Assembly: GCA_964525635.1 (NCBI GenBank)
Contig: CAZGJX010000012.1
Span: forward strand, 1 to 51,307
Direction of reading: 5' to 3'
Length of the DNA: 51,307 nucleotides
Source of the DNA: an uncultured archaeon
GTDB lineage: Archaea; Asgardarchaeota; Lokiarchaeia; Sigyniarchaeales; SOKP01
The notes beneath the pieces are model-generated. The model was not told the origin of the DNA. It made no database searches and was given only the letters and a program-made list of their open reading frames with translations. Each line of letters opens with the position of its first letter. Within the stretch, counting starts at the first letter, position 1. This document shows, in pieces, positions 1-51,307 of the stretch. The position numbers and the translations under genes are program-made.

Positions 1-813
1 TCCTTAAGAACTATCCCCTAAAAGAATGTCAATTAGATGAGATGTGGAGTTTTATAAAAAAAACAAAAAAATTTAACTGACTTTGAATATATAGAAGGTG
101 AATTAGGAGATGCGTGGATTTGGATTGCTTTTGATTCGATTCATAAAGTTGTTGTAGCGTATACAATTGGAAAAAGAACACTTCCAAAAGCAAAAGAATT
201 GCTCAATACTCTTCGAGATTGCATTTCAGAGGAAATCCCTTATTTTACAAGTGATGAATTAGATCATTATACTTGTGCGATTATAGAAGAATTTGGAATT
301 GAAAAAACCTTTCCGAAAACAGGAAAACGAGGTCGCCCAAGAAAACCCATCAAGGAGATCCTATCATCACTGATATACACACAGGTTCATAAATATCGAG
401 AACGTGGCAGAGTAACAAAAATTGATACTCATCTTATTTTCGGAACCGCAACTCAAGTAAAAGGACTTCTTTTAGACTCTCCTGTGAGTAATTCTGTTAA
501 TACAACGTTTGTTGAGCGAAATAACCTTACTATTCGACAACTAAATGGTAGATTTCAACGGAAGACATTACAGTTTTCTAAGAAAAAGGAATTATTTTCC
601 TCTCAATTGCACCTTTTTTTTGGGTATTATCATTTCATTCGTCCCCATCAATCCTTGAGGAAAAAAAATAGCATGCTTTCTGAGAAATGGAAAAAACAGA
701 CACCATTTATGAGTGCTGGGATTACAGATCATATCTGGGCATTTCGGGAATTATACTTTTATAGGATCTATTCGAAGAGAGGAGGTATAACTTAACAATT
801 ATAGGACACTAAG
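1..813 (+). mobile_element. IS1-family insertion sequence, partial (5' end outside window)
   Basis: Frame 3 reads ECQLDEMWSFIKK. Frame 1 from ~61 reads GDAWIWIAFD...TSDEL..Y...NTTFVERNNLTIRQ..GRFQRKTLQFSK...YHFIRPHQSL...TPFMSAGITDHIW, typical IS1 DDE motifs. CAATTATAGGACACTAAG just after the stop resembles an IS1-type right inverted repeat (..GGACACTACC). Confidence 0.85.
3..795 (+). CDS. IS1-family transposase, split by a frameshift at the A8 run (56-63)
   Basis: The DEMW motif is in frame 3. The remainder is open in frame 1 from 61 to the stop at 795 (the ORF track lists only 199-795). Confidence 0.8.
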
Positions 814-1065
814 CATTTTTTTAATTTGTCAATAAATTCAGTATCTCTCTTTTTTTAAATCTTAAAAACTCTATTTTAGAATTACCTCTTTTTTTGGATT
901 CGGATTTCGGGAACTTCTAACACCAAACCTTTTTGATCATGGGAAATTTCTCATGATCACCCTTTTTTCTTGTCTTTCTTATGGTTTAAATTATTTCATA
1001 TTACCTAAATAATAGATTTTCTCTGCAAATAGTTAAAAAATAGGAAAAAAAAAAATAACTAACTA

Positions 1066-1545
1066 TTAGGTCTTAATTTCCTCTTCAATATAGATTGTAT
1101 CTTTACTTTTTTCAAGCTTTTCAGATTTCCCCTTATAATTTAAGTTAAGATTTGTAGAAAATTCAATTTTTTCTTTCAATATGTGGTTTAATAGTAATTT
1201 AAAGACTTCAATTTGAGCAACACCCAGCATTTTTTTATAATTATCAATTGAAATAAATAATTGTTCATGATTTTGCATATTAAATGATATCTGGGATTGA
1301 TTTTTATTAAACCGATGATAAGTAGACCAAGACTGCTGTTCTCCCTTTAATACTCTCAATATCATAATAATCTCTTCTATTGAGAATTTTATTACTTTCC
1401 CTTCACTTTTGGACCATTTTTCCCAAGAACCATTTTGCTTTTTTTTAATACATCTAAGAAATACATATGGCTCCTTTTTCGAACTACTCTGAAGGATTAT
1501 TGCCGATTCTTTTCCAAAAAAGGAATAATTATGAGAATCTGTCAT
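1066..1545 (-). CDS. Hypothetical protein, possible Whirly/PC4-like nucleic-acid-binding fold
   Basis: 159-aa ORF with a repeated beta-beta-beta-beta-alpha pattern (IKFSIEEIIMILRVL...WSTYH; MLGVAQIEVFKLLLNHIL). Confidence 0.5.
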   Translation of the reverse strand: MTDSHNYSFFGKESAIILQSSSKKEPYVFLRCIKKKQNGSWEKWSKSEGKVIKFSIEEIIMILRVLKGEQQSWSTYHRFNKNQSQISFNMQNHEQLFISIDNYKKMLGVAQIEVFKLLLNHILKEKIEFSTNLNLNYKGKSEKLEKSKDTIYIEEEIKT

Positions 1546-2020
1546 AATACTATATATTCCATATCAAATTATATAAAAGAAAATAAAATAACATTTAAAA
1601 GGAAAAAGACCGACCTAAATTCTTAATGCATTATTGATCATTACTAAATTAACTACCTATTATTCTTTATATTCAATGCATTCTATGATAAGATCACTTC
1701 CGATTCTCTATAGAATCAAAACATCGTCGAAAATGTTTTTTTGATTATGAGATCTTTCTCATAATCTTTTTTTCCTCTATTATTTTTTATATCACTTACT
1801 TATTTCCTAATTCTTTATAGAAACAATTTATAACAAATTACTTATTTATAAAGAAATCCGAAATTATAATTGATAAATAGCTAGTCTTAAATTCTCTTTT
1901 ATTATTATTATTATTATTATTATTTTATGAATTTATTATTGATTATCAATATCCCAAAAAGATAATAATTTTTAGAAATGATCTATTTTTAAATACAATA
2001 CTAATAAATTTAATTTCGAT

Positions 2021-2449
2021 ATGAAAATGTCTGAAAATGAAAAACCTTTTACAATTGAAAGTTATATAGAGAATATCCAAAATAAGAAGTTAATGGGCTC
2101 TAAGTGTAAAGAATGTGGAGAGATATACGTTCCATCACGAAAATTATGTACGAAGTGTAATTCAACAAATATGGAATGGATTGAAATGTCTGGTGAAGGT
2201 GAATTGGCAGCATTTACTAGCATAACTGTTGGGACACCTTTTTTTGTAGAAAAAGGATATAATAGGAATAAGCCTTACTGCTTTTCAGTTATTAAATTAA
2301 AAGAGGGTCCAATGATAAGTGCTCAGTTAGTAGGAGTGGATGAGAGTAAACCAGATTCAATAAAAATTGGTACACCTGTCAAGGTAAAATTCTTAGAAAC
2401 ACAAATGAAAGAAGAAAGCAGAATAGACTTAGGATTTGAACCCATTTAA
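2021..2449 (+). CDS. Zn-ribbon/OB-fold protein (DUF35, acyl-CoA-binding family)
   Basis: CKECG..VPSRKLCTKC...MEWIEMSGEG..FT...PY...IKLKEG...IKIGTPVKVKF. Confidence 0.92.
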   Translation: MKMSENEKPFTIESYIENIQNKKLMGSKCKECGEIYVPSRKLCTKCNSTNMEWIEMSGEGELAAFTSITVGTPFFVEKGYNRNKPYCFSVIKLKEGPMISAQLVGVDESKPDSIKIGTPVKVKFLETQMKEESRIDLGFEPI

Positions 2450-2579
2450 ATCTATCATGTCATTTTCTTTTATTTATTCTTTATAATTAACATAAGTTTT
2501 ATTAATAATATTATTTTGGTGGATTTCTATAAAAAAGATATATAGTTATGTTATTTTAACGATATTAATTACAACTGGA

Positions 2580-3683
2580 ATGACTTTAATTATTTTATTT
2601 AATACAATTTTTACACACAATACAATAGTTAAAAATGTTAATATTGAATTGGAATTTAATGAAGAGAATGCTTTTATATATGTAAAAAATCAAACTAATG
2701 ATATTGGGCTTCGGATTCCTGGAACTGATCAACATAAACAATGCCTTAGTTTCTTTATTTCAAAATTTAAAGAAATTAATTCCAGTTTTACTTATTCTTT
2801 TCATAATTTTACTGTTTTAGGTATAAATTGTTCTAATCTTTTATTTAAAATGAATGAAGAAAAAGAAAATATTGTAATCTTAGGTGCTCATTTTGATTCC
2901 AGGAAAAGAGCCACAAAAGATCCGGTTAATACGAGTGCACCTGTACCTGGTGCGAATGATGGAGCCAGTGGTTGTGCTGTATTACTTGAACTCGCTAGAG
3001 TGTTGTATAATAAGAGGGATAATTTATCATGTCAGATCTGGTTTCTATTTTTTGATGCTGAAGATCAAGGGCGTGATTTAGATTTTGGAATTCCTGATTG
3101 GGAGTGGTGTGAAGGATCAGAACGATTTGTAAATAATATTGAGGACTATTACGATACTAGTGAGGAAAGATTTGAATGTATGGTGCTTTTAGATATGGTT
3201 GGTGGAGTTAATCTAAAATTCATAAAAGAAACACATTCAACAAGTTTACTTTTAGATGAGATTTTTAAAGTTGGAAGACAATTAGGTTATACTAATGCGT
3301 TTCCAGAATCACCAGAATCTAATTCCATTAAAGATGATCATGTGTATTTCGTAGAATATGGAATCCCTTCTGCGGATTTAATAATTAATTTCTGGAATAA
3401 CCCCAGTTGGCCTTATCATCATACAACTGAAGATAATCTTTCCAATATATCAAATTACAGCCTTCAAATTACTGGTAGAACTGTTGAACAATTTATCTAT
3501 AATAAATTTCTTAACGAATCCAATTTTGAATATCAAGGTAATTATCCTTGGAATTTAGATAATATATTTATTGATTATAATCTATATTTTCAAATTTCAT
3601 TTCTTGTAATATTGATAATATGTCCTATATTAATATATATTATAACTTTAGCAAAAGATAAAGCTAAGTTAAATAACCTGTAG
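2580..3683 (+). CDS. M28-family metallopeptidase / glutaminyl cyclase-like, membrane anchored
   Basis: ILGAHFDSR, GANDGASG, FFDAED, LLDMVG, DDHVYF and HHTTED motifs, plus a C-terminal TM helix. Confidence 0.9.
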   Translation: MTLIILFNTIFTHNTIVKNVNIELEFNEENAFIYVKNQTNDIGLRIPGTDQHKQCLSFFISKFKEINSSFTYSFHNFTVLGINCSNLLFKMNEEKENIVILGAHFDSRKRATKDPVNTSAPVPGANDGASGCAVLLELARVLYNKRDNLSCQIWFLFFDAEDQGRDLDFGIPDWEWCEGSERFVNNIEDYYDTSEERFECMVLLDMVGGVNLKFIKETHSTSLLLDEIFKVGRQLGYTNAFPESPESNSIKDDHVYFVEYGIPSADLIINFWNNPSWPYHHTTEDNLSNISNYSLQITGRTVEQFIYNKFLNESNFEYQGNYPWNLDNIFIDYNLYFQISFLVILIICPILIYIITLAKDKAKLNNL

Positions 3684-3774
3684 AGAAACATTCGATGTAT
3701 TTTATTATTTTTTATAGAAATCCTTATTTTCAATTAAATACTTTAGAATGTGTATTTAATAAAACTGTATCACT

Positions 3775-4452
3775 ATGAAAATTAGATTATTTAACAGAGA
3801 AGGTAGAAGGCCTAAAAAACCTAAATCAAAAAGAACAAAAATAATCATCACAGTAATCTTTATTTGCATAGCAATAGCTTCACCATTTATATTATGGGGA
3901 ATACTACAATTATCATTAGGTACTCACATGCCAATAACTGTTGTATCTTCAGGATCTATGGAACCTGCTCTTTATAAAGGAGATTTAGTCTTTCTCCAAG
4001 GTAAAAATCCAGCAGATATTAAAAATGGTACTATAGATGATAAAAATGGCGACATTATTGTTTTTAATACACATGGAATTTGGGGTTACTATGTGGCTGA
4101 ACCTGTCATACATCGAGTTATTGATAAAAGATATACAGATCAATGGGAGTTTTATACAAAAGGAGATAATAATGTTGGGCCTGATGGATGGTGGATGCCC
4201 GAAGATCATATTATTGGAGTTGTCTGTGGAGTTATACCTAAAATAGGTTGGATAAAATTATGGTTTTATGAAGCTAATTGGCTGGTTTATGTTGTAGTTG
4301 GATTATTATTATTCCTTATAATAAGTATTATCTGGGACGTCATAAAGGAAAAAGAAGAAGATGAGGAAAAGGATAAGAAATTGTTTATAGAGAAGAATAA
4401 TGTTCCTGAAGATCAAACTAAAAAAGATAATTCAGAAGGTATTAAAAAATAG
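3775..4452 (+). CDS. sec11: Signal peptidase I, archaeal/ER type
   Basis: VVSSGSMEP, GDIIVF, VIHRV and TKGDNN motifs with flanking TM helices. Confidence 0.93.
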   Translation: MKIRLFNREGRRPKKPKSKRTKIIITVIFICIAIASPFILWGILQLSLGTHMPITVVSSGSMEPALYKGDLVFLQGKNPADIKNGTIDDKNGDIIVFNTHGIWGYYVAEPVIHRVIDKRYTDQWEFYTKGDNNVGPDGWWMPEDHIIGVVCGVIPKIGWIKLWFYEANWLVYVVVGLLLFLIISIIWDVIKEKEEDEEKDKKLFIEKNNVPEDQTKKDNSEGIKK

Positions 4453-4657
4453 ATTTTTAACACCTATTTTTATAAAATTTGTTTTTGAATTTTTTAATAA
4501 AATTTAAAAAATTTTTTAAATTTCTAAACTTAACTTTATATTTTTTTTATTGATAAAGTATTATTATCGTAATTTTATTTATTTTAATTACGAAACACTG
4601 TAAATCATAATACAATAAAACAAAAAAACAAAATAACTTAGACCGAGGTAAAAAATA

Positions 4658-4939
4658 ATGGCTAATAAAGATGAAAATGCTGTATTTGTTGGTCGAAGAC
4701 CAACAATGAATTATGTTATGGCTACTATGATGATCTTAAATAAAGGTGAAGAATGTACCGTAAAAGCTAGAGGAAGAGCTATCTCTCATGCTGTTGATGT
4801 ATGTGAGATTTTGAGAAATAGATTTCTCAAAGGAACAGAATATAAAGACATTCGACTAAGCACCGAAATATTAGAAGGAGAAAATAGTGCCTCAAATAAT
4901 GTAAGTTCAATTGAAATTGTTTTATCACCACCAAAATAA
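4658..4939 (+). CDS. albA: DNA/RNA-binding protein Alba
   Basis: VFVGRRPTMNYV, VKARGRAISHAVDV, VSSIEIVL; SD-like GAGGT upstream. Confidence 0.96.
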   Translation: MANKDENAVFVGRRPTMNYVMATMMILNKGEECTVKARGRAISHAVDVCEILRNRFLKGTEYKDIRLSTEILEGENSASNNVSSIEIVLSPPK

Positions 4940-5152
4940 AGGAGTATCTAATTACTGAAATACATTGATACTTTTCTACAAGTGCTTATTCAATATTTTT
5001 TTTTTCTAATATCCATTTTAAAGTATTCTGAAAACTCTAAATTTAATCTAAATTATTCTATGTGAGATTCATTTTTGAAATTCTATTCTTTTTTAGTTGA
5101 TTTTAAATACGTATCTAAAGATTAAGGAATAAAATTATAGGGTGTATGTGAT

Positions 5153-5263
5153 ATGAATAAAAAAATAATTGTTTCATTAGCATTACTTTTAGTTATAGCA
5201 TATGGTATAAATATGGCAACAGCAGGTGTATCTATTCCTGGATGTTCTGAAGGACAACCTTAA
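5153..5263 (+). CDS. 36-aa small ORF with signal peptide (not in ORF track)
   Basis: MNKKIIVSLALLLVIAYGINMATAGVSIPGCSEGQP: basic n-region, hydrophobic h-region, A-T-A cleavage site. GGGTG lies upstream and a T-rich tract downstream. Confidence 0.55.
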   Translation: MNKKIIVSLALLLVIAYGINMATAGVSIPGCSEGQP

Positions 5264-5400
5264 ACTGAAATATCTTTAAAAATACCTATATTTTCCTTTT
5301 TATTTTTAATTAATTATAAAATATGTATCATGGATTTTGTATATTCTGATATGGTATAAATAGTCAAAAAAAAAAGTAAGAAAATGATTTAATTCCTTAG

Positions 5401-6120
5401 CTATTTCTCTTTAAGAAGAAGCCTTTTCGCCCATTCGGGTAGTAACCACCCCGCATAGTAGAATATTGCACACATAACTAAGAAGATTTTTCCAATGATC
5501 ATTATTACAATATGTATGGTACTAATAATCTCAAAGACTCCTCCTAGAAAGAATAAACTTGCACCTACAATAATTAATTTTCCCTTTAACTTAATCTCAG
5601 AATATTCTGATTTTAAAGATTTTATACCAAATATTATTCCTGTGATTAAAATAATAACTACTAAAGATCCATAATATATTGAGAACATCAAACTATTATT
5701 TACATCAATAGGTGGAATAAAAGTTCCAATTTGGTTTGGGTCCGTAATAATAAAATATAAAATAAAAGCTTCCATTAGCAAACTATAAATTCCGAAACAA
5801 AGTAATACGATTTTTTTATTTTTTTTAAAAGCTAGCTCAGTAAATACAACGAGCCAAGCAAAGGAACTAATTGGCAAGAAAACATTTCCTATGAACATGA
5901 ACACTGCTGTATCAAAATCATTTAATGTTATAAGTGTATAAATAACTGAGATTGATTTTGCCATCCAGAGAGATGCTAATCCTATCCAAGTAAAACCAAA
6001 ATATAAAAAAGTTTTTTGTTTATACTTAAAATATTTTGATGCTATTATTAAGCCTAATGTAATTGATACTATAACAAAAATCAAGCAAAAAAAACCATTT
6101 AAAATATCTGATAATTCCAT
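5401..6120 (-). CDS. Polytopic (~7 TM) membrane protein, receptor-like
   Basis: About seven hydrophobic segments; paralogue of 6337-7068. Confidence 0.8.
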   Translation of the reverse strand: MELSDILNGFFCLIFVIVSITLGLIIASKYFKYKQKTFLYFGFTWIGLASLWMAKSISVIYTLITLNDFDTAVFMFIGNVFLPISSFAWLVVFTELAFKKNKKIVLLCFGIYSLLMEAFILYFIITDPNQIGTFIPPIDVNNSLMFSIYYGSLVVIILITGIIFGIKSLKSEYSEIKLKGKLIIVGASLFFLGGVFEIISTIHIVIMIIGKIFLVMCAIFYYAGWLLPEWAKRLLLKEK

Positions 6121-6336
6121 AATTTCTTTGGTAACGTTAATCTATTATATATTTTTAGTATATTATTTAAAAAAGTAATATTATTATAATATATTAATCA
6201 AGAGGATTTTACAACATAATATCTATTGTTTTAATTTAGATTAGTGGAAGTCTGGTAATTTTATCAGACTATAATAATCTCTATTTTTATGACAATTTCT
6301 ATAATAAAATAATAGGAAAAAAAAAGACTGATTAGA

Positions 6337-7068
6337 TTAATTATTTTTCTGTAAGAAAAGCTTTTTACTCCAATCTGGCAATAACCAGCCGTTATAATAT
6401 AATATCGCACCGATCATTAACAATATTTTACCTATAATCATTATTGTTATACTTATATGACTGATAATCTCAATAGCTGCACCTAAAACAATAAAACATG
6501 TTGAAATAATAATCAATTTTCCTTTTAACTTAATCTCTTCCTTTTCTGATTTTAAAGATATTTTCCCAATTATTAAACCACAAATTAAAATTAAAGCTAC
6601 AAGTGAAGCATGGTAAGTTGTTATAATTGGATTATAATCAGCATCAATAGGAGCGTAGAAAGTTCCAAGGTGAATTGGATCAAAATATAGAAAATATAAG
6701 AAAGATATTTCTATTAACAAACTGAAAATACCATAAATGATTAGAATAGGTTTCCTATATTGTTTATAAGCTAGTTCGGTAAATGCAAGTAGCCAAATAA
6801 TGGCTGTAAATGGTAGGAGAAAGTTTCCTATAAACATGAACCAAAATTTATTCAAATCATTATTTGTTGTGAGCGTATATATTACTGATATCGATTTTGC
6901 CATCCAGAGAGAAGTTAATCCTAACCATGTAAAACCGATATATAGAAATGTTTTCTGTTTATATTTAAAATATTTTGAAGCAATTATCATCCCAGTTACG
7001 ATTAAAATAATAACGAAAATAGTACTAAAAATACCATTTAATAGATCTATTAATTCTAGAGGTGGCAT
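6337..7068 (-). CDS. Polytopic (~7 TM) membrane protein, tandem paralogue
   Basis: Shares IIASKYFKYKQKTFLY, SLWMAKSISVIYTL, EIKLKGKLII and GWLLPxW with 5401-6120. Confidence 0.8.
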   Translation of the reverse strand: MPPLELIDLLNGIFSTIFVIILIVTGMIIASKYFKYKQKTFLYIGFTWLGLTSLWMAKSISVIYTLTTNNDLNKFWFMFIGNFLLPFTAIIWLLAFTELAYKQYRKPILIIYGIFSLLIEISFLYFLYFDPIHLGTFYAPIDADYNPIITTYHASLVALILICGLIIGKISLKSEKEEIKLKGKLIIISTCFIVLGAAIEIISHISITIMIIGKILLMIGAILYYNGWLLPDWSKKLFLQKNN

Positions 7069-7309
7069 CAGTTTATTTCTTTTTTATTGTTATTAATATT
7101 ATTGATTAAGATATAATGGTTTTTCTTATTTAAAAATTTAAGACAACCTATTAATAATTTTTTCAATATATACTTAAAATTTATTTGATAAGATTAAACA
7201 ATAAAAATCAAAAGAATTTAATAAATAATAATCTATAATAAAGAATCTATATTGATAAAGAATATAAAAAAAAGTTTGGTGAATAATTGTTTTATATTTA
7301 CTTGTTTCA

Positions 7310-8356
7310 ATGTTAGATTTTTTTATAGTTACATTTATGATAATTCATATAAAAAAAACTTGGAATGAAAATAATAAAGAGATATATAAAAAGATAAATG
7401 AATTAGCATATTGTATTCTGACTTTAGCATTTGCATTTTATTATCCTTTTTTGATTTTTCTTTTTGGAAATGGATATTCTGGTTTTATATTTTCAACAGC
7501 AGTAGAAGATTTTATATTTCTTGGAAACATTCTAATTGTTGGAGAAAGTCTCCTTATCTTTTTATGGGCGATTTCAGCAAAAATAAGAACAATCAGGAAT
7601 CCAGAGTTATTAAATACAAAAAATAATTACACGTTATTTAAACAAGAATTTCTAAGAGATTATTCAAAAAAAAATAATATTAAAAGGAAATGTTATCATT
7701 TATTACCTTTTGGAGTGGTAGGATTAATAACATTTTTATTTTATTTATTTTCACGAATTATTGGAGAATCTTGGATAAATTATGCCTTATTTTCTATAGT
7801 TATATTAGGAGCTGATTTTGCCTTCACATTCATAATTGGAGATGTTGTTCGTTTGCTCGATTTTAGTTATATGCCTCCTAAAGCAGGAGAATTATTTAAA
7901 GTAGCTATGACAGATGAGGAATTAGATACATTTACAAGTACTTCTGTAATGGTTTTTGGATTTGGACCATTTATTTTTTTTAATTTTTCAATTTTTTTCA
8001 TAATTGTTCTGATTTCTGCCGTAGCAGATGCTTTTGCTTCAATTATAGGTGTTCATTTTTCAAAAAAGAATCATTTTTTTCCAAAAGGAACAAAAAAAAC
8101 CCTTGAAGGCTATATTGGAGGTATAATTTTTACATTCATTTGTAGTTTATTTGGAGCTTATTTTTCTAATTCGCTAGGTTTATCAAATTGGCCAATAGAA
8201 GTTACAATTTTTATAGCTATTATACTCTCGCTCACTTTCTTTGTTATAGATTTTATTACAAGTAAAATAAAATTACAGGATAATTATCTCAATTCTTTAA
8301 TAATTGGTAGTATATTGCTTTTTACTCTCTTATTATTTAAAATCCCAATCTTTTAG
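7310..8356 (+). CDS. Polyprenol/dolichol/diacylglycerol kinase family (CTP-dependent) membrane protein
   Basis: RKCYHL, ADAFASIIG and KKTLEG motifs; multiple TM helices. Confidence 0.8.
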   Translation: MLDFFIVTFMIIHIKKTWNENNKEIYKKINELAYCILTLAFAFYYPFLIFLFGNGYSGFIFSTAVEDFIFLGNILIVGESLLIFLWAISAKIRTIRNPELLNTKNNYTLFKQEFLRDYSKKNNIKRKCYHLLPFGVVGLITFLFYLFSRIIGESWINYALFSIVILGADFAFTFIIGDVVRLLDFSYMPPKAGELFKVAMTDEELDTFTSTSVMVFGFGPFIFFNFSIFFIIVLISAVADAFASIIGVHFSKKNHFFPKGTKKTLEGYIGGIIFTFICSLFGAYFSNSLGLSNWPIEVTIFIAIILSLTFFVIDFITSKIKLQDNYLNSLIIGSILLFTLLLFKIPIF

Positions 8357-8359
8357 ATT

Positions 8360-8749
8360 TTAAATTTTCTCTATGTTGTTTGAATATTGGAAATTATCAT
8401 TTCTTATTTTTGAGATTAAATGCCCTTTGCTTAATAATTGAATACCAAATTGTTTACTATAATCCTTAGAGAAATCAGTAACTACATTACAGATCATTAT
8501 TCCTCCTTGTATTTCTGGGACATCAGTACATGCTTTGTGTAATTGTCTTAATTGGGTAATTGAAATCTCTCTTTGCCAATCTCTGATAAATAGACCAAAA
8601 CTTTCTAAATCATCGTTTTGAACTATTGCGTCAAAAGACCATTTCTTACCTGACTTTCCTTTTAAACTCTCAGGTTTTCCAATAAACCTATATCTTCTGG
8701 AAAATAATAATTTCGCTAATTCATATAAATTTTTGTCGGAAAGAGCCAT
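8360..8749 (-). CDS. Restriction-endonuclease-like (Mrr-cat/PD-(D/E)xK) fold protein, probably degenerate
   Basis: LKGKSG..WSFD, ISITQLRQL and FSKDYSKQFGIQLL pattern; the catalytic ExK is not evident. Confidence 0.6.
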   Translation of the reverse strand: MALSDKNLYELAKLLFSRRYRFIGKPESLKGKSGKKWSFDAIVQNDDLESFGLFIRDWQREISITQLRQLHKACTDVPEIQGGIMICNVVTDFSKDYSKQFGIQLLSKGHLISKIRNDNFQYSNNIEKI

Positions 8750-8937
8750 TTGACATTTCGTTGTTTATTTAATTTAATTTTTATTTTTTCTGTATTATAT
8801 AAATACTATCTTCATATACATCTATATATTTCTTAAGAATTTGTATTATGCACACAATATTTAAATTTAAAAACCATTTATGAATCAATTCCCCTTTCTT
8901 TTTCATTCGACAAAATTCTTTATAATATAGAATCAAC

Positions 8938-9771
8938 CTATTTGAAAATTTGATTTTTAAACAATAAATAAAATGGATAATTTCCATCTGTATCTACCCC
9001 ATATTCTTTTACAAAATTGAATAGTTTTTTTTCTAAGAATTCAATTAGTTTCTGAGCTATAATATCACATATTTTTTTACATTCCAGAAAATTATCTTGA
9101 ATAAGAATGCATTTTTTATTATATTTTAGACAGAATTTTTTAATTTGTAATGAAATACCTTCAGCAAGTAAGGGTGTTAAACAATTCCAAGTATCTCGAA
9201 AACCAGCTAATTGTGATGGACCATATTTCTTAATTTGACAACTCAATTTATTATCATTCAATTCTATCCTACTCGAATTTCTGATTCTGTCATTAATTAA
9301 TTTTAATTCCTTTCTTGCTTCTATTTCACATAAAAAATTATATTTTTCAAGAATTTTTTCAGCTTGAGCTGTTTTATTAGGAGAAATTATTTTCCAACCA
9401 CCTGTTTTCTTACATTTAATCAAATTATTATTAGATTTTGAGAATCCTGTTGGGTAGATCCAGCATTGTGGTGGTTTAATTCCTGTTTTATGAACCTTAC
9501 AACCATTAATTTTTTTATCAAAAAAAAAACATTTGCCGGTATCTTCATTAAATCTTAGTTTAAAGCTAAAAATATCTGATCTTATGAAATCCTCTTTTTT
9601 TGCGATTTTTCTTTTAATATATTCTTCTGCTAATACTTTAGGTACGTCAATTTGTATAGAACAACAATCTCCCTTACAAATATTTGGATCTATACAATTG
9701 GGCCCTTCTATTGAAGTTCTCATTAATTCATTGAATTCTTTAATTAAAGTCCAAAAGTATATATTTTTCAT
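8938..9771 (-). CDS. YkgJ-family (CxxCxxCC) cysteine-cluster protein
   Basis: CIDPNICKGDCC, GKCFFF, CKVH...KPPQCWIYP. Confidence 0.82.
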   Translation of the reverse strand: MKNIYFWTLIKEFNELMRTSIEGPNCIDPNICKGDCCSIQIDVPKVLAEEYIKRKIAKKEDFIRSDIFSFKLRFNEDTGKCFFFDKKINGCKVHKTGIKPPQCWIYPTGFSKSNNNLIKCKKTGGWKIISPNKTAQAEKILEKYNFLCEIEARKELKLINDRIRNSSRIELNDNKLSCQIKKYGPSQLAGFRDTWNCLTPLLAEGISLQIKKFCLKYNKKCILIQDNFLECKKICDIIAQKLIEFLEKKLFNFVKEYGVDTDGNYPFYLLFKNQIFK

Positions 9772-10104
9772 TTATTTTTATATCCTTTAAGAGGTGCTTA
9801 TTATCGTTGTGCTATTAAACAATTAGTTAGAGTATTGTTATATAAATTTTATTATCATATTATTGTGATTTCAATAAATATAAAAAAAAAAGCAATAATT
9901 GAAATAATGATTCTCTCTCGACCAATATTGTTCAATTTATTTCTTTTTTTAATTAAATTATTTATTCTTCTGCTGATATATCTAATATTTACAATTTTTT
10001 CAATATTAATTTTTGAAAAATTAATTTGAACTAAAAAAAAATGTTTATATGTTAAAAAAAAATTATACTTATTTATTTAAATATGAATTAGAAAGGTGTA
10101 AGAA

Positions 10105-10569
10105 ATAGAAAAAACAAAATTGGAAAAAGTATTCTTTTTATTAAACATTTAATTTTGTATAATCACTGTAATTTTGGGCATTACTATAGCATTCTCTATA
10201 ATGAAAATACTTGCCCATCCAGATATAGAAGGAGATATACCTCCCGGAGCCATTGCAGGTATTAAAGGGACACTTGCTACTTCTATATTACTTCCTATTG
10301 TTGCAATTATTTTAAGCGCGAAAGCTATGAATTCTCTTGATACAAGTGAAAGTTTTGTATATGTTGCAGGTTTTATAACTTTAGCTACATCAGTAATTTC
10401 GGCAATTATTGGTGGATTTTGGTTTGTGTTTCTTAATTTCTTATCTGCTACTCCTCCAGTGAGGGTCATGCTTAATAACCTACGGTTCTTAATTATAGGG
10501 TGTATTGCTACGCAAGTTCTTGTTGCTATAGATACTTTAGTTTGTATTATCATTAAATTTACAGAATAA
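10105..10569 (+). pseudogene. Small 4-TM membrane protein with an in-frame TAA at 10150-10152
   Basis: The frame upstream of ORF 10174 reads IEKTKLEKVFFLLNI*FCIITVILGIT after an SD-like AGGTG, so the stop falls within the first hydrophobic segment. Confidence 0.5.
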
Positions 10570-10802
10570 AATAGAAAATCCATGTTTTATCATTATTAAC
10601 AAGATTTATACATTATTTTTTTTCTATTTTGTTATAATATTATTTTTTAATTTTTACTAAATCATTTCCTTAGATTTTTTCAAGAAAGTAATGATTCTAG
10701 CAATAAGGGTACTAAAATTTATATTTGTAAACTTTATTTTTTTATTAATCAAAATTTATTGAAATCAAGAATTTTAATAAAAAGAAACGGGTTCAAACAA
10801 AA

Positions 10803-12920
10803 ATGACAAATCTTATAGTAATAGATATCACGGATAAAGAAAATATACTTCTGGATGGACCTCAAAATATTAAAGAAATTAAAGGTTCTGGAAAAGTAGT
10901 GGTAAAAAATCCTTCTGGTTCAAGTCGTCTATGGAATCTAGAAATGGATTTAAAGGAAATTGTGAACACAGGGATAGATAAAGATATTACGGTCGGAATG
11001 CTAAATCCAGGTCAAGTATTTGAAAAAGAATATAATATACAAAATCTTAGTGATTCTATTCTTAAACTAGAAGAAATTTTTGATTCTGATAGGGCTATAC
11101 CCAATATAGTTAATAATGTTTTGTTATATAATCGATCAAATTCATGTAAATTAACAATTAACCTAGTTAACACTTTAGATCTTTCAATTTCTGATGTTAG
11201 TTATTCTAGAGAACTCCCACTTTTTCTAAAAAATATACAAATTAATGCTCCCAACTTAGGAAAAGCAGAGATAGGAGATGAAGATGGTAAAAAAATGTTA
11301 CATTGGAATATAGATTCTATAGAAGAAAAACAAACAGCTACACTTGAAGTGATATGTGATGCTCTTATTAATGAGAGTGAAAAACAAGCACTTGGAACAA
11401 CTAAAGTAACTTATTTAGCAAATAGTCATAAATTAACTTTAATCGATCCTAAGATTAGAGGCTTGACTGATTCTCTAAGTGGAGTCACTACAGACGAGGG
11501 CTCCAGCCCAGGAACGTGGGAGTGTAATGTAGAATTCATAAATGAATCTGAATTTCAAGTTAAACTAGAAAAAGTAAATGTATCTCATAAAATAACTACT
11601 GGTGATGAAATTATTGTATCAGAATCACCAGAGAGAACATTAAATCCAGATGAAGCATGGAGTCATGATTTTCAATTAGAGTCAGAAAATGTCCCACAAT
11701 TAGATTCAGGTGTGGTTTTTACTACTTTATACAAAGTAATCACACGAGTAATTGGGGAAATAACCAAAGAATCGACAATATATCCTGTATTAAGTGCTGA
11801 AATTGAAAAGGCGATTCTTCCACCAGAAGTTGATGCGTATGCAAATACAAATATGACAATAGAAAATACAATTATTAATAAGGGTACAGCAGATATAGAC
11901 ACATTAACGATAAATGATGACATTCCTGAAGATTTTATACCCCCAACTATTAAAGATGTTAAATTACTTTTAAATAGTACTGAGGGTCCTATTGAGATTC
12001 ATAGTAGAGAAGAATTTGTTAAAAAATTTATAATTTCACCCGATGATGTAAGTCCAGATTCAAAACATAATATTAGTGTTGAATTACATAATCTTTCAAA
12101 AGATTATAAACCTACTGCTGAATTAAAAATGAGTTATCCTCTTTTAGCAAAGAATCCAAAACCAGAAACTCAATATAAAACTCCTGTTGAAATAAGAGTT
12201 AACTGTATTGTAATTGGTGAAGATTTTGTCAAATCTCCTGAAGTAGAACCAGAAATAAAGATAAAATATGTTAAAAGAAAATTAAAAACATTAAAAAGTA
12301 TTAAACCTGGAATAAATGAAGGAGAATTTGATATCACTGTTAGAATTCAAAATAAAGGTGATGTTGAATTGGAAAATCTGGAAGTAATAGACCAAATTCC
12401 AGAAGGATTCCAATTAGTTGATTTTAATCCCAAAGAACTTAAATATGAAGTTGTTGAGGAAGGTACTCAAAAATTATTAAATATACAAATAATTGAATTA
12501 TCTGGACAAGAAACTATTAGCGTTCAATATACTTGTGCTGGAACAGGTGATTATCCTAGAACAGAACCAAAAGTCCAAGTTAAGGGAAGGGGAGGATCGT
12601 CCAATAAAGAATATAGTACAGTTGAATCTGGTCCTACTCCACTTGATACTTCTGTTTCAGAATTAGGATTACAAAAGAAGGGACAATTATATGATATCTT
12701 CCTAAGGATAACTAAAAAAATAGATGAAGGTACGAATTGTAATGATCTTGGGGATTTATTAGAGGAAATGAGAGATGACATTCCCCCAGGACCTGTCCTA
12801 CATCAATTAATGCAATTCTCAAGAGATTTAAAAACTAAGGGAGATAAAATGATTGTGGGGAATCTCAGGGATGAAATAATTTCAAAAGTTAAAGATTATC
12901 AACAAAAATATGATGCATAA
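10803..12920 (+). CDS. Large cytosolic multi-beta-sandwich protein (MHD-like N-half, two DUF11-like Ig domains, helical C-terminus)
   Basis: 705 aa with no signal peptide or TM; repeated IxNKG...LxIxDxIPEDF/GF Ig motifs. Confidence 0.7.
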   Translation: MTNLIVIDITDKENILLDGPQNIKEIKGSGKVVVKNPSGSSRLWNLEMDLKEIVNTGIDKDITVGMLNPGQVFEKEYNIQNLSDSILKLEEIFDSDRAIPNIVNNVLLYNRSNSCKLTINLVNTLDLSISDVSYSRELPLFLKNIQINAPNLGKAEIGDEDGKKMLHWNIDSIEEKQTATLEVICDALINESEKQALGTTKVTYLANSHKLTLIDPKIRGLTDSLSGVTTDEGSSPGTWECNVEFINESEFQVKLEKVNVSHKITTGDEIIVSESPERTLNPDEAWSHDFQLESENVPQLDSGVVFTTLYKVITRVIGEITKESTIYPVLSAEIEKAILPPEVDAYANTNMTIENTIINKGTADIDTLTINDDIPEDFIPPTIKDVKLLLNSTEGPIEIHSREEFVKKFIISPDDVSPDSKHNISVELHNLSKDYKPTAELKMSYPLLAKNPKPETQYKTPVEIRVNCIVIGEDFVKSPEVEPEIKIKYVKRKLKTLKSIKPGINEGEFDITVRIQNKGDVELENLEVIDQIPEGFQLVDFNPKELKYEVVEEGTQKLLNIQIIELSGQETISVQYTCAGTGDYPRTEPKVQVKGRGGSSNKEYSTVESGPTPLDTSVSELGLQKKGQLYDIFLRITKKIDEGTNCNDLGDLLEEMRDDIPPGPVLHQLMQFSRDLKTKGDKMIVGNLRDEIISKVKDYQQKYDA

Positions 12921-13049
12921 ATAAAATTTTTTTTAACCTAATTTTCTATTTCTTTTTTTATGACATTTTAAACATCTTTTTAAAAACAATTATATAATTG
13001 CTTAACACATTTTTAATCATTTAATAAGTAATATGATTTTAAATTAAGA

Positions 13050-14144
13050 TTGCAAAAATTGGATAAAGATATTAGTACTCACAGACTTAATTTTTTTCTT
13101 AAGGTAATTCTTGTTTTATTTGTCATTTTCATAATTTTTGATATTCCTATTCTAATTAATTGGGAAATGAGGAATTTGTATGGAATTGATATAGGAGATT
13201 TATACACAGAAACAGGATTAATTTATCGAGTTATTGGATATATTTGTTTTTTTATAGTCATAGGTCTTATAATATTAGGTTTTTTGCTAAAAAAAGGGAA
13301 ACTTTCAAAATTAGGTACTTATCTGTTTTTTCTTCCAACAATCGCTAGTTATATGGCTTACATGGCAGTTATATTTTTTGGTTTAAGCATAATTCAGATT
13401 ATATGGCTTCCTTTAATGGATTTATTTCTTGATATGAAAGTGGGATTTCCAGAATACCCTGACATTGCTGTAAACTTAGATTTAGGCTCTGTAATTCTTC
13501 TTCCTGCTTATCTTCTTATTTATATAACCTCTTTTGGGCCAAATACTGAATTTACCCAGATGATAATATGGAACGGAATCATATGGATAGGTCTTTTTAT
13601 ATTTTGTTATGGTGTTATTGTATGGTTTCAAGCACATTATAAAAAACAAGTATTTCTTAATTTTTCTATTTATGAATATACACAACATCCACAATATCTA
13701 GGATTCTTAATTTTTAGTTATGGTTTATTTATCCGTGGTTATTTTGAATTTAATGTTATGGGAGGATTTTATTTTGATGATTTCTATTGATATTTCATAC
13801 CATTATCCTTTATTTGGTTTTTATCAGCATTATTTATCATAACAGTTGCTCTCTTAGAGAGCTTGAAGATGAAAAATCTCTATGGAAAGGAATTTGAGGA
13901 GTATCAAGAAAAGACTCCATTTATGATTCCTCTTCTTAAAAAAACTAACATCTTATCAAGAGTACCACTAAGAATTTTCTTAAAAAAAAAACCCATAGAT
14001 AAAAGAAAAGATATATTTATTATCATTATATTCTATGCTGTAATTCTTATGTTTATTTCTTTCCTTTTTAGTCTATATTTTGGACGTGGGAAAATTTTGT
14101 TATATCTTGAAGAGAGAATTTTTGGTTTTTCCCTTTTTTTTTAA
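13050..14144 (+). pseudogene. Isoprenylcysteine/phospholipid methyltransferase (ICMT/PEMT) family membrane protein with an in-frame TGA
   Basis: IYEYTQHPQYLG and YGKEFEEYQEKTPFMIP motifs. ORFs 13050 and 13863 share a frame, with a single TGA at 13788-13790 (FY*YF). Confidence 0.8.
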
Positions 14145-14225
14145 ATTTATTATTATATTATCAAACAAATCACAGTTTAATAAAAATACGATAATACATA
14201 AATAATTATAAAATAAAATAAAAAA

Positions 14226-15464
14226 CTATTCAATCTTATCTGTATGTTTATGAATAATTAATCCCGATAGTGGTTTTGGATAAAAATAAGTTGATTTTTG
14301 AGGCATAATCTCTCCTATATGAGTAATTTTATGAACTTCTTCTAATGTCGTGGGATTTACAATGAAAAGTGCTTTTATATTCTTTTTATCAACATTTAAT
14401 ATCCCTTTATTAACATCTTTGATAAAGCTGATATTATCTTTAGAAAGGTCTAAACATTTATTGAGTAGAATTTGATGAAGGATTGGAATATCTAAATTTT
14501 TCCATTCTTTTGATTGATTGCCTTCTATGATTGTTTCTGGTGGGAAATTTTCATTATACTTTAAAAAATAATATTTATTTTGAAAATAAAGACCAAAAAC
14601 ATGTTTTTTATTATCCATTAAATCTTTTATCTCTTCATATGTATCTTTTATCGAGATATTAAAATAAGGTTCTAATTTTTCAGTTAATTCTTCTGCATTA
14701 TTCACTGAAATTGTATGGACTTGTCGATGACTAGTATAAATAATCAAACCGGGGTCATTAAAATCAATAAATAGTGCCATAATATATTTACATCCTCCAT
14801 GTTTACTATGTCGAAGGCAGGTAACATATCGATGATGCCCATCTGCAATTATTATAGAATTATTTTTAACGATTTCCTGAATTTTTTTTATATCTTCTTC
14901 ATTTGAAACTTCCCATACCTTATGTATAAACCCATCTCTATCCCCAGTTTTAATATAAGGATCCTTTATAATATATTTTTGAATGATTTTATCAGCTGAG
15001 CCATTACCATTATATATTGTAAAAATGGGAGAAAAATTACCATCTGTTTTTTGAATTAAATTTAATCTATCTGTTGTATATTTCCTAAAAGTAGCTTCAT
15101 GAGGAATAACTCCATCATTAGCTGGGAATATTTCTACAAGTCTAAGTAATCCTACAAATCCATACCTGCTTATTTTTTCTCCTGTATCTGGTTTAGTATA
15201 ATCTATACCATATATACATAAGCATCTATTTTCTCCACATACCAATATCTCCTTTGTAATCATATCATTCAATTGTCTACCTGCTTCCTCATAAGAATCT
15301 GGTAGAATAATATTACAAATATTATTTGGATCTCTATTCTTTAATTCAAGCTTTTCTTCCTTGGATATTACATCATAGGGTGGAGCTACCAATTTTTCCA
15401 ATCTTTCAGGATCATTTTTTCCTTCTCTATAATGGAAATTTCGAAAAGGTATTAGTTCTGGCAT
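14226..15464 (-). CDS. DUF1015 family protein
   Basis: PPYDVI, IPHE.T, IADGHHRY and MPQKSTYFYPKP motifs. Confidence 0.92.
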   Translation of the reverse strand: MPELIPFRNFHYREGKNDPERLEKLVAPPYDVISKEEKLELKNRDPNNICNIILPDSYEEAGRQLNDMITKEILVCGENRCLCIYGIDYTKPDTGEKISRYGFVGLLRLVEIFPANDGVIPHEATFRKYTTDRLNLIQKTDGNFSPIFTIYNGNGSADKIIQKYIIKDPYIKTGDRDGFIHKVWEVSNEEDIKKIQEIVKNNSIIIADGHHRYVTCLRHSKHGGCKYIMALFIDFNDPGLIIYTSHRQVHTISVNNAEELTEKLEPYFNISIKDTYEEIKDLMDNKKHVFGLYFQNKYYFLKYNENFPPETIIEGNQSKEWKNLDIPILHQILLNKCLDLSKDNISFIKDVNKGILNVDKKNIKALFIVNPTTLEEVHKITHIGEIMPQKSTYFYPKPLSGLIIHKHTDKIE

Positions 15465-15618
15465 TTATTTTACATCATATATGAATTAAAATAACAATAA
15501 TCTGTAAAATGGTAAAAAAATTATAAAATTTTTGTTTCCTTTTATTAAAAAATTAATAATCCTGAAAATTTGGATTAAAATTCTAAGTTATAAATTATAT
15601 TTTAATATAATATATTTG

Positions 15619-16812
15619 TTATAGATTTTGTAATCTTTTAATTTCTAAAATTATAAGGTTTTCTAAATTATCTAATTCCTCTATTTGTTTATTAATCACA
15701 TCAACTTTTCTATCAATTATTTCTGAATCGATCTTCGAGTTTTTCTCTATGTGTCTTCTAGCTATATTTAGATCATTTATTTGATCTAATATATTTTGAA
15801 TCTTTTTTGTCTTGATTCCTAATTCTTTTTTAAAACCTTCAAGATTTTTAAGCTCTATTTCCATATTTTTAATGCACTTAAAGAGTAGATCTATATTTTC
15901 CTCAATTTTTACTTCATTTATTATCAATTTAAATTTATTAAGTGATTTAATAGCATTATCTCGTTGTTTTAAATCAAATAATCCATAATCTTCATCAATA
16001 TTAATTTCATCAAAAATATTAGTTTCATATTTTATATTTATTTTATCCAAGGCATTGTCTACTTTTTTTGGATTGATTTCTATATCTACTTCTTTATATT
16101 CCTCTAAATTTGTGATCAACTCTATTTCATCCAATTCCACCTGTGTCATTAATTGAGTGAACCTAACTTGGAGTTGCTTTTTTCCAAAAAAATTACTATT
16201 TAAACGTAAGATCTGTGTATAAGTTTGGATTATTTCTTCTCCTATTGGTGCATATAGTACACCTTCATGGGGATCTAACTGTCTTAAAAGAGGAAATATA
16301 CTACTTTGCTTAATAGCTCCCGTAACTAATATTTTCTGCCATGGGCTTAATTTCGGCATACCTTCTAATGGATTTTTAACAATAACCGTTATATTATCAT
16401 TTAAATTAAGTTTTATTAAATTTTCTTCCGTAAGTTTAGCAATTTCAGAATTAGCTTCTAAAATAATAATTTCTCCGTTTAGTGCTAATTTATGAGCTAA
16501 AGCTGCAATATAACCTGATTTAGCTCCTAATATTAGTAAATCATCATTATTTTCTAACGAAAGACCTTGCAACATAATTGTAATCATATGAGGTGCTGAA
16601 ATGGTTCGATAATTATTTGGATTTTGATAATAAAAAAGATTTGGTATATCTTCATATATTTTAAATGAATCTCTATACATTTCTGGGATAAATTCTTCAA
16701 GAGGTACTTCCATGAAGGCTTTATATAATCTTTTATCCTTCAATAAATTGTTAGATGTAAGTACTTCCAACAAATTTTTCTTTTTTTGAGAATAATTTTG
16801 ATTATTTTTCAT
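15619..16812 (-). CDS. pcm: Protein-L-isoaspartate O-methyltransferase family with C-terminal helical extension
   Basis: AFMEVPLEEF, TISAPHM, LILGAKSGYIAA, PWQKILVTGA, LLRQL. Confidence 0.75.
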   Translation of the reverse strand: MKNNQNYSQKKKNLLEVLTSNNLLKDKRLYKAFMEVPLEEFIPEMYRDSFKIYEDIPNLFYYQNPNNYRTISAPHMITIMLQGLSLENNDDLLILGAKSGYIAALAHKLALNGEIIILEANSEIAKLTEENLIKLNLNDNITVIVKNPLEGMPKLSPWQKILVTGAIKQSSIFPLLRQLDPHEGVLYAPIGEEIIQTYTQILRLNSNFFGKKQLQVRFTQLMTQVELDEIELITNLEEYKEVDIEINPKKVDNALDKINIKYETNIFDEINIDEDYGLFDLKQRDNAIKSLNKFKLIINEVKIEENIDLLFKCIKNMEIELKNLEGFKKELGIKTKKIQNILDQINDLNIARRHIEKNSKIDSEIIDRKVDVINKQIEELDNLENLIILEIKRLQNL

Positions 16813-17045
16813 AATGATTATAATTCCTCTATTTACAAGATAATGATAAAAATACTTATTAAAATTTTTTTGTTTAAATAATAATCAATGATGATTTTAT
16901 ATTTATTTAAATAACAACAGATTGTATGTTTCTTTTTTCTTTTTTAAAAAGTATAGGAATAAAATTTAAATCGCATAAAGGGAATTTTAAATTAACTTTA
17001 TATCTTTTATTTAAAAATAAAATAATATAAAATGCTTATAATACT

Positions 17046-17630
17046 ATGTTTTTGATAGATATTGAAGATTTTAAGAGAGCAAGACTCACAATTGGATTAC
17101 TTCTTTTCAATGTTGTTTGTTATATCGCATTTGCTAATGAAACAGGAGAAAAATATATATTGTACTTTATTTTAAATAATAGAAGAGTTTTATATAATTT
17201 TGAGTATTGGCGCTTATTTGCAGCAATATTTTTCCATGCAAATCCTATGCATTTATTTTCAAATATGTTTGCTTTATTAATCTTTGGAACTACAATTGAA
17301 ACAAATAAAGGTTTTTCAAAAGTAAAATATATTGTATTGTACATATTTTCAGGAGTATTAGGCAATCTCTTTACATTAATTCTACTTCCAGTAGATAGTT
17401 ATAGCTTAGGTGCGTCTGGGGCGATATTTGGATTAATAGGTGCTTGTGTGATCATGCTAATTGCTGAGGATCCATCCTTATTGATATTTGCCTTAATTTA
17501 CGTAGCATATTTCTTACTCTCTTCCCTTCAACCTGGTGTAAATTATTGGGCACATATATTTGGATTATTAGGAGGAATATCACTTGCGTATCTCTTTAAA
17601 TTAAATAATGTAAGAATTATAAAACATTGA
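17046..17630 (+). CDS. Rhomboid intramembrane serine protease
   Basis: YWRL, HLFSNM, GASGAIFG and AHIFG motifs. Confidence 0.95.
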   Translation: MFLIDIEDFKRARLTIGLLLFNVVCYIAFANETGEKYILYFILNNRRVLYNFEYWRLFAAIFFHANPMHLFSNMFALLIFGTTIETNKGFSKVKYIVLYIFSGVLGNLFTLILLPVDSYSLGASGAIFGLIGACVIMLIAEDPSLLIFALIYVAYFLLSSLQPGVNYWAHIFGLLGGISLAYLFKLNNVRIIKH

Positions 17631-17642
17631 TAAGAGTCTTAT

Positions 17643-18296
17643 CTATTTCTTTTTTCTGGAATTTTCCATAGAAAAATCTTTTTTACAAATATCTTCAATT
17701 GGACATATATCATGCTTAGGTCTATTAGGTAAACAAATTTGTTGTCCAAACTTTACTAAAACACTATTAATTCTTATCCAAATTTTTTTTGGTATAATCT
17801 TTTTTAATTCTTCTTCAGTTTCTTCGGGATATTTAGTTTTTACTAATCCTATTCTATTACTGATTCTATGAACATGAGTATCACATGCAATAGCAGGAGT
17901 TTTAAAAGCATAAGCTAAAACACAATTGGCAGTCTTTCTTCCAACGCCAGGAAGCTTCATTAATTTATCAAATTCAGAAGGAACAATCCCATCATATTCG
18001 TCTTGAATAATTTTAGAGACTTCCTTAATTCTTGCAGCTTTAACTTTGTAAAATCCTGTCTCATAAACAAGGTTTTCTAATTCATCAATACCTACATTTG
18101 CGATCTGATTTGGTTTATTATATTTATTGAATAAACGTTTTGTAACTTTTCTGGTATTTTCATCTCGAGTTCTTGCGGATAAAATTGTAGAGATCAATAT
18201 TTTAAAAGGATTATATTCAATCTTGGATAATTCATCTAATGGAGTGTTTCCCTCCAAAGATTCTTCAATTTTATCTATTAAAGCTTCATAGTCCAT
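17643..18296 (-). CDS. nth: Endonuclease III
   Basis: ILSARTRD, HhH motif LPGVGRKTAN, DTHVHR, C-terminal Fe-S motif. Confidence 0.95.
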   Translation of the reverse strand: MDYEALIDKIEESLEGNTPLDELSKIEYNPFKILISTILSARTRDENTRKVTKRLFNKYNKPNQIANVGIDELENLVYETGFYKVKAARIKEVSKIIQDEYDGIVPSEFDKLMKLPGVGRKTANCVLAYAFKTPAIACDTHVHRISNRIGLVKTKYPEETEEELKKIIPKKIWIRINSVLVKFGQQICLPNRPKHDICPIEDICKKDFSMENSRKKK

Positions 18297-18309
18297 AATT
18301 TCTCAAGGT

Positions 18310-19713
18310 TTATTTTTTTTCAAACACATAGATTTTTCTTTTCACAATCTGGTTCCTTTTAGTATCCATTATCGAAAAAACCTTATTTTTTTTGATTTGA
18401 AGAATTTGGTTTGATTTATTTATTATTCTTTTAGATGAAAGCAATGGTATAGGTTTAAAATTATTCTTTATTGCTATTTCTTCAATATTAAGACGCATAT
18501 CCTGTGAATCATCAAGGATATTGATACTTGGAGCTATAATACTTATCCTAGAATTAGTTTTTAATACCTTATAAGATTCTTTGAAAATAGTTTCATATAA
18601 TGGTTGAAGTGTTGTTTCAATTAATTCAATCCCTTCTGTATAATAAGGTTTTTCTCTATAAAAAGGACCTAATTCTGGTTCTGTAACAATCCCATCAAAA
18701 TAATTTTCTTTAAATTCAGTTGAAAGATTTTTTATATCCACTGTTTTAAAACGTTGGTGAAGATTTTTAATTGGAGATAAATTTAATTCATTTTGAAGCC
18801 ACTGGATATTTTTTATAGTATTATTTATTTTTTTTTTATCTATATCAGATCCATAGATTTGAAAATCTTCCATAATACTAAATAATGCTATTGTTCCATT
18901 TCCAACAAATGGATCAAGAATTCTTTTATTATTTCTATTCTCAAAAAGATTAAGAAAATTTAACATTATAATTGCTAATTTTGGTGAAATTGCACTTTTA
19001 AATTCTTTGTTTGGTCTTTCTTCATCAATTTTCTTTTTAAAATTTGGATTATCTGTTGTATAAGTTCTTGCTATATACACACCTTCTTCAGTGATTCCTA
19101 AAATAATTTCTCCTCTATTAGTTTTAAGCAACTGATATTTAATTACATGATGAGGAAATATAGGATTTAAATTTCCTGAATCAATCATTTTTTGAGGATA
19201 TTTAAAATAAAGTGCTTTGCCTGCACCCTTTTCCTTTAAAATTGTGACAATTTTTTTATTGAGAAAAGGAAGGAAATGTTTAATGATAACATCTTTATAA
19301 TATAAATCATCATATAAATTTGGATAAATAGATACTGCAAAGAAGATATTTTTCTTCTTAATTTCATGAAAGATATGATCTAAACCAGTTTTTAGAATTA
19401 AATTGATTTTTTGTCTTTCTTTTTTAATTTCATTATATTTAATTGTTTCTAATGGAAATGCTTTATATAACGTCTGAATATTGATAAAATCAACAATTTT
19501 AGCGATTTTTTGTATTCCTCCTAAATTATATTGGAGTATTTCAAGTTTATCAACATAATAATCCTCTTTATGTAATTCCTGAAACTCAACAATGGCAACG
19601 TTAGAGGAATAATCTATGATTTTTCCTTTAAAATGTTCATTTTTTAAACATGCATCCAATTCAGCTAGAGAGAGTTTCCAATTACTCCCTAGTACAAATA
19701 AAAATTGCTCCAT
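18310..19713 (-). CDS. tRNA guanine-N2 methyltransferase (Trm11/UPF0020-like)
   Basis: ISPKLAIIMLN, ILDPFVGNGTI, YGSDI, IVTEPELG. Confidence 0.8.
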   Translation of the reverse strand: MEQFLFVLGSNWKLSLAELDACLKNEHFKGKIIDYSSNVAIVEFQELHKEDYYVDKLEILQYNLGGIQKIAKIVDFINIQTLYKAFPLETIKYNEIKKERQKINLILKTGLDHIFHEIKKKNIFFAVSIYPNLYDDLYYKDVIIKHFLPFLNKKIVTILKEKGAGKALYFKYPQKMIDSGNLNPIFPHHVIKYQLLKTNRGEIILGITEEGVYIARTYTTDNPNFKKKIDEERPNKEFKSAISPKLAIIMLNFLNLFENRNNKRILDPFVGNGTIALFSIMEDFQIYGSDIDKKKINNTIKNIQWLQNELNLSPIKNLHQRFKTVDIKNLSTEFKENYFDGIVTEPELGPFYREKPYYTEGIELIETTLQPLYETIFKESYKVLKTNSRISIIAPSINILDDSQDMRLNIEEIAIKNNFKPIPLLSSKRIINKSNQILQIKKNKVFSIMDTKRNQIVKRKIYVFEKK

Positions 19714-19870
19714 TTCATAACCATTTTTTACTTTAAAAATAAGAATGAATTATTCAATATCAATTTTTGGAATGAGTTGAGTTTAATTTAATTTGTATTT
19801 ATATAAACATTCAATATTATTCAAAATAAAAGATATTAAAACTCTTTCTTTATTGGAAATTATAACTTTC

Positions 19871-20542
19871 TTATAAATTAAATTCATATTTCAGTTTTTC
19901 GTACATATCTGAATTTAAGAAATAATTTAAATTACGTGAATTTTGTTTCTTTATTAATAAGGAATATTTTTCTAATTTATCAATATATTTTTTAAGAGTA
20001 TTATAATGCATATTCAGGTTATCTGCTAATTTTGTTTTAGAGCAACCTTTATTATTACTTTTAAGAAAATTAATAATATCAATACTCCTTCTTAAATAAT
20101 GACTTTGTTCTGCTTTTGAATATCTTATATCTGAGCAATAATATATTACATGGTTTTCCAGTATTTTTTTTTTAATAATTTTATATTTTTCTGACATTTT
20201 TAGATGCCATATAAGAACTTGAGTGCATATATCTAAACTTCTTTTCATATCATTAAAAAAAGTTCCTGGATTATCCCTTATATATTCATAAATAATTTTT
20301 CTTTTATCATTATTTAACAAATTATCTCTACTTATTATTGAACCCTCTATTATGCAATTCTTTTTTATTAAAGTCTTTAAAATAATCTCAATTCCATTTT
20401 GGTTAATATTAATATCCATTAATTTAAATCTCGCGTGAATTAAAGATAGTATCTTTTTCATTTTAAATGGTTTATTTTTGTCTAAATGACTCTGAATGAT
20501 CTCCAACACTAATTTTCTTTGTTCAACTAAATCTACTGTCAT
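19871..20542 (-). CDS. Multi winged-helix transcriptional regulator
   Basis: RKIIYEYIRDNPG...LIWHL; LADNLNMHYNTLKKYIDKLE. Confidence 0.85.
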   Translation of the reverse strand: MTVDLVEQRKLVLEIIQSHLDKNKPFKMKKILSLIHARFKLMDININQNGIEIILKTLIKKNCIIEGSIISRDNLLNNDKRKIIYEYIRDNPGTFFNDMKRSLDICTQVLIWHLKMSEKYKIIKKKILENHVIYYCSDIRYSKAEQSHYLRRSIDIINFLKSNNKGCSKTKLADNLNMHYNTLKKYIDKLEKYSLLIKKQNSRNLNYFLNSDMYEKLKYEFNL

Positions 20543-20576
20543 TCAGATCAAATCTCTATTATAATTTTAATTATAT

Positions 20577-22232
20577 TCAAGTTCTCATTTTATCTAATAA
20601 TTCTTTAATGAACTTTTTTCTTTCTCTTGTTTTTAGAGTTGCTAATTCTCTTAAAAACTCGATATTTTCATTATAGTCCCACTGATAATGTTCAATTATT
20701 TCAATAAATTGCTCATCAAAAGCAGTCCAATATAATCCTTTTTGATTTAAAAGATGTTCTATTAAATTTTCTTTTTGACTTAACTCTAGTAGTGTATTAT
20801 GATTCCTATCATCTCCCATAATTATATCAGGAATGTGTTTTCTCGGAATTTTCTTTATTTTTCTCAATAAACCTTTGTTATTTAGAAAAATAGCACCAAA
20901 AAATATAGAGATTCCTGAAGCACTTAAAACTGTTATGGAAACAAATAGAATTAAAAAATCATCATTTATATGATATATATTTTGTTCTATAGATATATAC
21001 ATTATTTCAAAATCAACACCCCAAATACCTTCTGTATTATCATCCCAAATAATATGTATTTTGTTAGAATTATCTATAGCGATTGCAGGATTAGAACTAG
21101 TGCCTGTATTCCATTCCGTATTATCATCAAATATAATAATAACATTAGACCATCCAGTTATTTCTGTATATGAAACATACATGATTTCATCATCTATACC
21201 CCATATACCATCTGTATTATCTTGCCAAACTACATGTATTTTACTAGACTTATCCACTGCAATATCTGCATAGACACTATTATCATTATTCCAAAAAAAA
21301 CCATTATATCCATCAGAAATAACAGTGGCATTAGACCATCCTAATCCATCTATATAAGATGCATACATTATTTCTGGATCGAAAATACCTTCACCCCAAA
21401 CACCTGGAGTAAAATCATTCCATACTACATGGATTGTTTCATTATCTTCAACAGCAATACTAGGATAAGTACTACCTTCATTATTCCATTTTGTACCGTC
21501 ATTAGATATTATAGTAGCATTAGACCATCCAGTAATCTCTGTATATGACACATACATGATTTCAGAATCTGTACCCCATACACCATTAGTAGTATTGGAT
21601 CATACTATATATACTGTTCCATTATCACTAACTGCAATTTTAGGATTATTACTTCCTCCTGTATTCCAGTTTATATCATCATCAGATATAATAGTAACAT
21701 TAGACCATCCAGTAATCTCTGTATATGACACATACATGATTTCATCATCTATAGCCCATATCCCATCTGTATCATCTTGCCAAACTACATGTATCTTACC
21801 ATGTAAATCAACAGCAATAGAAGGACGTATACTCGAGCCATTATTCCAATAATAATTATCATAACCATCTGAGATTACAGTAGCATTAGACCCACCATAT
21901 CCTTCTCTATAACAGGTATACATTATCTCTGGATCTAAAACACCTCCGCCCCAAACACCTGGAGTATAATCATGCTATACAACATGGATAGTTCCATTAT
22001 TATCAATGGTAATATCAGACATTGTACTAGTCCCATTATTCCATATATTTTTATTGAATCCATCTGAGATAATTGTCGCATTTAATTTTTTTATATTGCT
22101 AGATTTAAGATTATTTATATCTGCTTTAGATTCAGAATTTATGGTATTTATAAAAGAACATAGAAACATTGGAATTAAAATTATTAAGATAAGAATTATC
22201 TTTTTGAAATTTACTTTTTTATATATTAGCAT
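20577..22232 (-). pseudogene. Membrane-anchored beta-propeller repeat protein with two in-frame stops
   Basis: ORFs starting at 22232, 21923 and 21557 are one frame. TAG 21975-21977 and TGA 21600-21602 both replace the W of the repeat motif IHVVWxDxT. N-terminal signal, ~60-aa repeats, C-terminal TM and cytosolic tail. Confidence 0.85.
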
Positions 22233-22561
22233 TCAAACACTTTTTTTACTAAATATTTGTTTTATTTATCTTACGTAAACTATTTCATATTTAATTCTTA
22301 TATCAGAATTTCAATTGCATTGGAAATAATTTCTGTTATAGGAAATTATATATTTTTTTAAAATAGAACACAATTTTTATATTCCCTTTAGATATGCAAA
22401 TAGGCATCAATTTATATATCGATCTAGTATAAAAGTGAAATATAAATCTTTTTTAGAAAAAAACTGAATAATATTATTTATAATTTTTATGGGAAGCAAT
22501 CAAAAATAAGGAGATATTTAGAATAATGATTCTTTAATTAAAGAATCAAAGGAATTTTGTA

Positions 22562-23671
22562 TTATTTATTCTTCTCCTTTTTTTCAGAAGTTCCATCTAT
22601 ATCCATTGAAAATTCATATTTCTCACCTGTTATATCCTCTAGATCCTTAATAATTCCCAAAAGATCCTCCCTTTTTCGCTTAGGGATCAATTCAAGGATT
22701 TCTTTTGTACTATCTTCCTTTTCCTTTGATTTTTCATATGCTTTTTTCTTTTCAAGTTTTTCAATCTGTAATTTACTCATAATTTTTTTATATTCTCCTT
22801 TAAAATTATTGAGTCCTACATTAATTAAATTCGACATACTTTCCCAGTTTTCTTGCTTTACAATTTTATCTGCCCATTGATATAGATCTCTATTGATTGT
22901 AATTGTTAGAACTTTTTTTTCTGAAGTATCTTTTTCTACTAACCACCTTAGAATATTACCAATTAAAACATCATTATCTAAAGCATAAAATCCATATTCT
23001 CTACTTAATGATGAAAATAGAGAGATACTTCCAAATCCAACAACTCTCCCTTTAAAATACTCAACAGCAACAATTAATGGAAATCTTGGAATATCCTCCT
23101 CAATCCATTCTTTCCCATCATAAACTTTATGCCATGCATTTAAATCAGTTTTTAATAAAACCTCAAGTTTAATATCGTTACTTTCTTCAATAAATTCATC
23201 TAATTTAATTGAACAGGCACTAGACAACACTATTTTGTTTATATGTTCTGTTATTGTATGTGGTTTAAATTTATTAAAAATAGGTCTTTTTTGTATATTT
23301 GCATAATTCATAGAATCGTTAATTTCATCTGAGACAAACTCAAATTTGAATTTTTGAGTTAATTCATTCAGATTGGTTCGATTTTTATAATCTCCGCCAG
23401 TTGAGCTTATAATAAATAAACTTCCCCCATTTTTTACATATTTTTCTAAGACTTCAATTTCTTTTTCTGAAAATTTTTGATTTCTTGGACTTGATAAAAG
23501 AATTAAATTATATTTTTCTAATTTTTCTAATGAATCAAAACCTGCTTGGATTTTTCCTATTTTAAAACCTGAAGTAAATAAAAATTGAATAAAATCTGAA
23601 TAAGATGTTGCTTCTAAGGTTATTTTATTATTGTGACTATAATCTAATACTATCGCTGCTTTAATTGGCAT
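22562..23671 (-). CDS. GldG/IFT52 (GIFT, DUF4350-like) domain protein with C-terminal RHH-like segment
   Basis: LDYSHN, FSEKEIEVLEKYVKNGGSLFI, NLNEL, GRVVGFGS, DNDVLIGNILRWL. Confidence 0.7.
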   Translation of the reverse strand: MPIKAAIVLDYSHNNKITLEATSYSDFIQFLFTSGFKIGKIQAGFDSLEKLEKYNLILLSSPRNQKFSEKEIEVLEKYVKNGGSLFIISSTGGDYKNRTNLNELTQKFKFEFVSDEINDSMNYANIQKRPIFNKFKPHTITEHINKIVLSSACSIKLDEFIEESNDIKLEVLLKTDLNAWHKVYDGKEWIEEDIPRFPLIVAVEYFKGRVVGFGSISLFSSLSREYGFYALDNDVLIGNILRWLVEKDTSEKKVLTITINRDLYQWADKIVKQENWESMSNLINVGLNNFKGEYKKIMSKLQIEKLEKKKAYEKSKEKEDSTKEILELIPKRKREDLLGIIKDLEDITGEKYEFSMDIDGTSEKKEKNK

Positions 23672-23773
23672 CTTTATATAATTTTACATATATTATTTTT
23701 CTCAATTATAATAAAATCTAGTAATTATCTAATATAAATTCTCATTTTTATGAATAACTTAAAAATTCAGTAT

Positions 23774-24637
23774 TTATACTCCTATTTCACTTATGTAAAT
23801 ATCATATACTATATGATATAAACCAGGACCATAACTTTTAATGAATCTTTTATCATTTAATTTAGAAGTATAACCTAAATCACTAGCTATTTCTGAAAAT
23901 TCATTGAATAAATCTAAAGAATTATTTTTGTCAACAACTCCTTCATAATGGATTATTGTTCCAGAATGTTTTGTTAAAGATAAAGCATCTTTAATATAAT
24001 TTTTTGGAGCGGGAAATACACCCATAATTATACGATCAGCTTTAAGACCATTTTCTCTCAGTTTTAGTACCTCTTCTTTACAGTCCCCATGAATTGGTAT
24101 TATTTTATCCTCCAAATGATTAATCTCAATATTTTGAACCAAATAATTGTAAGAGATAGGATTTAATTCAATACTATAGATTTTTTCAGCTAGAGAATAT
24201 TTCGCTATAGAGAGTGAAAAATACCCTATTCCTGCGAACATATCTACTATAATTTCTCCTTTCTTAACGATATTAGCAATATGTTTTCTTTCAAGGATAT
24301 TTCCTTTACTAAACATAATCTGTTCAATGTTAAATTTGTATATAATACCATGTTCCTTATGTTCCACATTGGGATTATCAATTCCTGCAAGAAATTTTAT
24401 ACCTTTTGGTTCTCTAAATTGACCTTCTATTTTTCCCTGATTTAAATAAACTGATTTTATATAAGGAAGTAGTTTTAAATATTCCTTACCAATCATCTCT
24501 TTTTTTTTCATTAAGTTTGGATGCAATTTTATTATTATTACTTTACCTAAAGTTTGATAACTTCTTGGAAGTAAATCTGTTTCTTCTTTAGATAGTCTTT
24601 CCTGAAGTCTCTCTTTTAATCTTTGTTTAAATCCCAT
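23774..24637 (-). CDS. taw2: Met-10/Trm5-Taw2 family SAM-dependent tRNA modification enzyme
   Basis: HKEHG..Y...MFSKGN..ER, VDMFAGIGYF, ELNP, ADRIIMG, IHYE, KSYGP. Confidence 0.8.
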   Translation of the reverse strand: MGFKQRLKERLQERLSKEETDLLPRSYQTLGKVIIIKLHPNLMKKKEMIGKEYLKLLPYIKSVYLNQGKIEGQFREPKGIKFLAGIDNPNVEHKEHGIIYKFNIEQIMFSKGNILERKHIANIVKKGEIIVDMFAGIGYFSLSIAKYSLAEKIYSIELNPISYNYLVQNIEINHLEDKIIPIHGDCKEEVLKLRENGLKADRIIMGVFPAPKNYIKDALSLTKHSGTIIHYEGVVDKNNSLDLFNEFSEIASDLGYTSKLNDKRFIKSYGPGLYHIVYDIYISEIGV

Positions 24638-24816
24638 GTATGTTTGTTCATCTCTAAAAACTTTAAAATTCTTTTTTTTTCAGATTTTTATATTTACATT
24701 TGTTATTAGTAAATTATTTATTATCAAATTATTATAAAGTAGCTGTAAATACTAATATATCAGTTATGATCTATCTTTATAGAAAAAATATATGAAATAA
24801 TATAGAAACAAAGAAT

Positions 24817-26667
24817 ATGCCAAGTTTAAAAGATTTTTGTGTCTCTGAGGATAAAGTGTGGTTTGGAAAATATTGGCCAAAAGGAGTTCCTAAACATTTA
24901 TATCAAGTGGAGGGAATTAAAATTGAGTCGATGTTTAATACATTCATATCTCAAGCTACTGAAGAGGATTTTTGGGATAAGGTAGTTTGTTTGGCTGTTT
25001 TTGGACCATATATCGAGAAAGTTATATTTAGAACATTATATAATTATGCAAGAAAATTTGGAAGTTTCTTATCTAATCTTGGGATTCGAAAAGGAGATGT
25101 AATTGCTATAGACCTTCCAAATTCTATTAATTTTGTAATTGCATATATGGGGGCTCAGTATATAGGAGCGATTGTAGTAGGTATTAATCCTACTTATAAA
25201 CCAATGGAATTATTACATTCTTTAGATATTTCAGAGGCAAAAGTTTTTGTTATGATGGATGCCTTATATATTGCTGGACCAAATACTATTTTATCAAAAA
25301 CAAAAGTAAAACATGTAATATCAACAAATTTATTAGATTTTATAACAGCTCCTCCCGATAAATTCCAATCTCTTAGAAATAAAATTCCAAATTTTCAAGA
25401 TAAGATCCCTGATAAAACAGATGATTATATTGTTTATAGAATGAAAAATATAATTGAAAACACTGAAATTATAGATATTAAACCAGAAATAGATCCATGG
25501 GAAGATCCTGCAGTTCTTTTAATGACTGGTGGAACTACAGGATTACCGAAATTAGCAATGTTAAGTCATGCTAATTTAATTTCTGATTTATATCAATTGA
25601 AACCATGGGTAAATTTAAAAACTGGAATGATAACTATCGGATCATTACCCTTTTTTCATAGTTTTGGAATGACAACTGTTATGAATGGAGCTTTATGTCT
25701 AGGGATGAAAATGCTTCTCTTTCCGAGACCTCCTGAAGATGAATTATTATGTGAAACAATTAATAAATTAGATACACCTGAAGGTATCATATATATAGGT
25801 GTTGAAATGCTTTTTAAACGTTTAATTAATTTTGTAGAACACTTGGGTAAAAAGAAATTTAAAAAGAAATATGATTTTCATAAAAAATTAAAATATGTGG
25901 TTCAAGGGGCTAGTCCATTGCATGATTATGTTAGAATTCCTTTTGAAGATATATTTTGTCCAATAAGAGCTGGTTATGGTTTAACAGAAACATCTCCAGT
26001 TATCTCTTTAACGCCTTTTTGGGGGCACATCAAAATTGGTAAAATAGGATTGCCTTTGCCTAGCACAGATTGGGCCATATTCAAACCAGATGATTTTGAA
26101 TCCGGACCTATTTGTGATGGAACAAAAGAAAGAGGTAATTTTGGAATAGAAAATACGGGAGAGATTTGTGTTGCTGGACCTCAAATAATGCTTGGATACA
26201 AGGGAGAAATAGAAAAAGAAGAGAATATAAGATTTTGGAATGGTCAAAGATGGCTTCAAACAGGTGATATTGGATTTATGGATGAATATGGATGGTGTGA
26301 AATTCGAGATCGTAAGAAATCATTAATAAAAGTTTCAGGTCATTCAGTTTATCCAAAAGAAGTTGAAGAATTGATGGGAAAACATGAGGCAATTGATGAA
26401 GTTGCTATAGCAGGGATACCAAATGAATTAAGGGGTGAAGTTGTTAAAGCGTGGGTTACACTTAAAAAAGGATACAAAGAAGGTAAAAATATAACCAGTC
26501 AACAAATAAAAGAATGGTGTTTAAAAAATATAGCAAAATGGAAAATTCCAGAATATATAGAGTTTGTAAGAAAGATGCCTATTAGTTTTACTGGAAAAGT
26601 TCAACATCGAGTGCTTCAAACTAAGGATATAGAAAGACTAAAAAAAGGAAGAGAAATTAAAGGTTGA
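24817..26667 (+). CDS. Long-chain acyl-CoA synthetase (AMP-binding)
   Basis: MTGGTTGLPK, GYGLTETSP, QTGDIG, RDRKK, TGKV. Confidence 0.93.
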   Translation: MPSLKDFCVSEDKVWFGKYWPKGVPKHLYQVEGIKIESMFNTFISQATEEDFWDKVVCLAVFGPYIEKVIFRTLYNYARKFGSFLSNLGIRKGDVIAIDLPNSINFVIAYMGAQYIGAIVVGINPTYKPMELLHSLDISEAKVFVMMDALYIAGPNTILSKTKVKHVISTNLLDFITAPPDKFQSLRNKIPNFQDKIPDKTDDYIVYRMKNIIENTEIIDIKPEIDPWEDPAVLLMTGGTTGLPKLAMLSHANLISDLYQLKPWVNLKTGMITIGSLPFFHSFGMTTVMNGALCLGMKMLLFPRPPEDELLCETINKLDTPEGIIYIGVEMLFKRLINFVEHLGKKKFKKKYDFHKKLKYVVQGASPLHDYVRIPFEDIFCPIRAGYGLTETSPVISLTPFWGHIKIGKIGLPLPSTDWAIFKPDDFESGPICDGTKERGNFGIENTGEICVAGPQIMLGYKGEIEKEENIRFWNGQRWLQTGDIGFMDEYGWCEIRDRKKSLIKVSGHSVYPKEVEELMGKHEAIDEVAIAGIPNELRGEVVKAWVTLKKGYKEGKNITSQQIKEWCLKNIAKWKIPEYIEFVRKMPISFTGKVQHRVLQTKDIERLKKGREIKG

Positions 26668-26781
26668 TTGAAATTATTTTTAATATTGTTTTATCTAATC
26701 ATTCCCTTTAATTCCTTTAAGACTAATCCATATATCTTTATCTTTTTTGTATTTTTATTTAATTAATAATATATTTTTTTA

Positions 26782-27078
26782 TTTAATGAATATAATTCAA
26801 AAGTTCATAATATGTTTCTTGATCTAGCTAAAAAGGCATTTTCTGATGGATCATTATAAAAGAAGTACAAGGAATTAATTGCTTTGGGTATATCTTTAGT
26901 GATTCGGTGCGAGCCTTGTGTCCAAAGTCATATTAAAAAAGCCTTAAGTGTGGGAGCTATTAAGGAAGAAATAATAGAAGTTATAAAAATAGGAATTGAA
27001 ATGGGTGGTGGACCTGCTCAAGTTTCGGGAAGATTCGCTATAAAAGTAGTAGATTATTATTTAAAAAAGTCAGATTAA
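26782..27078 (+). pseudogene. AhpD/carboxymuconolactone decarboxylase family, N-terminally decayed, TAA at 26857-26859
   Basis: MFLDLAKKAFSDGSL*KKYKELIALGIS...RCEPCVQSH...EMGGGP. Confidence 0.85.
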
Positions 27079-27104
27079 TATTTGAAGGTATAATAATTTT
27101 TAAC

Positions 27105-27814
27105 ATGTCTGAAGTTGAAAATATCCTTACAAAATTAAAGGCAATGGGTATAAAAGAGCTATTAACAGATGGTCTGAAATGGGCTTGGATATAAAAACTT
27201 ATCTTGGTGTTGGACTGACAAAATTAAGAAAATATGCCCCTGAAGTTAAAAGAAACTCTAAAGATAGACATCAACTTGCTATAGACTTATGGGCTACAAG
27301 TTTCCATGATGCTAAAATCCTTGCAACTTATATAGAGGATCCAAAAAAAGTTACAAGAGATCAAATTGACGACCAAATAAAAGATATAGATTATTGGGAT
27401 TTAGGAGATAAACTTGTTACAAACGTGGTTTTAAAAACTGAATTTGTCAAATATTTTATTAATAAATGGAAGGATTCAAAAAATACTTGGTACCAAAGAT
27501 TTGCTTTCATTTTATTAGCAGAATATGCTTATAAGGATAAAAATTCGGATATAAAATTCTTGAAATTATTTTTAAATGAAATTGAAGATAAAATTAGAAA
27601 CGAAGAGAATTGGGTTCAAGAAGCTATGCTTTATACTATAATGGATATAGGTGGGCGAACAAAAGAACTTAATGAAAAATATATTGAATTGGGAAGGAAA
27701 CTTGCAGATATTGAAATTGATTATGGAGATACTCAATGTGAAACTCCAAAAATTTTAAAACATATGATAAAAGAACATAGACAAAAAAGAATAGAAACAT
27801 TTTATAAATTATAA
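27105..27814 (+). CDS. DNA alkylation repair protein (AlkD-like), N-terminus frameshifted
   Basis: LGV...LRK.A, LAIDLW...DAKILA, WDLGD. The upstream ATG at 27105 (MSEVENILTKLKAMG) is 1 nt out of frame with ORF 27179. Confidence 0.75.
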
Positions 27815-27866
27815 AAAAAACAAAAATAGTGTAATGTAATTTAAATAATGGTAAAGTAATTTAGAG

Positions 27867-28679
27867 GTGTCTCTAATAAAAAAAGTATTAACAATAGCAG
27901 GATCAGATTCTGGAGGTGGAGCGGGTATTCAAGCAGATCTAAAATCATTTGCAGCAAGAGGAGTTTATGGAACATGTGCTATAACAGCTCTTACTGCTCA
28001 AAATACTCTTAGTGTAGATGGTATATTTATAATTCGAGCTGATTTTGTAGGAAAACAAATTGATTCTGTAATGAATGATATTGGTGCAGATGCTTGGAAA
28101 ACGGGAATGTTAGTGAATGATGAAATTATTAAGGTTGTTTCTGAAAAAACTATTGAATATAACATGGAAAAGTTAATCATTGATCCAGTTATGGTAGCTA
28201 AAAGTGGAGATTTTTTATTACAAAAAGAAGCAATTAATGCTTTAAAAACAAAATTGATTCCTTTAGCTTACATAATAACTCCAAATCATCATGAAGCAGA
28301 AGTAATAACAAAAAAAAAAATAAATAATTTAATTGATACTGAAAAAGCTGCTAAGTTAATTTATAATATGGGAGCAAAAAATGTACTCATAAAGGGAGGT
28401 CATATTCCTCACATTAAAGATGCCATCGATATTCTCTATGATGGCAATGAAATATCTCAAATAAGTGCTGAGAGGATTGATACCAAAAACACTCATGGAA
28501 CAGGATGTACTTATGCTTCTTTAATAGCCGCTGAAATTGCAAAAGGTAAAAGTGTAAAATCAGCAGTTCATAATGCAAAAATTTATTTAACTGATGCTAT
28601 ATTATCTGCGAAAAATCTGAAAATTGGTAAAGGTCATGGACCTTTAAATCATTTTTTTAACTTTAAATTTGATCAGTAA
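27867..28679 (+). CDS. thiD: Hydroxymethylpyrimidine/phosphomethylpyrimidine kinase
   Basis: TIAGSDSGGGAGIQADLK, DPVMVAKSG, TPNHHEA, THGTGC, GHGP. Confidence 0.97.
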   Translation: MSLIKKVLTIAGSDSGGGAGIQADLKSFAARGVYGTCAITALTAQNTLSVDGIFIIRADFVGKQIDSVMNDIGADAWKTGMLVNDEIIKVVSEKTIEYNMEKLIIDPVMVAKSGDFLLQKEAINALKTKLIPLAYIITPNHHEAEVITKKKINNLIDTEKAAKLIYNMGAKNVLIKGGHIPHIKDAIDILYDGNEISQISAERIDTKNTHGTGCTYASLIAAEIAKGKSVKSAVHNAKIYLTDAILSAKNLKIGKGHGPLNHFFNFKFDQ

Positions 28680-28795
28680 AATAAATTAAATTTGATTTTA
28701 TATGTTGATTCTTGCTATTGATTCCAGAAATAATGTGTATATAGACTTACTTGATGTCTAAAATGTTTATATAATTATTTTTTTTATTTTATTTT

Positions 28796-29466
28796 ATGAG
28801 TGAATCTAAAATATCGATAAAAAATTTATTAAAAACCATTTCTATAACAATTATTATTTTTTTTGCCTCCTTTTTAGTTTTTTTTTAATTATATCCAATT
28901 TAAAAACTGAGAATGAAACTGCAGGTGGTTTTATTGATTGGAAACCTGCTATTTATCTTTATCCTCAAGAGCGAACTCGAATAAATATATCACTTTCGAT
29001 CAATGGAAAAATTATAGAAAGTGGTCCTGATTATAATAATGGTTGGAGTGTTATTGTAAATCCAAACAGAATTATTGATGGAGGATATGATTATTTATTT
29101 TATGAAGCTGAACTTAATTATTTGGAAAATCCTTCTAAAGGATGGTCTATTCCGTACACCCAACTTGAAAATTGGATGGATGTGAAGTTAATTCAACTTG
29201 GATTAAATCACAATTAAAAGGAAGAATTTAAAGAATTTTGGCTGGATTTTCTCCCTAAAGCAAATTATTATATAATTAGATTAATCTCAAAAGAGTATTT
29301 AGATAAGAATTTGGGGTTATTCATAGATCCCTTGCCTGATATACTAATTAGAATGATGTTAATCTTTAAACCTTCACAAAATCCTTTAACAATAGAAAGT
29401 CATGTTATTATCTCTTCAAACAGAACTGGATTTACTGCTGTGGAATAGGGGGGTTTCTTATATAGT
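28796..29466 (+). pseudogene. Membrane-anchored conserved hypothetical protein (KPxIYLYP...YLFYE...VEWGG family), decayed
   Basis: Frameshift in the poly-T TM region, TAA at 29215-29217, and TAG at 29446-29448 within VE*GG. The end coordinate is approximate. Confidence 0.8.
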
Positions 29467-29523
29467 ATAATTTCTCCCTTCTTTTTTTTATTTTAAAATT
29501 TTAATAATAGAATTATTAACCTT

Positions 29524-29913
29524 TTATTTCGTAATTTCAACTCTATTACCATTAAGATCTAAAATAATACTTTCAAAATATCCATCTCCTGTTATTCTCG
29601 GTTTGCTTATCACTTCAAACCCCTCATTTTTCAATTAATTTGTTAAAGAAATGACGTTTGTTTCTGATCCTATAGCTATAGCAAAATGAATTAATCCAGT
29701 ATGTTGAACCAAATTATTATTCTTATTCCCCACTACTGATGGCATTTGCATTATTTCTAGAAGACAATTATCGTTAAATGATAGAAAATAGGATTCAAAT
29801 TTTGTTTTATTATTTCTATATTTTATACTAGACTTAGCACCAAAGTATTTGATATAAGAATTTTTTATTCTTTCTTAATTATTTGTAAAAATTCCTATGT
29901 GTTCTATTCTCAT
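29524..29913 (-). pseudogene. VOC/glyoxalase family protein, decayed
   Basis: MRIEHIGIFTNN*ERIK..Y..YFGA...FESYFLSF...LEIM / GLIHFAI..GS...[21 protein letters not shown], with two stops and one frameshift. Confidence 0.88.
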
Positions 29914-29946
29914 TAATAACTTCCATTATATGATTAAGATAGTTGT

Positions 29947-30303
29947 TTATATCGGTAAATAGAATTTACACAGTTTACATTGATTAGCTCTCAATCTTCT
30001 TTCTGGGCCTAAAACAATAAGATGTTCCTGCATTCCGCCTCCGCATTTGGGACATGTTTCTAAGAAATTTTTCTTTATTGAATTTAACACATTTTCAATT
30101 CCTTTCTCCAGTTTTAAAAGTTCATTTGCATTCTCTATTATTTTATTAGCAGAAATTATACCTATTCCTTTTATCCAAGCTAGTTGTTCAGGTTTAGAAT
30201 TAGCAATTTCTTCAATACTTCTAACTCCTGATTGAAGAAGTCTATCTGCTGCTATAGGACCTATTCCTCTAACTCGGACAAGTTCTTCAGTCATATAAAT
30301 CAT
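29947..30303 (-). CDS. Helix-hairpin-helix protein with C-terminal Zn ribbon
   Basis: VRGIGP and IKGIG HhH motifs; CPKCG...CKLC. Confidence 0.85.
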   Translation of the reverse strand: MIYMTEELVRVRGIGPIAADRLLQSGVRSIEEIANSKPEQLAWIKGIGIISANKIIENANELLKLEKGIENVLNSIKKNFLETCPKCGGGMQEHLIVLGPERRLRANQCKLCKFYLPI

Positions 30304-30468
30304 ATTTACCCTAGATAATAATTAGTAACCTTAGATTATCTTTAATCATTAACTCTTTACAAGATAATAAGTTTGATAGATTCTTTACACTTAATAATAA
30401 TTTATATAATGTATTAATAAAAAAAATATTTGAGATTTCAAATAAATAAGGAATTTATTTGAGATATA

Positions 30469-31206
30469 TTATTCTAATTGACGTAATACTCCATAATATG
30501 TTCCATATGCTCCTAAAATTGCCGAAATACCTGATATTATTGAAAATACAATTCTAATTGTATTATCATTTAATGTATTTGATAAAAATATAAGATATAT
30601 TACTGCAAAAAGCCCTGTATTTCCAATAATAAAGACACCCCATTTTTTCTTTAGATCTCTATCTTCAAATCGATGATATACTTTACTAGTATAGTAATAA
30701 GTTGGTATTACCACATATAAACTATATATACCAATAATATAAAGGAAAAGAGGCCATTCCCAAGCAGGTAACCATTTAGTATCAGCATTCATTGTAATTC
30801 CTAAATCAGGATCAATATAAAAAAATAATGAACAAACTAGAAGTACAGCATATATTCCTATAAATAATATTTGTTTAACTGTATTCACTACTTTTTCTGA
30901 TTTCAGAATTATTAATATGAATAATAAATTAAATATAGTGCTTATAGCTGTCAAGATCGTAGTAATAAAATTTAAAGATAAAACTGCTAGTTCAATAGTT
31001 AGGGGCGCATAAATGAAATTAATAGATAATGAAATTGCTGGTATTAGATATTGAAAACTGAAAATATAATTTAATCGCTTTTTATCTCTTTTAAGAATTT
31101 TATAGACTAAATAAATAAAAAAAACGACTAAAAAACCTTGGACACCATATACCGTTATAATACGAACAGGAGTTAATGGTGATTCTTGAAAAAGATTATG
31201 AATCAA
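30469..31206 (-). CDS. Polytopic (~7 TM) membrane protein, receptor-like
   Basis: About seven hydrophobic segments, same size class as the 5401 and 6337 proteins. Confidence 0.75.
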   Translation of the reverse strand: MIHNLFQESPLTPVRIITVYGVQGFLVVFFIYLVYKILKRDKKRLNYIFSFQYLIPAISLSINFIYAPLTIELAVLSLNFITTILTAISTIFNLLFILIILKSEKVVNTVKQILFIGIYAVLLVCSLFFYIDPDLGITMNADTKWLPAWEWPLFLYIIGIYSLYVVIPTYYYTSKVYHRFEDRDLKKKWGVFIIGNTGLFAVIYLIFLSNTLNDNTIRIVFSIISGISAILGAYGTYYGVLRQLE

Positions 31207-31459
31207 TTTTTGTCACTCTGAATAAATAATTATCTTTAATAATATATTCAGAACTATGGTTAATAAAGCTTGTTTATTAGTTTAAATAACATATTGATAT
31301 TCATTTATTGATTCATTTTTAAAATTAATTATACCTCATATTTAATGTGATTTTTAAGTTATATCTTTTAAAATCGAGAGAAATTAAAAATAATCAAAGT
31401 ATATAAAAATATCAAAAGATTCTATTTAAACAGATAAAATTCTTTATAATTTTTAGGAA

Positions 31460-34216
31460 ATGACTGAAACTACTGAGAATAAAAAACATAATAATAACCA
31501 ATCAGCTATAGAATCCTTAATAGATCAAGTTAAAAAATCAGCTAATTATTGCTATAATTGTAATAAATGTACAATAGTTTGCCCAATGTCTGATTTAGGT
31601 GTTTTTTTCCCTCGAAATCTTATTAATGATTTAACTTTCTTATCTTTAGATGAGGCATTAGAAAGCAATAATATATGGACATGCTTAACTTGTGGTCAAT
31701 GCAATCTATATTGTCCTATGACTAAAGATAAAGTTGGAGTTAACTTTACAAATATTATAAAAGAACTTCGTTCATTAGTCTCGGAGAATGACCAATTACA
31801 AAGTACTTTAACTAATTGTCATCATGAAAGGATATATTCTAATCTACCAAAATTAATGGCTGATGATAAAATAATCTTTACTAATAAAATGGGATTCTTA
31901 GAGGGAACTGGACTAAAAATCGCTAATAATGGAGAAATAGGTTATTTCTTGGGATGTGTTCCTTTTTTAAATGCTACTGCTCCTTGTGTTATAGGGTGTC
32001 CCGCTGGTGTTGATGTTCAAGGTTATATTTCTTTAATTTCTGAAGGTAAATTTCAAGAATCTATAGATTTAATAAGAGAAAAAAATCCCTTACCTTTTTT
32101 ATGTGGGAGGATATGTACTGCACAATGTGCACTAAATTGTAATCGTCAATATTTAGATGATCCTATAGCTATTCGAGAATTAAAAAGATTTGTGTCTGAT
32201 TGGGAAGCAAAACATCCAAATCAAAGTAAAATTAAACCCGTTGAACAGACAAAAGAAAAAGCCGCAATAATTGGAGCGGGCCCAGCAGGATTATCTGCAG
32301 CATATTTTTTAGCAAGAATGGGTTATAAACCAACGATCTTTGAAAAAGGAGATAAAACAGGAGGAGTTGTAAAATATGGAGTCCCTCAATATAGGCTATC
32401 TGATGAAGCACTGGACCATGACGTAGAGTTTATTAAAAGTATGGGAGTAAACATTATTTTAAATAAAACGTTTGGTCCTGTTTTTACACTTAAGGAAATT
32501 AAAGAAGAGGGTTTTAAAGCAGTTTTTATTGCTGTTGGATTATTTGTGCCACGTACATTAAAAATTGAAGGTGAGAATCTACCTAATGTTCATGTAGCAC
32601 TTGATTTTCTTTTGGATAGGAAATATAAATGTAATGAAAATCCAGAAGAATTTAAAGGTCAAACATTTGGAATCATTGGAGGAGGTGCAGTTGCAGTAGA
32701 CGTTGGTGAAACAGCAGTTCGTTTAGGAGCGAATAATGTTGATCTTGTGGATATTTTATCTAAAGAACAACTTAAAAATGTTTTAAAAGATTTGCATGAA
32801 GCCGAAAGAAATATAATGGAATATCATTTTGAAACGTTAACAACAAAAATAACTAAAGAACCTGATGGAAAATTAGCTTTAAATTGTCATAAAATCGAAT
32901 GGGGGGATCCAGATCCAATAACTGGAAGACGCCCTTTAAAAAAAATTAAAGGTTCTGAATATAAGATCATTGTTGACCATATTGTCACAGCTATAGGTCA
33001 AGGACTAGATATTGATCCAATAAATATAGCTACTGATAATATGTTAAAAATTGAAAGAGGTAAAATAATGGTAGATGAATTAACTTATGAAACAGGTATT
33101 CCTGGAGTCTTTGCTGGGGGTGATATAATTTATAACTCATTGATGTGTGCAGTTGATGCGATTGGAGATGGTCGTGAAGCAGCAATTTCTATTGATAGAT
33201 ATTTACAAGGGATTGATTTAAAGAAAGCAAGAATAAAAAAAGGTGATTTAAAAAGATCTCCTATACCAAAGAAATATATTCAAGTGAATTCTTGTCAAGA
33301 AATGAATTTTCTACCAGCTAATGAAAGACTTATATGCTTTGATGAGATGGAATTAGGTTATACGGAAGATCAAGCAATTAAAGAGGCAAATAGATGTTTA
33401 AATTGTAATTGTTGTTCTAATACTGACCAAATACCTGAAGATTTTGAAAAAGCTCTTGATGCTTCTGGTATTATGAATTGTAATTATGGAAGTCAAAATA
33501 ATTGGAATTCGATAAATGCTCCAGATTACCTAGAAATCCCTAAAAGTGTAATTGGAATTCTTAATCAGAATCAAACAATTCCAGTTGTACTCTCAAATGA
33601 AAAATGTTGCGGACATGACAATCTATGGCGTGGAGATATTGATACATTTGAAAAACTAGCAAGATATAATGTAAAATTGCTCAAAGATGCAGGAGTAAAA
33701 ACTATAATATTTAGTTGCGCTGAGGGATATTATACTTGGAAAAATGATTATAAATCTCTATTTAAAAGTGATTATTTCAACTTTGAAATTTACCATATTA
33801 CTGAATACATAATGAAGGAAAATTTATTGGAAAATATAATTTTTCCACAGTTAGGTAATATCAAGGTAACCTACCATGATGCTTGCAGACTTGGACGAAT
33901 GGGTGGTGTGTATGATGCACCACGGGAAATTTTAAAACAATTACCAGGTATTGAATTTATTGAAATGGAAAACTCAAGAGAAGATGCAAATTGTTGTGGT
34001 GTTAATGCTTATATTAACTGTAATCAGATAACTAAAAATATACAAGCTGATAGAATTAAAGAAGCTATTGAAGTTGGTGCTGACTATTTAATCACTACCT
34101 GTCCTAAATGTTTAACACACTTTAATTGTTATTTAAATGAAAATAAGGAGCTAAAAGAAAAGATAAAGGTTTTGGATATAACTAGTTTTCTTGGAAAAAG
34201 GTTATTCCTAGCTTAA
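31460..34216 (+). CDS. HdrD-like Fe-S/CCG oxidoreductase with an inserted GltD/NfnB-like FAD-NAD(P) module
   Basis: Two CxxCxxCxxxCP motifs, then YFLGC; APCVIGCPAG..CGRIC..GAGPAG..GGGAVAVD..FAGGD..EANRCLNC; then CCG, SCAEG, YHDACRLGR, CCG, TCPKC. Confidence 0.88.
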   Translation: MTETTENKKHNNNQSAIESLIDQVKKSANYCYNCNKCTIVCPMSDLGVFFPRNLINDLTFLSLDEALESNNIWTCLTCGQCNLYCPMTKDKVGVNFTNIIKELRSLVSENDQLQSTLTNCHHERIYSNLPKLMADDKIIFTNKMGFLEGTGLKIANNGEIGYFLGCVPFLNATAPCVIGCPAGVDVQGYISLISEGKFQESIDLIREKNPLPFLCGRICTAQCALNCNRQYLDDPIAIRELKRFVSDWEAKHPNQSKIKPVEQTKEKAAIIGAGPAGLSAAYFLARMGYKPTIFEKGDKTGGVVKYGVPQYRLSDEALDHDVEFIKSMGVNIILNKTFGPVFTLKEIKEEGFKAVFIAVGLFVPRTLKIEGENLPNVHVALDFLLDRKYKCNENPEEFKGQTFGIIGGGAVAVDVGETAVRLGANNVDLVDILSKEQLKNVLKDLHEAERNIMEYHFETLTTKITKEPDGKLALNCHKIEWGDPDPITGRRPLKKIKGSEYKIIVDHIVTAIGQGLDIDPINIATDNMLKIERGKIMVDELTYETGIPGVFAGGDIIYNSLMCAVDAIGDGREAAISIDRYLQGIDLKKARIKKGDLKRSPIPKKYIQVNSCQEMNFLPANERLICFDEMELGYTEDQAIKEANRCLNCNCCSNTDQIPEDFEKALDASGIMNCNYGSQNNWNSINAPDYLEIPKSVIGILNQNQTIPVVLSNEKCCGHDNLWRGDIDTFEKLARYNVKLLKDAGVKTIIFSCAEGYYTWKNDYKSLFKSDYFNFEIYHITEYIMKENLLENIIFPQLGNIKVTYHDACRLGRMGGVYDAPREILKQLPGIEFIEMENSREDANCCGVNAYINCNQITKNIQADRIKEAIEVGADYLITTCPKCLTHFNCYLNENKELKEKIKVLDITSFLGKRLFLA

Positions 34217-34348
34217 ATTTTAATTTTCATTGAATAGAAAATATATATAAAAAATAAGAGTTATAATAATTAATGGGTTCAATGAAAATTAAAATAAAAT
34301 TGAATTTTAATAAGTCATCATCATTCATAAAGTCTCTTTTTCATACAA

Positions 34349-34960
34349 CTATTCTAATTGTAAAATCGATTCTGAACTTTTTTGTATTTCTCTTCCATAA
34401 ATTTCAGCTAGTTCAAATAATTCAGGATTTCCATATTTAAAGTTAAAAATAAAATCTTCCATTAATTTTTTTAAAATATTCTTCAAATCTTTATCCATAT
34501 CCTCTAATAAAAAACAATAGAGGATATTTAATTTCTTACTTCTCTCAATCATTTTTTCAATATTCTCTTGATTTATTTTAGAAATACCTTGATTAACTCC
34601 TATTAATACATAGTCCAATTTATCTTTTAATTGTTGATTTATTCTTTCTATGTGTTTTTTCTTATATTTCTTTATATTCTTTAATTTTCTAATATCTATT
34701 AACAATAAAACTAAGTCTAATTTAATAGATTCTTCAATGCTGTTTAACATCTCTTTTATTGTATCATAAAAATCTATTTGCAATCTAAATAATATATCTT
34801 TAAAAATCATTGAGAATGTAATTATATCATTTGAACTTCTGTTATTATTAATAGAAATAGAGCTGATAGTATCTAAATGAGTAAAATTTCTAAATAAAAT
34901 TCTACTAAATTTTTTAATACCGATAACTACAACCCGTAGATTATATATTATCTTTTTCAA
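34349..34960 (-). CDS. Hypothetical protein, possible degenerate small-GTPase fold
   Basis: LRVVVIG (beta1), FRLQIDF, DLVLLLIDI and YVLIGVN spaced as in Ras-like proteins, with no GKT or NKxD. Confidence 0.45.
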   Translation of the reverse strand: MKKIIYNLRVVVIGIKKFSRILFRNFTHLDTISSISINNNRSSNDIITFSMIFKDILFRLQIDFYDTIKEMLNSIEESIKLDLVLLLIDIRKLKNIKKYKKKHIERINQQLKDKLDYVLIGVNQGISKINQENIEKMIERSKKLNILYCFLLEDMDKDLKNILKKLMEDFIFNFKYGNPELFELAEIYGREIQKSSESILQLE

Positions 34961-35329
34961 AATAATTTCCTAAATCTAATATATTGTATTATTTAATTTT
35001 TGATTTAATCAATACACTTCAATAAGTAATTAAATTAAAATCAGTTTTTAAAACTGCTGGAAAAATAATAAATCATCTACCATAAAATACTTTAAAAAAA
35101 GACTTTTAAATAATAAAAAAAAATTGTTCTAAAAGGATATTCATTATCAACTATATATTACAGAAATCTAATTATTCTTTAAATTCTCAATAGTTTGAGA
35201 ATTTGAACATTTTTCATTAATGGATGAATTTAATAATATTTTATTAGATATATTATTTAAGTACTAAATTAATTATATTAATAAAATAGAAAAATAGTTT
35301 TAATTAAAAAAATAAAGAGGAGTTATTAT

Positions 35330-35821
35330 ATGCCAAGAAGGATGTATGTTAAAGGAAAAAAAACCCATGCGAAAGGAGAGAATTTTGATAAAGATAATGT
35401 AGGTGAGGAGCGCGAAAGGTTTCAGATTGCAATCGATTTAATGTCTTTAAAAACAATAAAGGACTATGATATTGCGGGATGGATTGGCGAATTCTATATT
35501 AAATGTGATGGAGAAGATAAATTACTCAAGTCAAGATTTCCTGACCATGGGGTGATCAAATTGGCGAAGCACCAAACGTTTACTTCCAAAGCGGACATGA
35601 CATTATGGAGCCAATTTGAGACGATTCTTATCAACGAAGAAAAAACAGTCAAAGTCGAAGTAGAACTAAGGGAAAAAGACCATCTTAAAAAAGATCAAGT
35701 CATAGCTAAGGAAGAATATGAAATAAAATTGCCTCAACAAACGAAATATGTTATTTTGCAAGATAAGAATGAGAATACAAAAGCTAAATTAAGGATACAA
35801 TCAACAAGAACTCGTTATTAA
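35330..35821 (+). CDS. Stand-alone C2-domain-like protein
   Basis: L..IKDYDIAG..GEFYIK and VEVELREKDHLKKDQVIA match C2 Ca-binding loop patterns; strong SD GAGGAG. Confidence 0.55.
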   Translation: MPRRMYVKGKKTHAKGENFDKDNVGEERERFQIAIDLMSLKTIKDYDIAGWIGEFYIKCDGEDKLLKSRFPDHGVIKLAKHQTFTSKADMTLWSQFETILINEEKTVKVEVELREKDHLKKDQVIAKEEYEIKLPQQTKYVILQDKNENTKAKLRIQSTRTRY

Positions 35822-35895
35822 ATAATTCTTTTTTACTTTTTTCTTGATAATTAATAAATGTTCAATATTTCTAAACAATAAAGTAAGTGTTATTT

Positions 35896-36156
35896 TTATT
35901 TTTTCATTAATTCTTCAATTTTATCTAAAATAATATCTAAATTAACATTTTTTAGAATTTTGAAGCCTAGATCGAAAATCGAGTCAAGAAAATTGAAGAA
36001 TAAATCACTAGTACTTGAATTTTTATCTATTTTTGAAAATATTTCTTTCACTTCTGCTTTGTTTAGACCTTTAAGCTTTTCATTTTTAAAGTTTTCAGGT
36101 AAATCCATTGAATTTATTTTTGACTTATCATAACTTGTGTTTTGTTCATTACTCAT
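35896..36156 (-). CDS. Small hypothetical protein with amphipathic C-terminal helix
   Basis: 86 aa; FFNFLDSIFDLGFKILKNV; 25 nt downstream of the PlsC-like gene. Confidence 0.6.
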   Translation of the reverse strand: MSNEQNTSYDKSKINSMDLPENFKNEKLKGLNKAEVKEIFSKIDKNSSTSDLFFNFLDSIFDLGFKILKNVNLDIILDKIEELMKK

Positions 36157-36181
36157 AATACTTCAACTATTTATTTTATCT

Positions 36182-36862
36182 TTAATGACTAATTGGATGT
36201 TTTAAAGAATCAATTATTTTAATTATACCTTCAGCCAATTCATATCTCTGATCTCTATATTTATCTCTACTTATTTTTTTTTCAACATTTAGAGGAGATC
36301 CTATCCTCATAACTAATCCATTTACATTTACCATGTCTAAAATTTTTCCTTTCTTTGTGTATATTGCGATTGGAATAATTGGTGCATTTGCTGCAACAGC
36401 AAATTTTATAATTGCTGACATAGCCTTTATTTGTATATCATACTTTAATTTAGCTTCAGGAGTCATAGCAACGAGATCTCCTTTATTATTTAAATAATCA
36501 AAGACTTTCTCAATAGGGACTTTATCTTCTTTACTTTCTGTACTCCTAAACATACCAAGAGTTTTTAAGATTGGCCCAGCTACTTGATGTTTCATAAGTT
36601 TCGGATCTAACATGAAATGAATCTGTCTACCCGTTAATTGACTTATAACAAACATATCTCGTACTGCATTATCGCTAATAGTTGTTAATATAGCTTTACC
36701 ATGCATAGGGATATTTTCTTTTCCTTCTATTTTCAAATCCATAAAAGTTTTTAAACCTAAACCTGCAATTCCTTTTGTTAAGCCATAAATTAACTTGTTG
36801 AAATTATCTTTTCCACCAATTTTATTTAATAAATCCCCTCTTTTATCTTGAGCTTCAGTCAT
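36182..36862 (-). CDS. PlsC/lysophospholipid acyltransferase-like protein lacking the catalytic His
   Basis: IEGKENIP..G.AIL, IHFM, TPEA, APIIPIAI and RIGSP present; the NHxSxxD position reads ISDNAVRD. Confidence 0.75.
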   Translation of the reverse strand: MTEAQDKRGDLLNKIGGKDNFNKLIYGLTKGIAGLGLKTFMDLKIEGKENIPMHGKAILTTISDNAVRDMFVISQLTGRQIHFMLDPKLMKHQVAGPILKTLGMFRSTESKEDKVPIEKVFDYLNNKGDLVAMTPEAKLKYDIQIKAMSAIIKFAVAANAPIIPIAIYTKKGKILDMVNVNGLVMRIGSPLNVEKKISRDKYRDQRYELAEGIIKIIDSLKHPISH

Positions 36863-36876
36863 TTTTTTAGTCTTCC

Positions 36877-37080
36877 TTATAATTTATATATAAAATCATT
36901 AACTTCTTCCATTCTTTTTTCATAATATTCCTTTAATTCTTTCTCAGATACAAATGTTGGAATGATTTTTTCAGTAAACACATCGAATACTGTTGAAAGT
37001 TTAAACCTATGTTTAGCAGTTTCGATTACTTCTTCTCCAATATTTTTTAATTGTTTTAAAATATCCTTAAAATCTTCCAT
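36877..37080 (-). CDS. Small helical hypothetical protein
   Basis: 67 aa, amphipathic, 14 nt upstream of the PlsC-like start. Confidence 0.65.
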   Translation of the reverse strand: MEDFKDILKQLKNIGEEVIETAKHRFKLSTVFDVFTEKIIPTFVSEKELKEYYEKRMEEVNDFIYKL

Positions 37081-37352
37081 CGTTCTTATAAAAATTATTT
37101 TTTGCTTTAAAGATTCTATTTACTAATTTTGAATATTAAAGTATTTATTCTAATCAAAATAAAAACATGTTAGTTTAAAAAGATTCTAATACAATTCAAA
37201 GTATTATAAATTTCTATGAATATTAATTAATAATTCCTCATTGAACTTTTACAAAAAAAAAACCAATAACCTACTAAAATTATTTTTCTTTTTACTAAGT
37301 TCGCAATTTTTATATTCTTTTTTAACTTACAATTTTTAATAATTATCTATTT

Positions 37353-37913
37353 GTGATAAATATGAAGAAGAAAGAATTAAATCAATTATTATTTTTAGTT
37401 GTAGTTATTTATGCTATTACAATAGTGATAGCTATCGTGATATTTATTGGTTTTTCCGATTTTACTAATTCATTTTTTAGTCTAATTCCTTTTATTGTTG
37501 CTATTCCTGCTGCTTTATTAACAAGGGGTTTCCAGAGAAGATCAAGTTATATTAATACGTTAAGAGACATTTGGCCTAATATAGTAAAATCTGGTAGAAA
37601 AGCCATTGAATACACACTGATTGCGAATCCAACTGAAGAACAATATGGAGATGTCATGTTATCTTTAGCTGTTTCAATTGATCATATTCGAATGTTATTT
37701 AAGAATGTTGGAGGATTTTATCCTGTGGAAAGTATGAAGACAATTTATCAAGAATTTGACTTAATAAGAGATACATTAAAATTTAAGAATCCAGTTAATG
37801 CTCATGATAGAATTGAAGCATTTTGGCACCAAGCAAGAGATTCAATATTAGCTGAATTTGATAGAGTTGTACCAACAAGATATGATGCTCCTGAATTTTT
37901 AGAAGAAGATTAA
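37353..37913 (+). CDS. Hypothetical protein with two N-terminal TM helices and a soluble helical domain
   Basis: LIPFIVAIPAALL..FQRRSSY...FYPVE...EFDR. Confidence 0.75.
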   Translation: MINMKKKELNQLLFLVVVIYAITIVIAIVIFIGFSDFTNSFFSLIPFIVAIPAALLTRGFQRRSSYINTLRDIWPNIVKSGRKAIEYTLIANPTEEQYGDVMLSLAVSIDHIRMLFKNVGGFYPVESMKTIYQEFDLIRDTLKFKNPVNAHDRIEAFWHQARDSILAEFDRVVPTRYDAPEFLEED

Positions 37914-38263
37914 AATAATTTAAACTTAAAAAGAGTTTTTTTCCCCTTTTTTTTTGTTTTTATCCTTTTTATTTATATAAGTATCTATAAAATTAAGTAG
38001 AATTTATTATTTAATAAATAAACTTTAATAACCATGAACTGAGTCAAATAATAAGAAATATTTACTAATAATCATATTAAGCACATTATTAGCACTAAAA
38101 TATTAGTATTGGGTGATTATATCAAAGATATTTATACTAATAATATATAAGGGTGAATTTAAAGGATTTTTTATTAAAAATATTTAAATATATTGTTTTA
38201 ATTATAATTAATATAATTTTAAATTCTTATTCATAAATTTTAAAATAAGGAATAAATATAAAA

Positions 38264-38806
38264 ATGGAAACAGAGGAATATTCTCTACTCACTGGTTATA
38301 TAGCCGATACTGATAAATTGAATGAGATGCTGAAACAGAATACAACATTTAAATTTAAAATAGGAACAGATTTTGGAGGATTTATCTTTTTAGGAATTGT
38401 AGTATATTTTATTATAGGTATGATTACAATTGGTGGAGGAATTATGGTTTCAAGCAGACAAAGTTTTCCCAATGGCTCAATTATTTTGATTATACTGGGC
38501 GTATTCGCTATTATCGTTGCGTAAATAATCATATATTATATCCTTAAATATTTTGAAGGAGGAGGGTGGATCATTATTTCACTGGAATATATTTCTTGGG
38601 GTAATAAAACTATCGTCTATTTCACCAAAATATTTAAGATTGAACATAGAAAAACTGATAAACATTATATCCGTATTTCCACGAAGGAAGGTAAGATTAT
38701 AGGCAAATCCATACAACAAATCTGGATTCCTGGGCCCTTAAAATCCCCGATAGCCATCCCAGCAATTGTGGATTTCTACTATGATCGAAGTAAAGTTAAT
38801 ACCTAA
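38264..38806 (+). pseudogene. 2-TM membrane protein with an in-frame TAA at 38522-38524
   Basis: The frame stays open for about 93 codons after the stop (IIVA*IIIYYILKYFEGGGW...), and the stop lies inside a TM helix. Confidence 0.7.
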
Positions 38807-39109
38807 TTATGTAAATACCAGAGGATAATTATCTTTTTTTTTTATTTTACTAAAAAAAATAATAATTTCATTTCCAACACAAGAATTTGAAAGTTAAGAT
38901 ATTTACTGAAATAGAGGTTAATAAAAATTAAAGAAATAAAAATTTCAATTATTCCAACTTAAGGAGCTTTTTCCAGATTCTTCTTAATCATATATATTGT
39001 TGATATTTTTAACAAATTTTTTATTTTCTTTTATTTTAATGTATTTAGTTTTTATTTTAATGATTATAGATTAATCATTAGGATTTATATAAAAAAATAA
39101 TGATACAAT

Positions 39110-39721
39110 ATGGGATTGAGATTAAAATATAGAATAATATTAAAGTTACTTAAAATATGTTTTCCAGATATATATTCTTATTTATATAAAGAAAGTGCAA
39201 AAGGAAATTTTTATATTAAAGAACTTACTGTACAAAATATTCGCAAAACACCAAGACCTTCAGTTTTATTTGCTAAATCTAATTTAAAAAAATGTGAAAA
39301 TGCTATTGAAATAGGAACAAATAAAGGATTTAATGCTATTTCTATATTTAAACAGCTAAACCCAGCCCAATTATATTTAGTTGATCCTTGGAAAAATAAA
39401 AAAGTATATAATATTGTTAAAAATAGATTTAAAAATTATAATAATGTTCATTTTATTAAGCAACCTTCTATGAATGCCTTCTCTAATTTTTCTGATAATT
39501 ATTTTGATTTTATCTATATTGATGCTTTGCATAATTACGATAGTGTATTTGAAGATTTAACATCATAGTATCCTAAATTAAAAGTAAATGGAATCTTTTC
39601 TGGACACGATATTCATAATAAGCATGTAAAAGATGCTGTATTAGATTTTATTGAAAAATATAAGTTAAAAGTAGATTTAAAATTAGATTTTCCTGTAGAT
39701 TGGTATTTCATTAAAAAATAA
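39110..39721 (+). pseudogene. Class I SAM methyltransferase (Methyltransf_24-like) with an in-frame TAG at 39566-39568
   Basis: IEIGT..G, LVDPW, FDFIYIDALH.Y..V..DL..*YPKLK.NG..SGHD; the stop is at the family's usual Trp position. Confidence 0.87.
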
Positions 39722-39864
39722 AAAAGAAATTTAAATTTTAAAAAAATTAAAATACAAATATAATAATACAATCCTTTAGATATGGTTATAAACGATCTAT
39801 TTAACCCAATTTATGAAGAAAAAGAAAAATATTCTCCCAAAATCTATAATATAATAGGGATATC

Positions 39865-40896
39865 TTAAAATACATCCCACTTATTACATCTACTACCCCA
39901 TCTTGCCACAACTTCATTCTCTTTTTCCGGCATTTTAACCTGAACGATTTCACAATTATTAGGACAATCTCCACAGTGGAAAGAGGAAGTTTTAAACACT
40001 ATATCTGAAGTGTTTAAACCTCGGAAATTTGTTTCATGTTCGTGTTCAATATAATAATCTCTAGCAAGAATTGCCATTCCTAATGCACCCATTAAAACAT
40101 TATACTTTGGTACAATAACTTTACACTCTAAATGACGCTCAAAAGCTTGAACAATCCCTTTATTATAAGAAACTCCTCCTTGGAATACAACAGGATCATC
40201 TAAATCTTTACCTTTAGATAGATTATTCAGATAATTTCTAACCAAAGAATCACAAAGTCCTGCAATGATATCTTCTCGAGGATGCCCTGCATTTTGTTTA
40301 TGTATCATATCTGACTCAGCAAAAACAGTACATCTCCCTGCTATCGAAACAGGATTATTTGATTTTATTGCATAATCTCCAAATTCTTCAATAGGAATTC
40401 CTAGTCTTGTAGCTTGATGATCTAAAAAAGATCCTGTCCCAGCCGCACATACAGAATTCATTGCAAAATCAATTATTATTCCATCCCTCAATAGAATAAT
40501 TTTACTATCTTGCCCTCCTATTTCTAAGATAGTTCTAACATTAGGATACATAGATTGAGTTGCAACGGCATGAGCTATAATTTCAGTTTTTGCTAAATCG
40601 CCACCTACAACTGCTTTTGTTAAATATCTTGCTGATCCAGTTGTTCCACATGATTTTATTTCATATTGCTGTAGATCTTCGTTTTCTTCTATATGTGTTC
40701 GTAGTTTAGCGATACCATTTTTTACAACATCTATCGGAGAGCCCTTATTTCTAAGGAAGACATGACTTAATACATTCCCATCAGTATTTATTAATACAAA
40801 TTTGCAACTAACTGATCCAACATCTATCCCAAGGAAAGCATCTTGTTTAATAATTTCCTTATAATCTTCTGATATTTCTCCTTTTGGCTCAATCAT
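39865..40896 (-). CDS. 2-hydroxyacyl-CoA dehydratase activase (BadF/BadG/BcrA/BcrD ATPase)
   Basis: GIDVGSVS, TTGS, EIGGQDSK, MNSVCAAGTGSFL, RCTVFAESD, C-terminal CGDCPNNC...RC. Confidence 0.93.
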   Translation of the reverse strand: MIEPKGEISEDYKEIIKQDAFLGIDVGSVSCKFVLINTDGNVLSHVFLRNKGSPIDVVKNGIAKLRTHIEENEDLQQYEIKSCGTTGSARYLTKAVVGGDLAKTEIIAHAVATQSMYPNVRTILEIGGQDSKIILLRDGIIIDFAMNSVCAAGTGSFLDHQATRLGIPIEEFGDYAIKSNNPVSIAGRCTVFAESDMIHKQNAGHPREDIIAGLCDSLVRNYLNNLSKGKDLDDPVVFQGGVSYNKGIVQAFERHLECKVIVPKYNVLMGALGMAILARDYYIEHEHETNFRGLNTSDIVFKTSSFHCGDCPNNCEIVQVKMPEKENEVVARWGSRCNKWDVF

Positions 40897-41144
40897 ATAG
40901 TTTTTATCTCATTAAATTTAAAAGATTATCTTATCTAATTCGGTAGTAATTAATAAGAAAGATTCAAAATTAATTAATTATCTGTTTATATAAAACAATT
41001 ATAAAAAATATATAAAGAAAATCAATCATAACCGAATATATAAATTATTAAATTCTTTAAATTATAAAAAATCCATTATACAAACTGGAATTTACTAATT
41101 TTCAATAAAAAAAAGGAAAAAAAATCAAAAAAAGTGGTTTTTAT

Positions 41145-41255
41145 TTAACTCTTAACATGTAATGATTCTTTTAATTCTTCTGCTAATTACCCTAATTTGT
41201 GAGTTATTGCTGAAATCTCTTGCATTAATGCTATTTATTCCTCAGATGAGGCATT
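41145..41255 (-). pseudogene. C-terminal remnant of a methyl-accepting chemotaxis protein
   Basis: NASSEE*IALMQEISAITHKLG*LAEELKESL matches the MCP methylation helix pattern ASSEEQxASMQEI...LxxLAEEL. Confidence 0.65.
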
Positions 41256-41269
41256 TTTTTCTTTTTTTC

Positions 41270-41749
41270 TTAATCTTTAGTGATAATTTGATTTTTTAGA
41301 AATAACATTTCTACTTTTTGTTCCAGAGTTTTTGATGAAATACCAATTATTTTATCAATAATAGCTCTAAATTCCAGAAATTGTGTCGAATATGAAAAGT
41401 CTCTATAAGTATATCTTGATTTAAATTCATCTATAATTAAATCTAAGACAGGAAGGATTTTTGTTTTTACATTTGTATTAAATTCCTTATGTCTGTTTAA
41501 AATAAAGTAAGCATGGATGTCTGTTTCATCAGAATCAAACGATTGTATTTTATCCCTCCTAAATGCAAAGTTAAATCTATTACTTTCAAAAGATTCTATA
41601 GGTGAAATTAGGATTTCTGCAAAATTTAATATACATGACATTAGCGCACATTTATGAATTAAGTCCACCTCATGTTCGCTTGGATTAATGTAGTTTACTG
41701 TTATTGTGGGAACTCCACCAATGATAATACCTGCTTCATAGATGTGCAT
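41270..41749 (-). CDS. Stand-alone longin-like domain protein
   Basis: Beta-hairpin (IYEAGIII.GVP), helix (CALMSCILNFAE), IESFES, and C-terminal ILDLIIDEFKSRY...FLEFRAIIDKI. Confidence 0.55.
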   Translation of the reverse strand: MHIYEAGIIIGGVPTITVNYINPSEHEVDLIHKCALMSCILNFAEILISPIESFESNRFNFAFRRDKIQSFDSDETDIHAYFILNRHKEFNTNVKTKILPVLDLIIDEFKSRYTYRDFSYSTQFLEFRAIIDKIIGISSKTLEQKVEMLFLKNQIITKD

Positions 41750-42020
41750 AATTGATGAGATATCCTGTATAGATACGATAAATTAAAATAGTTTTATCAA
41801 ACCAATTATAAAATATTATTTTATAAAGTTATCTCTATGGTTAATTTTTTATAAAAAACCTTCTATTTATCTAAATTTAATAAATAATATGATAAAAGTG
41901 ATGATAAAGCTAAAAATCTAAATGATGAGAATTCAATAATTTATAAAAGATTACTTAAAATTAGTAATATCTTGTTGAAATGATATTTAATTTATGTCTT
42001 TTAAATTTAAGATTAATCTC

Positions 42021-43112
42021 CTATTTTAACATATCTTCAATGATGTTATCAATAGGAGAGAAAACCTTAAGGTCACCTTGCCAATTAGAAAGAATTGGAG
42101 AAAAGATATGTTCTATTTTTAAAATAATATTTCTTAATATAAATTGATGTGATCTAAGAATTTCATCACTGATTAATACTCCATATAAATACTTACCAGA
42201 ATGAATTATAATTTTTTTATCTTTTCGTTCAATTAACGATATACCATTACTATCTGTTATATTCTCTAAAATCATTTCTACACTAACAATACCACCTGAT
42301 TTTAATGAACTTTCCAAATAATTTGTCTCAGATCTAAAATGTTTATAATATATTAGTAAACCTGATTTAAGAATTATATAAAAAGATACAAGTCTTTTTT
42401 TCCAATATAATTCTGAGAGAGAAGGTATTTCCGAAAAGAAAATAAATAAAAAAATTGCTCCTATTATTTGGAGGATATTTCCAATAAATCTATAAAAAAG
42501 ATAATATTCAAATATAGTAAGTAATCTTATTAATACATATCCTATAATAATAGAAGACAAGCCTATGATAAATTTAAGAAACATCATTTTAGTCTTTCTT
42601 ACTTCTCCCTTAATATAATAATTTTTATATAAATCTCTATAATGAAATATAATATATATTATAAAAATTGTCCAAAACGAGCTTGAAATAATGATTGCTA
42701 ATTCAATTTTTAAAAACCAAATAAATAAATAAATAATAATAAAGATGGAATAACTTATAGAGAATATATATTTTTTATAAATTAAATGCTTTTTTTCCGT
42801 TGCAGAGATAAAAAATAAAGCTGCTAAAACTAATATGAAAAAACCAATCTTCAAAATATGCTCCCTTAAGATATTTTGAGTGATATAATGATCTCCAATA
42901 ATTAAAAACATCCACATAAGAGAATACCCAAGTGATAAATAAATATATCCAATCTCTCCATAAGTCGTTGTCTCTTTTTCTTTTTTTTTTAATTTAATTG
43001 CCAAAAAAATTGATAATTCTAATATAATAAAGAAAACCAACCATTCTAGAATTAGAAAAGGTTCCTTTAAATTTCCAAAAAGAGGAAACATTTCTATTAT
43101 CATTTTAATCAT
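42021..43112 (-). CDS. ~7-TM membrane protein with C-terminal longin-like domain
   Basis: TM bundle followed by FYIILKSGLLIYYKHF...SGGIVSVEMIL...IEHIF..ILSNW.GDLKVF. Confidence 0.65.
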   Translation of the reverse strand: MIKMIIEMFPLFGNLKEPFLILEWLVFFIILELSIFLAIKLKKKEKETTTYGEIGYIYLSLGYSLMWMFLIIGDHYITQNILREHILKIGFFILVLAALFFISATEKKHLIYKKYIFSISYSIFIIIYLFIWFLKIELAIIISSSFWTIFIIYIIFHYRDLYKNYYIKGEVRKTKMMFLKFIIGLSSIIIGYVLIRLLTIFEYYLFYRFIGNILQIIGAIFLFIFFSEIPSLSELYWKKRLVSFYIILKSGLLIYYKHFRSETNYLESSLKSGGIVSVEMILENITDSNGISLIERKDKKIIIHSGKYLYGVLISDEILRSHQFILRNIILKIEHIFSPILSNWQGDLKVFSPIDNIIEDMLK

Positions 43113-43132
43113 TATTCATCTATTATTATTAA

Positions 43133-44263
43133 TTATCCGATAAAATTTCTAATATATTTGTCAAAACCTATAAAAATTTTCTTTTTATCTTCCAATGAAA
43201 GATTTGTATTTGATAAAATACTCTTATAAGATTTTTGAAAATTCTTTTTAATGGAATTTAGGAAAAAACTAATACTATTCATATCCTCTAATGCGATTAT
43301 ACAATATAATATATTATTAAATGAATTATCTCCATGTTTAGTAAATATTATTTGATTTCCATGTGTAATTTTCTGAATACTCTCATTTTTATCAATAAAA
43401 TCAGAAATAAAATCCTCAATATCTGATATTCCTTTCGAGAAGAATAATTTTTTTATATCAATTTTGGCTGGATATTCATTAGATTCATATAATATGACTT
43501 TTTTTTCATTTGATGGGTTATAGAAATAAATAATTTCATTTTTCTCTGTATCAACAATAAATAATTCAATAAATTTTTCTTGCCAGTTAAATTCTAAAAG
43601 AATTGGAAATCTATAGACACCAAATAATATAATTAATAAACCAATTAACATTAGAGGGATTGTTATAAATTCAATTAGAATTTGATTTGTTTCTGAAAGA
43701 AATCTAATAAATTCGTCTGCTCGGAAAATAACTGATCCTAATAAAACTATAAATCCAATCAAGATCAGAAAAATTCTTTTTTTTGCTTTTCCATGTATAT
43801 TTTTTATAAGGTTAAAATTAGAATATATTAGATAACTCGCACCAATAGCAATACTAATCAATATTATCAATAACTCTAAATCTTTTGATCTAATAAAAAT
43901 TAAGACTATTAAAAAAATAGTAGCAGTAATAATTACACTTCTTGTTATCCATATATTTATAACTTCATTGAATGATTTTGTGTAAATCACAGATAAAAAT
44001 GAAAGCGTTCCGAAAGCAATGATAATATGCGATGATTTATAAAAGAAATAATTTATAAAAATATCATCAATATAATAATTTCTAATTGTCCTAATCAACA
44101 CTGCACTGATTCCAAATGCTGCTAATAAACTGTAAGCAATCAAAAGTTTATTCAAAGGGATATTTTTATCTTTTACTTTTTGATATTGATAAAATAAATA
44201 AAAACTAATTTCATATCCTATGAAGACTGCAACAAATAAAAAAGGCAGGTAGTACTCTCTCAA
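43133..44263 (-). CDS. ~7-TM membrane protein with C-terminal longin-like domain (start uncertain)
   Basis: TM bundle followed by LFIVD...FSKGISDIEDFI...ITHGN..I...FFLNSIKKNF. Confidence 0.65.
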   Translation of the reverse strand: MREYYLPFLFVAVFIGYEISFYLFYQYQKVKDKNIPLNKLLIAYSLLAAFGISAVLIRTIRNYYIDDIFINYFFYKSSHIIIAFGTLSFLSVIYTKSFNEVINIWITRSVIITATIFLIVLIFIRSKDLELLIILISIAIGASYLIYSNFNLIKNIHGKAKKRIFLILIGFIVLLGSVIFRADEFIRFLSETNQILIEFITIPLMLIGLLIILFGVYRFPILLEFNWQEKFIELFIVDTEKNEIIYFYNPSNEKKVILYESNEYPAKIDIKKLFFSKGISDIEDFISDFIDKNESIQKITHGNQIIFTKHGDNSFNNILYCIIALEDMNSISFFLNSIKKNFQKSYKSILSNTNLSLEDKKKIFIGFDKYIRNFIG

Positions 44264-44755
44264 TCTCTTTTAACCAATAACTCCATTATTCCATTTAATT
44301 TTATATAATTTTTTATTAAAAATCATTTCTAATTTTACAGATTTCTATAATACAATTTTCTGTTTGGATATATAAATCTTTCTTTATGAACTATAGGAGT
44401 TTAATAGATAAAATATAAAAATACAATTTTATATTGAAAATTAGAAATTGATATTCAATTAGAAAAAAGCATAATTATGATATTATATAAATAAAATTAA
44501 TATATCTATTTGGTAATTTATATCAGATTTAAGTAATTATTTAACTTATCTCCTCATGCTTAAAGGTTTTTCATTTTTTTTTTTATTGATAAAATATTTG
44601 TTCATACTATTTTAATAAATTAACCATACAATGAAAGAATTTCAGCATCTATAATATTAGCTAAACATTTATATATTATTATCCATAAGAAATAATAAGA
44701 ATGTTAAGAGAAAAAGATTATTAACTAAAAATAATTCACTTTTTATAGAAATATT

Positions 44756-45904
44756 ATGTTATCTTTTTGGGATCATAAAGCTGATATCTTGATTAAGGGA
44801 GACAAACTAAGAGAGATATATCCAATTCAGGATAGAATCTATAATGATGAAAATGGTTTTACTCATTATGTATTTAGTAAGTTGATATTTAATAATCCTA
44901 AATTTAAAACTCCGAAAAATGAATATGAACTATTTAAGAAATTTCTTGATGGGGGATCAAGAAGTTACCCCTCTGATGGAAATATTCCTTTAGATATTGT
45001 TGCCACAGAAGCGAGAATTATCATACATGAAATTATGAGGATTTATTCGGATATAAATAATCCATATTATGAAGAAGCATGCCAAGTCCTTAAAAATGGT
45101 AAATATGAAATAGTCAGAGGTTGTGTTAAAATATATCTCAAGAAATATACAACAAGAGATTGGCGAAGAAAAAGATTTACAGATGATATTGATTTTTGGA
45201 TTTTTAAACTTAATTTATTTGAATATGTTCTTAAAAAGAATGGATGGCATAAAAATAAAGGAACTAAGGAATGGGAAAAATCCATTGAATGGAATGATTA
45301 TGAGACAAATCAGAAAAGATCAGGAACCTTAATCGCATCTAACGACTTAGATCAACGTATAGATTTTACGAATGGATCTCATCTTGAAGGGACGCAACTA
45401 AAGAATATATTTAAAAAGAAATTAATAAGAGGTCATGATGTTGATCTCAGTGATATTATAAATGTTGCTATGGTACAAAATAAGCTAAATGAAGAACCAA
45501 ATTCCGAATGGATTGCTACCTTAGGCGCAATTGAAGAATCTGCAAATACCAGAGATTCTAGAATTATTTCAAATTTTATTTCTCTCTGTAGACATGCTTA
45601 TGCTATATGTGATTACCTTGAACTAGTTGGTAATGCTTTAAGAAAATATTATAAACTTATATTTGACAAATTGGAATATTCTAATGAAGACCTAAGACGA
45701 ATATGTAGATATTCTCCTCATTGGATGGGATATCTAATTAATAATGGTCCAGAAGCTACACGTTCTATGATTTATTCCTATTTAATCAAACAACAAAATA
45801 TGAAATATCTTTATTCTCAAAATTTAAGAGATTTTACTGATAATGTGTTAAAAATTCTAAATACTAAATTTACTCACGTAAAAATCTTGTTTGAAATTAA
45901 TTAA
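44756..45904 (+). CDS. Pol-beta-superfamily nucleotidyltransferase-like protein (AbiEii/DUF6036-like motifs)
   Basis: RFTDDIDFW (RxTxDxD) and KKLIRGHDVDLSDI (K...R..D..D). Confidence 0.6.
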   Translation: MLSFWDHKADILIKGDKLREIYPIQDRIYNDENGFTHYVFSKLIFNNPKFKTPKNEYELFKKFLDGGSRSYPSDGNIPLDIVATEARIIIHEIMRIYSDINNPYYEEACQVLKNGKYEIVRGCVKIYLKKYTTRDWRRKRFTDDIDFWIFKLNLFEYVLKKNGWHKNKGTKEWEKSIEWNDYETNQKRSGTLIASNDLDQRIDFTNGSHLEGTQLKNIFKKKLIRGHDVDLSDIINVAMVQNKLNEEPNSEWIATLGAIEESANTRDSRIISNFISLCRHAYAICDYLELVGNALRKYYKLIFDKLEYSNEDLRRICRYSPHWMGYLINNGPEATRSMIYSYLIKQQNMKYLYSQNLRDFTDNVLKILNTKFTHVKILFEIN

Positions 45905-46063
45905 TAAATATATCTTATTATCTTAATTATCCCTTTATTTTACTCTATTTTAAAGAAAATTAACCAAAAATCATTTTATTTAACTTTATAATTTTATTCT
46001 TATTATATCTTTTTTTATAGAATTTCGAAAAATAATTAGGTTGAAAAAAAAAAAAAGAAGAAT

Positions 46064-47515
46064 TTAATAGTCTTTTCCAGATACACCATCTTTATCAAGA
46101 GAATGTATAGTTTTCCAAATTACTTCTTGATCATCCGCATCAAATTTATCCCCAAAACCATAGTGAGTCCACTCATAGTCCATTACAGAGAATTTTTGGA
46201 AGCGTGTATCACCAGTTACCCCATATATATGAGCTAATTCGTGCATTATTACACTATAGGTTCCAATAAATTTAAACGGATCAAGATTTATATCGCCAAT
46301 CCGGAATGGGCGCCCAAGAAGAGAATAATCCCATCTTTCATATTCAGTTTTTTCAAGATTAATAATAATAGAGCTAATTCCTCCTTGTGTAGCTACATGA
46401 ACCGTCCCAAAATCCCATATGAATAATACCAAAATATCAAAATAATATCCATGACCTTCCCCCGGAGGAAGTAGACACTGACCACTATTCCAATTAATTG
46501 GTGCTTCATTTTCCCAATCTCTATATTGTGCTAGGCTTGGTGGTGACTCAACATTATGTCCATCCTCATCATAAACCAGCCAATCGTCTGTAGTTTTTGT
46601 ATAAAATTTTATTGGAAAATATTGACCATAACCATGGTTAAGTGCATAATAAACAGAATCTGCCAATGATGAGGGTGATTTTCCTATTCGTGTCAAATAA
46701 TTTTTTACATTGGAATCATATGCGATTTTAACATCTACCTCTACATCACCTACTTTAATTACATCAGATGTAGCACTTTCCCAGATCTTCTCATCATTCA
46801 CGCCTCCAGAATTACTACCAAAATTGGCGTAATTTATGATTTTAAAACGGTAATCTCCTTTTGGGGCTACAACAGTATTTTGAGCTTTCATAGTATATGA
46901 TTTAAGTCCTATTCCAGTTAAAGTAGCATTTTTTTGAAAAGGACCGCCTTTATATGAGCAGAAAACCTCGGAATATTCATTATATCCTGTAGGATGATTT
47001 TCATTTGTCCAATATAATGTAATAGATCCTCCATACCATAGCTTATTGTCTAAAGGATATACTACTAATTTGTTATATACTTGTAAATAACCACGTTCGC
47101 CATATGCAATATCGACATATACATTTCCATATTGAATATATCCCCCGCTCCCTCCTATTGGTATGTAATGGTAATATCTTGTTAAGACCTTAAACCTATA
47201 TAATCCCGCTTCTAGAGCTTCATAATTATACGATCGACTTCCTACTCCTGATACTATCGTTATATACTGGTATCCCCCACCATTAATAGATCTATATACA
47301 AGTGATTCTTCATATTTTTCATCTCCCATTTCAGGTACAGACCATGTTAGAGTGACTGTATCTCCAACATTCATAGAACTTTTATTAATGTTCAAAGTAA
47401 AGGTGCCTAAAGCAGAGCTATTTTGGACTAAAAATATATTGGTAATACAAAAAATATTCAATACCAATATAATTAGCATTAGTCTAGATTTATATTTTTT
47501 CAAATTCATTATCAT
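46064..47515 (-). CDS. Secreted zinc metalloprotease with two FN3/Ig-like domains
   Basis: Signal peptide ending SSA; repeated VTLTW...VY.S..GG...Y.FK units; HELAHIYG and SVM Met-turn. Confidence 0.75.
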   Translation of the reverse strand: MIMNLKKYKSRLMLIILVLNIFCITNIFLVQNSSALGTFTLNINKSSMNVGDTVTLTWSVPEMGDEKYEESLVYRSINGGGYQYITIVSGVGSRSYNYEALEAGLYRFKVLTRYYHYIPIGGSGGYIQYGNVYVDIAYGERGYLQVYNKLVVYPLDNKLWYGGSITLYWTNENHPTGYNEYSEVFCSYKGGPFQKNATLTGIGLKSYTMKAQNTVVAPKGDYRFKIINYANFGSNSGGVNDEKIWESATSDVIKVGDVEVDVKIAYDSNVKNYLTRIGKSPSSLADSVYYALNHGYGQYFPIKFYTKTTDDWLVYDEDGHNVESPPSLAQYRDWENEAPINWNSGQCLLPPGEGHGYYFDILVLFIWDFGTVHVATQGGISSIIINLEKTEYERWDYSLLGRPFRIGDINLDPFKFIGTYSVIMHELAHIYGVTGDTRFQKFSVMDYEWTHYGFGDKFDADDQEVIWKTIHSLDKDGVSGKDY

Positions 47516-47579
47516 TTCACTCCTTATGAAATCTTAATAAATATATTAAGGGAAGATATTATACATGAATATATAAATA

Positions 47580-47643
47580 GGATCAGGACTAATTTTAAAC
47601 AAATTTTTTACTTATAAAGGGATCAGGACCAATTTTAGACAAA
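47580..47643. promoter_or_regulatory. Two 24-bp direct repeats with 40-bp period, candidate operator
   Basis: GGATCAGGACTAATTTTAAACAAA (47580) and GGATCAGGACCAATTTTAGACAAA (47620). Confidence 0.55.
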
Positions 47644-47892
47644 AATAAGATAAAAAAAATTATATTTTTAAAATAATAGAGAAATATATTACGAATTAAG
47701 ACACATTCTATTGAGGTCATGATCCATTCAAAAATACACATAATGGTTGCATCATAACATATAGAAGTTACTACTTCTATTGTGAATAAAAGATGTTCCT
47801 TAAAAGAAATATATAGATTATAGATAATATATATAGTATCTTTATATATCTCATTTTATTCAATATATTAGGAATCTAATGAGAGGATTAGT

Positions 47893-48372
47893 TTGAGAAA
47901 GCGAAATTCAAAGAGGAGAATCAAAAAGTGTTATTTCCACCCTAAAAAAAGGAGAAAATCTCTATGTAAGTTTTGTGGAAAACCAATCTGTAAAAAATGT
48001 GAGAAAATTGGTTTAAAATCTTATAAAAATAAAAAAGATAGCTTTTGTCCGTTATGTTATTATGAAGAAGAAATAAATAAATGGGAATCTAAAAAACCAG
48101 TTAAATTTAAGATATCTTTTATTAAATGGTTTTTCAAGATGAATTTATTAATAGATGAATTTTTTGTTACTTTTATACTCATATTGCTTTTTACAGAATA
48201 TAATGAATATTATTATTTTTATAATATCTTAGTCTTCCTGATTTGGATATTTACATACTTAATATTGTATTATTTTGGAAAAGATGGATATAGATTAACA
48301 TATTTATATTATCTCAAAAAGAAAAAAGAATTGCTTGATAAGAGAGTTGAGAAAAATTTTAGGATATTTTGA
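47893..48372 (+). CDS. B-box-like zinc finger membrane protein
   Basis: CYFHP...CKFCGKPICKKC...CPLC followed by two TM segments. Confidence 0.75.
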   Translation: MRKRNSKRRIKKCYFHPKKRRKSLCKFCGKPICKKCEKIGLKSYKNKKDSFCPLCYYEEEINKWESKKPVKFKISFIKWFFKMNLLIDEFFVTFILILLFTEYNEYYYFYNILVFLIWIFTYLILYYFGKDGYRLTYLYYLKKKKELLDKRVEKNFRIF

Positions 48373-48496
48373 TGATTTATATAAGATTTCCAACATTGGA
48401 CTGGTACAACATAGTTATATGGTAAGTCTGAGGATACCATCCATCAATATCTTATTAAAATGAAATAGTCTTTATTTCCATAAATTTATTAAGCGT

Positions 48497-48620
48497 AAGA
48501 AAAAAAGAGAAGAAGAAATTAAAGTTCGGATTACGAATGAAAAGGGGAGATTCTATTAAATGATTTCATCATTTAAGAGAAGGCGAAATCCAATTTTATA
48601 TTCCAAACATCAACTCCTTC
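48497..48620 (-). ncRNA. Putative structured small RNA, copy 1
   Basis: TTTATATG box at 48643-48650; terminal stem pairing 21 of 23 positions; 9-bp apical hairpin; pyrimidine tail; homologous to copy 2. Confidence 0.65.
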
Positions 48621-48797
48621 CTTTGATATTAATCTTAGTTCGCATATAAATATGCTTGTATTATATATAAAAATACAGAATTATTAATTTATCCTAGTCC
48701 AATCTTTATTTCTTCTAAAAAAAAGAAAAATAGTATTCTAATAAGATTAAATCTTGAATCTTTTTTCTTTTACTTAATTATATTTAAGAAAATTTAT

Positions 48798-48920
48798 AAG
48801 AAAGAAAGAGGAGAAAGAGCTAAAATTCGAATATAATGAAAAGGGAGAGAAAAATTAAACTTTTTTTAGTTTAATAGAGGGCGAAATCCAATGTTAAATT
48901 TCGAATTTTTTTACTCATTC
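48798..48920 (-). ncRNA. Putative structured small RNA, copy 2
   Basis: TTTATATG box at 48942-48949; terminal stem and apical hairpin with compensatory changes; conserved bubble sequences. Confidence 0.65.
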
Positions 48921-49046
48921 TAATAATATAGTCAGAATTAACATATAAATATTCATCTATTATGGATTATACAGAATGGATAAATTCATTATCTTAAAGT
49001 TTTATTATTTTTTTAATAAATCTTAGATGACAAAAGCCATTAGATT

Positions 49047-51080
49047 TTAATTATCTTTTTTACCATCGATTATTTCAGTAGTAAACTTAGCCTGGCATTG
49101 TTCCAAGTCATTTATTGCATTAGAATAAATTTCTTTTAAGCCATAATTATTTGATTCTTTAATAACTTCATTAAATAAATTAATTGTTTCTTCTGTATAT
49201 TGTTCATTATCCAGTTTTAATTTCGCAAAATTATATAATTTCTTTATTTCCTTTTTTTTCTCTATTTTTATATTTTCTCTACAGAAATCTATATTTCTTA
49301 AAGCATCGTTATATAGATCTAAAAGGTCATTTTTTTTTGATTCCTGAGCTATTAATTCAAGCAGTTCAATTGTGTTTTTGGTATAAAGCTTATTTTTAAT
49401 CTTCTTTAGAGCTTTAATATATAGTTTTATTATTTCTTTTTTTTTATAAGGTATAGATTCTCTTTTTTTTTCACTTTTAACCTTATTATTTTTTAAATAA
49501 AGCCGATATGAGCCATATAATGAAATAAGAATAATTATTGGGGTTACAACTGCTATTGTGATTATAAATGGCATCTGATTTGGATTATTTAAAGAGTTTG
49601 TTGGATCGGTATGGTATATAAAAAGTTCTTCATAATCAGAAAATCCATCTCCATCTGTATCGGCTTTATTTGGATCTGTTCCATATATATTTTCTGTATA
49701 TTTAGATAACATATCAAAATCAGCATCAATATTTTTTTGATTCTTCATTCTATTAAAAGTTGTATCTCCTGAAAAACCTTGCCAATAAATTCTTTTACCT
49801 GATTGTACAGGATTTAGACAAATTATTTTTGATGTTACTATTATAACTTCAAGTTTTCCATCACCATCCAGATCCCCTAAAGAAGGAGGAGAATTTACAT
49901 TATCTGCAGTTGTATAATTCCAAGCTAATGTACCATCTTCTCCATTTAAGACATGTAAAACATCATCAATTCCTGATATAATTTCGAGCTTTCCATCTCC
50001 ATCTAAATCCCCTAATGCAGGTGAAGATCCTACAATCCCACTTGAGTTATAAATCCAAGCTAGACTTTTATCCTCACAATTAATAGCATATAAATTTTCA
50101 TTCGAATATGAAAAAGTTGTTTTTAACCCTCCCACAATTAATTCAAATTTTCTATCTCCATCTATATCACCAATAATTGGTATACTTGGTATGATATCCA
50201 GATAAGGATAATAATCTAAATCTCCATCGTCCCCATTAATTATAACTATGCATCCCAAAGGTGGGTTCTCTGGAATTCCACCAATTAGCACCGATCCTCC
50301 AACGGCTATATCCAACTTTCTATCAGCATCTATATCTACTATAATAGGAGAAGATGTCAAAAATATAATATCTAGGTTATAATTCCAAGCTAATGAACCA
50401 TCCTCTCCATTTAAAACATGTAAAACATTATCAACTCCTATTATAATTTCGAGCTTTCCATCATTATCTATATCCCCTAAAGCAGGAGAATAAGTTACAG
50501 CATCACCTGTTGTATAATTCCAATTAAGTGTTCCATCCTCACCATTAATAGCATATATATTACAATCATTACTTCCTACGACAACTTCTAGCTTTCCATC
50601 ATTATCTATATCCCCTAAAGCAGGAGAAGAAGTTACAACATCACCTGTTGTATAATTCCAATTAAGTGTTCCATCCTCACCATTAATAGCATATATATTA
50701 CAATCATTACTTCCTACGACAACTTCTAGCTTTCCATCATTATCTATATCCCCTAAAGCAGGAGAAGAAGTTACAACATCACCTGTTGTATAATTCCAAT
50801 TAAGTGTTCCATCTTCGCCGTTAATAGCATATATATTACAATCATTACTTCCTACTATCACTTCTAGCTTTCCATCATTATCTATATCACCTAAAGCAGG
50901 AGAAGATTTAGTATTTTCTCCTAAATCAAACTCCCATAATAAATTTACGTTCTGAGAATTGTGTAATTTATTTATTTCATATACATTCTTATAATTATAT
51001 TGATTATAATAAGTGAAATTAAAAATAATAATAAAAAATATAAATAATCCAATTTTGAGCATTTTGATTGCATATTTCAT
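49047..51080 (-). CDS. FG-GAP repeat beta-propeller surface protein with TSP3-like Ca repeats, TM anchor and cytosolic helical repeats
   Basis: SSPALGDIDNDGKLE-type repeats, about seven; DTDGDGFSD; TM IITIAVVTPIIILISL. Confidence 0.88.
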   Translation of the reverse strand: MKYAIKMLKIGLFIFFIIIFNFTYYNQYNYKNVYEINKLHNSQNVNLLWEFDLGENTKSSPALGDIDNDGKLEVIVGSNDCNIYAINGEDGTLNWNYTTGDVVTSSPALGDIDNDGKLEVVVGSNDCNIYAINGEDGTLNWNYTTGDVVTSSPALGDIDNDGKLEVVVGSNDCNIYAINGEDGTLNWNYTTGDAVTYSPALGDIDNDGKLEIIIGVDNVLHVLNGEDGSLAWNYNLDIIFLTSSPIIVDIDADRKLDIAVGGSVLIGGIPENPPLGCIVIINGDDGDLDYYPYLDIIPSIPIIGDIDGDRKFELIVGGLKTTFSYSNENLYAINCEDKSLAWIYNSSGIVGSSPALGDLDGDGKLEIISGIDDVLHVLNGEDGTLAWNYTTADNVNSPPSLGDLDGDGKLEVIIVTSKIICLNPVQSGKRIYWQGFSGDTTFNRMKNQKNIDADFDMLSKYTENIYGTDPNKADTDGDGFSDYEELFIYHTDPTNSLNNPNQMPFIITIAVVTPIIILISLYGSYRLYLKNNKVKSEKKRESIPYKKKEIIKLYIKALKKIKNKLYTKNTIELLELIAQESKKNDLLDLYNDALRNIDFCRENIKIEKKKEIKKLYNFAKLKLDNEQYTEETINLFNEVIKESNNYGLKEIYSNAINDLEQCQAKFTTEIIDGKKDN
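50451..50908. repeat. Near-identical 138-bp intragenic tandem repeat (~3.3 copies)
   Basis: AGCAGGAGAA recurs at 50481, 50619, 50757 and 50895. Confidence 0.9.
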
Positions 51081-51307
51081 TTAATTGCCTCCATTGGATT
51101 CAAGCTTTTGGACTATTTTGAATAGTAAAATATAATATCATAAATAATTTAAAAATAAATGAATTATTAAATCAATTAGACATATATTATGTCTAGATAG
51201 ACATTGTATTGGAATAACCTTACAACTATTTATAAAAATCTCGCAATTCTTAGAAAAATCACAAATTTCTATTCTAGTTATCAATCTTTTTAGTTGAAAA
51301 AGACCAG

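Follow-up and report, generated by a model that had tools for sequence, protein, structure and literature searches.

The small RNAs known to bind rRNA in archaea guide modifications, and RNA chaperones of ribosome assembly are, to our knowledge, regarded as eukaryotic. Among other small RNAs, RsaE/RoxS and Methanosarcina sRNA41 are sibling sRNAs of the anti-Shine-Dalgarno (anti-SD) type with an exposed C/U-rich strand, their own promoter and several copies, while bacterial 6S RNA sometimes has several paralogues. The non-modifying snR30/U17 uses an internal loop to pair with two separated motifs of SSU rRNA and chaperones platform helices h20, h22 and h23; it is built of two H/ACA hairpins, binds Cbf5-Nop10-Nhp2-Gar1 and pairs with the eukaryote-specific ES6 via opposite loop strands (PMC12095548). 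The acetylation guides snR4 and snR45 are bipartite box C/D RNAs which pair on both sides of a looped-out rRNA segment, with a loop of 9-11 nt containing the target C and two guides that lie far apart (PMC5464676). Bulge-helix-bulge (BHB) introns are defined by a 4-bp helix flanked by 3-nt bulges (PMC4090602), and the hosts given for them are tRNA, rRNA and cbf5 mRNA (PMC4090602, PMC2738675).

The window analysed here is a stretch of 51,307 nucleotides, contig C12 of a 4.45-Mb genome (26.8% GC) of an uncultured archaeon of the Lokiarchaeia. Between a B-box-like membrane protein gene (47893-48372, plus strand) and an FG-GAP propeller gene (49047-51080, minus strand), the region is covered by two direct repeats spaced 298-301 nt apart, in agreement with the duplication of about 299 bp described in an earlier reading made without database searches (the sequence-only reading), and no ORF of at least 40 amino acids was found within 48463-49047, where that reading had reported no conserved ORF. 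The FG-GAP/PQQ beta-propeller encoded at 49047-51080 is membrane-anchored and contains a TSP3 repeat as well as three repeats that are nearly identical. Further details of the same reading were recovered: identical upstream boxes stand 22 and 21 nt before starts at approximately 48620 and 48920, the arms of copy 1 (48620-48598 and 48534-48512) pair at 21 of 23 positions, five of them G-U, and each copy ends in a pyrimidine tract at its 3' end (Table 1). The proposal that the repeats are two minus-strand paralogous genes for an undescribed structured ncRNA was borne out by the finding of homologues and covariation and by the lack of an Rfam match; on this comparative evidence they were confirmed as genes of an uncatalogued family of rod-shaped RNAs of approximately 116-120 nt in Lokiarchaeia, whose transcription is predicted. 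Copy 1 is a genus-specific paralogue, the same subtype being present in G001-G003, in which the last 4 nt of the 17-nt motif pair into the apical stem; both window copies are intron-free.

Table 1. Features of the two RNA gene copies, with positions counted from the first letter of the window
Feature	Position	Strand	Basis
Copy 1 TATA box, TTTATATG	48643..48650	-	sequence; family-wide TATA-like peak in 129 copies
Copy 1 RNA gene	48497..48621	-	model R1 match 48505-48625, 88.2 bits; fold -31.1 kcal/mol, z -3.75
Copy 1 closing stem, 5' arm	48598..48621	-	fold; helices 1-2 covary in family
Copy 1 near-invariant 17-nt loop strand, one C-to-U change	48578..48594	-	family motif
Copy 1 apical hairpin	48551..48577	-	fold; helix 3 paired 97% in family
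Copy 1 3' loop strand, pyrimidine-rich, variable in family	48535..48550	-	aligned copies
Copy 1 closing stem, 3' arm	48511..48534	-	fold
Copy 1 U/C tract, probable terminator and 3' tail	48497..48510	-	family pyrimidine tract, 119 copies
Copy 2 TATA box, TTTATATG	48942..48949	-	sequence; family-wide TATA-like peak
Copy 2 RNA gene, typical family member	48795..48920	-	model R1 match 48806-48925, 100.8 bits; fold z -2.76
Copy 2 near-invariant 17-nt loop strand, identical to family consensus	48876..48892	-	motif search, family genomes
Copy 2 apical hairpin	48854..48875	-	fold; family covariation
Copy 2 CUCUCCC element, 3' loop strand	48843..48849	-	exact in 23/80 copies
Copy 2 U/C tract, probable terminator	48795..48812	-	sequence; family pyrimidine tract

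In an alignment of 60 copies, which was fitted to the structure, 87.8% of cells were paired and two-sided changes were observed at 27 of the 27 modelled pairs, with neither shuffles nor slid registers coming close; independent folding of single copies yields the same rod (median length 116 nt). These compensatory changes uphold the selection on helices that had been proposed, and describe a covarying rod in which a single-stranded element is held open. TATA-like motifs peak at -33..-28 with a second AT-rich patch at -11..-9 (129 copies), no comparable promoter peak was found on the opposite strand, and positions +2..+9 past the rod are approximately 85-95% pyrimidine (119 copies). Within the helices G-U appositions were commoner than A-C (122 vs 46). 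The minus strands of copies 1 and 2 were more stable than shuffles (z -3.75 and -2.76), while folding of their plus strands was not better than that of shuffles (z -0.42 and -1.42); across the family, minimum free energy alone was uninformative for strand (81/130). The minus (motif) strand was assigned because promoter, terminator, G-U bias and the handedness of the BHB introns described below all designate it.

Comparison with known RNA classes was made by several routes. Screening against Rfam 15 gave no matches in the window, the best E values (4.6-5.7) belonging to unrelated families and lying outside the rods, and ARAGORN reported nothing on the window. Identity with SRP or RNase P RNA was rejected, ordinary copies of both being encoded elsewhere in the source genome, and literature searches found no description of the RNA family. 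No C/C' or D/D' columns typical of box C/D sRNAs were conserved in 63 aligned copies. With regard to H/ACA RNAs, no 3' ACA box was seen, the 3' flank being the pyrimidine tract and the conserved ANA lying 5' of the motif, in the wrong place; on inspection there was no K-turn or K-loop, the apical stem being simply an AU-rich helix topped by a variable loop. As to the pairing of pocket strands with rRNA, complementarity to the 16S central domain was seen, but in the non-modifying order and without covariation. Resemblances to glycine and lysine riboswitches, SECIS, T-box, dif and ORB were dropped on inspection, and a riboswitch or cis-regulatory leader would not be found, as this RNA is, in both orientations beside the same gene and before unrelated downstream genes, with a terminator of its own. 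Y RNAs share with the Loki RNA paired 5' and 3' ends, a pyrimidine-rich loop, a U-rich tail and several paralogues; unlike in Y RNAs, the sequence of the terminal stem is not conserved here. There was no Ro-binding terminal helix with a bulged C, the helix covarying freely except for its purine-rich GAAG start, and the suggested likeness to Y RNA with a Ro60 partner was not supported, since TROVE/Ro60 was detected in none of 42 family genomes (0/42) in which controls were detected.

The distribution of the family was surveyed with covariance models and with the 17-nt motif (AUUGGAUUUCGCCCUCU, hereafter the 17-mer), which recurs in two further intergenic rods of the source genome (C11 and C24). 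A covariance-model scan found 1-8 copies per genome in 122 of 130 genomes, all of one Lokiarchaeia family, and the 17-mer with at most one mismatch was present in 71 of 90 family genomes, compared to 0-1 per genome for the reversed control. With a broader covariance model 23 of 24 family genomes were positive and 0 of the 125 other Asgard genomes sampled. Outside the family, model R2 gave its best match in G103 (E 6e-6), where it overlaps ORFs, all others having E > 0.006; the model also missed the copy in the sister lineage CR-4, so that distant homologues may exceed its reach. That lineage has one clear copy, found by pattern, which is GC-rich with extra hairpins and has a 3-nt linker in place of the apical hairpin, leaving the two pyrimidine elements adjacent. 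Named records with the motif were mostly MAGs of Promethearchaeota (Lokiarchaeia). A tandem pair approximately 300 nt apart was also found in G002, G003, G017 and G054, with neighbours differing from those of the window in the three of these genomes that were checked. Neighbouring genes vary freely among family loci and no partner gene co-travels, but across genera one ancestral locus lies, in either orientation, 3' of an MBL-fold hydrolase gene (17 neighbour records); outside the family, synteny around the MBL-fold gene showed no gap able to hold the RNA. The variable neighbours and the occurrence in either orientation beside the MBL-fold gene argue for a free-standing transcript rather than a leader. 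A short paralogue class of approximately 95 nt (L121, L123, L126, L127, L128, L059 and L063) has no regular apical stem and no 3' C/U element, and co-occurs with the long class in genus g11.

Several records fall outside this pattern. Typical copies are carried by L218, L225, L237 and L262, which are titled Hermodarchaeota, Odinarchaeota or Hodarchaeota and are probably mislabelled Lokiarchaeia, because no other Asgard family gave model matches. In a 61-kb contig filed under a Patescibacteria MAG (L211:5985-6055, 30% GC), an intergenic rod surrounded by small ORFs, six of which were tested without a Pfam match, contains the 20-nt motif unchanged; the contig may come from a Loki virus or plasmid that carries a copy and was misbinned, and about one such 20-nt match is expected by chance in the collection. 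Viral contigs gave four exact motif matches, none recognisable as a rod. In the Helarchaeales, L369 (G111:C72:12156-12284) is a rod of several hairpins lying between genes, its 5' arm rich in purines and its tail in U, and is possibly a different small RNA.

Of the two bubble strands described as best conserved, only the 5' strand is so among 60-135 homologues: it is near-invariant, whereas the 3' strand is a variable pyrimidine tract, absent in the short paralogues. Across 80 copies no variation was seen at motif positions 2-10, 12 and 15 and almost none at 11, 13 and 14, the last two positions being looser; these copies were partly selected by the motif, but the core is unchanged in members that were found through structure alone. 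An A(C)A or ANA is conserved upstream (5') of the motif. The alternative pairing of UUGGAU with the 3' arm, offered as a conformational switch, is possible in both window copies and in 48 of 135 family copies, compared to 30 +/- 5 by chance, so that by sequence the switch is not general across the family. The tracts CCCUCU and UCUCCC which flank the apical hairpin are mirror images with a 2-nt offset, and this mirror pyrimidine tract is lost or altered in many copies.

The strongest evidence for an RNA gene family was provided by relatives in which the 17-mer is interrupted. Seven genome loci, which first surfaced as weak model matches without an intact motif, contain hairpin inserts of 30-41 nt with a perfect 4-bp helix between exon and insert ends and 3-nt bulges on the 3' side (7/7); at both insertion sites, removal of the insert by cuts behind the second bulge base brings back the exact 17-mer within a normal rod. 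A metagenome scan, whose pattern left the insert sequence unspecified but built in the restoration of the 17-mer, added 30 homologous loci (22 by a fixed downstream-hairpin rule, 8 by inspection), in which the helix pairs 4/4 in 28 and 3/4 in two, including CCAG wobble variants, compared to about 2 of 89 unrelated pattern matches. In total, 37 homologous loci have the 17-mer interrupted by an insert of 29-45 nt, either after motif base 7 or after base 10, and the central BHB helix is perfect in 35. The inserts fit the published BHB definition (PMC4090602). Their geometry is feasible only on the motif strand, and each of five genomes (G000, G090, G049, G035 and G042) has two genes for the splicing endonuclease EndA (PF01974). 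In their short hairpin introns, relaxed HBh' form and encoded EndA these loci resemble archaeal BHB introns at large; they differ in the host, which here is a stand-alone small RNA, and a limited literature search found no small-RNA host of BHB introns. We infer strongly from these comparisons that in some lineages the 17-mer is rebuilt only once a BHB intron has been taken out by the tRNA splicing endonuclease and a ligase. In G090, G028 and G080 the only intact long-type copy detected is intron-bearing, which suggests that the spliced product is the working RNA. Because the introns interrupt the motif, family members escape searches by sequence. Splicing of the functional strand in the manner of tRNAs has good comparative support; whatever the target, BHB introns in a regulatory or guide RNA would widen the substrates of the archaeal endonuclease beyond tRNA, rRNA and cbf5 mRNA, and could render the RNA splice-activated.

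The introns also bear on whether the repeats are a non-autonomous mobile element or a DNA-level repeat, a reading in keeping with the variable copy number and with near-identical copies at contig ends of G013, but made very improbable by compensatory changes and G-U bias (122 vs 46 A-C), by introns with RNA-level geometry, by a promoter and terminator of the RNA's own and by the one locus that stays 3' of the MBL-fold hydrolase gene across genera in both orientations. The sequence-only reading had also raised MITE or IS ends; the ends of the copies diverge with compensation and syntenic orthologues occur across genera, while no target-site duplication was seen and no transposase was noticed among the neighbours, which were inspected by sequence clustering only. 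At the G013 contig ends (L055-L058), two near-identical copies and duplicated upstream genes break the assembly in what looks like a segmental duplication.

Some tRNA introns of G000 (e.g. ARAGORN records 146-6 and 174-1) have AAAUCG-type loops like those of several small-RNA introns, a likeness seen without formal alignment which suggests transfer of introns between tRNAs and the small RNA. The same genome has a dense array of 22 tRNAs in two opposed blocks with an almost full set (ARAGORN record 54, 22 genes; record 146, 6 genes), which could be a tRNA-array mobile element or contamination, and a tRNA-Sec (record 50, 9907-9999) consistent with selenocysteine use in Lokiarchaeia.

The best explanation found for the 17-mer, to which we give a probability of roughly 0.4, is that it acts as a base-pairing splint for the central (platform) domain of 16S rRNA. 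Its 3' 7 nt would pair with AGAGGGC at the start of what we take to be helix 22, and its 5' 10 nt with GAAAUC(C/U)(U/A)(A/G)U on the 3' side of the helix-23 loop (helix numbers presumed from the E. coli map), looping out the 33 nt of 16S between these segments, so that one 17-mer would have a predicted target region of 50 nt; the 3' loop strand could hold the next 16S segment, GGGAGAG. Such a splint might keep h22 and h23 unfolded during 30S assembly, as a chaperone like snR30/U17 without H/ACA boxes, or might inactivate subunits. The predicted target lies in the same platform subdomain as that of snR30/U17; unlike snR30, the Loki RNA has no 3' ACA box and would pair with h22 and h23 themselves through one contiguous strand. 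With snR4/snR45 it shares predicted bipartite pairing around looped-out rRNA, but it has no C/D boxes and its loop would be 33 nt. Of the analogies considered, the tentative one with bipartite guides is the best lead.

The split match to 16S was 17/17 Watson-Crick in G036, 16/17 in G010 and 15 plus one G-U in G045, with an identical 33-nt loop in all three; these are relatives, the source genome's own 16S being absent from its assembly. Shuffled guides scored at least 16 in 16S and 23S together in 2.6% of 25,470 trials, and with the 3' strand added 10 of 10,631 shuffles scored as well (P ~0.001), none with adjacent placement; the model was chosen after seeing the data, and these P values of 0.001-0.03 are post hoc. 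The longest pure Watson-Crick match to either rRNA was 9 nt, at the h22 site. Position 11 is G in 78 of 80 copies and position 15 is U in 80 of 80, in a genome of 27% GC, and their retention despite this AT-richness points to a literal C and A in the partner, as found at h22; changes at positions 13-14 are C-to-U, which wobble tolerates. The adjacency of the two pyrimidine elements in CR-4 also counts in favour of the splint. No contiguous literal complement of the motif was found elsewhere in the source genome.

Guides predicted for the 16S of the MK-D1 family and the Helarchaeales gave no convincing rod-shaped homologue and so no guide-target covariation: matches to the split-model guides were coding or unstructured, three intergenic near-matches (G098, G100 and G094) were mutually unlike, and most matches of a covarying contiguous guide for the MK-D1 family fell on the 16S genes themselves. 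The 16S of relatives offered at h23 a contiguous pairing of 12 bp with two G-U (P 0.03-0.18), which was set aside, as was pairing with SRP RNA, RNase P RNA or 23S, which was not above chance. The CUCUCCC of copy 2 complements the 16S segment just after the first predicted target, and is not specific under wobble scoring; in the family at large the 3' strand ranked 6/28 among permutations against GGGAGAGG and so is not specific. Its absence in the short paralogues was counted against the splint. The splint also leaves unexplained the conserved A(C)A upstream of the motif, the invariant third U, opposite a U in most family 16S, and the position-4 G, opposite a U in several genera; nor would an essential assembly factor usually be multicopy and so restricted in its occurrence.

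Those invariant positions left over by 16S pairing are among the reasons to consider a protein-binding or template element, that is, a titrating decoy, 6S-like for RNA polymerase or mimicking the 16S tail for a ribosomal or initiation protein, with copies setting the dose. The 1-8 diverged paralogues per genome suit stoichiometric titration, the motif loosely resembles the 16S tail GGAUCACCUCCU, and the rod with its large central bubble is shared with bacterial 6S RNA. The Loki RNA, however, is shorter than 6S RNA, has an invariant bubble strand and gave no match to the Rfam 6S models; archaeal RNA polymerase has no sigma factor, unlike that of the 6S context, and no 6S system is known to us from archaea. 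A run of 15 near-invariant single-stranded bases would be long for a protein site, no partner gene co-travels among the freely changing neighbours and the TROVE/Ro60 search was negative. We regard a decoy as rather unlikely.

The two positions which favour a literal partner at h22 count in addition against masking of translation starts by a sibling sRNA family, with CAU on AUG and CCCUC on the Shine-Dalgarno of many leadered mRNAs, since SD sites, like contiguous h23, present U and G opposite positions 11 and 15, and a true anti-SD would have A at position 11, which AT-biased mutation favours, in place of the conserved G. RsaE/RoxS and sRNA41 carry repeated short CCUCC/UCCC seeds, whereas the Loki RNA has one long invariant strand departing from the anti-SD. 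Placing CAU on AUG does bring CCCUC to -14..-10, within the GAGG peak of the source genome (-16..-11), twelve genes scored at least 10/15 compared to 3.7 for shuffles (P 0.023), and 29 start regions bind below -15 kcal/mol compared to 13.5; but the top anchored score was 11.5/15 and the best mRNA site (-19.3 kcal/mol) was no better than shuffles. Start masking was judged unlikely. Somewhat less probable again is a partner absent from the assemblies (pre-rRNA spacer, viral RNA or another ncRNA), or an ENE-like triple-helix clamp on a purine tract: rRNA operons are often missing from these assemblies and the near-mirror CCCUCU and UCUCCC tracts with their 2-nt offset would suit a triplex, but all pattern matches examined were gene copies or chance coding matches, many copies have changed or lost the mirror tract and a triplex would not explain the invariant 5' half.

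The comparative evidence is that of a real, undescribed and strongly conserved Lokiarchaeal small-RNA family. The fuller proposal built on the 16S splint, that a stand-alone, non-modifying Loki RNA without C/D or H/ACA boxes pairs with 16S h22/h23 to steer or block 30S assembly, as a prokaryotic counterpart in function of the processing snoRNAs snR30/U17 and U3 that is activated by splicing in some lineages, is more doubtful than the splint itself. If true, an Asgard RNA on the platform subdomain of snR30 would bear on the origin of nucleolar RNA chaperoning, although so narrow a distribution speaks for an invention of this lineage and against an ancestor. Two minor observations were made on the rRNA genes. 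A 16S in a Loki MAG (L040, G005:C106) looks bacterial and is a probable binning contaminant. The first bases of 23S in L189 and L191 contain a 7-nt complement of the 5' part of the motif (5 nt in G000), at chance level; in eukaryotes the analogous 23S-type 5' end is bound by U8 snoRNA.
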